Source: Macrostomum lignano
Taxonomy: Eukaryota
Reading direction: 5' to 3'
DNA length: 64,000 nucleotides
NCBI GenBank assembly: GCA_002269645.1
Contig: NIVC01001855.1
Location: forward strand, 124,001 to 188,000
Below are positions 1-64,000 of the stretch, piece by piece. A program made the translations under genes and the position numbers. Under the pieces are notes generated by a model. It was not told the origin of the DNA. It did not search any database and saw only the letters and a program-made list of their open reading frames with translations. Numbering within the stretch: the first letter of the stretch is position 1; each line of letters starts with the position of its first letter.

Positions 1-1
1 T

Positions 2-706
2 CTAGCCAAGCTCTACGACGGCCTAAGTTTAAACGACCAAGCAGATTTTTTACTGGATCTTCTGTCGACTATCAGGCACACGAGGGCGATGCTGACGGTC
101 ATGGCTGCTCGGGGTGGCACAGAAGATCGCGAGGCTCTGCAACTGTTCACCAAATCGGCTTTAGCAACGACTTTTCCATCTACTCGTAGATCTAGCGGAA
201 AAGAATTTCAACTTCCTGTGCACTTCTATGCGCCGTTTCTTGACTCGTCATTGCAGTTGGCCACGTTGATGGCTTACAGGGTGCTCGATAAAGCTGTCAA
301 GACGGATACTAGTAAATGCCAAATAGACTCAAGCTCATTCGATCTGGTGACGAACGCTGTACTCAAGGCAGTCAGCATCAGAGCGGCTAGTCAGGCAGTG
401 CAACACAGTGATTCGACGCTTAGTTGCATCGATTCAATCCGACTCTGGTGCCAGAAAACTGCAGCCGGTGATAAATGGTCGCAGACTGACATTGAAGCGT
501 GGGTTGCTGAGCAGAAGCTCATTATTAGCCTGTTGCCAGATTGCTCGCCGAGTCGCAGCTGCGGCAACAGCAGCAACATTGGTGTTTCTGAGTCAGTGCG
601 ACATTGCGCTGAGCAGCTATTTAACCAGCTAGCGAACCACACCAGTCCAACAATGTTGGCACTTCAGATGGAACTGGACAACATAAATTGGAATCATATT
701 TCATAG
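2..706 (+). CDS. 3' end (terminal exon) of an uncharacterised protein starting upstream of the window
   Basis: Frame is open from base 2 (LAKLYDGLSLNDQADFLLDLLSTIRHTRAM...) to the stop at 704-706. Non-repetitive and helical-looking, followed by AT-rich 3' sequence. No family recognised. Confidence 0.6.
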   Translation, partial: LAKLYDGLSLNDQADFLLDLLSTIRHTRAMLTVMAARGGTEDREALQLFTKSALATTFPSTRRSSGKEFQLPVHFYAPFLDSSLQLATLMAYRVLDKAVKTDTSKCQIDSSSFDLVTNAVLKAVSIRAASQAVQHSDSTLSCIDSIRLWCQKTAAGDKWSQTDIEAWVAEQKLIISLLPDCSPSRSCGNSSNIGVSESVRHCAEQLFNQLANHTSPTMLALQMELDNINWNHIS

Positions 707-1134
707 AGAGAGCAGCTTGTGTGGCTCAGTCTTTAACATAAGCCGACTGGTTTCCCAAGGATTTCCCGAAATAATGCCTGAAAAAAAATTTAAACGTGTT
801 CCTAAAAACAAAGAGGAAAAAATATTTTTCATTTATGATTCTTCTTAATATCTAATTCACAGTGAAATCAGGCACAAATCAGTTTATATTATTTCATTTT
901 AAAGTGTTTTTGTGTAATATTCGCGTTCGCGCTACAAAAAAACCAGAAGATCAAGCAGAAATGATTATGGAAATTAAAAAAGCTACTTGCTACTAGTAAA
1001 AATATAACAAAACCATACACTCATTACTAGTATCCATATGCTCGAATTCTTTTTTTTCAAAATTACCATGATAAATCAATTGCTTTAATTTAATGAAGTT
1101 CACACCCCAGCGACTGCTTGTCACTCCCAACACA

Positions 1135-2074
1135 TCAAAGCTTAGACTTTCGCGAGAAAAATTTCGCCACAGCATTGAAGCAGTCCTCGGATATCCAGCG
1201 CTCCTGCAGCCGGTTGCACTCCCGTTCGTTGGTGGCGTGCAGCTCCGCTCTGATTGGCTCTCGCAAAAGCTGCTTGGCGTAAATTAGCGTCTGCAAAGAG
1301 ATAGAAGAGGGAGAGAGGCAGATGGGAGACGAAAGGAGAGGGAGATAAGAGAGAAAGGGAGAGAGGGAGATAAGAGAGAAAGGGACAGAGGGAGATAAGA
1401 GAGAAAGGGAGAGACGGAGATAAGAGAGAAAGGGAGAGAGGGAGATAAGAGAGAAGGGAGAGACGGAGATAAGAGAGAAAGGGAGAGAGGGAGATAAGAG
1501 AGAAGGGAGAGAGGGAGATAGGAGAGGAAGGGAGAGAGGGAGATAGGGGAGAGAGGGAGAGAGGGAGATAGGAGAGGAAGGGAGAGAAAAGTTACAACAG
1601 TAGGCTTCTAAAAATCTGAAAACTATTTTAAGCTAGCTAGCTCTCCGCAGCAGAAAATTGAATTAATGAGATCAGTGCATCCAGTGAACAAATCGGTTAA
1701 GCAAAAATTAGCAGATGACCGGCGCTCACCTGTCTGGGCAGGGCGGCAATCTCTTCAACTGCGGCGCCGGCCTCGGCGGCGAAGGAGGCAGCCGGGAAGA
1801 CCCGGCTAACGAGGCCGCAGGACAGCGCCTCCTGGGCGGAGATCTTCCGGTTGAACATGACCAGGGAGGCAGCAGCCGGCAGGCCCATGATGCGGGGCAG
1901 GGTGTAGGAGGAGCAGCCTTCGGGAGTTTGGCCCAGCGAGGAGAATGGCATGTGGAATGTGGCTGAGTCGGAGGCGAACACCTGCGATTAGGGAGTAGGA
2001 ATTTAATTGACTTTATTGTTAAAGCTTAACTATCTACCTACCTGTCTGCATCTATCTATCTGTCTATCTATCTG

Positions 2075-2142
<68 letters not shown>

Positions 2143-4451
2143 CACTTATTTCCAACAAATGCGCCCAGTTCTCAAAAGACTCACCTGATCGTACAGGCCC
2201 AGCGTGGACACAGAGATGCCCACCGCGGGCCCATTAACCAGCGCAATCAACGGCTTGGGGAAGTCGATAAATGCCGCAACAAAGCGACGCAAAATGGCGT
2301 TACCATCGGCGGCCATCTGCTCCATGGTGACGCCGGGTTTTAAATTGGTGAAGCTGGACAAATCGTTGCCGGAGCTGAAATACTCCCCGGCACCGGTGAT
2401 GACCATAGCCTTGACCTTGTCGTCAGCGGCGGCCTGCTCCATCGCTTTGGACCATTCAGCGTATAGATCGGTTGAGATGGCATTCTTCTTGGCTGGCCGA
2501 TTCAGGGTGAACCAAAGCACCCCGCTAGGCGAGATGGATACTAGAGCTTCCTGAAAGTAAATAAAAATACATAATAAAGTTTCTGCGCAATCGTCTACTT
2601 ACAGTAGCAACATGAAAATTTAACAATCTTTATATATTGTAAATATTGGAATCCTCTCAATTGACCTTAGATGTTGTTAATGTTAGATCTTGGTTTTAAT
2701 TAACGCCAAAAAAATAAAGACAAAACAAACTTTTAGTGCTAAAAATGCAACGTTTCATTTATTGTCTTTTAAACCAATGCGAATGAGAATTGCTGCAGTA
2801 ACTGAGATTCGGATATTTGAACCTTGAGTGCATGCAAACATAATTATGTCGTATGTAAAAACAGACCTCGCTCGGACCCTTTTTATAGTTCTTAAATTTA
2901 TTTTTACAACTAGTAGCTAGAAGTAGTTAAAGTAGTTAAAACTTAATCCAACTATATCCAGGAGCGCCAACTAAAGGGGCACCAGCTACACAGGGGGCAC
3001 CAGCTACAGAGGGGCCGCCAGCTACAGAGGGGGCGCCAGCTACAGAGGGGCCGCCAGCTACAGAGGGGGCGCCAGCTACAGAGGGGCCGCCAGCTACAGA
3101 GGGGGCGCCAGCTACAGAGGGGGCGCCAGCTACAGAGGGGCCGCCAGCTACAGAGGGGGCGCCAGCTACAGAGGGGCCGCCAGCTACAGAGGGGGCGCCA
3201 GCTACAGAGGGGGCGCCAGCTACAGAGGGGCCGCCAGCTACAGAGGGGCCGCCAGCTACAGAGGGGGCGCCAGCTACAGAGGGGGCGCCAGCTACAGAGG
3301 GGGCGCCAGCTACAGAGGGGGCGCCAGCTACAGAGGGGGCGCCAGCTACAGAGGGGGCGCCAGCTACAGAGGGGGCGCCAGCTACAGAGGGGCGCCAGCT
3401 ACAGAGGGGGCACCAGCTACAGAAGGGGCGCCAGCTACAGAGAAGGCGCCAGCTACAGAGGGGGCGCCATCTACAGAAGGGGCACCAGCTACAGAGGGGC
3501 CGCCAGCTACAGAGGGGGCGCCAGCTACAGAAGGGGCACCAGCTACAGAGGGGGCGCCAGCTACAGAGGGGGGCGCCAGCTACAGAGGGGGCACCAGCTA
3601 CAGAGGGGGCGCCAGCTACAGAAGGGGCGCCAGCTACAGAGGGGGCACCAGCTACAGAGGGGGCGCCAGCTACAGAAGGGGCGCCAGCTACAGAAGGGGC
3701 GCCAGCTACAGAGGGGGCACCAGCTACAGAGGGGGCGCCAGCTACAGAGGGGGCGCCAGCTACAGAGGGGCGCCAGCTACAGAGGGGGCGCCAGCTACAG
3801 AGGGGGCGCCAACTACAGAGGGGGCGCCAACTACAGAGGGGGCGCCAGCTACAGAGGGGGCGCCAGCTACAGAGGGGGCGCCAGCTACAGAGCAAGCTGC
3901 CTATCAGTGAGCGCATGACAGCTAATCTTGCAGAGAAATGTCATTAGAAAATCTTCAGACAAAAAATCTTCAGCAAAACAAAAAATGCAGTTATTTTAAT
4001 AAAGATTTCACAATCAATAAGCTTGTACCTTATAATCAGCAGACGCAGTATTAGAATCGGCGGGATTAGTAGTATCGGCAGTAGTATCGGGAGCATCCAG
4101 CTTGCCGCCCATGGACTCCACCAGGTCAATGTACTGCTGCATAGCCTGATCCTTGGTCATGTCCCCAAGGCCGCTCCAAGCGTCCCATTTGGCTCGGCCG
4201 ACGAAATCGGTGAATCCCGGCTTCGGCTTGGTGCACTTGCCCTCCGTGGCCTGCTTATACAGGCTGTAGATCTTCAGCTTGGCAGCATTGCCGGGATCCT
4301 CAGTGAGCCGCTGCAGAGCTGACTGCGCCTTGGTGAATTTGTCAGCCAGTCCGCCTGCGGATGACAGGCTGCGTAGTCCACTGGCAGTCTGCACTACTGA
4401 TGCTGATAGAAACATTCTATTGCAAGCTGAGCTAAGTCGGTGCAGAGCCAT
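1135..4451 (-). CDS. ECI2: Enoyl-CoA delta isomerase 2 (ACBP domain + crotonase domain), about 398 aa, C-terminal SKL
   Basis: Exons 4029-4451, 2185-2550, 1730-1981 and 1135-1290, all phase 0 with GT-AG. ACBP motifs [12 protein letters not shown] and GRAKWDAW. Crotonase motifs [30 protein letters not shown] and [17 protein letters not shown]. The last exon reads [51 protein letters not shown]. Confidence 0.95.
1310..1590. repeat. GA-rich ~25-bp minisatellite in ECI2 intron 3
   Basis: Tandem GGGAGAGAGGGAGATAAGAGAGAAA-like units. Confidence 0.9.
2030..2143. repeat. (TCTA)n microsatellite in ECI2 intron 2
   Basis: Direct reading. Confidence 0.95.
2965..3893. repeat. 18-bp minisatellite (CCAGCTACAGAGGGGGCG)n in ECI2 intron 1
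   Basis: About 50 units. Explains the spurious AGAPSV/CSWRPL ORF. Confidence 0.95.
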
Positions 4452-4684
4452 TAATTTGCTTATTGGTTGGTTATATGCAATTTTCTGCAAACATGTATGG
4501 ATGATTATTCTGCAGAAATTTTCACTGCATATGCTTACAGATAGCAACTGCTCTTGTGGCCACAACACAACTATAAAAATATAGTAGGTGAGAATTTTTC
4601 CCATTACATTTTACAATTGTGAATTTTTAATTATACTATAAATGATTAGAATAGGAAGATTAATGACATTAACAAATTTTAATA

Positions 4685-4715
4685 TACGAGGGGCGTCCGG
4701 AAAAGTCTGGCATTG
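4685..4715 (+). mobile_element. Possible solo Tc1/mariner-type terminal inverted repeat
   Basis: TA-CGAGGGGCGTCCGGAAAAGT resembles mariner-family ends. No partner end found nearby. Confidence 0.25.
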
Positions 4716-5499
4716 TATTAAACCATTGACTCTGCCATTGAGTGTACTAATTTAGAGAAATAGAAAAAATTCATTAAAACTGGTTAAACAGTCAAGACTA
4801 TAGTCAACACTTTTGCCATTAATGGAAGTTTAGATTTTCATTAATGGTGCCTAACATTGATTTCTATAGGGGGCCTATATCTTATCAGTTATCAGTAATG
4901 ATAAATATTGTAATTGGGTATAGTATCTGGCCTAGATCTACAAATCTTAGATAGGTACTACTATAATAAAATCGGATTAGGCCCTAACCAAACAAAAAGC
5001 ATTCTCTTAAGCTTTTATTGCAGATATTTATCTATTAAATAAAGCAAATAAAACCTAGCCTAGGCCAAGTACACAATACTTTGTTCACTTTGTTGCTTGC
5101 TTAGGCCTATAGGCCTAGATATATTCCAAGTTTTTTTGTAGCTTATAATTAAATTGATTAATTGTTACTTGAATTATTAAACTAAAAATATTGGTACCAG
5201 GGTAGCTTCATATTAGGCTAAACTTATTTTAGTTAGGTAATATTATTACTAAACCTACCTGGAATAAAATTTAAAAAGAAAATTTAAAAAATTTATATAG
5301 ATTATTTGTTTTAAATATATTATTGCAGTTATATTTTTATATATAATATAATATTTTGTATTATTTCAATAATTGCATAGTATTTATACATGATTAAAAT
5401 ATATACTTAATTAATATAACAATTGCTAGGCCTATTATATTAAGTTGCAAATTAAAGATAGAGAATAGATAGATATAATAGCAACAAGAGATTCAATAT

Positions 5500-5790
5500 C
5501 AGTGGCGGCATTACATAGCACCTCCAATTATAAGAGGAAGTAGGGGGTATGGTATGGTGGGTGGTCACCCCCTTCTCTAGCAAATTTTCTAGAATTAGAG
5601 TAGCCTAGCGCTAACACATTGCATGAAAAATCTTACAAAAATGCTAATTATAGGCCTAAGCTTATACAAAAAAACTAGGCCTATGGTAGGTCACCCCATG
5701 GAGGGATGGGAGGGTGTGGTCACTGGTCACCCAGGGGAGCAGCCCCCTCTGGCCTCTGCCCCCCCAGCCCTGTGCCCTGCATTGCCACTG
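5500..5790. mobile_element. Non-autonomous hAT-type MITE (291 bp)
   Basis: Ends CAGTGGC... and ...GCCACTG. Perfect 8-bp target-site duplication TTCAATAT at 5492-5499 and 5791-5798. Confidence 0.8.
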
Positions 5791-6849
5791 TTCAATATTG
5801 TGGCTATTTTGGTCTTACAGTGCTTACACTATTCATAATGCCATGCCTATAACACACTTTATATGCTATCTAGAGCAAATGTGATAGATGGAATTTGAAC
5901 TTTTATTTAGTCCCCTATTGGTCACCTAATTCACGTTCTAGATCATGTTAAACTAATACTAGAAGAAAAGATCAAGCTCTTCTAGTTTATACGAAGGCCC
6001 AAGGCCAAGGCCAAGGGAATAAATAAGAAGAAAAATGTACGTAGAGTAGCCTAAAAAATTAACATAGAATCCTAATTTTTTGAACGAAAAGCTTTATGAA
6101 TATCGATAGAGCAATAAGAAAGGCACAACATATCAAAAGATGAACACTGGATCTGCCTCCTATCAAAAGCAATAACAATTTTTGTGCTGAAAAAATGAAA
6201 ACTTCCTATCTCCGTAGTGTTTTTTTGGAAAAACCTGCAGCCTTCAAAATTTTTCTAAGAAACAAGGTTTCCCATCCTTCTACTTAAGTCGTCCTTGTCT
6301 TGCCGCTCGGGTACTGTAGCTACCAGGGTAAATCGTACTGACGATAGCCCATACACGTTCAGTTAGTAAGAGATTCGTAGTTTGAGGCTACCCACAGAGG
6401 TGAGATAAGGTCAAGTAGGTTAGTAATAGCAACTTGTGGTTAGGACTTAAACCACTACGACAACTTGGTGGACCCCCTGCATTTATTCATAGAACGATCC
6501 AGTGAAGCTTTGAATTTCACCATTGCGAATATCGGGGGCGCCCACTAAAAGGCTAAGCTTTTTAAGAGATAGTAAAATGGTTGTTCAAAGAATTGCAATA
6601 TAATAACTTCCGTCTATATCACTGTTAAGAGTTGAATAGCTCCGAAAAATTTTCCGTTGTTTCACGCGGTCACTGACGAATCATGCCCTCGAAGCTCTTC
6701 ATGGAGTAGTAAACTCGAAGCACGGGGTTGGTATTAGGCAAATAGTAGTAGATACCCAGTGTCGTAGGCACTTTTAAAAAAACCCTGTTATTTTAAACAT
6801 TTTGGAAAAAGATAGGAAAAAGAATGAAATAGAAATTAAAAGCCAAAGC

Positions 6850-7780
6850 GGTGGGTACAGGTATTTTGTACTGGGGCACCATCAAGGAGCACCAGTTGAA
6901 CCACCAGCAGGACCATCAGCGCAGCTTCCAGAGGACCAATTATCGTTATCAGAATCGATAATGCTGAACTGCATGTTCATTACATGATTTGATGTGGTTC
7001 GTTGTCCGAAATTTGACCTGCTCGTGTTCAGCGGTCCCATCGAGCACCTGTACTTGTCGGTCGCTGGGCCAACAGAGCTGGGCCAACAGAGAAGGGATCA
7101 TCTCAGCCCAGGTACCAGTTGTCATCCCAGTCGCTGAACTCCCAGTGGACTCTCCACACTCCAGTCAATTAGTGAGCTGGTGCAGGAGCTGCTCCAGACC
7201 CATCCAGTAGTTTCGACTCTCGCCCTGACCGAATCTGCTCGCGTGCTCCGACCAGTTCCGGTTGAAGCTGACGGAGTCGCGGTCGACTCTGTGTAGGAAG
7301 ATCTGCCAGCAGCTGTCCGGCTCCTTGATCGACCTGCGATTGGAGGGTATGGAACAGATGTAAGCTATCTGGTGCTTCCAGAGTGCCACCATGGCAAAGG
7401 AAGGCAACTGACAGATACGCAGCTCACTCACACAGCGCATCAAGGTAATTCACAGAAACGCCTCACTCACCCAGAGTATCGGTAAACTCGGATTTCCATC
7501 GTGCCGGCACTTTCTGCAGTTGTCTCTGCTGCCACGGTCACACTCCAGCAGGGTGCAGTCGCCCGATGCAGTGTCGTAAAACACCACATGAGCCTTCGCC
7601 GCCTGAGATTTGCTAAGACAGACGACTTGCTGTTAGTCTTAAACGTTGACAGCACCCTGTACTCGGCGAGGTCACCGCGAACCGGCTTCCAGCTCCAGAC
7701 TGACGAGGCAGAGACGGGTGGCAGAGAAGGCAAAGCACAAGTAGTGAAGGCCAGCAGCAAGAGGTGAGAACCGCAGTCAT
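6850..7780 (-). pseudogene. Secreted PAN/apple-like + fibrinogen-related domain (FReD) pseudogene
   Basis: ATG at 7780 with a frameshifted signal-like stretch. PAN-like CLSKSQAAKAHVVFYDTASGDCTLLEC. FReD motifs WQIFLHRVDRDSVSFNRNWSEHASRFG, NYWMGLEQL, VHWEFSDWD, FSVGP, MQFSIIDSDNDNWSSGSCA and WWFNWC are spread over several frames, with in-frame TGA stops and a 14-bp duplication (CTGGGCCAACAGAG x2, 7064-7091). Confidence 0.8.
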
Positions 7781-9949
7781 TTCTCCTGGCAATTGATGAC
7801 TTTCCTCTAGGTTATGACGAATAGACTGATTTTTCTCTCGGAAGGCCAGAATTTTTTTGGAGACGCAGATTTTGTGTCTGGAGTGACTTTTATTTATGCT
7901 GCAGTTTCCAGCTTTTCAATTTGGCGTGAATGCTTGCAGATTTCTGTTGAATGAGGCGTGACACTTTTAACGATATCTGTACGTGCTGTGCTGATCTGCT
8001 TCGATCATTAGCCCCATCAGCATTTGGTTGTCCTGCCGCTTCAACACGCTTGACAATGATATATTCTTCTGGTAATGACATTAACACTCAAAAATAGTGC
8101 AGAAGAATATATCATTGCTATGCACTTTTGGTGACAATAACACGCGCGTGGGATGCGTGGTAATGTCATTTTGGATATAAACACGCAACGGCAATTTGAA
8201 CAATAACAAAGGGTAAATTTTATTTTTTGATGTTAGGTAGAAAAACATCAAAAACTGTTCAACAAAGAAATCGCATGTTAATCAGTTAATACCAGGCCTA
8301 CACAGTAACGTCACTCAGAAAGAATATCAATCAGATTGCGACTGCCGCCAATGGTCACTTTCATCTTCTTTGACGGAGCAGCCTGCACACGTAGTGCGCT
8401 GTCGGTCTGGACAGGCTCTTGATAAGCATCCGCACATTCTTCCAATGTACCACAATATGCTTCGCTTCGCATATTGTTTCGCTTATTGTGGTTGGAGTTT
8501 GGACGAGCAAGCTTCCCTCTCTTTATGGGATCAAAAAACTACAGTTCGTATTAATGTCGATGTGGACCATAGACTAAAATTTATTTACATTTTTAATTAA
8601 TGGTAGAAAGTGGGAGACTAAAATTTATTTACATTTAATTAATGACTTCACAGATGCCGTGCAGATCAAGAAAGCGAGTCTTTGAATTGTTTTGCTTTGT
8701 GAGGAAAAACTGTGTTGATCCGTTAGGCGCTTCCAGCGCTGCATTTGAGTTCGGCACAATCAGTCATTTAATTGGTTACTGTATTGTCTCTGCTTTCAGC
8801 TCTGTAGTTAAGATATGTCTTCTGTTTCAGCATCCAGGATGCAGGATCCACCATTGTCTGGCTAGCAGCCCCCCGACAAAAATCTATTATTCTCTATTCT
8901 GAGAGTTGTTGTTCTGTCCCAATGGCTCCTCACTCACTGAATAGACGCAAAGCGACACTACGCATAGCGAGTCTTTTAAAAATCTGCATTTGAAACAGTC
9001 GTTTGTCATGTGCTTGTTTTTCTGCTTTTCATTCAGTTGAAAAAAATTGTCGACTTTGTTTGTCTTTGACTCCAAATTGGAGTCAAAAGTTGTCTTTTTG
9101 ACTCCAATTTACTCGCTTCTATTGACTGTTGCTGTAAGCTAAGTATATAGTTTGATGGAGAGATACATCAAAGTCAGAAAACGCTGAACAAAAAGATTCT
9201 GCTCATGCATTGTCGCGATGCTAGAATTCGTGCGACTAAATTTAGGGCACTAGTAGATAAGTAAGAATATTATCTGTGATCTTGTAAGCTAGCTCGCTTG
9301 GCAAGCAGCAAGAAGAGGAAACCGAAAATCAACATCGGTTTAATGAAACCAAGCGTGTCGCACGACAATGTGCATGTTGAGGTTTATTTAATTACTAACG
9401 AGTAGGTTGCGAGTGAATAAATGTGATGACATTTATGTAAATTTAGTCCGTAATCGAAAGGCAAGGTCCAAAGGGACGGGTGGTTTGGGTTGCAGCCAAC
9501 TACACAGAATGTCTTAGAACACGCCGAGAACATGACCAGCGCCACTACTATTTTGATGTTGAGTGTTGAGGCTGGGGGACTGAGATTTAATGCAGTCAAA
9601 TAAGCAATGGTCAATGTCTTTGAAGCATTCCTCAGGTTTACAATTGGAGCAACTGCTGCATTCTAAGAGGTGAGTTTGGATTGCCAACGGTTAATTGAGC
9701 CAGTGCTCCCTGATTCTGGTGTGCAGGTGCCTTTTAGTTTTCCCCACGCAGAGAAAGGGATAACAAGAACTGATTCATTGAGATGGATGCAATCAGTTTT
9801 AGCAGTTTTCTGTGTTTTCTGTTTGGAAATAGTTTTGGAAACGAATTTGTGAATGTGCTTTTGGATAAACACACGAGGACTGTTAAAAATTTTAGTTCAG
9901 AAAATTCACTTTCGGTCAAAGTTGATCCAGGTGTTGCAGACAATTTAAG

Positions 9950-10330
9950 CTCTGTGGAGCAAAACATCTGATCAGACAAGATTTCCACTGCCTTGGGCAC
10001 AGGCAAAAATATCTTTGGCACCTGATGCCCGTTGAACTCCAATAATGCTCGAGTTCATTTGGGCGAATTCTAATAGCAGTCCCCGGATTGTCATCACAGG
10101 CTTTACCCTTTATACCGTTACCGTGGAGTATCTCAGCGGTAAACGCATCTGACTCTTACGTCATTGATTGTGTTCAATGTGCAGTTAGAAGAACATTGGG
10201 AAGTTTGCCACAGATCCCTCCGGACTCCGGCGATAGCCACAGCCAGACGCAGAGTTGATTTGGGACCCGTCAGTGAAGTCAGTGGATTCCACGGGGTTGC
10301 CAGTTGTCCCTTGCTTGATGATGCGGTGCT
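9950..10330 (-). mobile_element. Degenerate RNase H domain fragment of a non-LTR retrotransposon
   Basis: The minus strand gives, in order and across frameshifts, DFTDGSQINSASGCG, AFTAEIL and HYW..GHQ. These match the RNase H motifs xTDGS, FxAEL and WxxGH. Confidence 0.45.
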
Positions 10331-10861
10331 TCGTTTGGTCCTTTTGGCTCCTGCAGCAGGAAAGCGCGGCTCACGTCCCGGACATCCGTCTTGACCGCTG
10401 GAAAGCAGCTCTGTGCATGCCCTGTGTAAACACTGTTCTAGAATTTTCTAAGGACGAGCCGACTCTTTAATCTTCAAATTAAGCTGATGCAGGCATCCGA
10501 TCGCTCCCTCACTCTGCTTCTGCAGCTGAAGATACGTAGGCGTTTTTGATTGCTTATAATTACCGTTTACGCGCGATTGTAGAAGAGCACCCGCGAAGGC
10601 GGCGCCAATTACAATAGCAAGCTTCCATTTTGGCGCCAATTCCATGCTGGTACCTCCATGGAAATTGGCGTAGGTTTGTTTGAGCTTCCAACTCGATCCA
10701 GCTTCAGCGCCGATGATTGGCAACGCCGACGCAGCACTCGGCAGGCGCGTGATTCCCGGCTGCGTTTTTAAGCGGAGCGGCAGATCCGGGAGAGCGGAGC
10801 CAACACTCGCAAAGATAACTTGGCAAAACTGCAACCTCTCAATTCGAAAGATATAGCTAGC

Positions 10862-11249
10862 ATGAATCTGCTGCTGCTTGCTACCGTCTGTCTGTTGGGC
10901 TTTGCTGCTTCTAGTGCCTCACCTATCAGCAGGAACCATCCGCTGATTGATCCGGCCGCTAGCGACCACCTGGCCAACAAGAGACGCCTGCCCAGCAATG
11001 TCGTGTGTAAGTTGAACCGTTTTTCGAGTCGGACTAAAGATGCAAATGTTTCAAAATTCTTTCTAACTCTTTCTATAACCAATGCCCAGTAAACTATTTG
11101 TGTTTTTTTCAGACCCCAGAAACACCTGGAAAATCATCTGTACAATCCACTGCATCCATCAAGGCGGTCGCTACCGCAGGTACTGCGTCAGCGAACAAAA
11201 TTATTACAGCAATTATGTGGCCGAACGTTGTCCCTGCTACAGCTGTTAA
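10862..11249 (+). CDS. Secreted cysteine-rich defensin-like (CS-alpha/beta) prepropeptide, 93 aa, two exons
   Basis: Exons 10862-11006 and 11113-11249 with a 106-bp phase-1 intron (GTAAGT...TTTTTTTCAG). Protein MNLLLLATVCLLGFAASSASPISRNHPLIDPAASDHLANKRRLPSNVVYPRNTWKIICTIHCIHQGGRYRRYCVSEQNYYSNYVAERCPCYSC*. It has a signal peptide, a KRR site, and CxxxC and CxC motifs. AATAAA at 11427-11432. Confidence 0.8.
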
Positions 11250-11556
11250 TTAACTGGAACTGGTCGGAGCGACCGAATCTTGCGAACCAGCTAACTACCT
11301 ACTGATCTCAGCATTGCTTAAGAGCTGGAAAGCGAACAACATGAAAAGAGACAATTTTGATCAGTGATTTTGGTGGCAAGTTGCGGCATCGAGAGCGCAA
11401 GAATCAACCCCATATTGAGAGTTTAAAATAAACGAAGTGAATCCATCTGCTGATAAAACAAAATGAGCATAAAAAAGATGGCTTTTGATGGCTTTATCTA
11501 TTAAAAAGTTTAATTTATAAAAAATGCAGGGCTGAGCTAGCTGAGCTTAATAACCT

Positions 11557-12093
11557 GAGCTCAGTAAGCTACATGTAATTGGCTCAGTAAGCTACATGTA
11601 ATTGGCTCAGTAAGCTACATGTAATTAGCTCAGTAAGCTACATGTAGTTAGCTCAGTAAGCTACATATAATTGGCTCAGTAAGCTACATGTAGTTAGCTC
11701 AGTAAGCTACATTTAATTAGCTCAGTAAGCTACATGTAATTAGCTCAGTAAGCTACATTTAATTGGCTCAGTAAGCTACATTTAATTGGCTCAGTAAGCT
11801 ACATGTAGTGGCTCAGTAAGCTACATGTAATTAGCTCAGTAAGCTACATGTAATTAGCTCAGTAAGCTACATGTAATTAGCTCAGTAAGCTACATGTAAT
11901 TAGCTCAGTAAGCTACATGTAATTAGCTCAGTAAGCTACATGTAATTAGCTCAGTAAGCTACATGTAATTAGCTCAGTAAGCTACATGTAGTTAGCTCAG
12001 TAAGCTACATTTAATTGGCTCAGTAAGCTACATGTAGTTAGCTCAGTAAGCTACATTTAATTGGCTCAGTAAGCTACATGTAGTGGCTCAGTA
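11557..12093. repeat. 23-bp minisatellite (GCTCAGTAAGCTACATGTAATTA)n
   Basis: About 23 units with a palindromic TACATGTA core. Confidence 0.95.
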
Positions 12094-12620
12094 AGGAACT
12101 AGGGTTAGCTTCATACTTAAGGTCAGACTAAATAAGGTAATTCACTTCATCACTTCCGTCTGAATGATGTACATGTCTCAATTAAAGGTCAGCCGATACA
12201 GGCATCCAGTTAGGCGTCATTCTTCTGAGGTAAATGCAAGCCTGCACAGGGTTGAAAAGCTGCAGTGAAATACAAAATTGCAAATGCTTAGTGCTAAGCT
12301 ATATGGATACTACACACGTGTTTTTATATGCACTAATTTATTTTTAGGCAGCCATACCATCAAAGCCCAGCCCCTCCAGCCTGTGTATAGAACGTCAAAA
12401 AATTAAATTGTCAAAAAACCCTGTCTTATTGCAAAAATTGAGCCCAGGGATGCACGAATCGACTTGAATTATTAATAAGCTGCAGTAAAATCCATGCCTT
12501 TATTAGGCACACCGCTCCGGCTCATTACACTGTCTGCAGCCACTTGTTTTAGAATTCCGTCCCATTGCTGCTGCTGCTGTTTAGGCAGTCTCCAAACTGT
12601 GAGTCCTAAGCCGTTTGAGT

Positions 12621-15600
12621 ATGCTACTCCGGAGGTTATATTCCACTCTCTGTGTTGCATCTGCTCTCGTGATCTTGAGTGCGAACCAACTGCGTAAGTT
12701 GCACATGCATCTAACCTATTATCTACCTGCCTACCTGCCTACGTACCTACCAACTTGCCTACCTTACCTGCCTACCTGCCTGCCTTAGTGCCTACCTGCC
12801 TACCTTACCTACCTACCAACCTATCAACCTAACAAAGAACCTACCTACCTAAATATCTCACAAGTGCATACTTATACCTGCTACCCAATTATCTATCTAC
12901 TTACCTACGTACCTACCATCCTGCCTACGTACACTTATCTACCTACCTCTACCTTCCTACCTGCATCTCTTTCTACTTTACATATTTATCTACATGCACA
13001 TGTACCTATTTACATCTACTTCATACCTAAATGTCTTGCGCAAAAACTAATCTAAAATCCGTGCAGAAAATTGAAAGTTGTCAATTACCTTAATTAGCTC
13101 AATTAACTACTTAATTATGGAATTAGCAATCAATCTCAATCTATAATAATTATCGAGTTTCAGTCACTCTGGTCCTGGCAGCCTCACCAACTCGATGCCG
13201 CAACTACCGCCTGTCAAGCAGCGCCTTGCTCGAGCTGGACTCAACAATCAGCAGCCAGGTGATCAATGTCACCAGCTTTGCTGGCAACCGGGAACTCGAC
13301 TGCGTAGCTCGCTGTCGACAACTGGGGTGCTCAGCCGCAGTCCTGACTGGCCAACTCTGCCAACTGGTGATCATACGCAACCTTGCAGACAGCCCGCCTG
13401 CCCACAGCTTCCAACATCGTCTACTCGGAAACTCCGGCAGCCAGGTGTGGCTGGAGGAGAATTTTCGAAATCTACTCGGTCAAAGCGTCTATATGAACTT
13501 TTCGAGTAAGAGATCTCAGAGAGTATGATATCCTATCCCGATATGATCCCATCCCGATATGATCCCATCCCGATATGATCCCATCCCGATATGATCCCAT
13601 CCCGATATGATCGCATCCCGATATGATCCCATCCCGATATGATCCCATCCCGATATGACCCCATCCCGATATGATCCCATCCCGATATGATCCCATCCCG
13701 ATATGATCCCATCCCGATGTGATCCCATCCCGATATGATCCCATCCCGATATGATCCCATCCCGATATGATCCCATCCCGATATGATCCCATCCCTATAT
13801 GATCCCATCCCGATGTGATCCCAATATGATCCCATCCTGATATGATCCAAAGCGCCGTACATGTGGGAATATTGATTACGTTTCACTTTGATCCCCATCT
13901 ACTTTGATCCCACTCTAATCTGATCCAATCGGCACACTCAGACAGCAGCACAGGTCGCACTGGCTCGGTTCAAACTGCCACCACACCCGTGGCTGGTTGC
14001 TACCTGCTGACCGCTCGCGGCGCCAAAGGCGGTCGAAGCTTCGAGGAGAACCAGCCCGGCGGTCTCGGCGCCATGGCGACTGGCAAATTTGTTTTCCCGA
14101 TCGGCGTCCAGCTGTCTGTAGTGGTCGGCCAGGCTGGAGGCGCCACCGGCAGCGCCGTCGGAAGTCGAGGCGGCGGAGGCGGCGGCGGCAGCTTTGTGTA
14201 CAGAGGCGCCACTGGCGACGGCGAACCAGCAAGGTTGTACCTGGCCGCTGGCGGGGGCGGCGGTGCCACATACTGGGCTGGCGGTGAGATTTTAAATGGG
14301 ATTTGGGATTTGGGGTTTGGGATTTGAGATTTGGTATCTGGGATTTGGGATTTGGGGTTTGGGATTTGGGATTTGGAATCTGGGATTTGGGATTTGGGGT
14401 TTGGGATTTGAGATTTGGAATTTGGGAGTTGGGATTTGGGATTTGGAATTCGGGAGTTGGAATCTGGGATTAGGGATTTGTGATTTGGGATTTGGAATTC
14501 GGGAGTTGGAATTTGGGATTTGGGAGTTGGGATTTGGGATTCGGGATTTGGAAGTAGGGATTTGGGATTTGTGATATGGGATTTGGGATTCGGGATTTGG
14601 AAGTAGGGATTTGGGATTTGTGATATGGGATTTGAGATTCGGGATTTGGAAGTAGGGATTTGGGATTTGTGATTTTGGATTTGAGATTTGGAATCTGGGA
14701 TTTGGGATTTGAGATTTGGGAATTGGGACTTCGGATTTCGGATTTTGAATTAGAGATTTGGGATTTGGTATTTGGAATTCGGGATTTGGAATTTGGAATT
14801 TGGGATTTGGGATTTGGGAGTTGGGATTCGGGATTTGAGATTTTAAATTTGGGAGTTGACACATGGGATTTTAAATTTTGGATTTGATTTTTGGACTAGA
14901 GAACCATACTGCTCGAACATCAGATTTGTAATTTAAGATTTTGCGTCTTAAAACAACTTTGAGGAGTAAAGAAAATGAGGTATGAGTGAGGCATAAGCCG
15001 AGAATAAGAATAAGGCCGTGAGAAGTATGAAGATGAAGATGTCACCGACTCCCTCGCCCCAGGCATGCACGGCACCAGCAGCAGCAACGGCAGCAACTCG
15101 CACGGCTCATCGACAGGAGACGGCTTCCACGGCGTGGGCGGCACACTCGGCCAGCCGGGGTTCAACGAACCGGCCAGCATGTCGACAGCCAGCCAGCTCG
15201 ACTTCAGCAACCACGGCGGCTGCGGCGCTGGCTGGGTCGTCGGCTCGCCGGTCAATCCGCGTCGGAGCGCCATCGACGGCGACGGAGGCGGCGGCCTCGC
15301 CAACGGCTGGCTTGGCGGCGTCGGCGGGTTCAACGGCTCGCTAGCTGGCAACCTCCGCGGCGGTGACGGCGGATTTGGCGGCGGCGGAGGCGGCGGCGGC
15401 TACACGACGGAGTCGGACGCGACGCAGGAGTGCTACGGAGCGGCGGGCGGCGGCGGCGGCTACAGCGGCGGCGGGGCCGGGCTGTACTACACCGACAGCG
15501 GCGGCGGCGGCGGCAGCTTCTGCGACGGCGGTAGCGGCATCGACTGTCAGATGTTGAGTGGCGACAGTGCTGTCGGCTACGGAGCTTCGGAGCATGGCAG

Positions 15601-15643
15601 TGTGTCGCTGCGGCTGCTGACTGCGAATGCGGGGTGCGATTGA
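12621..15643 (+). CDS. Secreted PAN/apple + ALK/LTK-type glycine-rich domain protein, about 445 aa, no TM or kinase domain
   Basis: Exons 12621-12693, 13164-13505, 13942-14283 and 15063-15643 (all phase 1, total 1338 nt, open). Signal MLLRRLYSTLCVASALVILSANQLLTLVLAA. PAN-like DCVARCRQLGCSAAVLTGQLCQL. Glycine-rich-domain motifs GSVQT, LTARGAKGG, LSVVVGQAG, GGGGGGSFV, LAAGGGGGA, GGFGGGGGGG, GGGGGYSGG, GGGGGSF and HGSV. Confidence 0.85.
12715..12990. repeat. Degenerate (ACCT)n array, intron 1 of the PAN/Gly-rich gene
   Basis: Direct reading. Confidence 0.8.
13525..13848. repeat. 16-bp minisatellite (CCCGATATGATCCCAT)n, intron 2
   Basis: About 20 units. The same 16-aa period in three frames confirms a 16-bp unit. 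Confidence 0.95.
14297..14890. repeat. Degenerate heptamer array (GGGATTT)n, intron 3
   Basis: Direct reading. Source of the PNPKSQI ORFs. Confidence 0.95.
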
Positions 15644-16314
15644 TTAAATTGAGGATTACAGGGGAATACTGCTAAGAAAATTGATGGTCTCAAATCCCAG
15701 ACACTTAAAATCCCAAAGAACTTCCGATTACAGGTAATATCGATCCCGAATAACCCCTATCACATATAATCCCCGACTCTGAATAATTCCTAACCCCAGA
15801 TAATCCCCAACGCACGATAATCCCCAATCACAGATATTCCCCAACTCTAGATATTCCCGAACCCCAGATAATCTTCAATCAAAGATAATCTTAAGCCCCC
15901 CTGATCATCCTTAATATCCCTGATAATCTAAACTCCTGGACCTATAGTTGCAAATCTAACATATTTCTGAATCTGAGATAATCTCAATTCCTAGGTAATC
16001 CCATAACTTCGATAACATTTAATTTCAGATAGACAGCCCTATCGAATCGAAGAGTCTCGGGGTACTCAATCCCAGATGAAATTCAAAATCCAAATCGTTG
16101 CATAGATGACCCATATCTGACCCCGGATTGACAATTATGAATGTATGGATATGTACGTGTATGAGCTCACTAAGTTCTACATGTACATGATCTCTACATG
16201 TGCTCAAAAAAATTATAAATGTCCAAATTCTATTTATTTTTTTACATTGAACATTTGCTTGTAAATTATAAAATAGTTTTCTATTCATCCGCTTACGTCT
16301 TTATGAACAAATTA

Positions 16315-16378
16315 ACTCAAGTACTCAAGTACTCAAGTACTCAAGTACTCAAGTACTTAAGTACTCAAGCACTCAAGA
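16315..16378. repeat. (ACTCAAGT)n octamer run
   Basis: About 7 copies. Confidence 0.85.
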
Positions 16379-16639
16379 CCTTGCGATTATGTCTTTATGA
16401 TGTTTTATTGAAATAAAAGTCTTTAAGATAGTTGTAATCTATATACTTGAATATAGCTGTGTGGATATATTTTATGGTCATGGTTAAGCTGTACTATGCT
16501 ATCTAGCATATCGACATATATTTTATTCCACTTGTAAATCCTTCTAAGTTGAGTCCACATCTAAGTTGCAATTTGCTTCAGTTTCGTCAGGCTTGCCTTC
16601 AAGCTTGAGCAGTGATGATGACGGGCAAGAGGAGGGATA

Positions 16640-17110
16640 GGGAGAATCGGTTTGGGGAATTTGACGGTTATTGTGTACATTCGGAACACATAAGGAGCTT
16701 TACCTTCCTTGCATATCGATCAGAAGACAATGGAAAGTCAGGCATGGAGATTCGGCTAGGGAAACTAAACAACATCTGGGCAGCAAAAAACATCCACATG
16801 AAAATAAAATGCTGCTAATGAGCTCGTTAGCCACGGCAACTATTCTCTCTCTCTCTCTCTGCGTGTGAGAGCTGGACAATGGAAAAGAAAAAGCGACTGA
16901 GAGCTTTCTAGATGAAGATCTACAGAAGGATGCAGGGCATTTCCTGGAAGGAGAAAGTGGATCTGATCAAAAGAAGGAAATTCCGTTTCGCCGGGCACGT
17001 TGAGAGGAGCGATGAAGTGCTGAAGGCTGTGGTTGAAGGTGGTGGGTGTTGCTCAGGGACAGAGGGGCAGAGGCAAGGGTCACAAGGTGGCTGGACAGGC
17101 AGTAGAGTGG
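16640..17110 (+). mobile_element. Decayed RTE-clade non-LTR retrotransposon fragment (C-terminal part of the RT ORF)
   Basis: Across frames: FTFLAY.SEDNGKSGMEIRLGKLNNIWAAKNIHMKIK ... CESWT ... RLRAF*MKIYRRMQGISWKEKV ... IKRRKFRFAGHVER ... VLKAVVEG. This matches the characteristic RTE post-RT motifs (LYGCESWT, RRILxISW, WAGHVxR). Confidence 0.8.
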
Positions 17111-17751
17111 ACAGAGTCTGGTTCAGCTGAGCAGGATGGCTATGGATCTGATGATGATGATAATACATGTACATTACTGCTACTTTCATTATTATACGAG
17201 CGTACTATGTATGCAAAACAAAAAACCTATGGGTGCAAAAAGCAAGTTGACAAGGACCACTAGACGACCGCGCCGTTCACCGATGGCTGAGCCGCTGCAC
17301 TGGAACAGCTGGATCCGGGTCTCCAGCCTGTACGAAGATCGCAGACGCCACTCTCTCGAGCTTTCCTGCTGCTGGCGAGGGGTGGGCGCAGCAACAAGGC
17401 AAACACCCGTAATGTTTTTAGCACCTGCATCGATCTATCTTTCAACTGTTGATATGCATTTAGACACAGAAATTTAATTGATTATCCTTCAAATGCAAAA
17501 GCATCCATTAATTTGCATTTCTGCCTGTATCCAAAGCAAACAGAGAGAGAGAGACAAAAATCTGACCTAATTATGCCAGTTAAAACGCCATCACAAGCAG
17601 GCATTTCAGCCCCTTTAGGAATTAATCTGTCACAGTTAAAATCTGATTATTATTGACTCAACAATCAATTAGTCCGTCTGGAGCAGCTGTATATTAGCGG
17701 AAAAATTTCTCCTATTTCTGCAACAATCTCTCCTGGAAGCAGCAGATCGAC

Positions 17752-18772
17752 ATGTCGCTCGCCAAGGACTTCGCGGCCCCGCTGCTGGCCTGCCTTCTGC
17801 TCTCCTTTGTCGTCCTGCCGCCGGCCGCCTCCACCGCCTACCTGCCCGCCTTCTGGCGGCCCTGCCTCCGCCAGTCCCTGGCCGCCTGGGCCCTGCCCGC
17901 TCCCGCAGCCTCCCCGCTCGAGTGCGTCATCCGGGCCCGCTGGCAGCCGCTGTCGGGCGTCGGGGTGGTGCAGCGGCACCGGCGCAGCTCCGCCTGCTCG
18001 CTGTTCCTGTTCAGCCGAGTCTGCCACCTGCTCAGCCTGAGCAGCCCGCCCGACGACCCCGCGCTGGGCTCGGCCGACTGCGAGATGTTCGTGGACTCCG
18101 AGTTGGACGCCCTCGTCGCCAACCGGCACTTCGCCGCCGTGTGGGTCGGCAACCGCGGGCTCGGCTGGAAAATCTGGTCTGCGACGCCCGCGGCCAGAGG
18201 AACTCCGTTGAGCACGACGGGGTCGCCTGGGCCAGCGACGGCGCCAGGATGGACGGCGCTACGTCGCGGGTGACGGACACGCGGGGCCTCGACTTCAACA
18301 GCAGCTTCACCTGGCTCATGGAGGTCAGCAGGACGCCTGAAGTGAACGTCTTCATCAAGCTGACCGACTGCAGCAGCTTTACAGAGTACTGGCTGCACCT
18401 GTGGGAGTGGGGCTACAGCAGCCCCAAGGACACCAGGCGGCTGTACATCCAGAACGGACACCGCAGCCTCATGTCCAAGCAGCAGATTCTGCCATCGGTT
18501 CTGCCTTCGACGTCTCAGACGTGACGGGCAAGTCCAAGCTGTACTTTAATGGCGCCTTCCTGTCCGACAGTGACGTCACTCTCTAAAACGATAATAACAA
18601 CAATCGCACTGCCGACTTCTGCATCAAAATTGGTTGGCGATATTTCAACGACCCGTTTGGAAGGCTGGCCGGCACAGTGAAGACGGTGGCCATGGCTAAC
18701 AAGTACCTGACTGAGGATGTCATCATACTCCGATTTAGTAATCCACCTACCAGTTATTTTCAATCCATCTAA
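17752..18772 (+). pseudogene. Intronless secreted PAN-like + LamG/concanavalin-A-like domain gene with 2 frameshifts and 1 internal stop
   Basis: Signal MSLAKDFAAPLLACLLLSFVVLPPAAST. Frameshift near 18165 into NLVCDARGQRNSVEHDGVAWASDGARMDGATSRV...FTWLMEV. Frameshift near 18495 into FDVSDVTGKSKLYFNG. TAA at 18584-18586, then the same frame continues IKIGWRYFNDPFGRLAGTVKTVAMANKYLTEDVI to the stop at 18770-18772 (LamG closing strands). Confidence 0.7.
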
Positions 18773-19257
18773 TCCCACCTATGATGGATTTTTGCCTCCA
18801 ACCCATCTGCAAAGCGTAACAATTCTGATCCTCTAATCTCATCTGTGGATTTTGACGTCTTAATTCACCAGCTTTTGTTTTAATTCCGTAGTCTATTTGC
18901 ACATTTTATCCCAAGTCAAAGAATATTGGATTTTTTGGTTCAGGTGAAAAATCTTTTAAGCAGCTTTAATTATCTCTTGGTGTGCGATGCAAGTTATATT
19001 ATTTTTGCCTTAGTTTGTTTTATTTTATTCTATACATTTTTAACTAGAGAAAATTTTGAAAATATTTTATTACCACCCGTTATAAAACTTAACATTGTAG
19101 TTTCTTTACCGTGCCAGCGCACAACGTTTTTTTCTAACTAAATTTCACATTTCATGAAGCTATGAAAAAAATACACGGAATTTTCTTTAATCTAAATATT
19201 TATTTCTGTCAAGCAATCACTGTACTTCGATCTGTTAACGGTTCTGCAAGGATAATC

Positions 19258-20780
19258 GAGGTGTCAGCCGGGGTGTCAGTTGGTGTCAGTTGGATGCCAG
19301 TTGGGTGTCAGTTGAGCGTCAGTTGGGTGTTAGTTGAGTGTCAGTTGGGTGTTAGTTAAGTGTCAGTTGGGTATCAGTTGGGCAGGGGCGTAGCCAGAGG
19401 GGGGGCAAGGGGGGCCGCGGCCCCCCCCCAATCACCAACTCTGGCCTTGGCGCCCCCCCCCCCAGAACTGCGCTTTGCCGCCCCTTTGAAAATGCTGCCG
19501 CTTTCCTGGCGCCCCCCCCATAAATAAACTGCCCTCCCCCTAAAAAAACTGCCCCCCCCTGAAACTGGCGCCCCCCTATAAGAAACTGGCGCGCCCCCCC
19601 CCTATAAGAAACTGGCGCCCCCCCCCCCTATAAGAAACTGGCGCCCCCCCCCCCTATAAGAAACTGGCGCCCCCCTCTATAAGAAACTGGCGCCCCCTAA
19701 CTCACCGCGCCCCCCCCAATCAATATTCCTGGCTACGCCCCTGCAGTTGGGTGTCAGTTGGGTACCAGTTGGGTGTCAGTTGGGTGTCAGTTGGGTGTCA
19801 GTTGGGTATCAGTTGGGTGTCAGTTGGGTGTCAGTTGGGTGTCAGTTGGGTATCAGTTGGGTGTCTGCAGTTGGGTGTCAGTTGGGTGTCAGCTGGGTGT
19901 CAGTTAGGTGTCAGTTGGGTGTCAGTTGGGTATCAGTTGGGTGTTAGTTGGGTGTCAGTTGGGTATCAGTTGGGTGTCTGCAGTTGGGTTTCAGTTGGGT
20001 GTCACCTGGGTGTCAGTTAGGTGTCAGTTGGGTGTCAGTTGGGTATCAGTTAGGTGTCAGTTGGGTATCAGTTGGGTGTCTGCAGTTGGGTGTCAGTTGG
20101 GTGTCAGCTGGGTGTCAGTTAGGTGTCAGTTGGGTGTCAGTTGGGTATCAGTTGGGTGTCAGTTGGGTGTCAGTTAGGTGTCAGTTGGGTGTCAGTTGGG
20201 TATCAGTTAGGTGTCAGTTGGGTATCAGTTGGGTGTCTGCAGTTGGGTGTCAGTTGGGTGTCAGCTGGGTGTCAGTTAGGTGTCAGTTGGGTGTCAGTTG
20301 GGTATCAGTTGGGTGTCAGTTGGGTGTCAGTTGGGTATCAGTTGGGTGTCTGCAGTTGGGTTTCAGTTGGGTGTCACCTGGGTGTCAGTTAGGTGTCAGT
20401 TGGGTGTCAGTTGGGTATCAGTTAGGTGTCAGTTGGGTATCAGTTGGGTGTCAGTTGGGTGTCATTTGGGTATCAGTTGGGTGTCAGTTGGGTATCATTT
20501 GGGTGTCAGTTGGGTGTCAGTTGGGTATCAGTTGGGTGTCAGTTGGGTGTCAGTTGGGTATCAGTTGGGTGTCTGCAGTTGGGTTTCAGTTGGGTGTCAC
20601 CTGGGTGTCAGTTAGGTGTCAGTTGGGTGTCAGTTGGGTATCAGTTAGGTGTCAGTTGGGTATCAGTTGGGTGTCAGTTGGGTGTCAGTTGGGTATCAGT
20701 TGGGTGTCAGTTGGGTGTCAGTTGGGTATCAGTTGGGTGTCTGCAGTTGGGTTTCAGTTGGGTGTCAGCTGGGTGTCAGT
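19258..20780. repeat. 11-bp minisatellite (GGGTGTCAGTT)n with a 372-bp higher-order duplication, interrupted by a MITE
   Basis: Direct reading. Near-identical repeat-derived ORFs at 19751/20123 and 19908/20280 are 372 bp apart. Confidence 0.95.
19383..19743. mobile_element. hAT-type MITE (361 bp) inserted in the 11-bp array
   Basis: 15-bp TIRs CAGGGGCGTAGCCAG / CTGGCTACGCCCCTG. 8-bp TSD CAGTTGGG (19375-19382, 19744-19751). Internal tandem AAACTGGCGCCCCCC(n)TATAAG. Confidence 0.9.
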
Positions 20781-21384
20781 TTCTCGAATTTAAGGAACTA
20801 TTTATTCCGACTCTGCTTTCTGACTGCATGTACAATTGTCCGATCAGATTAAGGAATTACAATTAGAAGGCCAGCGCGGCGCGGCAGCCCGAGGATCGCG
20901 ACTCGGACCTCGCGGCAAACTCAGGAAGTTGAGCTGCCGCCACAGGACATGAGGGCGTGGCCCGTCAGAGGCATCCTGATCTGTCGTGAGGCGTCTTGTG
21001 AGCTGCCTACTGCCTACTGGGACTTCGGCTTTTAGGTGCTTTTAGATGACGTCCTCTTTGATCCACAGAATCTCAAAAATTGGTGTACATGTAAAACTTG
21101 CTGTCATCTTAAATAAAACCAAATTTAAAGCAACCTGGCGATAAAACTACCTGTGTGCCCTTCAAATAATTTTGCAATATCTACGAGTGTTGCGTCCTGA
21201 TACAACGGTTACTTTTAGTGGTCCTTGATATATGATTGGTCACCGTTTAACGGACGGAATTGTTTATAAATGTATTTCAAATGGAACACGCTTAAGTAAA
21301 TCAAAGCTAGCATGCATTTATGTAAATTCATAATTGTTAAAATGTTCACTTTTTGAAGTTCTAAAAATCCAAGCCAAGCAGATG

Positions 21385-23183
<1,799 letters not shown>

Positions 23184-24164
23184 TTTTAATACACACAAAG
23201 GAACAAAGATATATATATTATTCAGTAATTCTACTAAAAAGAATGTTTAACACGTGCATTACAAAAAATCCTGCAAAAATGTCCGATCTTAATTTAACTT
23301 AAAAAACACAAACCACTCTAAAGCAGATAGCTTATTTTAAACATTTATTAGTATAAAAAGTTATTATTTATTAAGTCATCTTTAAGTACATAAATACAAG
23401 ATACCACAGTTTCTTTCTCTTTAAGTTTGTTGTATCGAGGTAAAAATAACGTTTTAAATCAGGGAAATATATGCGTTCGGCCAAATTTGATTAGCCTAAT
23501 ATTAAATGTTTATAGATATCTATCGCATAAAACAATATGATAACCTTATTATTTGCTGTTTAAAAATATTTCAAAGTTTTCGTATTATTCGTCGAACACC
23601 AATTAAACTACAACTCAGAAATCAGACTGCTAGGAGTGCTAGACTGCCTAAGATTGGCTGTTTTGCCTGAGCCACTTAGGCTAGGCCCTACTGCCCTGGT
23701 TTTCAATTTCACTAAAAGTTAATTTAAATTTAAAGTATATAAATTAATTTAATTAAACTCGGTTATTGAACCAATTATTTTTTGTGATTGTGATTCTTAG
23801 GAGCCTAACAACCTACCTGTAGGCCTAGCTGTAGGCTGTAGTAGGCCCCCTAGCAAGGCAATAAAGTCTAAGAAGTCAATTTTAGGCCCAAGGCTAAATA
23901 TTAAATATAGGCCTATAAATATATTTGAATTTATATTTCTTATATATTAAATATTTGACCCCCTTTCCAATTGAATTTTTCATCAAAAAAGTTAGGCCCT
24001 ATACATGAATGCTAAAAAATACAATTTTTAAAAACTGATTTGAAAAATAATTGGCCAGACCAAAGAGATAGTTCTCAAAAAATCAATGACAGACCAACTG
24101 ACTGGCTGACTGACTGACAAACAGCACAAAATTAGTATATAGATTTGTATACTAATAGATTTGT

Positions 24165-24729
24165 GGCAATCCTACACTTCCATTCAGTAAATTATTTTGA
24201 CACTGAATTTTGAACAGGCGTGTTAAATAACAATGTAACCAAACAAAACTGAAACAGTGGAACATGGTAGCAGTCTGTTAGAGTGCATAATCACTAAGTC
24301 ACTTAGAGTGTCTGCAGGTCATTAAGGTGTCTACAATGGATAATAATGTCCAATCTAGTACAGGATAGCCCCAAATGGACAATAGCCCCACTGCATTGCA
24401 GACAGCGTGTCCTGGGTGACGATGTGCAGATCCCGTAGTGACATGTTGAGATTGAGTAGCTTGGCGGTGTTTCGAACCTCGTTTAATGGGATGATGAACC
24501 CGGGTGCTGCAGGTCGCCCAGCCATGGCACTGAAGACAGGAAGATATGAGAAATTGAAGCTCAAAAAACAAGCAGCTCACAAGCAACAGCTTCCTTTAAA
24601 CTGACACCCTCCTTAAACTCTGTTCGCTCAAACTTTTGGCCATAGACACATTGCCAATCAACGTCATTTGACTTGGTGGTACGAATTCAAATGTTAAAAT
24701 AATTTACCGAACGGAAGTGTAGGATTGCC
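24165..24729 (-). mobile_element. Non-autonomous DNA transposon, 39-bp TIRs and 8-bp TSD, probably Merlin-like deletion derivative
   Basis: Ends GGCAATCCTACACTTCC... / ...GGAAGTGTAGGATTGCC, with 35/39 identity between arms. AGATTTGT is duplicated at 24157-24164 and 24730-24737. An internal minus-strand remnant MSLRDLHIVTQDTLSAMQW..GLL resembles a transposase N-terminus (weak). Confidence 0.65.
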
Positions 24730-26039
24730 AGATTTGTAGATATTGACTATTAAAACAATGGCTATCTTCTTGAACCGTTCGTATAATTCCAACCCCCACT
24801 CCCCACCACCCTTGAATACATACATGCGCAACAGTCGGCCGAGTCGGCCGATCCGGCCGACCGATTTGGCGGCCAATCAAGGAAGTCGCAAAAATGCCCA
24901 CCCAAAAAATAACCCGAGTAGTAGTACTAAGTAGCTGACGAGGCATTTTAGCTTAATAAAACAGTCATAGTTACTCCTGCCGTTTACCCAAAGTTGTGTT
25001 AATTTTGCTTTCGGGTTTTTTTATATGTAAGTCGCATTTTTGGCCAAAAACTACGTCGCATTTTTGTTAAAACTAAGTCGCACGGCTGACCGAATTTTGG
25101 AGGTTGCACATGTATGCTTGAATAGAGGGTGAAATAATTCCGGAAATAATTAAACAAACAATTCAAGAAGATTGCCTAAAACAACTGTCTTACTATTTGT
25201 ATAGTCACTATAAACAGAAAACAGTCACAATAGGCCTAGGGCCTAACAATTGTTGGCTTTTAAATTAATGCTAGAAATTACCATTTCTTAATTTTAAAAA
25301 TAGGCAGCATAGGCTTAATAAAATAATCAAAATCATCTATTTTTGTAAAGACAAGTTTTTTTAATAGCCATTTATTAAAGTTCTAAGATCTTGATAACCA
25401 AGATCAAGATCTTGTCTAACCCTTATTTATTATCATTTTAATGAAAGGCAGAAAGCTAAATAAATATTTTTAAAGTTTTTCTTAACAAATTAACTTTCTT
25501 TATTTTCTTGTATTTCTAATTTCAAATTTCATTTTACTTATATAATTGCATTACAAAGCTAGGGCCTAATCATTTGCAAAAACCTAGTCTATATGACTAT
25601 ATATTAACTTCTGTTTTTATTGAAATTTGCCTTTACTATATACATATGGGCATTGGCAAGTCATGGGACCCTCATTAAAGTCCTTAACTATAGCAAATTT
25701 TGTTTTTTGAGTTAAGTATAAGTTGTTTATATTTTATATAAACTATAACACAAAAACCTAGTAGGCATTTTACTATTAATAACAAATATAGACATGCTAT
25801 AAATTGACTACCAATCTTGACCTGAACCCTCTAACCCCAACCCTAACCTTAAACCCATGCTTGGCTGCAACCTAGGGATTCACCTGCCATTTCTATGAGC
25901 AAAACACACATGTAAGTTGCTATTAGAGCTCACCCTTTCTTAACCTGAACCAATTCTTAACCTTGTGTGTTTTGCCAATAGAAATGGCTAGGTGATTCCC
26001 AAGGTTGCACATGAATACCCAAACCCCAACCTGGAGGTG

Positions 26040-26305
26040 CCCCAACCCTAACCTGAACCCCAAACCTAACCTGAACCCCAACCCCAACCCTAACCTGAAC
26101 CAACCCTAAACTGAACCCCAACCCTAACCTGAACCCCAACCCTAACCTGAACCCCAAACCTAACCTAAACCCTAACCCCAACCCTAACCTGAACCCCAAA
26201 CCTAACCTGAACCCTAACCCCAACCCTAACCTGAACCCCAAACCTAACCTGAACCCTAACCCCAACCCTAACCTGAACCCCAAACCTAACCTGAACCCCA
26301 ACCTT
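26040..26305. repeat. Telomere-like hexamer-variant array (CCCTAA/CCCCAA/CCTGAA/CCTAAA)
   Basis: Direct reading. Ends about 120 bp upstream of the FBXO ATG. Confidence 0.85.
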
Positions 26306-26425
26306 AGCATAAATTGTCAGCAATCAAATATTCGGCTCCCACTTTCATTGCTAATTAGCGAATTGCATTTCCAACAAAAACAAAAGCCCAACTGCTACAG
26401 ACCACGTGATCTCTGAACCTATTGC

Positions 26426-28602
26426 ATGGACAACATCTGCGCCAATCATTGCTGCCGCTGTCACAGGCGCAGCTGCGACCTCGGCTGCGACATGATTCAC
26501 TGCAACTGCGGTGCCTGTTTCCACGCCTGCAAACGGCCGGATCACCTGTTGATTTGTCCCAGGCAGCTGGTCCCCTGCATCAATGTTGCTTACGGTTGCG
26601 ACAGGCGATTGCCTCGTCAGCAGTTGGCCAGTCACCTGCCTGTCTGTCCGGCCTCCATTGTCCAGTGCCCGCTGATGCTGTTTCCGGAGTTCGTGACGTC
26701 ATCCATGAGCGTCGCCTGTCCGGATGGGGACGGATTTTGTCGATCGAATTTCGACAGCGCCCTCTGCCTGTCGCTGATGCTTAAAGAGCGTCGGCCGGCG
26801 TCTAGTAATAATAATTACAGTAACAGTAAGTCTGCCAAGTCTGTTGCTAATAACAACAATTATGGAGAAGGTCATCGGGCTGGCAGTGAGCCGCTAGACC
26901 AGTTGCTAGGCTACCGTAGTCAAGGACTCGGCGATCGTGATGATGATAAAGAAGAGGCTGGGGAGAAATCGGCCGAGCAGCCTCATCGACTGCCAAGCAG
27001 CGGCCTGTCCGCTCGGATTCTGAGCTGCCTTGCCGAGTCGCCAAATCTTCATCAACACCAGCCTCCGCTGCCGCAGCTTGTCAATCATCACTTGGCGTTT
27101 GTTAATCCTGGCGACGGCTGTCCGAGGGCTCACGATTGGCGTCCGCGCGGTGCTCGGGTGTGCTCTCAGGTGAGCTGCGGGTTCTGTTCTGTCTGCTTAA
27201 GTATCTTACAGGGGTCTGTACTCAAGTATCTTACAGGTGTCTACTCTAGTATCTTACAGGTGTCTGTACTCAAGTATCTTACAGGTGTCTGTACTCTAGT
27301 ATCTTACAGGTGTCTGTACTCAAGTATCTTACAGGTGTCTGTACTCAAGTATCTTACAGGTGTCTGTACTCAAGTATCTTACAGGTGTCTGTACTCAAGT
27401 ATCTTACAGGTGTCTGTACTCAAGTATCTTACAGGTGTCTGTACTCAAGTATCTTACAGGTGTCTGTACTCCAGTATCTTACAGGTGTCTGTACTCAAGT
27501 ATCTTACAGGTGTCTGTACTCAAGTATCTTAAAGGTGTCTGTACTCAAGAATCTGCAAGATTCTGTACTTTGTTACTAAGTCAATCCTTTTATTATCTTT
27601 AGTTGATGTGTGTTTTATAAAGTTTATAAAAAGATCTTTTTAAGGTAACCATTAGTAATGCGGTTATTCTAATCTCCTCCGCTCTCTGCCGCACAGGTTG
27701 TTCGTCGCGACGAGTTCTCTTGGCACGCAGCGCAGCACCTCCGCCTGTATCCCAACTTGTCCGGCAGCGACACCCTCGCGGCTGAGACAGTCTGTCCGCT
27801 GGCCTACCTGGGCTGCACCGCCCGCTTCACAGGCGATAAAGGCCTCGTGTTCGATCTGTTCGGGCACGCTTTCGCTCGCCGAGATACCTCTGTTGGTTGT
27901 CTTGGCGATGAGAAGGCTAGCGGTGTTGGAGACGATTCTAGCGATGATGATGGCTACTGTAGTGAGTGGGGTACGGGTTGGAGACGGTTTCGGGGCGATT
28001 GATTGGGATATGTATCCAGACAGACATACACAGACCGACAGACAGACAGGCAGGCAGGCAGGCAGACAGACAGACAGACAGACAGACACCAAGACAGACA
28101 GACAGACATACACAGACAGACAGACAGACAGACACTAAGACAGGCAGACAGACAGACAGGCAGGCAGACAGACCGACAGACAGACAGACCGACAGACAGA
28201 CAGACAGACAGGCAGGCAGGCAGGCAGACAGGCAGACAGGCAGGCAGACAGACAAACAGACGACAGACAGACAGGCAGGCAGGCAGGCAGGCAGGCAGAC
28301 AGACAGACGACAGACAGACAGACAGACAGACAGACAGGCAGACAGACAGACAGACAGACAGACAGGCAGACAGACAGACAGACGACAGGCAGGCAGACAG
28401 ACAGGCAGGCAGACAGACAGACAGGCAGGCAGACAGACAGACAGGCAGGCAGGCAGACAGACAGACAGACAGACAGACGACAGGCAGACAGACACTAAGA
28501 CACTAACACTAAGACAGGCAGACAGGCAGACAGACAGACAGGCAGACAGACAGACAGACAGACAGACGACAGGCAGACAGACACTAAGACACTAAGACAG
28601 GC

Positions 28603-28645
<43 letters not shown>

Positions 28646-29387
28646 TGACAGGCAACAGACAGACAGACAGACAGGCAGACAGACAGACAGACAGACAGAC
28701 GACAGGCAGACAGACACTAAGACAGGCAGACAGACAGACAGACAGACAGACAGATGACAGGCAACAGACAGACAGACAGACAGGCAGACAGACAGACAGA
28801 CAGACAGACGACAGGCAGACAGACACTAAGACACTAAGACAGGCAGACAGACAGACAGACGACAGGTAGACAGACACTAAGACACTAAGACAGGCAGACA
28901 GACAGACAGACAGACAGGCGGGCAGGCAGGCAGGCAGCATGCAGGCCGGTGGCAAAGTGAGACACACAGCTATCTCTGCGCCTATCAACTTCCACCCAGG
29001 CCCAGGCCTCATGACCCTACCAGACGAGCTGATCGATCGCATTCTGTCCTACCTGGACAGCCACGCCCTGTTGTGCCTTCGCTCAACTTGCCGGGCGATG
29101 CGCCACCGTCTTGATGACGATCGTTGGCGCCGCGGCCGAAGCTGTTGCGTTGAACTTGGCTGGAGCTGCTGGCTAACCAGAGCCCCACCGGTATCACCGG
29201 TTGGCGGCAGGTGTCCAAACCAAGCAGAGCCCGCTGGTTCGCCTCCGGCCAAGCCGCATTCGACCATCACCGGCCAGGGGGTCTGCCAGCTGCCGCTTGG
29301 ATGTCGAAGCATCTGGCCAGCTGCGAGTTCAACCAGCGATCGAGACTCAAACCGCTCCTGTGCGAGTGCGAGTGCTGCCTCCGCTGA
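26426..29387 (+). CDS. FBXO30/40: FBXO30/FBXO40-family TRAF-type zinc finger + F-box protein (about 465 aa if a 1-nt frameshift at ~29163 is corrected)
   Basis: Exons 26426-27169, 27697-27961 and 29000-29387. N-terminal CGACFHACKRPDHLLICPRQLVPCINVAYGC...HLPVCPASIVQC, then [17 protein letters not shown] and F-box LMTLPDELIDRILSYLDSHALLCLRSTCRAM. After TGGAG at 29161-29165 the family tail (WRQVSK..RWFAS..WMSKHLASCEFN..LLCECECCLR*) is in another frame. Confidence 0.88.
27197..27553. repeat. 25-bp minisatellite (CTCAAGTATCTTACAGGTGTCTGTA)n, FBXO intron 1
   Basis: Direct reading. Confidence 0.95.
28016..28937. repeat. (CAGA/CAGG)n compound microsatellite, FBXO intron 2
   Basis: Direct reading. 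Confidence 0.95.
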
Positions 29388-29389
29388 AG

Positions 29390-30190
29390 GGGGATAGCAG
29401 TGCTGCCTGTGCTGAGTGAGGGGGATGGCAGTGCTGCCTGTGCTGAGTGAGGGGGATAGCAGTGCTGCCTGTGCTGAGTGAGGGGGCTGTAGTGCTAAAT
29501 GAAATGAGACAGCAGTGTTGAATGAAGGGAGACATTGGTGCTGAATGAAGGGAGACAGTAGTGCTGAATGAAGGGAGACAGTAGTGCTGAATGAAGGGAG
29601 ACAGTAGTGCTGAATGAAGGGAGACAGTAGTGCTGAATGAAGGGCTGTAATGTAATGGAGTTTCTGTCTGCTTTTGGTTTCCTCCTTAGTTACCATTTTT
29701 CCTCTTTGCTGGGCTTGTAAAGTATTTTGTGGAGATTTAAGCTAACTGTAAGCCTCAGATCAGAGCCTCATGTTGCATGCTTATCGTTTGCGTTTTTAAA
29801 CCCATTTACCGTTATATGCGCTGATAGAGTTTTTCACTTCCTGATCTCTTTTCTTAGCCAGCTCGTTTGTCTGTTACCTACCGGTCTACCTCTTCCATTT
29901 ACCTACTATCTTCACTGTCCAATATTTCTCCCAGGCTACTTTTTTCGTGTCTACTCTCTCCCTGTTTACTCTCTCTGTCTACTCTCCCCTCTCTACTCTA
30001 CTCTCTCCGTGTCTACTCTCTCCCTCTCTACTCTACTCTCTCCCTCTCTACTCTCCCTGTCTACTCTCGCCATATCTACTCTCGCCATATCTACTCTCTC
30101 CCTGTCTACTCTTCTTGTCTACTTCTCGCCCTGTCTCCTTGTCTACTCTCTCCCTCTTTCCTCTCCCTATCCACTCTACCTATCCCCTAT
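29390..30190. repeat. Short arrays 3' of FBXO: 31-bp x3 (29390-29480), 23-bp x5 (29520-29645), CT-rich degenerate array (29945-30185)
   Basis: Direct reading. Confidence 0.8.
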
Positions 30191-30330
30191 TCCTGAGCCT
30201 AAATGCACGCGTGTACAAAGACTGCAACTGTAGCGTTGTATAATTGGCGTGACAGTTGTTTATTCAAGCGTACAATAAATTATCATTCAAATAGCAAATA
30301 GCATTTTTGTGCTGTTGGCATGCCCAGCAG

Positions 30331-31467
30331 GTTACTGACCTTGGACTGATGGAGGCAGAGAATGCTTGTCCTTTGGCCTACCTTGGCTGCGGGGCCAGAT
30401 ATGCCGATTATTGTGCTGGCAACGATGGCCTAGTCACTGTTGACTCTGCTGGTTGCTATGGCAACGAGAATTGCGTCAGCGAGAGCACTGATGAAAGCAA
30501 AGGTGTGAATGAGCAAGTCAATTTTAATGCTTATTCAATATTTATTGAAGAAGATACAAATGCCGGTGAAAGTAGGCCAGGTAGAGAGACAGGTGAGGGT
30601 AGAGAGACAGGTGAGGGTAGAGAGACAGGTGAGGGTAGAGAGACGGGTGAGGGTAGAGAGACGGGTGAGGGTAGAGAGACAGGTGAGGGTAGAGAGACAG
30701 GTGAGGTTAGAGACAGGTGAGGGTAGAGAGACAGGTGAGGGTAGAGAGACAGGTGAGGGTAGAGAGACAGGTGAGGGTAGAGAGACAGGTGAGGGTAGAG
30801 ACAGGTGAGGGTAGAGAGACGGGTGAGGGTAGAGACAGGTGAGGTTAGAGAGACAGGTGAGGGTAGAGAGACGGGTGAGGGTAAAGACAGGTGAGGGTAG
30901 AGAGACAGGTGAGGGTAGAGACAGGTGAGGGTAGAGAGACAGGTGAGGGTAGAGAGACAGGTGAGGGTAGAGAGACGGGTGAGGGTAGAGAGACAGGTGA
31001 GGGTAGAGAGACGGGTGAGGGTAGAGAGACAGGTGAGGGTAGAGAGACAGGTGAGGGTAGAGAGACAGGTGAGGGTAGAGACAGGTGAGGGTAGAGAGAC
31101 AGGTGAGGGTAGAGAGACAGGTGAGGGTAGAGAGACAGGTGAGGGTAGAGAGACAGGTGAGGGTAGAGAGACAGGTGAGGGTAGAGAGACAGGTGAGGGT
31201 AGAGAGACAGGTGAGGGTAGAGACAGGTGAGGGTAGAGAGACAGGTGAGGGTAGAGAGACAGGTGAGGGTAGAGAGACAGGTGAGGGTAAGGAAATATAC
31301 TCTTATTAAATAACAATTATAACACTAATATCCCTATTTCGAACCATTTCCTTCCAGGGCGCCTGCCCCCGGGAGCCTGGCAGTCAAAGCACTTGAAGAA
31401 GTGCAAGTTTAACAAGCCGTGCTTTATTCAAAGAGCTTCCAGACCTGTTAAAGTAATGTTTTTGTGA
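30331..31467 (+). CDS. Duplicated FBXO 3' exons lacking the F-box (candidate alternative terminal exons or partial paralog)
   Basis: Exon 30331-30580 (CAG|GTT, phase 0 to 1; [24 protein letters not shown]...) and exon 31358-31467 (CTTCCAG|GG; [36 protein letters not shown]). AATAAA at 31492-31497. Confidence 0.6.
30581..31288. repeat. 18/16-bp GA-rich minisatellite (GTGAGGGTAGAGAGACAG)n
   Basis: Starts right at the GT donor of the duplicated exon. Confidence 0.95.
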
Positions 31468-31848
31468 ATCTCCAATAATGTGAAAGATACAAATAAAAGA
31501 AAGCACTCAGTTTTTAAACCTGATTTAATTACACAGTTCTGTTATATTTCCAAATCTATTTTTTAACTACTTATTGCCTTAAGTAGCCATTGATCATTGG
31601 CATATTCGTGATATAATTAAGTATCGGCTTCAAAGAGAAAGATTTTTCTGATTTTGCTTTCAATCATAAATAAATCTGTCACATTTGCGTGTAGTTCGGA
31701 TGCTTAATTTTTTACTCCTTTTTATTTACTGCCCTAATATTTAAATTGAAACTGTTAAACTAATATATTCATATATTAATAATTGTTGCTGTTTCTCTCT
31801 ATTTAAATTCATTTTTATCCTGTCATTTTGTATGCCAGATTATAGGCT

Positions 31849-32722
31849 CAAGCTACCAGATCTCACCCAAGCTACCAGATCTCACCCAAGCTACCAGATC
31901 TCACCCAAGCTACCAGATCTCACCCAAGCTACCAGATCTCACCCAAGCTACCAGATCTCACCCCAGCTACCAGATCTCACCCAAGCTACCAGATCTCACC
32001 CCAGCTACCAGATCTCACCCCAGCTACCAGATCTCACCCCAGCTACCAAATTCTCACTTCAAGCTACCAGATCTCACCCAAGCTACCAGAAGATCTCACC
32101 CAAGCTACCAGATCTCACCCCAGCTACCAGATCTCACCTAAAGCTACCAGACCTCACCCCAACTACCAGATCTCATCTAAGCTACCAGATTCTCACTTCA
32201 AGCTACCAGATCCCACTTGAAGCTACCAGATCTTACCCCAGCTACCAGATCTCACCTAAAGCTACCAGACCTCACCCCAGCTACCAGATCTCACCTAAAG
32301 CTACCAGACCTCACCCCAGCTACCAGATCTCACCTAAAGCTACCAGACCTCACCCCAGCTACCAGATCCCACCCCAGCTACCAGATCTCACCCCAGCTAC
32401 CAGACCTCACCCCAGCTACCAGATCCCACCCCAGCTACCAGATCTTACCCCAGCTACCAGATCTCACCTAAAGCTACCAGACCTCACCCCAGCTACCAGA
32501 TCTCACCTAAAGCTACCAGATTCTCACTTCAAGCTACCAGATCCCACTTGAAGCTACCAGACCTCACCCCAGCTACCAGATCTCACCTAAAGCTACCAGA
32601 CCTCACTCCAGCTACCAGATCTCACCTAAAGCTACCAGACCTCACCCCAGCTACCAGATCCCACCTGAAGCTACTAGATCTCACCCCAGCTACCAGACCT
32701 CACCCCAGCGACCAGATCTCCC
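31849..32722. repeat. 19-bp minisatellite (TCACCCAAGCTACCAGATC)n upstream of PLAA, ending before an acceptor at ~32759
   Basis: Direct reading. TTTTTTCCACTGCAG follows. Confidence 0.92.
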
Positions 32723-32830
32723 AAAAATTTCTAATACAAGATTATTTTTTCCACTGCAGCTGAAAGCCGCGGTTGCCAAGGCAAAGCCAGGACAATCCAA
32801 GCACCAAGCCAATCCCAGACAGAAGTACCC

Positions 32831-35800
32831 ATGGCATCGGCCAGCACGTTCCGACCCTACAGATTGAGCTGCAGCCTTCTAGGCCACGAGAAAGACGTGA
32901 AAGCCCTGTGCTCGGTGACCTCCCCTGCCCTGTCTGGGGCTGCCTGTATCGCCAGCGCCAGTCGCGATCGAACAGCTCGAGTTTGGAGTCCGGATCTGGC
33001 TGCTGAAGATGGAGCGGTTGGTTACACGGAGTGCCTGGGCCTGTGCTCGCATGCCGGCTACGTGAATGCCGTTGCTTGGATGGACCCGTGCGACTGGTGC
33101 CCTGGTGGCCTGCTGTACACCGCTGGAATGGACAAGGTGGGTAGCTGGGAGATGGGAGAGTACTACTCATTATTCCCTGTGTTTTCGTCGCATTCTTAAT
33201 TCCTTATTATTATTTTTTCCCATGAATCCCCATCCTCCCCATCATATTTCCCCATAAATCCCCATTCTCCCCATCATATTCCCCATGAATCCCCATTCTC
33301 CCCATCATATTTCCCCATAAATCCCCATTCTCCCACCATATTTCCCCATGAATCCCCATTCTCCCCACCATATTCCCCATGAATCCCCATTCTCCCCATC
33401 ATATTTCCCCATAAATCCCCATTCTCCCCATCATATTCCCCATGAATCCCCATTCTCCCCATCATATTTCCCCATAAATCCCCATTCTCCCCACCATATT
33501 TCCCCATAAATCCCCATTCTCCCCACCATATTTCCCCATAAATCCCCATTCTCCCCACCATATTTCCCCATAAATCCCCATTCTCCCCACCATATTCCCC
33601 ATGAATCCCCATTCTCCCCATCATATTTCCCCATAAATCCCCATTCTCCCCACCATATTCCCCATGAATCCCCATTCTCCCCACCATATTCCCCATGAAT
33701 CCCCATTCTCCCCATCATATTTCCCCATAAATCCCCATTCTCCCCACCATATTCCCCATGAATCCCCATTCTCCCCATCATATTTCCCCATAAATCCCCA
33801 TTCTCCCCACCATATTCCCCATGAATTCCCCCTTCTCCCCACCATATTCCCCATGAATCCCCATTCTCCCCATCATATTTCCCCATGAATCCCCCTTCTC
33901 CCCACCATATTCCCCATGAATCCCCATTCTCCCCATCATATTTCCCATAAATCCCCATTCTCCCCATCATATTTCCCCATAAATCCCCATTCTCCCCACC
34001 ATATTCCCCATGAATTCCCCCTTCTCCCCACCATATTCCCGATGAATTCCCCATTATCCCCATCATATTTCCCCATAAATCCCCATTCTCCCCACCATAT
34101 TCCTCATGAATTCCCCCTTCTCCCCACCATATTCCCGATGAATTCCCCATTCTCCCCATCATATTTCCCCATAAATCCCCATTCTCCCCACCATATTCCC
34201 CATGAATTCCCCCTTCTCCCCACCATATTCCCCATAAATCCTCATTCTCCCCACCATATTTCCCAATGAATCCCCCTTCTCCCCACCATATTCCCCATGA
34301 ATCCCCATTCTCCCCATCATATTTCCCCATAAATCCCCATTCTCCCCACCATATTCCCCATGAATCCCGCTACTTCCCACCATGTTCCCCATGAATCCCT
34401 ATTCTCCCCTTCATATTTCCCCATAAAGTCCTCTTATTCTCAATATATATATATATAACTTTCTATCCCTTTCTTGATAACTTTTTGGATAAAATCCCAT
34501 TGTATCCTATCGCCAAATGCCCCCCTCTCAACCAGGTAATATTCGCCTTCACCCTGGACTCGCCCGAGCCAGTCGCCCGTCTCGAAGGTCACGAAGCGAA
34601 CGTCTGCGGCCTGAGCTGCGCCGGCCCGCACGGATCCAGCGGCCGCCAGCTGCTCAGCGCCAGCTGGGACCGAACCGCTCGACTGTGGCGTCGCAACCGC
34701 TGCGTGGCCGTGTTCGCTGGCGGCCACGAGGCGGCGGTCTGGTCCGCTATCAGCTTCGACCCGGAGGAGGCGCTGGTCGCCACGGCCGGGGCGGACAGAC
34801 AGATCAAGCTGTGGCCGATGGAGCTCGGCACGGATAAGGATGGCGAGACTGAACTGGTAACTGGGACTTCGAATTTCGGATTGTGGGATTGGGATTTCAA
34901 TTTGGGGAGTCGGGATTTCAAGTGGGAGGGTTGAGGATTCAAATTGTGGAATCGGGATTTCAGACTGGGGAATTAGGATTTCAGATTGGGGAATTGGGAT
35001 TTCAGGTTGGAGAATTTGGGATTCTAGCTTAGAGAATTGGGATTTCAGATTTAGAAATTGGGATTTCAGGTTGGAAAATAGATTTAAAATGGTTGAATTG
35101 GGATTTCAGATTAGGGAATTGGGATTTCAGATTGGAGAATTGCGATTTTAGATTAGAGAATAGGGATTTTAGATTGGGGAACTGGGATTTCAGATTATGG
35201 AATTGGGATTTCAGATTGGAGAATTGCGATTTCAGGTTAAGGAATTCGGATTTCAGATTGGAGAACTGCGATTTTAGATTAGAGAATTGGGATTTTAGAT
35301 TGGGGAATTGGGATTTTAGATTAGGGAATTGGGATTTCAGATTAGGGAACTGAGATTTCAGATTATGGAATTAGGATTTCAGATTAGGGAACTGGGATTT
35401 CAGATTAGGGAATTGAAATTTCAGATTGGGGAATTGGGATTTTAGATTATAGAATTGGGATTTCAGATTAGGGAATTGGGATTTCAGATTGGGGAATTGG
35501 GATTTCAGATTAGGGAATTGGGATTTCAGATTAGGGAACTGGGATTTTATAGCTGTTAGTAATAATATCCTAAGCACGAATACGTATTTTATTAACTCAA
35601 CAGCCGCAGCAGCTGGCCAAGCCCTCCAGCGTGACGACTCTCTCTGGTCACTTCGACGCCGTTCGCGGCCTCTGCCGCCTCCCCAATCGCCGATTTGTGT
35701 CCTGCAGCAACGACGCCACGCTCCGACTGTGGCACCTGCACGCCACCTCCAGTCAGATGACATTTGAAGGTCACGCCGGTTTCGTCTACGCCGTCGCCGC

Positions 35801-38800
35801 CCTGCCCGACCCGGACGCTGACGGCGATGTTTTGCATTTCGCCTCGGCGTCCGAGGATCGAACCTGCCGATTGTGGTCGGTGGAGACTGGCGCCTGTCTG
35901 CAGGCCCTGACCATGCCCTGCCAGTCTATTTGGGCCGTCTGTTGGCTAGTGAATGGCGACCTGGCTGTTGCCGGCAGCGACGCTGTGAGTTGTTTATTTA
36001 TATCGGGCCTCTGCGCCTTTTTTTGTCAGCTGACTCTAAGCCTGTAAGCTAGAACTGCAGTCTTAGCAAGCAGAATCAGATGAGGACAGATAGGTAAACA
36101 GACAAATCAACGAAACGTAAACAGTGTCAACAGACACGCAAACAGACCAATGGACATACAGAACATACAGGTAAACAAGGACAGGTCAGCAAACAGATAA
36201 ACAGACAGGAAGGTTAACAGGCAAGTAAACAGATATATAAACAGGCAAATCAGCAGGCAGGTAAGCAGGTAGATAAACAGGTGCAGATAAACAGGCAGAT
36301 AAACAGGTAAATAAACAGGCAAATAAACAGGCAAGTTATTATATTGATAAACAGGCAGGTAAACAGGCAAATAAACAGGTAGGTAAACAGGCAGATAAAT
36401 AGTCAGGTAAACAGACAGGTAAAAAGGCAGATAAACACTCATCAACAGGCAGATAAATAAACAGACAGGTAAACAGACATTCAAGTAAACAGACAGGTAA
36501 ATTAACAGTAGGTAAACAGGCAGATAAACAGACGGGCAGTCATAAACAGGCAGGTAGGCAGTCAGGCGGTCATCACCTCTCGCAGCTGCATCGTGTGCCT
36601 GTTCACCTCGCACTCCCCGCCGACCAGGCCATTCGCGTATTCACAGCCGAAGCCCACCGACTGGCACCGCCTGACCTGCTGGCCGTGTACGAAGCCGAGG
36701 TCGCGGACAGCGCCATCCCGGTGAAGATCGGCGATCTGGACACAGAGAAGCTGCCCGGCCCGGAGGCCTTGACCAGGGCCGGTCAGCGGGAGGGCCAGGT
36801 TATCATGGTGAGGCGCGGCGCCAAGATTGAAGCGCATCAGTGGTCTAACGAGGAGGCCAAGTGAGTAAACAACCATTTGTTGTTTATGATAATTTTTGCA
36901 GTTTTCCACCATATACTCAGACCGTTACCCTCCCCTGAACCATCTTGAAATTGATCTTGACCCAATTCCAAGTGAGTCCAAACCACTCTGAGAATCGTCT
37001 CCAAACCATCATGAGAATCGCCCCAAACAACTCTGAGAATCGCCCCAAACCACCACGAGAATCGCCCCAAACCACCACGAGAATCGCCTCAAACCACCCT
37101 GAGAATCTCCTCCAAACCACTCTGAGAATCGCCTCCAAACCACTTTGAGAATCGCCCCAAGTCACCCTGAAAATCATTCCAAACCACCCTGAGAATCACC
37201 CCAAACCACCTTGAGAATCGCCCAATCCACCCTGAAAATCATTCCAAACCACCCTGAGAATCACCCCCAATCCACCCTGAGAATCGCCCCTAAGCCACCC
37301 TTAGAATCGCCCCCCAAGCCACCCTGAGAATCGCCCCAAGTCACTCCAAGAATCGCCCCCAATCCACCCTGAGAATCGCCCTCCAAGTCACTCCAAGAAT
37401 CGCCCCAAGCCACCCTGAGAATCGCCCCTAAGCCACCCTTAGAATCGCCCCCCAAGCCACCCTGAGAATCGCCCCAAGTCACTCCGAGAATCGCCCCCAA
37501 TCCACCCTGAGAATCGCCCTCCAAGTCACTCCAAGAATCGCCCCAAGCCACCCTGAGAATCGCCCCTAAGCCACCCTGAGAATCGCCCCCCAAGCCACCC
37601 TGAGAATCGCCCCAAGTCACTCCAAGAATCGCCCCCAATCCACCCTGAGAATCGCCCTCCAAGTCACTCCAAGAATCGCCCCAAGCCACCCTGAGAATCG
37701 CCCCTAAGCCACCCTTAGAATCGCCCCCCAAGCCACCCTGAGAATCGCCCCAAGTCACTCCAAGAATCGCCCCCAATCCACCCTGAGAATCGCCCCAAGT
37801 CACCCCAAGAATCGCCCCCCAAGCCACCCCAAACCACTCAAATACATGGAATCAATTAGTCAATTTTCAATCTCATACCCTTGATCCACTTTCAATAACT
37901 ATCAGATGGCAAAAGGTAGGCGACGTTGTTGGCGGAGAAGGCGGAGAGACAGTCAACAGCGGAGGCGGCGGCAGCGGCGGCTGCGGCAGCGGCGGCCAGA
38001 CCCGTTTTGAAGGCCAAGACTACGATTTTGTGTTCACCGTAGACGTTGAAGAAGGCAAGCCGCCTCTGAAGCTGCCTTACAATCGCACCGAAGATCCTTG
38101 GTTCGCTGCTCAAAGATTTATTGACAAGCACCTGCTGCCGCAGGCCTACCTGGATCAGGTGGCCCAGTTTATTAGGACCAACGCTGGCGAGACTCCAACT
38201 ATTAGTCAGGGCACCTATGCGGATCCCTACACCGGCTCTGGCAGGTACATACCCGGTAGCGGCACTAGTGATGGTGGAACTGGCGGAGGCTTTAGCGACC
38301 CCTTCACCGGTGGCAACCGGTACGTGCCTGGCGGCGCTGGGGTTGGAGGCGGCGCTAGCGGCGGACGAGGAGTCACCCCCGAATTAAAGGCCAAGTGAGG
38401 TGTTTCTCCTGTTGGCATGGGATTTGGGATATTTGAGATTTTTAATTAGTGTCACTGTGGGATCTGGTTTATGGGATTCTCTAATTGGTGTGGGATATGG
38501 GATAGGATTCTCTAATTGGTGTGGGATATGGGATAGGATTCTCTAATTGGTGTAGAATATTGGATGGGACATTCTCTAATTGGTGTGGGATATGGGATAG
38601 GATTCTCTAATTGGTGTGGGATATGGGATGGGACATTCTCTAATTGGTGTGGGATATTGGATGGGACATTCTCTAATTGGTGTGGGATATGGGATGGGAT
38701 TCTCTAATTGGTGTATAATATTGGATGGGACATTCTCTAATTGGTGTGGGATATGGGATAGGATTCTCTAATTGGTGTGGGATATTGGGATGAAGCTCTG

Positions 38801-40315
38801 ATTGAAATGCAATAGGTTTTTTATGTATGAAAAGTATAAAAACAGAAAAATCATATTTTTATTGTCTTGAATTAAAAAAACATTACTACTTTGAACTTGG
38901 GGTTTTTTACTTTAAGTAGTCTGACACGCAAATCTGCTGATTATCTAAGGTCGCAACATCGGTATATATAAAGCTACATAAGAGCCGCGTTCACACACCT
39001 TTCAGATACCTGCCCTACAAGGAGTTGCAGATTCTGTCAGCTGGCAACATGGCCGGGCTGCGTAAGAAACTTGGCGAACTGGCCGCCTCGGTGCCAGCAG
39101 ACCTGCCCGATCGGCTGGGCGCACTGGTGGAATCCGGGATCAGTCAGGGAGACTCAGCCGATGCCCGACTGATTCTGTCCATTGCTGACACGGCTTTGAA
39201 TGGAGTTTCAGATTGCTCTCTGCCTCTGCTTGATGTGCTGCGAATGGCTTGCAGATTTCCTGTGGCTGCTCAGATCCTGTTGGAATCCGGCAGTGCAACT
39301 GTAGCTCAGTTGTTGGCTAAATTTCTGTCTCCTAGTAGCAGTCTGCCGTGTCAGATGCTCGCGGCCAGGCTGCTGGCCAATTTAGCTGCAACTGAGGCTG
39401 GTAAAGTTTGGCTAGTTGGCAATTTTAAATCGGTGCTCGAATTAATTGATCAGCTGGACTTTGCCAAGGAGAATGCCGGCTGGCAGGTGAGCGAGTCGAC
39501 TCTGAACTGCTGGCTTATTTGTTGTTTTTGTCATGCACTGTTTGACTCATTTAGTCATGCACTGTTTGAGTCATTCAGTCATGCACTGCTTGACTCATTT
39601 AGTCATGCACTGTTTGAGTCATTCAGTCATGCACTGCTTGACTCATTCAGTCATGCACTGTTTGAGTCATTCAGTCATGCACTGCTTGACTCATTTAGTC
39701 ATGCACTGTTTGAGTCATTCAGTCATGCACTGCTTGACTCATTCAGTCATGCACTGTTTGAGTCATTCACTCATGCACTGCTTGACTCATTCAGTCATGC
39801 ACTGTTTGAGTCATTAAGTCATGCACTGTTTGAGTCATTCACTCATGCACTGTTTGAGTCATTCAGTCATTCACTTAGTCTGTCAGTCATTCACTGAGTC
39901 ATTCAATCATTCACTGAGTCATTCAGTCATTCACTGAGTCAGTCAGTCATTCACTGAGTCATTCAGTCATTCTTTAAGCAGCCAACCACTCTCGGCCCAA
40001 ACCTCCCAGACGGCCGTCTCATCAGCCCTGTGCAACCTGTCCCAGTTGGTGCAGCAGCAGGCCGAGTGCCCGGAGTCCTCAGCTGACCGGCTGCTCGAAT
40101 TGCTGCACCGCATGCTGGCCAAAGCTGGCTCGGCACTGAAAGACGAGCCCGCATTTCTCGTGGTTGTGTCGGTTGGAAACCTGCTGCTCACGAGACCGGG
40201 ATCAGCTGTTCGGGCTAAGGACCTGGGCTTGAAGCCGCTGCTGCACCGGTTCACGGATACCAGCTATTCTGTGAGGCTGACCGAAGCCGCCACGGTCGTG
40301 AGCTGCCAGTTCTGA
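32831..40315 (+). CDS. PLAA: Phospholipase A-2-activating protein / Doa1-Ufd3 (WD40 + PFU + PUL), about 838 aa
   Basis: Exons 32831-33136, 34536-34856, 35604-35984, 36628-36860, 37906-38394, 39006-39486 and 40010-40315 (2517 nt, phases consistent). YRLSCSLLGHEKDVK, WD40 repeats (SASWDRTARLW, SCSNDATLRLW, SASEDRTCRLW), PFU (FEGQDYDFVFTVDVEEGKPPLKLPYNRTEDPWFAAQRFI), DPFTGGNRYVPG and PUL (LPLLDVLR, VVSVGNLL). Confidence 0.96.
33210..34425. repeat. C-rich ~31-33-bp array (CATATTCCCCATGAATCCCCATTCTCCCCAC-like), PLAA intron 1
   Basis: Direct reading. Confidence 0.95.
34865..35548. repeat. 21-bp array (GGGATTTCAGATTAGGGAATT)n, PLAA intron 2
   Basis: Direct reading. Confidence 0.92.
36090..36560. 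repeat. Degenerate GTAAACAG/CAGG array, PLAA intron 3
   Basis: Direct reading. Confidence 0.8.
36975..37835. repeat. 22-23-bp GAGAATCGCCCC-core array with higher-order units, PLAA intron 4
   Basis: Direct reading. Confidence 0.92.
38415..38790. repeat. ~31-bp array (GGATTCTCTAATTGGTGTGGGATATGGGATA)n, PLAA intron 5
   Basis: Direct reading. Confidence 0.9.
39530..39972. repeat. 24-bp array (AGTCATGCACTGTTTGAGTCATTC)n grading into AGTCATTC, PLAA intron 6
   Basis: Direct reading. Confidence 0.92.
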
Positions 40316-40624
40316 GCCAAAGGCCTAGCAAAACGGAAGTTAGTATAGGCCCCTGTCGCCTGCGCCTGAACGTTGACAGCCTATGTTGTTTGATTTTTGT
40401 GTCTCATTCATTTCATTCAATCAGTGTTTCTCTCCCTTGTTTGTAAACTGTTATGACTGGCTGACTGTCATTGGGTTTTGTGGTTTTTTTTAAAATCTCA
40501 ATGCCTCTTCCTTTTCTTCTATTTTTATGCTCGCCACCTTCCCAGTCTTTTTCTATACTAACTTCTTCCTGTCCGCCTGTGTATTGTCTGGGTTATTCTG
40601 CTTTTTTATGGCACACTCTCCGAT

Positions 40625-41600
40625 TCTCTGAGTCTGTCACTCCCCAGTTCTCTGAGTCTGTCACTCCCCCGGTTCTCTTAGTCTGTCACTTCCCTATTAT
40701 CTGAGTCTGTCACTCCCCGGTTCTCTTTGAGTCTGTCACTCCCCCGGTTCTCTGAGTCTGTCACTCCCCCGGTTCTCTTAGTCTGTCACTTCCCTATTAT
40801 CTGAGTCTGTCACTCCCCGTTCTCTTAGAGCCTGTCACTCCCCGGTTCTCTTTGAATCTGTCACTCCCCGGTTCTCTGAGTCTGTCACTCCCCGGTTCTC
40901 TTAGTCTGTCACTTCCCTATTATCTGAGTCTGTCACTCCCCGTTCTCTTAGAGCCTGTCACTCCCCGGTTCTCTTTGAATCTGTCACTCCCCGGTTCTCT
41001 TAGTCTGTCACTCCTTAGTTCTCTGAGTCTGTCACTCCCCGGTTCTCTTAGTCTGTCACTTCCCTATTATCTGAGTCTGTCACTCCCCGGTTCTCTTAGT
41101 CTGTCACTTCCCTATTATCTGAGTCTGTCACTCCCCGGTTCTCTTTGAGTCTGTCACTCCCCCGGTTCTCTGAGTCTGTCACTTCCCTATTATCTGAGTC
41201 TGTCACTCCCCGTTCTCTTAGAGCCTGTCACTCCCCGGTTCTCTTTGAATCTGTCACTCCCCGGTTCTCTGAGTCTGTCACTCCCCGGTTCTCTTAGTCT
41301 GTCACTTCCCTATTATCTGAGTCTGTCACTCCCCGTTCTCTTAGAGCCTGTCACTCCCCGGTTCTCTTTGAATCTGTCACTCCCCGGTTCTCTTAGTCTG
41401 TCACTTCCCTATTATCTGAGTCTGTCACTCCCCGGTTCTCTTAGTCTGTCACTTCCCTATTATCTGAGTCTGTCACTCCCCGGTTCTCTTAGTCTGTCAC
41501 TTCCCTATTATCTGAGTCTGTCACTCCCCCGTTCTCTTTGAGTCTGTCACTCCCCGGTTCTCTTAGTCTGTCACTCCCCATTTCTCTGAGTAAGTCTGTC
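40625..41600. repeat. 24-bp array (CTGAGTCTGTCACTCCCCGGTTCT)n with a 393-bp higher-order duplication
   Basis: Direct reading. Near-identical repeat ORFs at 40852 and 41245. Confidence 0.93.
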
Positions 41601-42084
41601 ACTCCTGATTATCCTAATCAAGCAGTCTGTCACTGCCTGTTTCTGTTCTGTCAGTTCAATAAAAGTAAATTATATTAACCGGTATAAAAAAGCGTGCTTA
41701 CCCAGTGACTCTCAAAGTATCATAAAACCGATATAATTTGAATTGCACTTAATTATAGGCCTTCTAAAAGCCCTGGTATCTTCATTGTACTCCAGGTGAA
41801 TCACTTGGCCTGTGTTCTTGCTGGCGTTCGAGCAATTATAAGACGCATTCTATTGTTTAAAAACTTGTCCAACCCTCTGTTATGCCGATTGATTTAATAT
41901 TTTTGTTAATTATTTTCAAATACACTATAGCCAAGTGTTTCATTTGCCTATAGGTTTTCTTGCGCTTTAAAAGTTAAGTTTTGGTTAGTAAAAATTCTGC
42001 TTGGAAAAATTCAGTGTTTGTTTATTTCATCAGTTTATTAATCTGCTGGCTCCTGTAATTCTGTAGTATTTTTACTTTCCTTAG

Positions 42085-42592
42085 TCTCCTATTCACTCTC
42101 GTTGTCACTCCGAGTCTCCCATTCACTCTACTTGGCACTCCGAGTCTCCTATTCACTCCCGTTGTCACTCTTTCCCAGTCTCCTATTCACTCTCGTTGTC
42201 ACTCCGAGTCTCCTGTTCACTCTACTTGGCACTTCAAGTCTCCTATTCACTCTACTTTGTCACTCCGAGTCTCCTATTCACTCTCGTTATCACTCTGAGT
42301 CTCCTATTCACTCCCGTTGTCACTCCGAGTCTCCTATTCACTCTCGTTATCACTCTGAGTCTCCTATTCACTCCCGTTGTCACTCCGAGTCTCCTATTCA
42401 CTCTCGTTATCACTCTGAGTCTCCTATTCACTTCCGTTGTCACTCCGAGTCTCCTATTCACTCTACTTGGCACTCCAAGTCTCCTATTCACTCTCGTTAT
42501 CACTCCGAGTCTCCTATTCACTCTACTTGGCACTCCAAGTCTCCTATTCACTCTACTTGTCACTCCGAGTCTCCTATTCACTCTCGTTGTCA
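42085..42592. repeat. 30-bp array (GTCACTCCGAGTCTCCTATTCACTCTCGTT)n
   Basis: Direct reading. Confidence 0.93.
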
Positions 42593-43084
42593 ATCTAAAC
42601 ACCTTTATACTTGTCTGTAACTCTCTAATGTCACTCTATAGGCCTCCCTTCGCTCCCGTCAGCCTATCCAGGCTCTCTTTCCCACTCAGACTCCAAACGG
42701 CCAAGCCTCTGCTTGTCAAATGGCGCTTCTGGCCTCTGTTCGGCTGGTTTCTTATTTCTGTGTTATCTACTAGAAGCGGCGCGCCAATTGGTCAACTCTG
42801 GGCAGGGGTGAGGCGGGGACGTGGGACACCTATTGCATCTCTTCCCCCCTCACCCGGTCGGGCCTTTCCCTAAGAAACCCAATGCTACTTGTGCCCGTGT
42901 CGGATTTTTGAAATGAGTCAGGCCTGATTTCGAACTGGCAAAACGAACTTCGAATTGCAAAGATTATTTTGCTTTGAGAATGGCTTTTTCGAACTAGAGA
43001 TTTGCTGTCTCGGATTATCGGATCGCTTTAATAGAAGGTAAGGCAAACTGGGTCTGATTGTCGGCTAAGTTATTGATTGCTATG

Positions 43085-46000
43085 AGTGAATAGAATAGGA
43101 GATATACTTGGATAGAATGGGTGACATACTGAAGGATAGAATAGGTGATATACTGAAGGATAGAATAGGCGATATACTGAAGGATACAATGGGTGATATA
43201 GTGATGGATAGAATAGGTGATATACTGAAGGATACAATGGGTGATATAGTGATGGATAGAATGGGTGATATACTGAAGGATAGAATGGGTGATATACTGA
43301 TGGATAGAATAGGTGATATACTGAAGGATAGAATGGGTGATATAGTCATGGATAGAATGGGTGATATACTGAAGGATAGAATAGGTGATATACTGATGGA
43401 TAGGATAAGTGATATACTGATGGATAGAATGGGTGATATACTGATGGATAGAATGGGTGATAAACTGATGGATAGAATGGGTGATATACTGATGGATAGA
43501 ATGGGTGATATACTGATGGATAGAATGGGTGATAAACTGATGGATTTGATAAGTGATATACTGATGGATAGAATGGGTGATATACTGAAGGATAGAATAG
43601 GTGATATACTGATGGATAGGATAAGTGATATACTGAATGATAGAATAGGTGATATACTGAAGGATAGAATGGTTGATATACTGAAGGATAGAATGGGTGA
43701 TATACTGAAGGATAGAATGGGTGATATACTGAAGGATAGAATGAGTGATATACTGAATGATAGAATAGGTGATATACTGATGGATAGAATGGTTGATATA
43801 CTGAAGGATAGAATGGGTGATATACTGAAGGATAGAATGGGTGATATACTGAAGGATAGAATAGGTGATATACTGAAGGATAGAATGGGTGGTATACTGA
43901 TGGATAGAATGGGTGATATACTGATGGATAGAATGGGTGATAAACTGATGGATAGAATGGGTGATATACTGATGGATAGAATGGGTGATATACTGAAGGA
44001 TAGAATAGGTGATATACTGAAGGAAAGAATGGGTGATATACTGAAGGATAGAATGGGTGATATACTGAAGGATAGAATAGGTGATATACTGAAGGAAAGA
44101 ATGGGTGATATACTGATGGATAGAATTGGTGATATACTGAAGGATAGAATTGGTGATATACTGAAGGATAGAATTGGTGATATACTGATAGATAGAATGG
44201 GTGACATACTGAAGGATAGAATAGGTGATATACTGAAGGATAGAATAGGCGATATACTGAAGGATACAATGGGTGATATAGTGATGGATAGAATAGGTGA
44301 TATACTGAAGGATACAATGGGTGATATAGTGATGGATAGAATGGGTGATATACTGAAGGATAGAATGGGTGATATACTGATGGATAGAATAGGTGATATA
44401 CTGAAGGATAGAATGGGTGATATAGTCATGGATAGAATGGGTGATATACTGAAGGATAGAATAGGTGATATACTGATGGATAGGATAAGTGATATACTGA
44501 TGGATAGAATGGGTGATATACTGATGGATAGAATGGGTGATAAACTGATGGATAGAATGGGTGATAAACTGATGGATTTGATAAGTGATATACTGATGGA
44601 TATGATAAGTGATATACTGATGGATAGAATGGGTGATATACTGAAGGATAGAATAGGTGATATACTGATGGATAGGATAAGTGATATACTGAATGATAGA
44701 ATAGGTGATATACTGAAGGATAGAATGGTTGATATACTGAAGGATAGAATGGGTGATATACTGAAGGATAGAATGGGTGATATACTGAAGGATAGAATGA
44801 GTGATATACTGAATGATAGAATAGGTGATATACTGATGGATAGAATGGTTGATATACTGAAGGATAGAATGGGTGATATACTGAAGGATAGAATGGGTGA
44901 TATACTGAAGGATAGAATAGGTGATATACTGAAGGATAGAATGGGTGGTATACTGATGGATAGAATGGGTGATATACTGATGGATAGAATGGGTGATAAA
45001 CTGATGGATAGAATGGGTGATATACTGATGGATAGAATGGGTGATATACTGAAGGATAGAATAGGTGATATACTGAAGGAAAGAATGGGTGATATACTGA
45101 AGGATAGAATGGGTGATATACTGAAGGATAGAATAGGTGATATACTGAAGGAAAGAATGGGTGATATACTGATGGATAGAATTGGTGATATACTGAAGGA
45201 TAGAATTGGTGATATACTGAAGGATAGAATTGGTGATATACTGATAGATAGAATTGGTGATATACTGAAGGATAGAATTGGTGATATACTGAAGGATAGA
45301 ATTTGTGATATACTGAAGGATAGAATTTGTGATATACTGATTGATAGAATGGTTGATATACTGAAGGATAGAATGGGTGATATACTGATGGATAGAATGG
45401 GTGATATACTGAAGGATAGAATTGGTGATATACTGATGGATAGAATGGTTGATATACTGAAGGATAGAATGGGTGATATACTGAAGGATAGAATGGGTGA
45501 TATACTGAAGAATAGAATGAGTGATATACTGAATGATAGAATAGGTGATATACTGAAGGATAGAATGGTTGATATACTGAAGGATAGAATGGGTGATATA
45601 CTGAAGGATAGAATGGGTGATATACTGAAGGATAGAATGAGTGATATACTGAATGATAGAATAGGTGATATACTGATGGATAGAATGGTTGATATACTGA
45701 AGGATAGAATGGGTGATATACTGAAGGATAGAATGGGTGATATACTGAAGGATAGAATAGGTGATATACTGAAGGATAGAATGGGTGGTATACTGATGGA
45801 TAGAATGGGTGATATACTGATGGATAGAATGGGTGATAAACTGATGGATAGAATGGGTGATATACTGATGGATAGAATGGGTGATATACTGAAGGATAGA
45901 ATAGGTGATATACTGAAGGAAAGAATGGGTGATATACTGAAGGATAGAATGGGTGATATACTGAAGGATAGAATTTGTGATATACTGATTGATAGAATGG

Positions 46001-47095
46001 TTGATATACTGAAGGATAGAATGGGTGATATACTGATGGATAGAATGGGTGATATACTGAAGGATAGAATGGTTGATATACTGAAGGATAGAATGGGTGA
46101 TATACTGAAGGATAGAATGGGTGATATACTGAAGGATAGAATGGGTGATATACTGAAGGATAGAATGAGTGATATACTGAATGATAGAATGGGTGATAAA
46201 CTGATGGATAGAATGGGTGATATACTGATGGATAGAATGGGTGATATACCGAAGGATAGAATGGGTGATATAGTGATGGATAGAATGGGTGATATACTGA
46301 AGGATAGAATAGGTGATGTACTGAAGGATAGAATAGGTGATATACTGAAGGATAGAATAGGTGATGTACTGAAGGATAGAATAGGTGGTATACTGAAGGA
46401 TAGAATAGGTGATATACTGAAGGATAGAATGGGTGGTATACTGATGGATAGAATGGGTGATATACTGATGGATAGAATGGGTGATAAACTGATGGATAGA
46501 ATGGGTGATATACTGATGGATAGAATGGGTGATATACTGAAGGATAGAATAGGTGATATACTGAAGGAAAGAATGGGTGATATACTGAAGGATAGAATGG
46601 GTGATATACTGAAGGATAGAATTTGTGATATACTGATTGATAGAATGGTTGATATACTGAAGGATAGAATGGGTGATATACTGATGGATAGAATGGGTGA
46701 TATACTGAAGGATAGAATGGTTGATATACTGAAGGATAGAATGGGTGATATACTGAAGGATAGAATGGGTGATATACTGAAGGATAGAATGGGTGATATA
46801 CTGAAGGATAGAATGAGTGATATACTGAATGATAGAATGGGTGATAAACTGATGGATAGAATGGGTGATATACTGATGGATAGAATGGGTGATATACCGA
46901 AGGATAGAATGGGTGATATAGTGATGGATAGAATGGGTGATATACTGAAGGATAGAATAGGTGATGTACTGAAGGATAGAATAGGTGATATACTGAAGGA
47001 TAGAATAGGTGATGTACTGAAGGATAGAATAGGTGGTATACTGAAGGATAGAATAGGTGATATACTGAAGGATAGAATGGGTGGTATACTGATGG
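43085..47095. repeat. 4-kb 24-bp satellite (GATAGAATGGGTGATATACTGAAG)n with 1080-bp and 648-bp higher-order duplications
   Basis: About 166 units. Diagnostic variant GTGACATACT at 43121 and 44201 (45 units apart). GAATTTGTGATATACTGATT at 45971 and 46619 (27 units apart). Confidence 0.97.
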
Positions 47096-47554
47096 AAAAA
47101 ATGAATAACTTTCAAATGAACAAAGTGGGTCAGTGTGATGATAATGAGGCCCATTTTTCAAGAAGTACATCGATGTCCTTTTGCATGCAGTCTGGCTCGT
47201 ACTGTACAGCAGAGTTTCGCAACCAGATTCCCTCACGCGAAAGTTGAACAGAGAAATTTTGTAGTAAAAAGCATTTTTTATATAGGAAGGAGCCTAGGCT
47301 TGCCTGTGTAAGATCTCTTTGATGTCTAATCCCGATCCTTCATCATGGATGTTGAGCTGTTCTGACAGTCAACGCATGGCTGGCGCCTGACTCTTGTCTT
47401 TTGAGGCTTATACTGTGAGTAACTGAAACTAGTTGATGTGCGACAATGGATCATGAACTAGAAATTATTATTTATTACAAATTTGGCACTCCTGCTGACA
47501 TGCAAACTTTTGGCGCCTCCTGACACTAGATTGCATCGCTTTTTGGCACCCAAA

Positions 47555-48056
47555 ATGAGCGCCTTCTGACACTCAAATTGGGCGCCTCCTGACACTCAAA
47601 TTGGGCGCCTCCTGACACTCAAATTGAGCGCCTCCTGACACTCAAATTGGGCGCCTCCTGACACTCAAATTGAGCGCCTCCTGACACTCAAATTGGGCGC
47701 CTCCTGACACTCAAATTGAGCGCCTCCGGACACTTAAATTGAGCGCCTCCTGACACTCAAATTGGGCGCCTCCTGACACTCAAATTGAGCGCCTCCTGAC
47801 ACTCAAATTGGTCGCCTCCTGACACTCAAATTGGGCGCCTCTTGACACTCAAATTGAGCGCCTCCTGACACTCAAATTGGGCGCCTCCGGACACTTAAAT
47901 TGAGCGCCTCCTGACATTCAAATTGAGCGCCTCCTGACACTCAAATTGAGCGCCTCTTAACACTCAAATTGGGCGCCTCCTGACACTCAAATTGGGCGCC
48001 TCTTGACACTCAAATTGGGCGCCTCCTGACACTCAAATTGGGCGCCTCCTGACACT
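47555..48056. repeat. 23-bp array (GACACTCAAATTGGGCGCCTCCT)n
   Basis: Direct reading. Confidence 0.95.
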
Positions 48057-49029
48057 GACTCCAGTCAGCACTGAAAGACAACTCGTAATTGTGCAATTTT
48101 TCATACACGGCAAGCCTGATTATTTCGAGGATTTATACATGCCCGTCACCCCCTTAGTGGCGCCGATGGTGGAGGGCAGGAAGCTGAGCCATGTGCGCTG
48201 CCTCTCTCTCGCTAGATTTTTAAATGGATTTTAACTGTAAGCTGGCCAAAGCTTTGACACCTGCTTTCGCGTGGATCAGCCGAAAGAGCACGGGGAAACT
48301 CTGGGGGGGGGAAGGAACTGTAGGATCCGCCTCTTGATGTCATCGAATTACCTCTTAGTCTTCCCACCTCTGAGCAGTCGTGTGTGCTCACTTTCACCTT
48401 TCGGTTCGCAGCCTCTCTTCTCCATCATCTAGATTGGGTTTGGGGGCGGGGGCGGGGATGTAGGGTCATATCTATTTCAGTGCTAGTCAGCTCACTTTGA
48501 TTCAAGCGGTTTTCTGTTCTATCACTGAAAGCCTTTTAATTAAATTTTCTCTGAACTGGAACAATTCCAGTAGATGGAAAAGTGGCTGTCATCTCGCACA
48601 GGTGCTAAAAAAGTTACAAAATCAAAGTCTGCTAATATTGTAATAGTAGCACTGTCTCAGCTGCATCCAACTATAGCCAAGGAATTTCCACTTGGATGAG
48701 GAAGACCTGCATGGAGCTATAGGCAGTATAGCTGGGAATAGCTTGTGCCTGCCCCATCGGTGACTGACACACAGGCACTGACTGACCTTGTAAATTAATG
48801 ACCACTAGCTATGGCTACATATATCGAATTCATCCGTTTCGCGTCTTCCTGCATCAGTTCGAATTCGCTGTTAACTTTGAAAAATGTGCATAGCCTGAGC
48901 CAGTCCACTCTTAGGGTAAAAGCCTGTGTTAAAACCTGATTTATGATTTATAAGTTAATTTTTACTATTTCTCTTGTAAATCGTGCGGGTAAACGCAGTA
49001 TAGAAAAGAGGGTTGACGGTAATGTGATA

Positions 49030-50010
49030 GGCAAAAAAGGTAAGAGAAAGCAATGAGGGGTGAGAGAGGGTAAAGAGGGCGAGAGGGTTGAGAGGGAGTA
49101 TAGACAGTTGAGAGAGGGTAAAGCGAGGGGAGAAAAGGTAAGGAGTGGGAAGAGAGGGTAAAGAGAGGCGAGAGAGGGTAAAGAGAGGTGAGAGAGGGTA
49201 AAGAGAGGCGAGAGAGGGTAAAGAGAGGTGAGAGAGGGTAAAGATAGGTGAGAGAGGGTAAAGATAGGTGAGAGAGGGTAATGAGAGGTGAGAGAGGGTA
49301 AAGAGAGGCGAGAGAGGGTAAAGAGAGGTGAGAGAGGGTAAAGAGAGGCGAGAGAGGGTAAAGAGAGGTGAGAGAGGGTAGAGAGAGACGAGGGAGGGTA
49401 GAGAGAGGTGAGGAAGGGTAGAGAGAGGTGAGGGAGGGTAGAGAGAGGTGATTGGGGGTAAAGAGAGGTGAGAGAGGGTAAAGAGAGGTGACAGAGGGTA
49501 AAGAGAGTTGAGAGAGGGTAAAGAGAGGTGAGAGAGGGTAAAGATAGGTGAGAGAGGGTAAAGATAGGTGAGAGAGGGTAATGAGAGGTGAGAGAGGGTA
49601 AAGAGAGGCGAGAGAGGGTAAAGAGAGGTGAGAGAGGGTAAAGAGAGGCGAGAGAGGGTAAAGAGAGGTGAGAGAGGGTAAAGAGAGGCGAGAGAGGGTA
49701 AAGAGAGGTGAGAGAGGGTAAAGAGAGGTGAGAGAGGGTAAAGAGAGGGGAGAAAGGGTAAAGAAAGATGAGAGAGGGTAAAGAGAGGTGAGGGAGGGTA
49801 GAGAGAGACGAGGGAGGGTAGAGAGAGGTGAGGAAGGGTAGAGAGAGGTGAGGGAGGGTAGAGAGAGGTGATTGGGGGTAAAGAGAGGTGAGAGAGGGTA
49901 AAGATAGGTGAGAGAGGGTAAAGATAGGTGAGAGAGGGTAATGAGAGGTGAGAGAGGGTAAAGAGAGGTGAGAGAGGATAAAGATAGGTGAGAGAGGGTA
50001 AAGAGAGGCG
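49030..50010. repeat. 20-bp GA-rich array (GAGAGAGGGTAAAGAGAGGT)n
   Basis: Direct reading. Confidence 0.95.
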
Positions 50011-50683
50011 AGCTAGATTGAGAAAAAGTAGAAATGAAAAAATCAGTGGGCAGGCAATTCTCCCCTATTGAACAAAAAGCGGATGGATCGAACACCCAGC
50101 AGCGCTCGGTACAATTACGGTCCATCCGCCCAGCCACCGCACACCAGGTTATTCTACTTCACAATGCCAAGCAGTGGGGAGAGGGAAAAGTTGAAGAAGT
50201 GCGAACACACCTTTCCTGTGCTGCAACACCTCGGGCTAGAGAGGTTTTATTGGTTCCCTGGACTGGCAGCAATTTTATACGGAATGTTGCTGCTTCTAGG
50301 GAGGGGGGAGTCTGGAACCCCGTTTTCATCCAGCTATCCTTGGGATATCGCGGGTAAGAAATCCGGCGGGCGCCCAGTCAAGAGATACAGCAGGCTGGCC
50401 CTGTGCCTGCGACTTTAAGGGAATACAAGCCTAAGCGGGGGCGGGGGGGGGCGCCTCGGCTACCGAATCCAGAATCCATGCATGCGGCGGAGATAAGCGA
50501 TCATTCGAATTCGGGCATCTGTTGCGACTGTGGGATCCGTGCCGATTGCCCCCCCCACCCTGCACACGCCAAAAATTGCATTCGTTCCTGTGGCACCTCC
50601 GCAGGCAATTCTTCCAGTTTTTATCTGAATGGCTGTGGATATTGTGCGGTGTACTTTTGCTGACAGCTACGGGTCTCTGCGCA

Positions 50684-51393
<710 letters not shown>

Positions 51394-52324
51394 ATTATCA
51401 ATGCATCAATTTACCAGAGTTTCTATTTAGACAGAATCGGGCCAGCAGTATCCCCGGAGCCCACCAGCCCTCAGCCTCAATCTGTTGTCCCTATTCGGAT
51501 CAGCTCGCGCGATCCCACTCGAAACTACAAACCGAATTTGCCCAAAATCCCAAACCCCAGGCTCCTTGTTAGATCGAGTCTTTCATTCCCCAGCAAGCCC
51601 CCACTCGTTAATCCCCCGCATCACACTTGTCTCCAGCGGAATCCCACCACCAGCAGTTCCTTCCTAGCAAAGGTTTGCGCTAACAAACTCCCAGCAACTG
51701 CTCCCTGCATTTGCCTGTCCGCCTGTCCCTCTCTTTTGCAACAGGGGATTTCTGGCGCGCAGCCTTCTGCACTTCGCCGCGTGAGCTCTGAGCTGGGAGC
51801 GGCTCAAATCGCGCGAATCAGTTGTTGATTGCCTTGATCAGACCGAATTTCTGCGACAAGCAAAGCAGTGGGCAGCGCTCCCCCCATTTCCCCGCACTAT
51901 ACCAGTTGCAGACAGCAAAACTCCCACAGCGAAAGAGGAGAATCCAATCCAATCCATCCATCTCAATGTCGGGAGCGCCGCTTCCTTGCGCCGTGCGGAT
52001 TTGCTGCATACAGTGACGCGTCGACCTCGTTAGGGACCCCATTTTTTCTCTTCGCCTCTAGGGGGGGGGCAGCGCAAGTTTGGTTGCTAAGCTGGGCAGA
52101 GAGAAATCCTTTAAATGGAAAACCGCCTTCGGCCTTTAAACTGCACTTTGCCCGACGCCCCCACCCCAGTCCGCTGGACAAGAAGCTGCTGCCGACTGAA
52201 TGTGTGCTAATTGAGTATCCTAATAAACCCAGGAAAAGGCTGAAGTCACTAAAAAAGTCTTTTAAGTTTGCCTCTTTCCATCGTTTCCTGTGTGGTATGC
52301 TTCATCTCATAGCTCGTACGTCCC

Positions 52325-52705
52325 ATATCCCATATCTATACCCATATCCCATACCCCATACCGCATACCCCATACCCCATACCCCATATCCCATATTCCA
52401 TACCCCATACCCCATACCCCATACTCCATATTGAGTATTCCACACCCCATACCCCATACCCCATACCCCATATCCCATACTCCATACCCCATACCCCATA
52501 CCCCATACTCCATACCCCATACCCCATACCCATACTCCATATTGAGTATCCCACACCCCATACCCCATACCCATACCCCATACCCATACCCATACCCCAT
52601 ACCCAATACCCCAAACCCCATACCCATACCCAATACCCCAAACCCCATATCCCATACCCCATACCCCACATCCCATACCCCATATTGCATATCCCATACC
52701 CCATA
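52325..52705. repeat. (CCCATAC)n-type 6/7-mer array
   Basis: Direct reading. Confidence 0.93.
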
Positions 52706-53466
52706 TCACAACGCCCTGTTCACCTTTCTTTGTATCTTCCCGATTCGAAAATCTTTAAACCCACCCCAGTGAAAAAGCAACTCAATGCAATGAGAAAACC
52801 CACATCGTCAAAACCGACCGAGTAGTCAGAGGTCAAAGGCCAGCGAGGTCAGGACTCGAACCCGTCAAATCGATTTTTCCCCAGCAACTCGTACGCAGCC
52901 AAGTCAATAATTCTGTTTTGGAGAATAAAATGTTCGACATCAACACAGAATCCTTGCTTAGGAAACTCCCCTGGTCAGAGTGTTTGCAGAATTATTTCTA
53001 GAATTTTTTAAGCTCCGCCAGTGTCTTCGAGCCAGCCCGGACCCACTCGACTACACAAGAGGTCCACTGGTCCACTTCTGGTGAAAAGCATTGCTTTTTT
53101 CAACTTATAGCTTCCTTGATGTAGATCGATCTTGAATTTTCTATCTTCAATTCTATATGCAGCCTCCCGAAGCATTCTCTGAAGGTTTTTATTGCCGCAT
53201 GTTAGCTAGCGGTCTAATTGCCTCTAGGAGCAGAAATTGAAGACAGCTTGGTTGTAAATTTTGCTGGATATTTTGCTTGCCGTTTAAGTGCGAAATTCAC
53301 CCTGTCAGTGTTGCTGAATAAAGCATCTGGTATGTGTGCCACTCACGGCAGCTGACTTGCCTCTCTTGCCTCTGTTTAACACGCTCTGGTCGCTACTAGG
53401 GATGCTGATTCTCGCTGCATCTCATGCCCTCTGTGCTCGGCTTCTCTGCCTCCCTCTTTCCCCTCC

Positions 53467-53505
<39 letters not shown>

Positions 53506-54617
53506 CTTCATCTCTCTCCTTCTCTGTCACTTGCCTTGCCACAAAGAGAACAAAGATTTGTAAGGTCCTCTGTAATCACACGAGTGTTTTTGCGTCCACA
53601 AAGACACAAACCTTTAGCTTCCGGTTGTCCGACACTGCAAACTGTACATGCAATACAAGCCGACAACAACTGTTATGGGTGGGGAACGGGTGTACGAAGG
53701 GAGCGATTCTTAAGGAAAAAATTCCCATAACGCTGCTGTAGCCCGTATGCTTGCGTGTATAAGACGAGGGTAAAAAGGAATTGGGATAAACAAGATCGAA
53801 TGCCAGAAAAGCTGCACACATGTACGCACATTTACACGCGCCTGGACAGTTTAGATCAGAAGCTATACATGTAGTTTATTCAAAAAATGTATTCCATTCT
53901 TTGTTGGCTCCCCAACGGGGGGCGCTGATTGCTAGTCCATATACTAAAAATTTATACAAATCTAAAGTCTGTCACCAAAGAACTGGAAATTTAGCTTGAT
54001 ATGAGGGGCCGCTCTGATGTGCCAGCGGCCCAGGCTCGATTCAAATGATGCAGTCACATTAATTTTGGGGCTAAAATTGGAGTCTTGGCTTGGCTCTGCT
54101 CGTGAAATTAACGCACTTGAGGGCCAACTCCCTAGGCACAGTAAATAAAAGGTCACGCGACAACCTCCAGGGCCAATTTTTGTGAAACTTGAAGTTGAAG
54201 TTGAGATCTACCCCTTACAGGTAAGCCAAGTGCACCGACTTTTAGTTGAGTCTCGTTGACAGTCAGTCCACAGCTAAACCTCAACTGTCACATTCAGTCC
54301 CCCTGTCTGTCACTGCTAATCTGACTGGGAATTTGTCTGATGTGAAGCCGCGGATAAAATGATTCCAGCCCTGCATTTCGGGGGTTTTCGGCTGACTGCC
54401 GTTGAAAGTACAAGGACTCGACACGGGGGTTGGATTTTGGCCTTTGAGATTAAAAACTAATCAAGGAAATGCTTGCATGGGTCATGTAGACAGAGGTACA
54501 TTCGCTGACGAACTTTAGCATTGCTGCATAAAACCATGTACTATCAGATAGCATGCTTTTATGAGCTGCATGGCCATAAGCAGGCCTCAGAAGACTCCAG
54601 TTGGGTGAACTTTTGAT

Positions 54618-54905
54618 CAGGGATGGAGTGACCAGAGTGATCAGGGATGGAGTGACCAGAGGGATCAGGGATGGAGTGACCAGAGTGATCAGGGATGGAG
54701 TGACCAGAGTGATCAAGGATAGAGTGACCAGAGTGATCAGGGATGGGGTGACCAGAGTGGTCAGGGATGGAGTGACCAGAGTGATCAGAGATGGAGTGAT
54801 CAGGCGTAGAATCACCAGAGAGTGAGTGAACAGAAAGTGAGTGAGCAGAAACTGGGTGAGCAGAAATTGAGTGAGCAGAAACTGAGTGAGCAGAAAGTGA
54901 GTAAA
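54618..54905. repeat. 24-bp array (GATCAGGGATGGAGTGACCAGAGT)n followed by a ~15-bp GAGTGAGCAGAAA array
   Basis: Direct reading. Confidence 0.9.
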
Positions 54906-55439
54906 TAGAACATTCCTTGATATCTTTGGTGCCTGAGAACAACAAATTTCATAGAATCTGAACTCAATCTAAAATAAAACTTCGGTGCATCAGATGCCAA
55001 ACCCTTCAAGTTGGCATTCATTTCGGCATTGCAACACTGCCCAGAATAGTTAAGCGGCTCGGCTTTTTGAAGCATTCAGATATGAAATTAGAGGCTGGGA
55101 GAGAATTATGAGGGACACGGGACCCGTAGCCGCTTTGCCGGAGGGTCTAGCAAGGAAAAAAATATCCCATGAAAGGGATCGTCAGAACGCCGCTCCGCCC
55201 CCGTTCAAGCCAGTCAATTGGGCTTTTAAGAATGGCATCCCCAACTGTGCCAGGAATTCCCCGTGTCAGTCACCAGCCAGTCCTGCGTGCTTGAAGCCTC
55301 TGGCCATGGCCTGCCCATCCATCAATTGTGCGCGACCTTCTCACTGATGCTGTCCTGTTCCGATCGCATTGCTCCAACTCTTCTGCAGTCTCCATCGCCC
55401 CTGGTTCTCTACCGTCTCTTTTTCTCTCACCTGTGTATC

Positions 55440-56425
55440 GCTCTCACCTCTAATGTCTCTCAATCTCACCTCTACTGTCTCTCAATCTCACCTCTACTGT
55501 CTCTCACTCTCACCTCTACTGTCTCTCAATCTCACCTCTACTGTCTCTCACTCTCACCTCTACTGTCTCTCATACTCATCTCTACTGTCTCTCACTCTCA
55601 CCTCTACTGTCTCTCAATCTCACCTCTACTGTCTCTCAATCTCACCTCTACTGTCTCTCAATCTCACCTCTACTGTCTCTCAATCTCACCTCTACTGTCT
55701 CTCAATCTCACCTCTACTGTCTCTCAATCTCACCTCTACTGTCTCTCAATCTCACCTCTACTGTCTCTCAATCTCACCTCTACTGTCTCTCACTCTCACC
55801 TCTACTGTCTCTCACTCTCACCTCTACTGTCTCTCAATCTCACCTCTACTGTCTCTCAATCTCACCTCTACTGTCTCTCAATCTCACCTCTACTGTCTCT
55901 CATTCTCACCTCTACTGTATCTCACTCTCACCTCTACTGTCTCTCATACTCATCTCTACTGTCTCTCATTCTCACCTCTACTGTCTCTCACTCTCACCTC
56001 TACTGTCTCACTCTCACCTCTACTGTCTCTCACTCTCACCTCTACTGTCTCACAATCTCACCTCTACTGTCTCTCAATTTCACCTCTACTGTCTCTCAAT
56101 CTCACCTCCACTGTCTCTCAATCTCACCTCTACTGTCTCTCAATCTCACCTCTACTGTCTCTCAATCTCACCTCTACTGTCTCTCATACTCATCTCTACT
56201 GTCTCTCATTCTCACCTCTACTGTCTCTCACTCTCACCTCTACTGTCTCTCATACTCATCTCTACTGTCTCTCATTCTCACCTCTACTGTCTCTCACTCT
56301 CACCTCTACTGTCTCACTCTCACCTCTACTGTCTCTCACTCTCACCTCTACCGTCTCACTCTCACCTCTACTGTCTCTCACTCTCACCTTTACCGTCTCA
56401 CTCTCACCTCTACTATCTCTCTCTC
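55440..56425. repeat. 22-bp array (CTCAATCTCACCTCTACTGTCT)n
   Basis: Direct reading. Confidence 0.95.
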
Positions 56426-57140
56426 ATTGTCTACCTTTTTGTCAAGCCGCTCAGCCGTCCGCAGGTAGCTGACTGCATCTGAGTCTCGCATAACTAGCAA
56501 AGAATCATTTTTTCATTTCCCTTTCAGCCGGGGACAAAAGCCGCATTAGAAGGCCTCTGTGAAACTATCTTTTTGGATGAACTCAACAAAAAAGGCGGAC
56601 ACAGCTCAAGGCAAATCAGTTCAGCTTTCCTTTCGCAAAGAAAATTCAAGCCGCTTGTAGTTTAAGTCTACCATAAAAGACACTAATCCCCGCCCTCCCT
56701 CGGCGACAGGTCTGAATTCTCGCTCAGCAATATAAATGTCTGATTGAGTGAAATGCCGCGGAAAAAGTCGACTGAGACACCCGAAAGCAAATGGAAAAAC
56801 ATCTTCATTTGAAGACGATTTTAAGCTGATTCTGTCCGAAAAAATTGCTTTTCTTTTAAGACAATTCATTTCCAAGAAAAGCTGCCAGGGTTTTGTCGTC
56901 TTCAGTCCACTTTTCCGCTTGCCGAACTGGATAAACTCTGTCTTCTTTTCTCCTCCAGAATCTGCAACATCTGCCAACCCAGGCCCCTGCCCAGGATTTT
57001 AGGCGGCAGAAAATCCCAGCAGCTGTTTCTGACTGCCAAATGTTGCCCGCCTCCTGCGGCCCTTTTTAATAAAAGCAGAAGCTGCTTGTCACGGAGCTGA
57101 CCATCCATCATCTCTCATCTGGGCTGCGCCTGTGCTGTCC

Positions 57141-58330
<1,190 letters not shown>

Positions 58331-59204
58331 CCTTAAGCGACAAAGTCAAGGGGACTCAATTGAGTCTGGAACGCAAAATCAATATTATTGAGAACGGAGC
58401 TACGCATTACAGAAGTATCGAACTGCATGTTTTAGACTTTATTTTCAAGCAGCACCAATCTCATCTCCCTCCCCGCTATCCCTCCCCGCTATCCCCGATA
58501 GCCCATCTATTAGACCGAGTCCCACGCCACAGCAGTATAGTAATCTAATCTAATCTGCATGGGTTTCAAGGGTTGGCTCAGCTCCAGATAAAATCTGATA
58601 ACGCAAATCGAGTTCACGGCGTGCGAAATGTCTGCGTCTTGACCCGATGGAGAGGCTGGACTGGGTGGATGAAGCAATGGCTGACATGAGCTCCTGTCTC
58701 TGAGCAGCATTGGAGCCATTGCATCACAACACCATCGCTAAATATAGGAGGACCTCCCCGAAGTCTCTTGTATTCTCAGGTCCCTCCCCGCAGCGCTAAT
58801 AGCTGTGATAAGAGTTAATTGTCACGGTTTCCAGGTGCTAATTGCTATGCCTGCTCATGACTTGTCAGCTATCTGTTCTGTCTGGGGCAGTTAATTACCG
58901 TTCTCAACTTCGGGTGATTATTTTAGGCGAATATGTCTCTCTCTATAATCAGTGATCTAACAATTAAATGAGTGTCTTTTAAATATGATTCACTCATTTA
59001 ATGAAGCCATGTGTCCAAGTGGAGTCACTTTACCGACATTACGAATATTTGAACACCTACCATAATATATTTATAAGCAATGATTTTGGTTGCGCTTAGC
59101 ACGATTCAGGGGCTGTCAGAGTGGCGCCCATTTCAAGGTGTCAGAGTGGCGCCTAGTTCAAGTTATCACACTGGCGATTATTTCGTTGTCAGGGTGGCGC
59201 TTTT

Positions 59205-60326
59205 TACAGGGTGTCAGATTGGTCCCATTTGTGTCAGACTGGCGCCCATTTGTGTCAGACTGGCGCCCATTTGTGTCAGATTGGTGCCCATTTGTGTCAG
59301 ACTGGCACCCATTTGTGTCAGACTGGCGCCCATTTGTGTCAGACTGGTGCTTATTTGTGTCAGACTGGTGTCCATTTGTGTCAGACTGGCACCCATTTGT
59401 GTCAGACTGGTGTCCATTTGTGTCAGACTGGCACCCATTTGTGTCAGACTGGCGCCCATTTGTGTCAGACTGGTGTTCATTTGTGTCAGACTGGTGTCCA
59501 TTTGTGTCAGACTGGTGTCGATTTGTGTCAGACTGGTGTTCATTTGTGTCAGACTGGTGTCCATTTGTGTCAGATTGGTGTCCATTTGTGTCAGACTGGT
59601 GTCCATTTGTGTCAGACTGGTGTCCATTTGTGTCAGACTGGTGTTCATTTGTGTCAGACTGGTGTCCATTTGTGTCATACTGGTGTCCATTTGTGTCAGA
59701 CTGGTGTCCATTTGTGTCAGATTCGTGCCCATTTGTGTCAGACTGGTGTTCATTTGTGTCAGACTGGTGTCCATTTGTATCAGACTAGCGCCCATTTGTG
59801 TCAGACTGGCGCCCATTTGTGTCAGACTGGCGCCCATTTGTGTCAGACTGTTGCTTATTTGTGTCAGAGTGGCATCCATTTGTGTCAGACTGGTGTCCAT
59901 TCGTGTCAGATTTGTGTCCATTTGTGTCAGACTGGCGCCCATTTGTGTCAGACTGGTGTCCATTTGTGTCAGATTCGTGCCCATTTGTGTCAGACTGGTG
60001 TTCATTTGTGTCAGACTGGTGTCCATTTGTGTCAGACTGGCACCCATTTGTGTCAGACTGGCGCCCATTTGTGTCAGACTGGCGCCCATTTGTGTCAGAC
60101 TGGTGCTTATTTGTGTCAGAGTGGCATCCATTTGTGTCAGACTGGTGTCCATTTGTGTCAGACTGGCGCCCATTTGTGTCAGACTGGCGCCCATTTGTGT
60201 CAGACTGGCGCCCATTTGTGTCAGACTGGTGCTTATTTGTGTCAGAGTGGCATCCATTTGTGTCAGACTGGTGTCCATTCGTGTCAGATTCGTGCCCATT
60301 TGTGTCAGACTGGCTCCCATTTGTGC
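59205..60326. repeat. 21-bp array (GACTGGCGCCCATTTGTGTCA)n
   Basis: Direct reading. About 53 units. Confidence 0.96.
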
Positions 60327-60486
60327 ATCAGATTAAAAAAAATAAAAAGAAAACAAGTCAGTAAAAGCAGTTTTTAAAGATGCAGAAGCAACTCAAATAG
60401 TTTCTATTTGAATGTCAGCCCTTTGAATTTGGAGTTAGTAATCAGTGTGATCCATCACCAGGTAATTGATTTGTCACCGCTGGGTA

Positions 60487-61131
60487 TTACACGAACATTG
60501 GGCTGTGGTTGTAGGTCAGGGTCACGGCGGCGCTGCGCTTCTTGTTGACAGCTCGGGTGCTGCTGGCGTTGCTGCAGGCGGCCGGGGGGTCCAGAAGGCC
60601 CGGCTGCGGGGCGGGCAGGAAGTCGCCAAGGATGCTGGTGCTGTCAAAGCCGGGACCGCCAACCTTCACCAGGATCGGATGGCACTTCTCGTCAATCAGT
60701 ACGTTCATGGTGGTGTTGCCGGGCATCTGCTTGGTGAGCAGGCGGGCGTTCAGGTCCTCCCCAAGGCGGATGCTGATGCTCTCGCCGGAGCCGATGTCGT
60801 CGGGCAGGCAGCGGGAGCGGTTCACGTGGGTCAGGATGCCGCTGTTGACGGGCATGGAGGAGCAGCCGTAGGCGCTGTTGACGAACACGCGGCCGCTGCG
60901 CAGGTTGATGTACATGGCGCTGTTGTAGCCATTGTTGGTGCTGGTGAACACCCCGACGCGGCCCTCGGTGAGGTTGGCGGCCATCACGACGCGCGAGCGG
61001 ATGGCGAAGTTGCCCATGTGCTGGTGGCGAGTCTCGCTCAGCATGGTGAACTGGAAGGCGTCGGGCAGGCAGCAGTCACCAGCAAGGGCCACTTGGGCCA
61101 TAGCGGCCAGGGCGATGAGCTTGAGCAGCAT
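60487..61131 (-). CDS. Ependymin-related secreted/lysosomal protein, intronless, 214 aa
   Basis: Signal MLLKLIALAAMAQVALA. Invertebrate EPDR-like cysteine pattern: CCLP near the N-terminus, GC, RCLP, KCHPILV and LDPPAAC near the C-terminus. GC-rich coding usage. Confidence 0.72.
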   Translation of the reverse strand: MLLKLIALAAMAQVALAGDCCLPDAFQFTMLSETRHQHMGNFAIRSRVVMAANLTEGRVGVFTSTNNGYNSAMYINLRSGRVFVNSAYGCSSMPVNSGILTHVNRSRCLPDDIGSGESISIRLGEDLNARLLTKQMPGNTTMNVLIDEKCHPILVKVGGPGFDSTSILGDFLPAPQPGLLDPPAACSNASSTRAVNKKRSAAVTLTYNHSPMFV

Positions 61132-61228
61132 GGCGTTGCTTTGGGAGTTGAGTTTCAGCAGGGATCAGAAGAAGCAATTAGGGAGTTTCTGGATTGCTGG
61201 ACTTCTTGGGCCTCGGAGGTCCCTTTGC

Positions 61229-61235
61229 TTTTATA
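61229..61235 (-). promoter_or_regulatory. TATA box (TATAAAA) of the ependymin-related gene
   Basis: Minus-strand CTATAAAAG about 100 bp upstream of the ATG at 61131. Confidence 0.45.
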
Positions 61236-61629
61236 GACTCACGGGATCTCCAGAACTCACTTCCGGTTGTGGTCAATTAATTAGACACACACAAAAATTT
61301 CAACTGTCACAAGTTGCTTCGTTGCTATGGAAACTGCACCAATTAAGCAGGTGTTCCTTTAATTATTCTTTCGCTTTTTGATAACTCACTGGCCTTGCAG
61401 TTAACTTGTTTGACCAGTTGGCCAAAGTCAATTAGCACCAAGACTGACGCTTGAGTACCAGTTGAGGTTGCAGCTGGGTCAGCAGCACTTATTTTTGTTA
61501 GAGTTTGTTTGCCGCAACTGACTCAGGACCTGGGGGAAAACTGCTGTAAACCTGTTTGGGACAGTTGAATGCTGAATTTTGAATGCAGATTAACAAAACT
61601 GGACCACAGCTACCCCTAACAACTCTCCT

Positions 61630-62410
61630 CTAGTGACTAACAACCCATCTAGTCTAACACCTCATCCAGTAAATGACGAACACCTCATCCAGTACTTGTC
61701 TAACACCCCCATCCAGTACTTGTCTAACACCCCATCTAGTCTAACACCCCATCTAGTCTAACACCCCATCCAGTACTTGTCTAACACCCCATCTAGTCTA
61801 ACACCCCATCTAGTCTAACACCCCATCGAGTACTAGTCTAACACCCCATCTAGTCTAACACCCCATCTAGTCTAACACCCCATCTAGTCTAACACCCCAT
61901 CCAGTACTTGTCTAACACCCCATCTAGTCTAACACCCCATCGAGTACTAGTCTAACACCCCATCTAGTCTAACACCCCATCTAGTCTAACACCCCATCTA
62001 GTCTAACACCCCATCCAGTACTTGTCTAACACCCCATCTAGTCTAACACCCCATCTAGTCTAACACCCCATCGAGTACTAGTCTAACACCCCATCTAGTC
62101 TAACACCCCATCTAGTCTAACACCCCATCTAGTCTAACGCCCCATCTATTCTAACACCCCATCGAGTACTAGTCTAACACCCCATCTAGTCTAACACCCC
62201 ATCTAGTCTAACACCTCATCTAGTCTAACACCCCATCTAGTCTAACACCCCATCTAGTCTAACACCCCATTTAGTCTAACACCCCATCTAGTCTAACACC
62301 CCATCTAGTCTAACACCCTATTCAGTACTTGTCTAACACCCTAGCCAGTACTTGTCTAACACCCCATCCAGTACTTGTCTAACACCCCATCCAGTACTTG
62401 TCTAACACAT
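61630..62410. repeat. 17/23-bp array (TCTAACACCCCATCTAG / TCTAACACCCCATCCAGTACTTG)
   Basis: Direct reading. Ends about 55 bp before an acceptor at 62466. Confidence 0.95.
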
Positions 62411-62498
62411 CATCCAGTAATTATGGAAATTTACAACCATCCACCACCCCCTGTACCGGTTCGCAGGCCGCATCAAAGGTGCCGCGGCGCCGCACAGC

Positions 62499-64000
62499 AT
62501 GACCCGCCATCCGCAGCTTCTTCCCTCTCTCTGCCTCCTGTGCCTCATCATTGTCGTTTTAACGCCCAGCGTCCGCCCGGCTGAGCAGAAGGCGTCCCAG
62601 CTTCATCACTCGTTCGTTGAGGAGCAGCCCTCGGGCACCAAGGTGGCGGACATCAAGCAGCTCATCAGCCAGCAGCTGTACCGATCTGACGAGTTCACCT
62701 CCTGCCAGTTCCGCGCCTTCGACCGGCAACACCTGGGCTATTTCCACCTGGACGCCAGCACCGGCGAAGTGTTTCAAAAGTCAAAAATCGATCGCGAGTC
62801 TCTCTGCTCCGAGGTCGGCGCCTGCTGCCCCGAGGCGCCGGACTGCAAGCTCAGCCTCAGCATCATCGTGTTCGACAAATCCCAGCCCGGCAAGGTTCGC
62901 GAAATTGTCCGACTCGACCTGCGAGTTGTCGATCTGAACGACAACGCGCCGCGTTGGAACTCGCCGCGGCTCAGTCTGGAGGTGCCGGAGCACTCGCCAG
63001 TTGGCTCTCGATTCCAGCTGCCGGTTGCCATGGACCCCGACAAAGCGCCCGAGAATGCCACGCAGCGGTACGAGCTGGTCAGCGGCCTGGACAAGTTCCA
63101 GCTCGGCTACCTGCTGGCCGACCCGGCTGGGCGGCAGGCCGGCAGCCTCTGGCTGGAGATCCGCGCCGACCTCGACAGGGAAGTCGCCGCGTGGCACCAG
63201 GCGGAGCTTGTGGCAGTCGACGGCGGCCATCCGGCAGCCCTCACCGGCAGCCTGACCGTCAACATCAGCGTCTCCGACATCAACGACAACCCGCCTCGGT
63301 TCGGCCGGTTCCCCAGGCTGGTCAAGGTGGCGGAGAACTCGCCGCTCAGCCGGGAGCTGCTGCGGCTGAACGCCACGGACGCGGATGACTCGGACATGGA
63401 GCGGCTGCGCTTCCGCCTGGGCGTATCGGCCAGCCAGAGCGTCGCCGAGATGTTCCGCGTCGACAAGCGCACCGGCTCCGTGTGGGCGATGCGGACGCTG
63501 GACTACGAAGAGCGGAAGAGCTACGACATTCCCGTGACGGTGACCGACGGCAAGCACTCCGCTGACGCCAGCGTGCGCATCGAGGTTGTCAACGAGAACG
63601 ACAACCCGCCGAAGATCACTCTGGTCAGCTTCGGAGGCGGCGGCGGCGGCAGCAGCAGCGGCAACTTCGAGCTGGCAGAGAACGCCGCCTTCGGCACCAC
63701 AGTGGCTTCGCTAGACGTCTTCGACGCCGACGACAAAGAGGAGTCGCTGTCGGTCGCCTGCTACGTGGAGCCGCCAACAGAGTTTGGCATCCTGCCGCTG
63801 TACAAATCCGCCAAGCGCAACTTCTTGGTGGTTAGCAACAGGGCATTCGATCGCGAACAGACGCCCAGCTTCACAGTGCGGATCTCCTGCAACGACAACG
63901 GCACGCCGAACCGCGTAGACAGCGTCGTGATGCGGATCGACATTCGCGACGAGAACGACAACACGCCAGAGTTTTTGCAGAATCCGCTCTTTGTGCTGCT
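62499..64000 (+). CDS. Protocadherin (delta-type/lophotrochozoan), 5' part; runs off the window
   Basis: ATG at 62499: MTRHPQLLPSLCLLCLIIVVLTPSVRPA signal, EC1 EEQPSGTKVADI...KIDRESLC, then repeated cadherin motifs DLNDNAP, A.DPD, LDRE, DINDNPP, ATDAD, LDYE, NENDNPP, FDRE and DENDNTP. No stop to the window end, so it is absent from the ORF track. Confidence 0.93.
   Translation, partial: MTRHPQLLPSLCLLCLIIVVLTPSVRPAEQKASQLHHSFVEEQPSGTKVADIKQLISQQLYRSDEFTSCQFRAFDRQHLGYFHLDASTGEVFQKSKIDRESLCSEVGACCPEAPDCKLSLSIIVFDKSQPGKVREIVRLDLRVVDLNDNAPRWNSPRLSLEVPEHSPVGSRFQLPVAMDPDKAPENATQRYELVSGLDKFQLGYLLADPAGRQAGSLWLEIRADLDREVAAWHQAELVAVDGGHPAALTGSLTVNISVSDINDNPPRFGRFPRLVKVAENSPLSRELLRLNATDADDSDMERLRFRLGVSASQSVAEMFRVDKRTGSVWAMRTLDYEERKSYDIPVTVTDGKHSADASVRIEVVNENDNPPKITLVSFGGGGGGSSSGNFELAENAAFGTTVASLDVFDADDKEESLSVACYVEPPTEFGILPLYKSAKRNFLVVSNRAFDREQTPSFTVRISCNDNGTPNRVDSVVMRIDIRDENDNTPEFLQNPLFVL

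Follow-up and report, generated by a model that had tools for sequence, protein, structure and literature searches.

Positions 10862-11249 of the window (the whole 64-kb stretch of Macrostomum lignano DNA that was analysed) carry a two-exon peptide gene which is real and transcribed. With a probability of about 0.6, we may understand it as an annotated, transcribed member of a small family, restricted to M. lignano in the databases searched, that encodes a 93-residue secretory prepropeptide; the best reading of its product is a lineage-restricted, secreted, disulfide-rich peptide with a putative function. The initial annotation had presented the gene as hidden. It is in fact public at the same coordinates: window positions 862-21249 match NIVC01001855.1 at 100% identity, the span of the annotated GenBank gene BOX15_Mlig033545g2/g3 (388 bp) coincides exactly with 10862-11249, and the spliced product is 100% identical to PAA63327.1/PAA82951.1. 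The GenBank annotation of this assembly, Mlig_3_7, consists solely of transcripts derived from RNA-seq with StringTie and TACO, together with their TransDecoder ORFs (Wudarski 2017, PMC5730564). Nor was the peptide undescribed, as had been supposed, for besides its entries in GenBank and UniProt the identical sequence is no. 530 among the flatworm AMP-like peptides predicted in silico and published by Irvine et al. (2023). The central proposal, a genuine spliced gene for a secreted precursor, is upheld both by this RNA-seq-derived annotation and by SignalP 4.1, which returned 'Y' for exactly this precursor sequence (Irvine 2023 S5). It was also right that the ORF track misses the gene, as the bacterial-type ORF list splits it into 10820-11092 and 11082-11249.

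The splice from 10862-11006 to 11113-11249 was reproduced, yielding, as first described, a signal peptide, a pro-piece and a cationic, tyrosine-rich peptide of some 51 residues. The spliced coding sequence of 282 nt (93 codons and TAA, with a GT..AG phase-1 junction at 11006/11113) is translated into the 93-residue precursor MNLLLLATVCLLGFAASSASPISRNHPLIDPAASDHLANKRRLPSNVVYPRNTWKIICTIHCIHQGGRYRRYCVSEQNYYSNYVAERCPCYSC, where the hydrophobic core of a signal peptide is visible (LLLLATVCLLGFAA). Downstream of KRR, the 51 remaining residues have a net charge of +4 (K+R-D-E), with seven tyrosines and six cysteines, the latter spaced C-x3-C-x10-C-x14-C-x-C-x2-C. The features of the locus are the following.

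10719..10861, + strand: upstream block (5'UTR and/or proximal promoter), conserved with the paralogous locus
10862..11006, + strand: exon 1 CDS, product PAA63327.1/PAA82951.1, ending GTC GTG T followed by gtaagt
10862-10921, + strand: predicted signal peptide (residues ~1-20) in exon 1, SignalP 4.1 positive (Irvine 2023 S5)
10922-10987, + strand: pro-region, residues 21-42, in exon 1, with the invariant K40-R41 at 10979-10984
End of exon 1, + strand: start of the putative mature peptide, with its first 6 residues and 1 nt encoded by exon 1
11007..11112, + strand: intron of 106 nt, phase 1, gtaagt...tttttttcag, position and phase kept in further loci
11113..11249, + strand: exon 2 CDS, remainder of the 6-Cys domain, from C58 (11139-11141) through C93 (11244-11246)
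11169..11180, + strand: internal furin-type R-Y-R-R, residues 68-71, between C62 and C73, the ProP 1.0 site in Irvine et al.
11247-11249, + strand: TAA stop, directly after the last cysteine
11427..11432, + strand: AATAAA polyadenylation signal, 178 nt past the stop

Four loci in total make up the family, in two paralogous subfamilies (Mlig033545 and Mlig029134), and all have the intron position and the six cysteines in common. Each subfamily comprises two or three near-identical copies, as expected from a neopolyploid genome. The phase-1 intron interrupts the same codon in the three further loci (L003, L004 and L005), where it measures 84-104 nt, and the reading frame is intact. In the 52%-identical paralog the six cysteines and their spacing are invariant, and the invariant residues include C58, C62, C73, C88, C90, C93, K40, R41, W54, G66, Y69 and the stretch E86-R87-C-P-C. 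Between subfamilies dN/dS is 0.36, a thin statistic drawn from two divergent subfamilies only. Identity with GenBank, the matching span, the shared intron, the invariant cysteines and this ratio together place the gene far beyond chance. Constraint is uneven along the precursor: between the subfamilies the prepro part is about 70% identical as against about 43% for the mature part (dN 0.18 versus 0.49), and the mature part, with a saturated dS, has a dN/dS of 0.31, below 1 and giving no evidence of diversifying selection. Within subfamilies the counts are too low for any interpretation, with five non-synonymous and two synonymous differences between g3 and g1 (pN/pS 0.71), and one and four, respectively, among the Mlig029134 copies.

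The suggestion of an uncharacterised peptide family is borne out, and the family appears lineage-restricted, being found in M. lignano only in the databases searched. A profile search (hmmsearch) of 1.84 billion cluster representatives retrieved two M. lignano clusters, with no relative outside that species; two extra matches, false and repeat-derived, were dropped as relatives, being translated tandem repeats. A word-indexed search of 5.8e9 proteins returned the two M. lignano clusters alone, and no second copy was found by tblastn within the 64-kb window.

Maturation of the precursor may be pictured in a few steps. The signal peptide (about residues 1-20, predicted by SignalP 4.1 in Irvine et al.) would be removed on entry into the endoplasmic reticulum, the six invariant cysteines would pair into three disulfides, and a subtilisin-like proprotein convertase would most likely cut at the invariant Lys40-Arg41(-Arg42), a site suggested by conservation and one that ProP did not predict. 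This would release the tyrosine-rich, disulfide-locked peptide of about 51 residues, to act outside the cell. The initial annotation had likewise ended the pro-piece at KR/KRR, and here the evidence is divided: all five family sequences keep K40-R41, which argues for it, while the ProP 1.0 run of Irvine et al. (2023) gave one predicted site, RYRR|Y72, and none at KR. The 22-residue peptide derived by these authors, YCVSEQ...CYSC, starts just past RYRR. Cleavage at R68-Y-R-R71 would free this peptide, YCVSEQNYYSNYVAERCPCYSC, or else leave a two-chain, disulfide-linked product, and it has in its favour the single ProP site, the published prediction starting at Y72 and the fact that R-X-R-R is the furin consensus. 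It would, however, split two of the six invariant cysteines from the other four, and sites buried in disulfide-rich domains would often be inaccessible. Moreover the motif is missing in the Mlig029134 subfamily, which reads RYYYSR, whereas K40-R41 is invariant. Judging from that absence, the conserved processing site probably lies elsewhere than at RYRR, and cleavage there, with either product, seems quite unlikely.

As for what the peptide released at Lys40-Arg41 might do, a host-defence or defensive effector role is ranked first, if only tentatively and at odds well short of even, because conservation is higher in the prepro than in the mature part, a pattern seen in effector peptides (AMPs, toxins, reproductive peptides). 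The precursor is in this respect similar to conotoxin-type effector prepropeptides, with a conserved prepro (~70% vs 43% for the mature part), a strictly fixed cysteine framework and a dibasic site before the C-terminal mature peptide; it differs in that there is no homology, that M. lignano is not venomous and that no signal of diversifying selection is seen here. The net charge is +4, +2 and +1 in the family; not being conserved, it weakens the case for a classical membrane-active AMP mechanism. The AMP-like call of the published screen was made by six of 11 predictors for a peptide derived from the precursor (Irvine et al. 2023). Computed on the 22-residue fragment, the corresponding score of 54.5% is the lowest passing value.

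A different function altogether could be imagined, where the product would serve in signalling or reproduction, as a hormone, a pheromone or a peptide of the seminal fluid, or would be a prohormone whose active part, residues 21-39, is released by the cut at KR, with the Cys-rich tail as its carrier. The order signal, peptide, KR and Cys-rich C-terminus is that of a prohormone, the best-conserved stretch outside the signal, ISRN.PL..P.A..H.ANKR, precedes KR, and the charge of the Cys-rich part is not conserved; many small secreted, prostate-limited proteins of M. lignano are also devoid of homologues (Weber 2018, PMC5977470). Yet there is no glycine before KR for amidation, and the profile search found no homologue in other flatworms, which is unusual for hormones. 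The expression literature does not help this interpretation either: neither Mlig033545 nor Mlig029134 occurs in the text supplements of Brand 2020, Grudniewska 2018, Mouton 2018, PMC12732829 and PMC12896417 that were searched, and a full-text literature search for 'Mlig033545' returned nothing. Such a role is judged unlikely.

The resemblance to defensins which first drew attention to the peptide is a question of its own. It had been placed among the CS-alpha/beta peptides by comparison with the mussel defensin MGD-1, and the quotation of the latter was correct when checked against PDB 1FJN. Like MGD-1 and the 8-Cys mollusc and nematode peptides, the Macrostomum peptide has a CxxxC followed by a cysteine 10 residues on, with the spacing C-x3-C-x10-C of C10-C14-C25 in MGD-1. 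As in the MGD-1 type it ends in R-C-x-C-Y-x-C (RCTCYRC in MGD-1), and it is small, predicted to be secreted and, in the g2/g3 allele, cationic. The CxxxC...CxC pattern is there (C58-x3-C62 ... C88-x-C90) and invariant in five of five family sequences; it has weak specificity, arising in ~4.5% of random placements of six cysteines. One could thus conceive of a true, highly derived CS-alpha/beta peptide (cis-defensin), antimicrobial or channel-blocking, with a helix bearing C58xxxC62 stapled to a C-terminal strand bearing C88xC90, and with the canonical C2-C6 bond replaced by C73-C93 (C6-C10). With C58-C88 and C62-C90 bonded, the spacing could act as a cysteine-stabilised helix clamp, and C73-C93 would remain as the third pair.

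The differences are nevertheless considerable. The 8-Cys mollusc and nematode peptides are bonded C2-C6, C3-C8, C4-C9 and C5-C10, whereas the Macrostomum peptide, with six cysteines, is devoid of C2 and C5, and it separates C6 from C8 by 14 residues as against seven in MGD-1. Mussel MGD-type precursors carry a C-terminal pro-extension; the Macrostomum precursor, in contrast, has an N-terminal pro-region with KR and no C-terminal pro-extension. The third bond, C2-C6, which joins a cysteine N-terminal to the helix to that of the beta-2 strand, 'completes the CS-alpha/beta fold' (Tarr 2016, PMC5116183). No family member has a cysteine between the signal peptide and CxxxC, so that this defining bond is impossible, and C73 (the equivalent of C6) could in that fold pair only with C93. 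Such a bond would itself need a register shift: judging from C21-C38 of MGD-1, the canonical C-terminal cysteine would lie near the position four residues before C6, not at C6. The GxC motif (gamma-core) is also missing before C73, which is preceded by R-Y in Mlig033545, the corresponding residues being S-R-C in Mlig029134.

Similarity searches point the same way. Neither sequence nor profile comparison revealed a significant similarity to the MGD-1 type: Pfam, searched at E<=10 with the precursor and with the mature domain, returned no family of defensins, toxins or ShK, phmmer against the PDB gave nothing, and in an hmmsearch of the PDB the family profile matched no chain of a defensin or toxin, its sole match being USP54 (E 7.2), an unrelated protein. 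Genuine defensins of different phyla, on the other hand, readily find each other, as MGD-1 alone retrieves 15 defensin-type PDB sequences at E<=0.02, with scorpion, fungal, oyster and arthropod defensins at 1e-9 to 1e-3. Alignment of the family with 16 CS-alpha/beta peptides by hhalign gave a probability of 0.2% (the reference sets used with hhalign, CS-alpha/beta and ShK, were hand-assembled, three sequences being checked against the PDB), and BLASTP against MGD-1 gave 14.6 bits across 16 residues. Of the six MGD-1-like identities outside the cysteines, the paralog does not share five (H19, G25, R26, Y30 and Y49). The only Pfam match, Peptidase_C3G at E 0.17, was dismissed as noise.

Structure prediction gave two low-confidence AF2 models that contradict each other at CxxxC. 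That of the full precursor (pLDDT 50) has a helix at residues 51-64, which include CxxxC, as a defensin would, with no hairpin; that of the mature peptide, with the higher pLDDT (62), has three strands and one short helix at the C-terminus, CxxxC lying in a beta-strand. Neither gave a defensin match in Foldseek against the PDB, where the best E was 0.71 for one model, the other having no matches.

Insect defensins (Phormia defensin A, Drosophila defensin) offer another point of comparison. They share with the Macrostomum precursor the layout of a signal, an N-terminal propeptide with a dibasic end and a C-terminal 6-Cys peptide, as well as a C-x2-H-C-x3-G motif, in which the glycine, four residues past the second helix cysteine, is the invariant G66. 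Yet they use C2, C3, C4, C6, C8 and C9 where the Macrostomum peptide has C3, C4, C6, C8, C9 and C10, the beta-loop of the latter is far longer, and Pfam Defensin_2 gives no match. A precedent for a rewired scaffold exists in nematodes with ASABF-6Cys-alpha, also a 6-Cys peptide with the CSH (cysteine-stabilised helix) motif, in which the missing cysteines are not a bonded pair and a non-canonical third disulfide was proposed (Tarr 2016, PMC5116183). It lacks a different pair, however, retaining C3-C6, C8 and C9, and its homology with the ASABF family is clear, while the Macrostomum peptide is without a detectable homologue. Homology screens of 33 flatworm genomes, M. lignano among them, report no CS-alpha/beta peptide (Irvine 2023). 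As far as sequence comparison can tell, the likeness to mussel and insect defensins would rest on cysteine spacing, and CS-alpha/beta membership is not established. A derived cis-defensin is on balance improbable, and a shade more so the proposition that these would be the first CS-alpha/beta-type host-defence peptides of the Platyhelminthes, with a previously unseen C6-C10 third disulfide in place of C2-C6.

A further identity was suggested by UniProt, where the automatic name of A0A267ER24 refers to a ShKT (ShK toxin-like) domain, and UniRef calls the exact sequence 'ShKT domain-containing protein', the paralog being a 'Secreted protein'. The peptide would then be bonded C58-C93, C62-C88 and C73-C90, and work as a channel blocker or a protein-interaction module. 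It is comparable to ShKT domains (PROSITE PS51670/PF01549) in having six cysteines in ~36 residues (36 from first to last) and a terminal C-x2-C, but the internal spacings differ, C-x3-C-x10-C-x14-C-x-C-x2-C here against C-x8-C-x4-C-x10-C-x3-C-x2-C in ShK, hence C-x-C-x2-C rather than C-x3-C-x2-C at the C-terminus. Pfam PF01549 has no match at E<=10, and hhalign against five anemone ShK-type toxins gave 0.9%, without aligning cysteine on cysteine. The 95%-identical allele g1 is labelled just 'Uncharacterized', which makes the rule-based ShKT match a borderline one. On these comparisons the UniProt label appears as unsupported as the defensin reading, and a ShKT domain is very unlikely; the peptide should, it would seem, best be treated as an orphan fold.

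Secreted immune effectors of flatworms are essentially unknown as a class, and Irvine et al. (2023) found it surprising that these animals appear to be without CS-alpha/beta peptides, big defensins and myticalins. M. lignano is the one flatworm in which transgenesis and RNAi are routine, and a constrained, lineage-restricted, secreted 6-Cys family found in it makes a cheap candidate for testing. Should it turn out to be a defensin-like peptide with a helix clamp and a novel disulfide, it would have implications for the evolution, or re-evolution, of the cis-defensin scaffold; with a C6-C10 bond in a true CS-alpha/beta fold, it would represent either extreme cis-defensin divergence or an independent invention. 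At present it is one among many orphan cysteine-rich secreted peptides, and, since GenBank, UniProt and a published list of candidates already include it, it has the value of a lead, not of a discovery.

Some features of the surroundings may be added. The neighbouring genes are of a housekeeping type (ECI2-like, DPCD, a TRAF-like zinc finger and a PUL domain) and offer no clue to the function of the peptide; the idea of an immune or toxin gene cluster was set aside, the neighbours being such genes among minisatellites. A role as an adhesive or eggshell (DOPA) protein, which has only the 14% tyrosine in its favour, was likewise discarded. Downstream, the paralog has ATTAAA 169 nt past its stop, as against AATAAA at 178 nt here. 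Upstream, blastn aligns 10719-11022 of the window with the paralogous locus L003 at 72% identity, the similarity starting ~143 bp before the ATG, and transcript-derived ORFs of the paralog reach upstream of the corresponding methionine.

Window positions 862-21249 are identical (100%) to NIVC01001855.1:124862-145249 of assembly Mlig_3_7 (GCA_002269645.1), and the peptide gene found there has two coding exons:

10862-11006, coding part of exon 1, ending at the donor T/gtaagt
11113-11249, coding part of exon 2, opened by the acceptor tttttttcag/AC

The intron between them, of 106 nt, is in phase 1, and the spliced coding sequence specifies a protein of 93 aa, MNLLLLATVCLLGFAASSASPISRNHPLIDPAASDHLANKRRLPSNVVYPRNTWKIICTIHCIHQGGRYRRYCVSEQNYYSNYVAERCPCYSC, identical (100%) to PAA63327.1 (BOX15_Mlig033545g3) and to PAA82951.1 (BOX15_Mlig033545g2). 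The initial annotation had considered this gene as hidden; public annotation of it exists under these two accessions, with a GenBank gene span of 388 bp that is exactly 10862-11249. Since the annotation of Mlig_3_7 is made only of RNA-seq-derived transcripts (StringTie/TACO and de novo assembly) with ORFs called by TransDecoder (Wudarski et al., 2017, PMC5730564), a spliced transcript carrying the 11006/11113 junction lies behind the gene model: the gene is transcribed and spliced. At both paralog loci a poly(A) signal is present some 170-180 nt 3' of the stop codon, and the similarity between the loci starts about 143 bp 5' of the ATG. What had been noticed is a genuine gene, and the interpretation placed on it stands only in part. 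The KR/KRR site is present in the precursor, the C-terminal peptide has 51 aa, a net charge of +4 and seven tyrosines, its cysteines are spaced C-x3-C-x10-C-x14-C-x-C-x2-C, and the segments of mussel MGD-1 quoted in comparison agree with PDB 1FJN.

The gene belongs to a small family. The window copy and a further locus, L001, show no difference in any of the 388 bp. A second paralogous subfamily, Mlig029134 (two loci, L003 and L005), has 52% identity to Mlig033545, an intron of the same phase 1 at the identical codon, and all six cysteines with unchanged spacing; also kept are K40-R41, W54, G66, Y69 and the C-terminal ERCPC.SC. The gene is under purifying selection, dN/dS between the two subfamilies being 0.36, with a dN of 0.18 for the prepro region and 0.49 for the mature part, where dS is saturated. 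The third Mlig033545 gene, g1 (locus L004, NIVC01001338.1), departs from 10862-11249 by five non-synonymous and two synonymous differences; three of the five (K55E, N78K and A85D) alter the charge of the mature peptide, from +4 to +2, counts too low to test for selection. Outside M. lignano no relatives emerged from a word-indexed search of 5.8e9 proteins, which matched two M. lignano clusters only; hmmsearch with the family profile over 1.84e9 cluster representatives returned the same two clusters, two translated tandem repeats and nothing else. As other Macrostomum species are probably absent from these collections, the family is to be understood as species-restricted within those databases.

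The CS-alpha/beta fold is defined by a cysteine-stabilised helix, in which C3xxxC4 is tied by disulfides to C8xC9, together with a C2-C6 bond as the third; mollusc and nematode eight-cysteine peptides add C5-C10 (Tarr, 2016, PMC5116183). The initial mapping of the Macrostomum cysteines to C3, C4, C6, C8, C9 and C10 of this array is correct, and the CSH pattern is invariant across the family; its specificity is weak, since 4.5% of six-cysteine layouts drawn at random share its order. No family member has a cysteine before CxxxC, so that the defining C2-C6 bond is impossible, and the GxC motif was not found, the family sequences having RYC and SRC at that place. At E<=10, no defensin, toxin, macin or ShK model of Pfam was matched, and the family profile retrieved no defensin from the PDB; MGD-1 by itself recovers defensins of scorpion, fungal, oyster and arthropod origin there, with E from 2e-9 to 4e-3. 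Against 16 CS-alpha/beta peptides hhalign gave a probability of 0.2%, and BLASTP aligned the last 16 residues with MGD-1 at 14.6 bits. Membership of the CS-alpha/beta defensins, as initially proposed, is not supported, given the missing C2-C6 bond and GxC motif, the Pfam and PDB searches and hhalign. The MGD-1-like H19, G25, R26, Y30 and Y49 (mature numbering) become F, R, Y, R and H in the paralog, R45 being the sole such non-cysteine identity retained; these residues behave as chance identities, unlike the conserved residues of the family. Net charge within the family is +4, +2 and +1. Judged from sequence, the defensin likeness is a resemblance of cysteine pattern.

The proline inside C-P-C, invariant here, would be unusual for the central strand of a CS-alpha/beta sheet. 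In MGD-1 the C-terminal cysteine pairs with a cysteine four residues before C6, and a C73-C93 bond (precursor numbering) would require a shifted hairpin register, which the C6-C8 loop, of 14 residues as against 7 in MGD-1, might permit. That this is the first CS-alpha/beta-type peptide of a flatworm, with C6 bonded to C10, is improbable. AF2 modelled the precursor (5-sequence alignment, mean pLDDT 50) with a helix at 51-64 that includes CxxxC and with no hairpin, and the mature peptide (mature-peptide alignment, pLDDT 62) with three strands, one of them containing CxxxC, and a short helix (40-45). In neither model is a helix tethered to a beta-hairpin, though the confidence of both is too low to count; when the PDB was searched with Foldseek, the best match of one model had E 0.71 and the other had no match.

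UniProt automatically names the g2/g3 sequence (A0A267ER24) 'ShKT domain-containing protein' and the 95% identical g1 (A0A267F645) 'Uncharacterized', which indicates a borderline profile match, reproduced by neither Pfam nor hhalign. A ShKT domain is no better supported than a defensin: the Pfam ShK model has no match, hhalign against five anemone ShK-type toxins gave a probability of 0.9% without placing cysteine on cysteine, and four of the five cysteine intervals differ.

The family had also been thought possibly undescribed. BOX15_Mlig033545g3, with the exact sequence, is flatworm AMP-like peptide no. 530 in Supplementary File 5 of Irvine et al. (2023, PLoS Pathog, PMC10414684), positive with SignalP 4.1 and with 54.5% of 11 AMP predictors, the lowest passing value; it was later discarded as 'Ungrouped', having no sequelog in any other genome. 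We have, then, an annotated, previously listed, uncharacterised orphan cysteine-rich secreted peptide.

With its SignalP-positive N-terminus (as reported for the exact sequence), the 93-aa precursor would be secreted, its six invariant cysteines would form three disulfides, and a cut at the invariant K40-R41(-R42) would free a peptide of about 6.1 kDa. ProP 1.0 preferred a single other site, from which Irvine et al. (2023, PMC10414684) derived YCVSEQNYYSNYVAERCPCYSC, implying a cut after R68-Y-R-R71:

11169-11180, perfect furin-type R-Y-R-R, aa 68-71, inside the Cys-rich domain, in alleles g1, g2 and g3 (ProP as published)

Its use would yield either a 22-mer or a peptide of two chains held together by disulfides. 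We rank it below K40-R41, because it is missing from the Mlig029134 paralog and would split the cysteine framework.

Cleavage at K40-R41 would separate a conserved prepro region from a divergent mature part built on a rigid cysteine scaffold, a common signature of extracellular effector peptides. On that pattern host defence comes first among possible roles, at a probability of about 0.3; a signalling or reproductive role is somewhat less likely, and a toxin-like one ranks third. Neither Mlig033545 nor Mlig029134 is named in the searched supplements of M. lignano transcriptomic papers, and expression or activity data were not found; M. lignano is a model organism, and the peptide is experimentally tractable.

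The neighbouring genes, set among minisatellites, give no functional hint in the window:

1135-4475, reverse strand, annotated ECI2-like gene, 406 aa, ACBP and enoyl-CoA hydratase/isomerase domains (ACBP match in ORF 4014-4604, reverse strand)
22234-22830, reverse strand, DPCD ORF (Pfam E 3.6e-16)
26426-27532, forward strand, TRAF-like zinc finger ORF (Pfam E 3.9e-18)
39025-39897, forward strand, PUL domain ORF (Pfam E 1.9e-13)

The last three are ordinary eukaryotic genes with no relation to the peptide. Tandem arrays with a TRF score of at least 100 make up about 39% of the 64 kb, for example:

19744-20781, tandem array
33215-34427, tandem array
43090-47103, tandem array (24 bp x 167)
57141-58331, tandem array

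A 23-bp minisatellite, AGCTCAGTAAGCTACATGTAATT (11558-12095, 23.5 copies, 93% matches), begins about 130 bp 3' of the peptide gene's poly(A) signal and occurs at the g1 locus too. An 18-bp x 51 array (2976-3892) lies within the span of the ECI2-like gene and is itself an ORF (2936-3916, reverse strand); the long 'ORFs' of the window are mostly translated tandem repeats.
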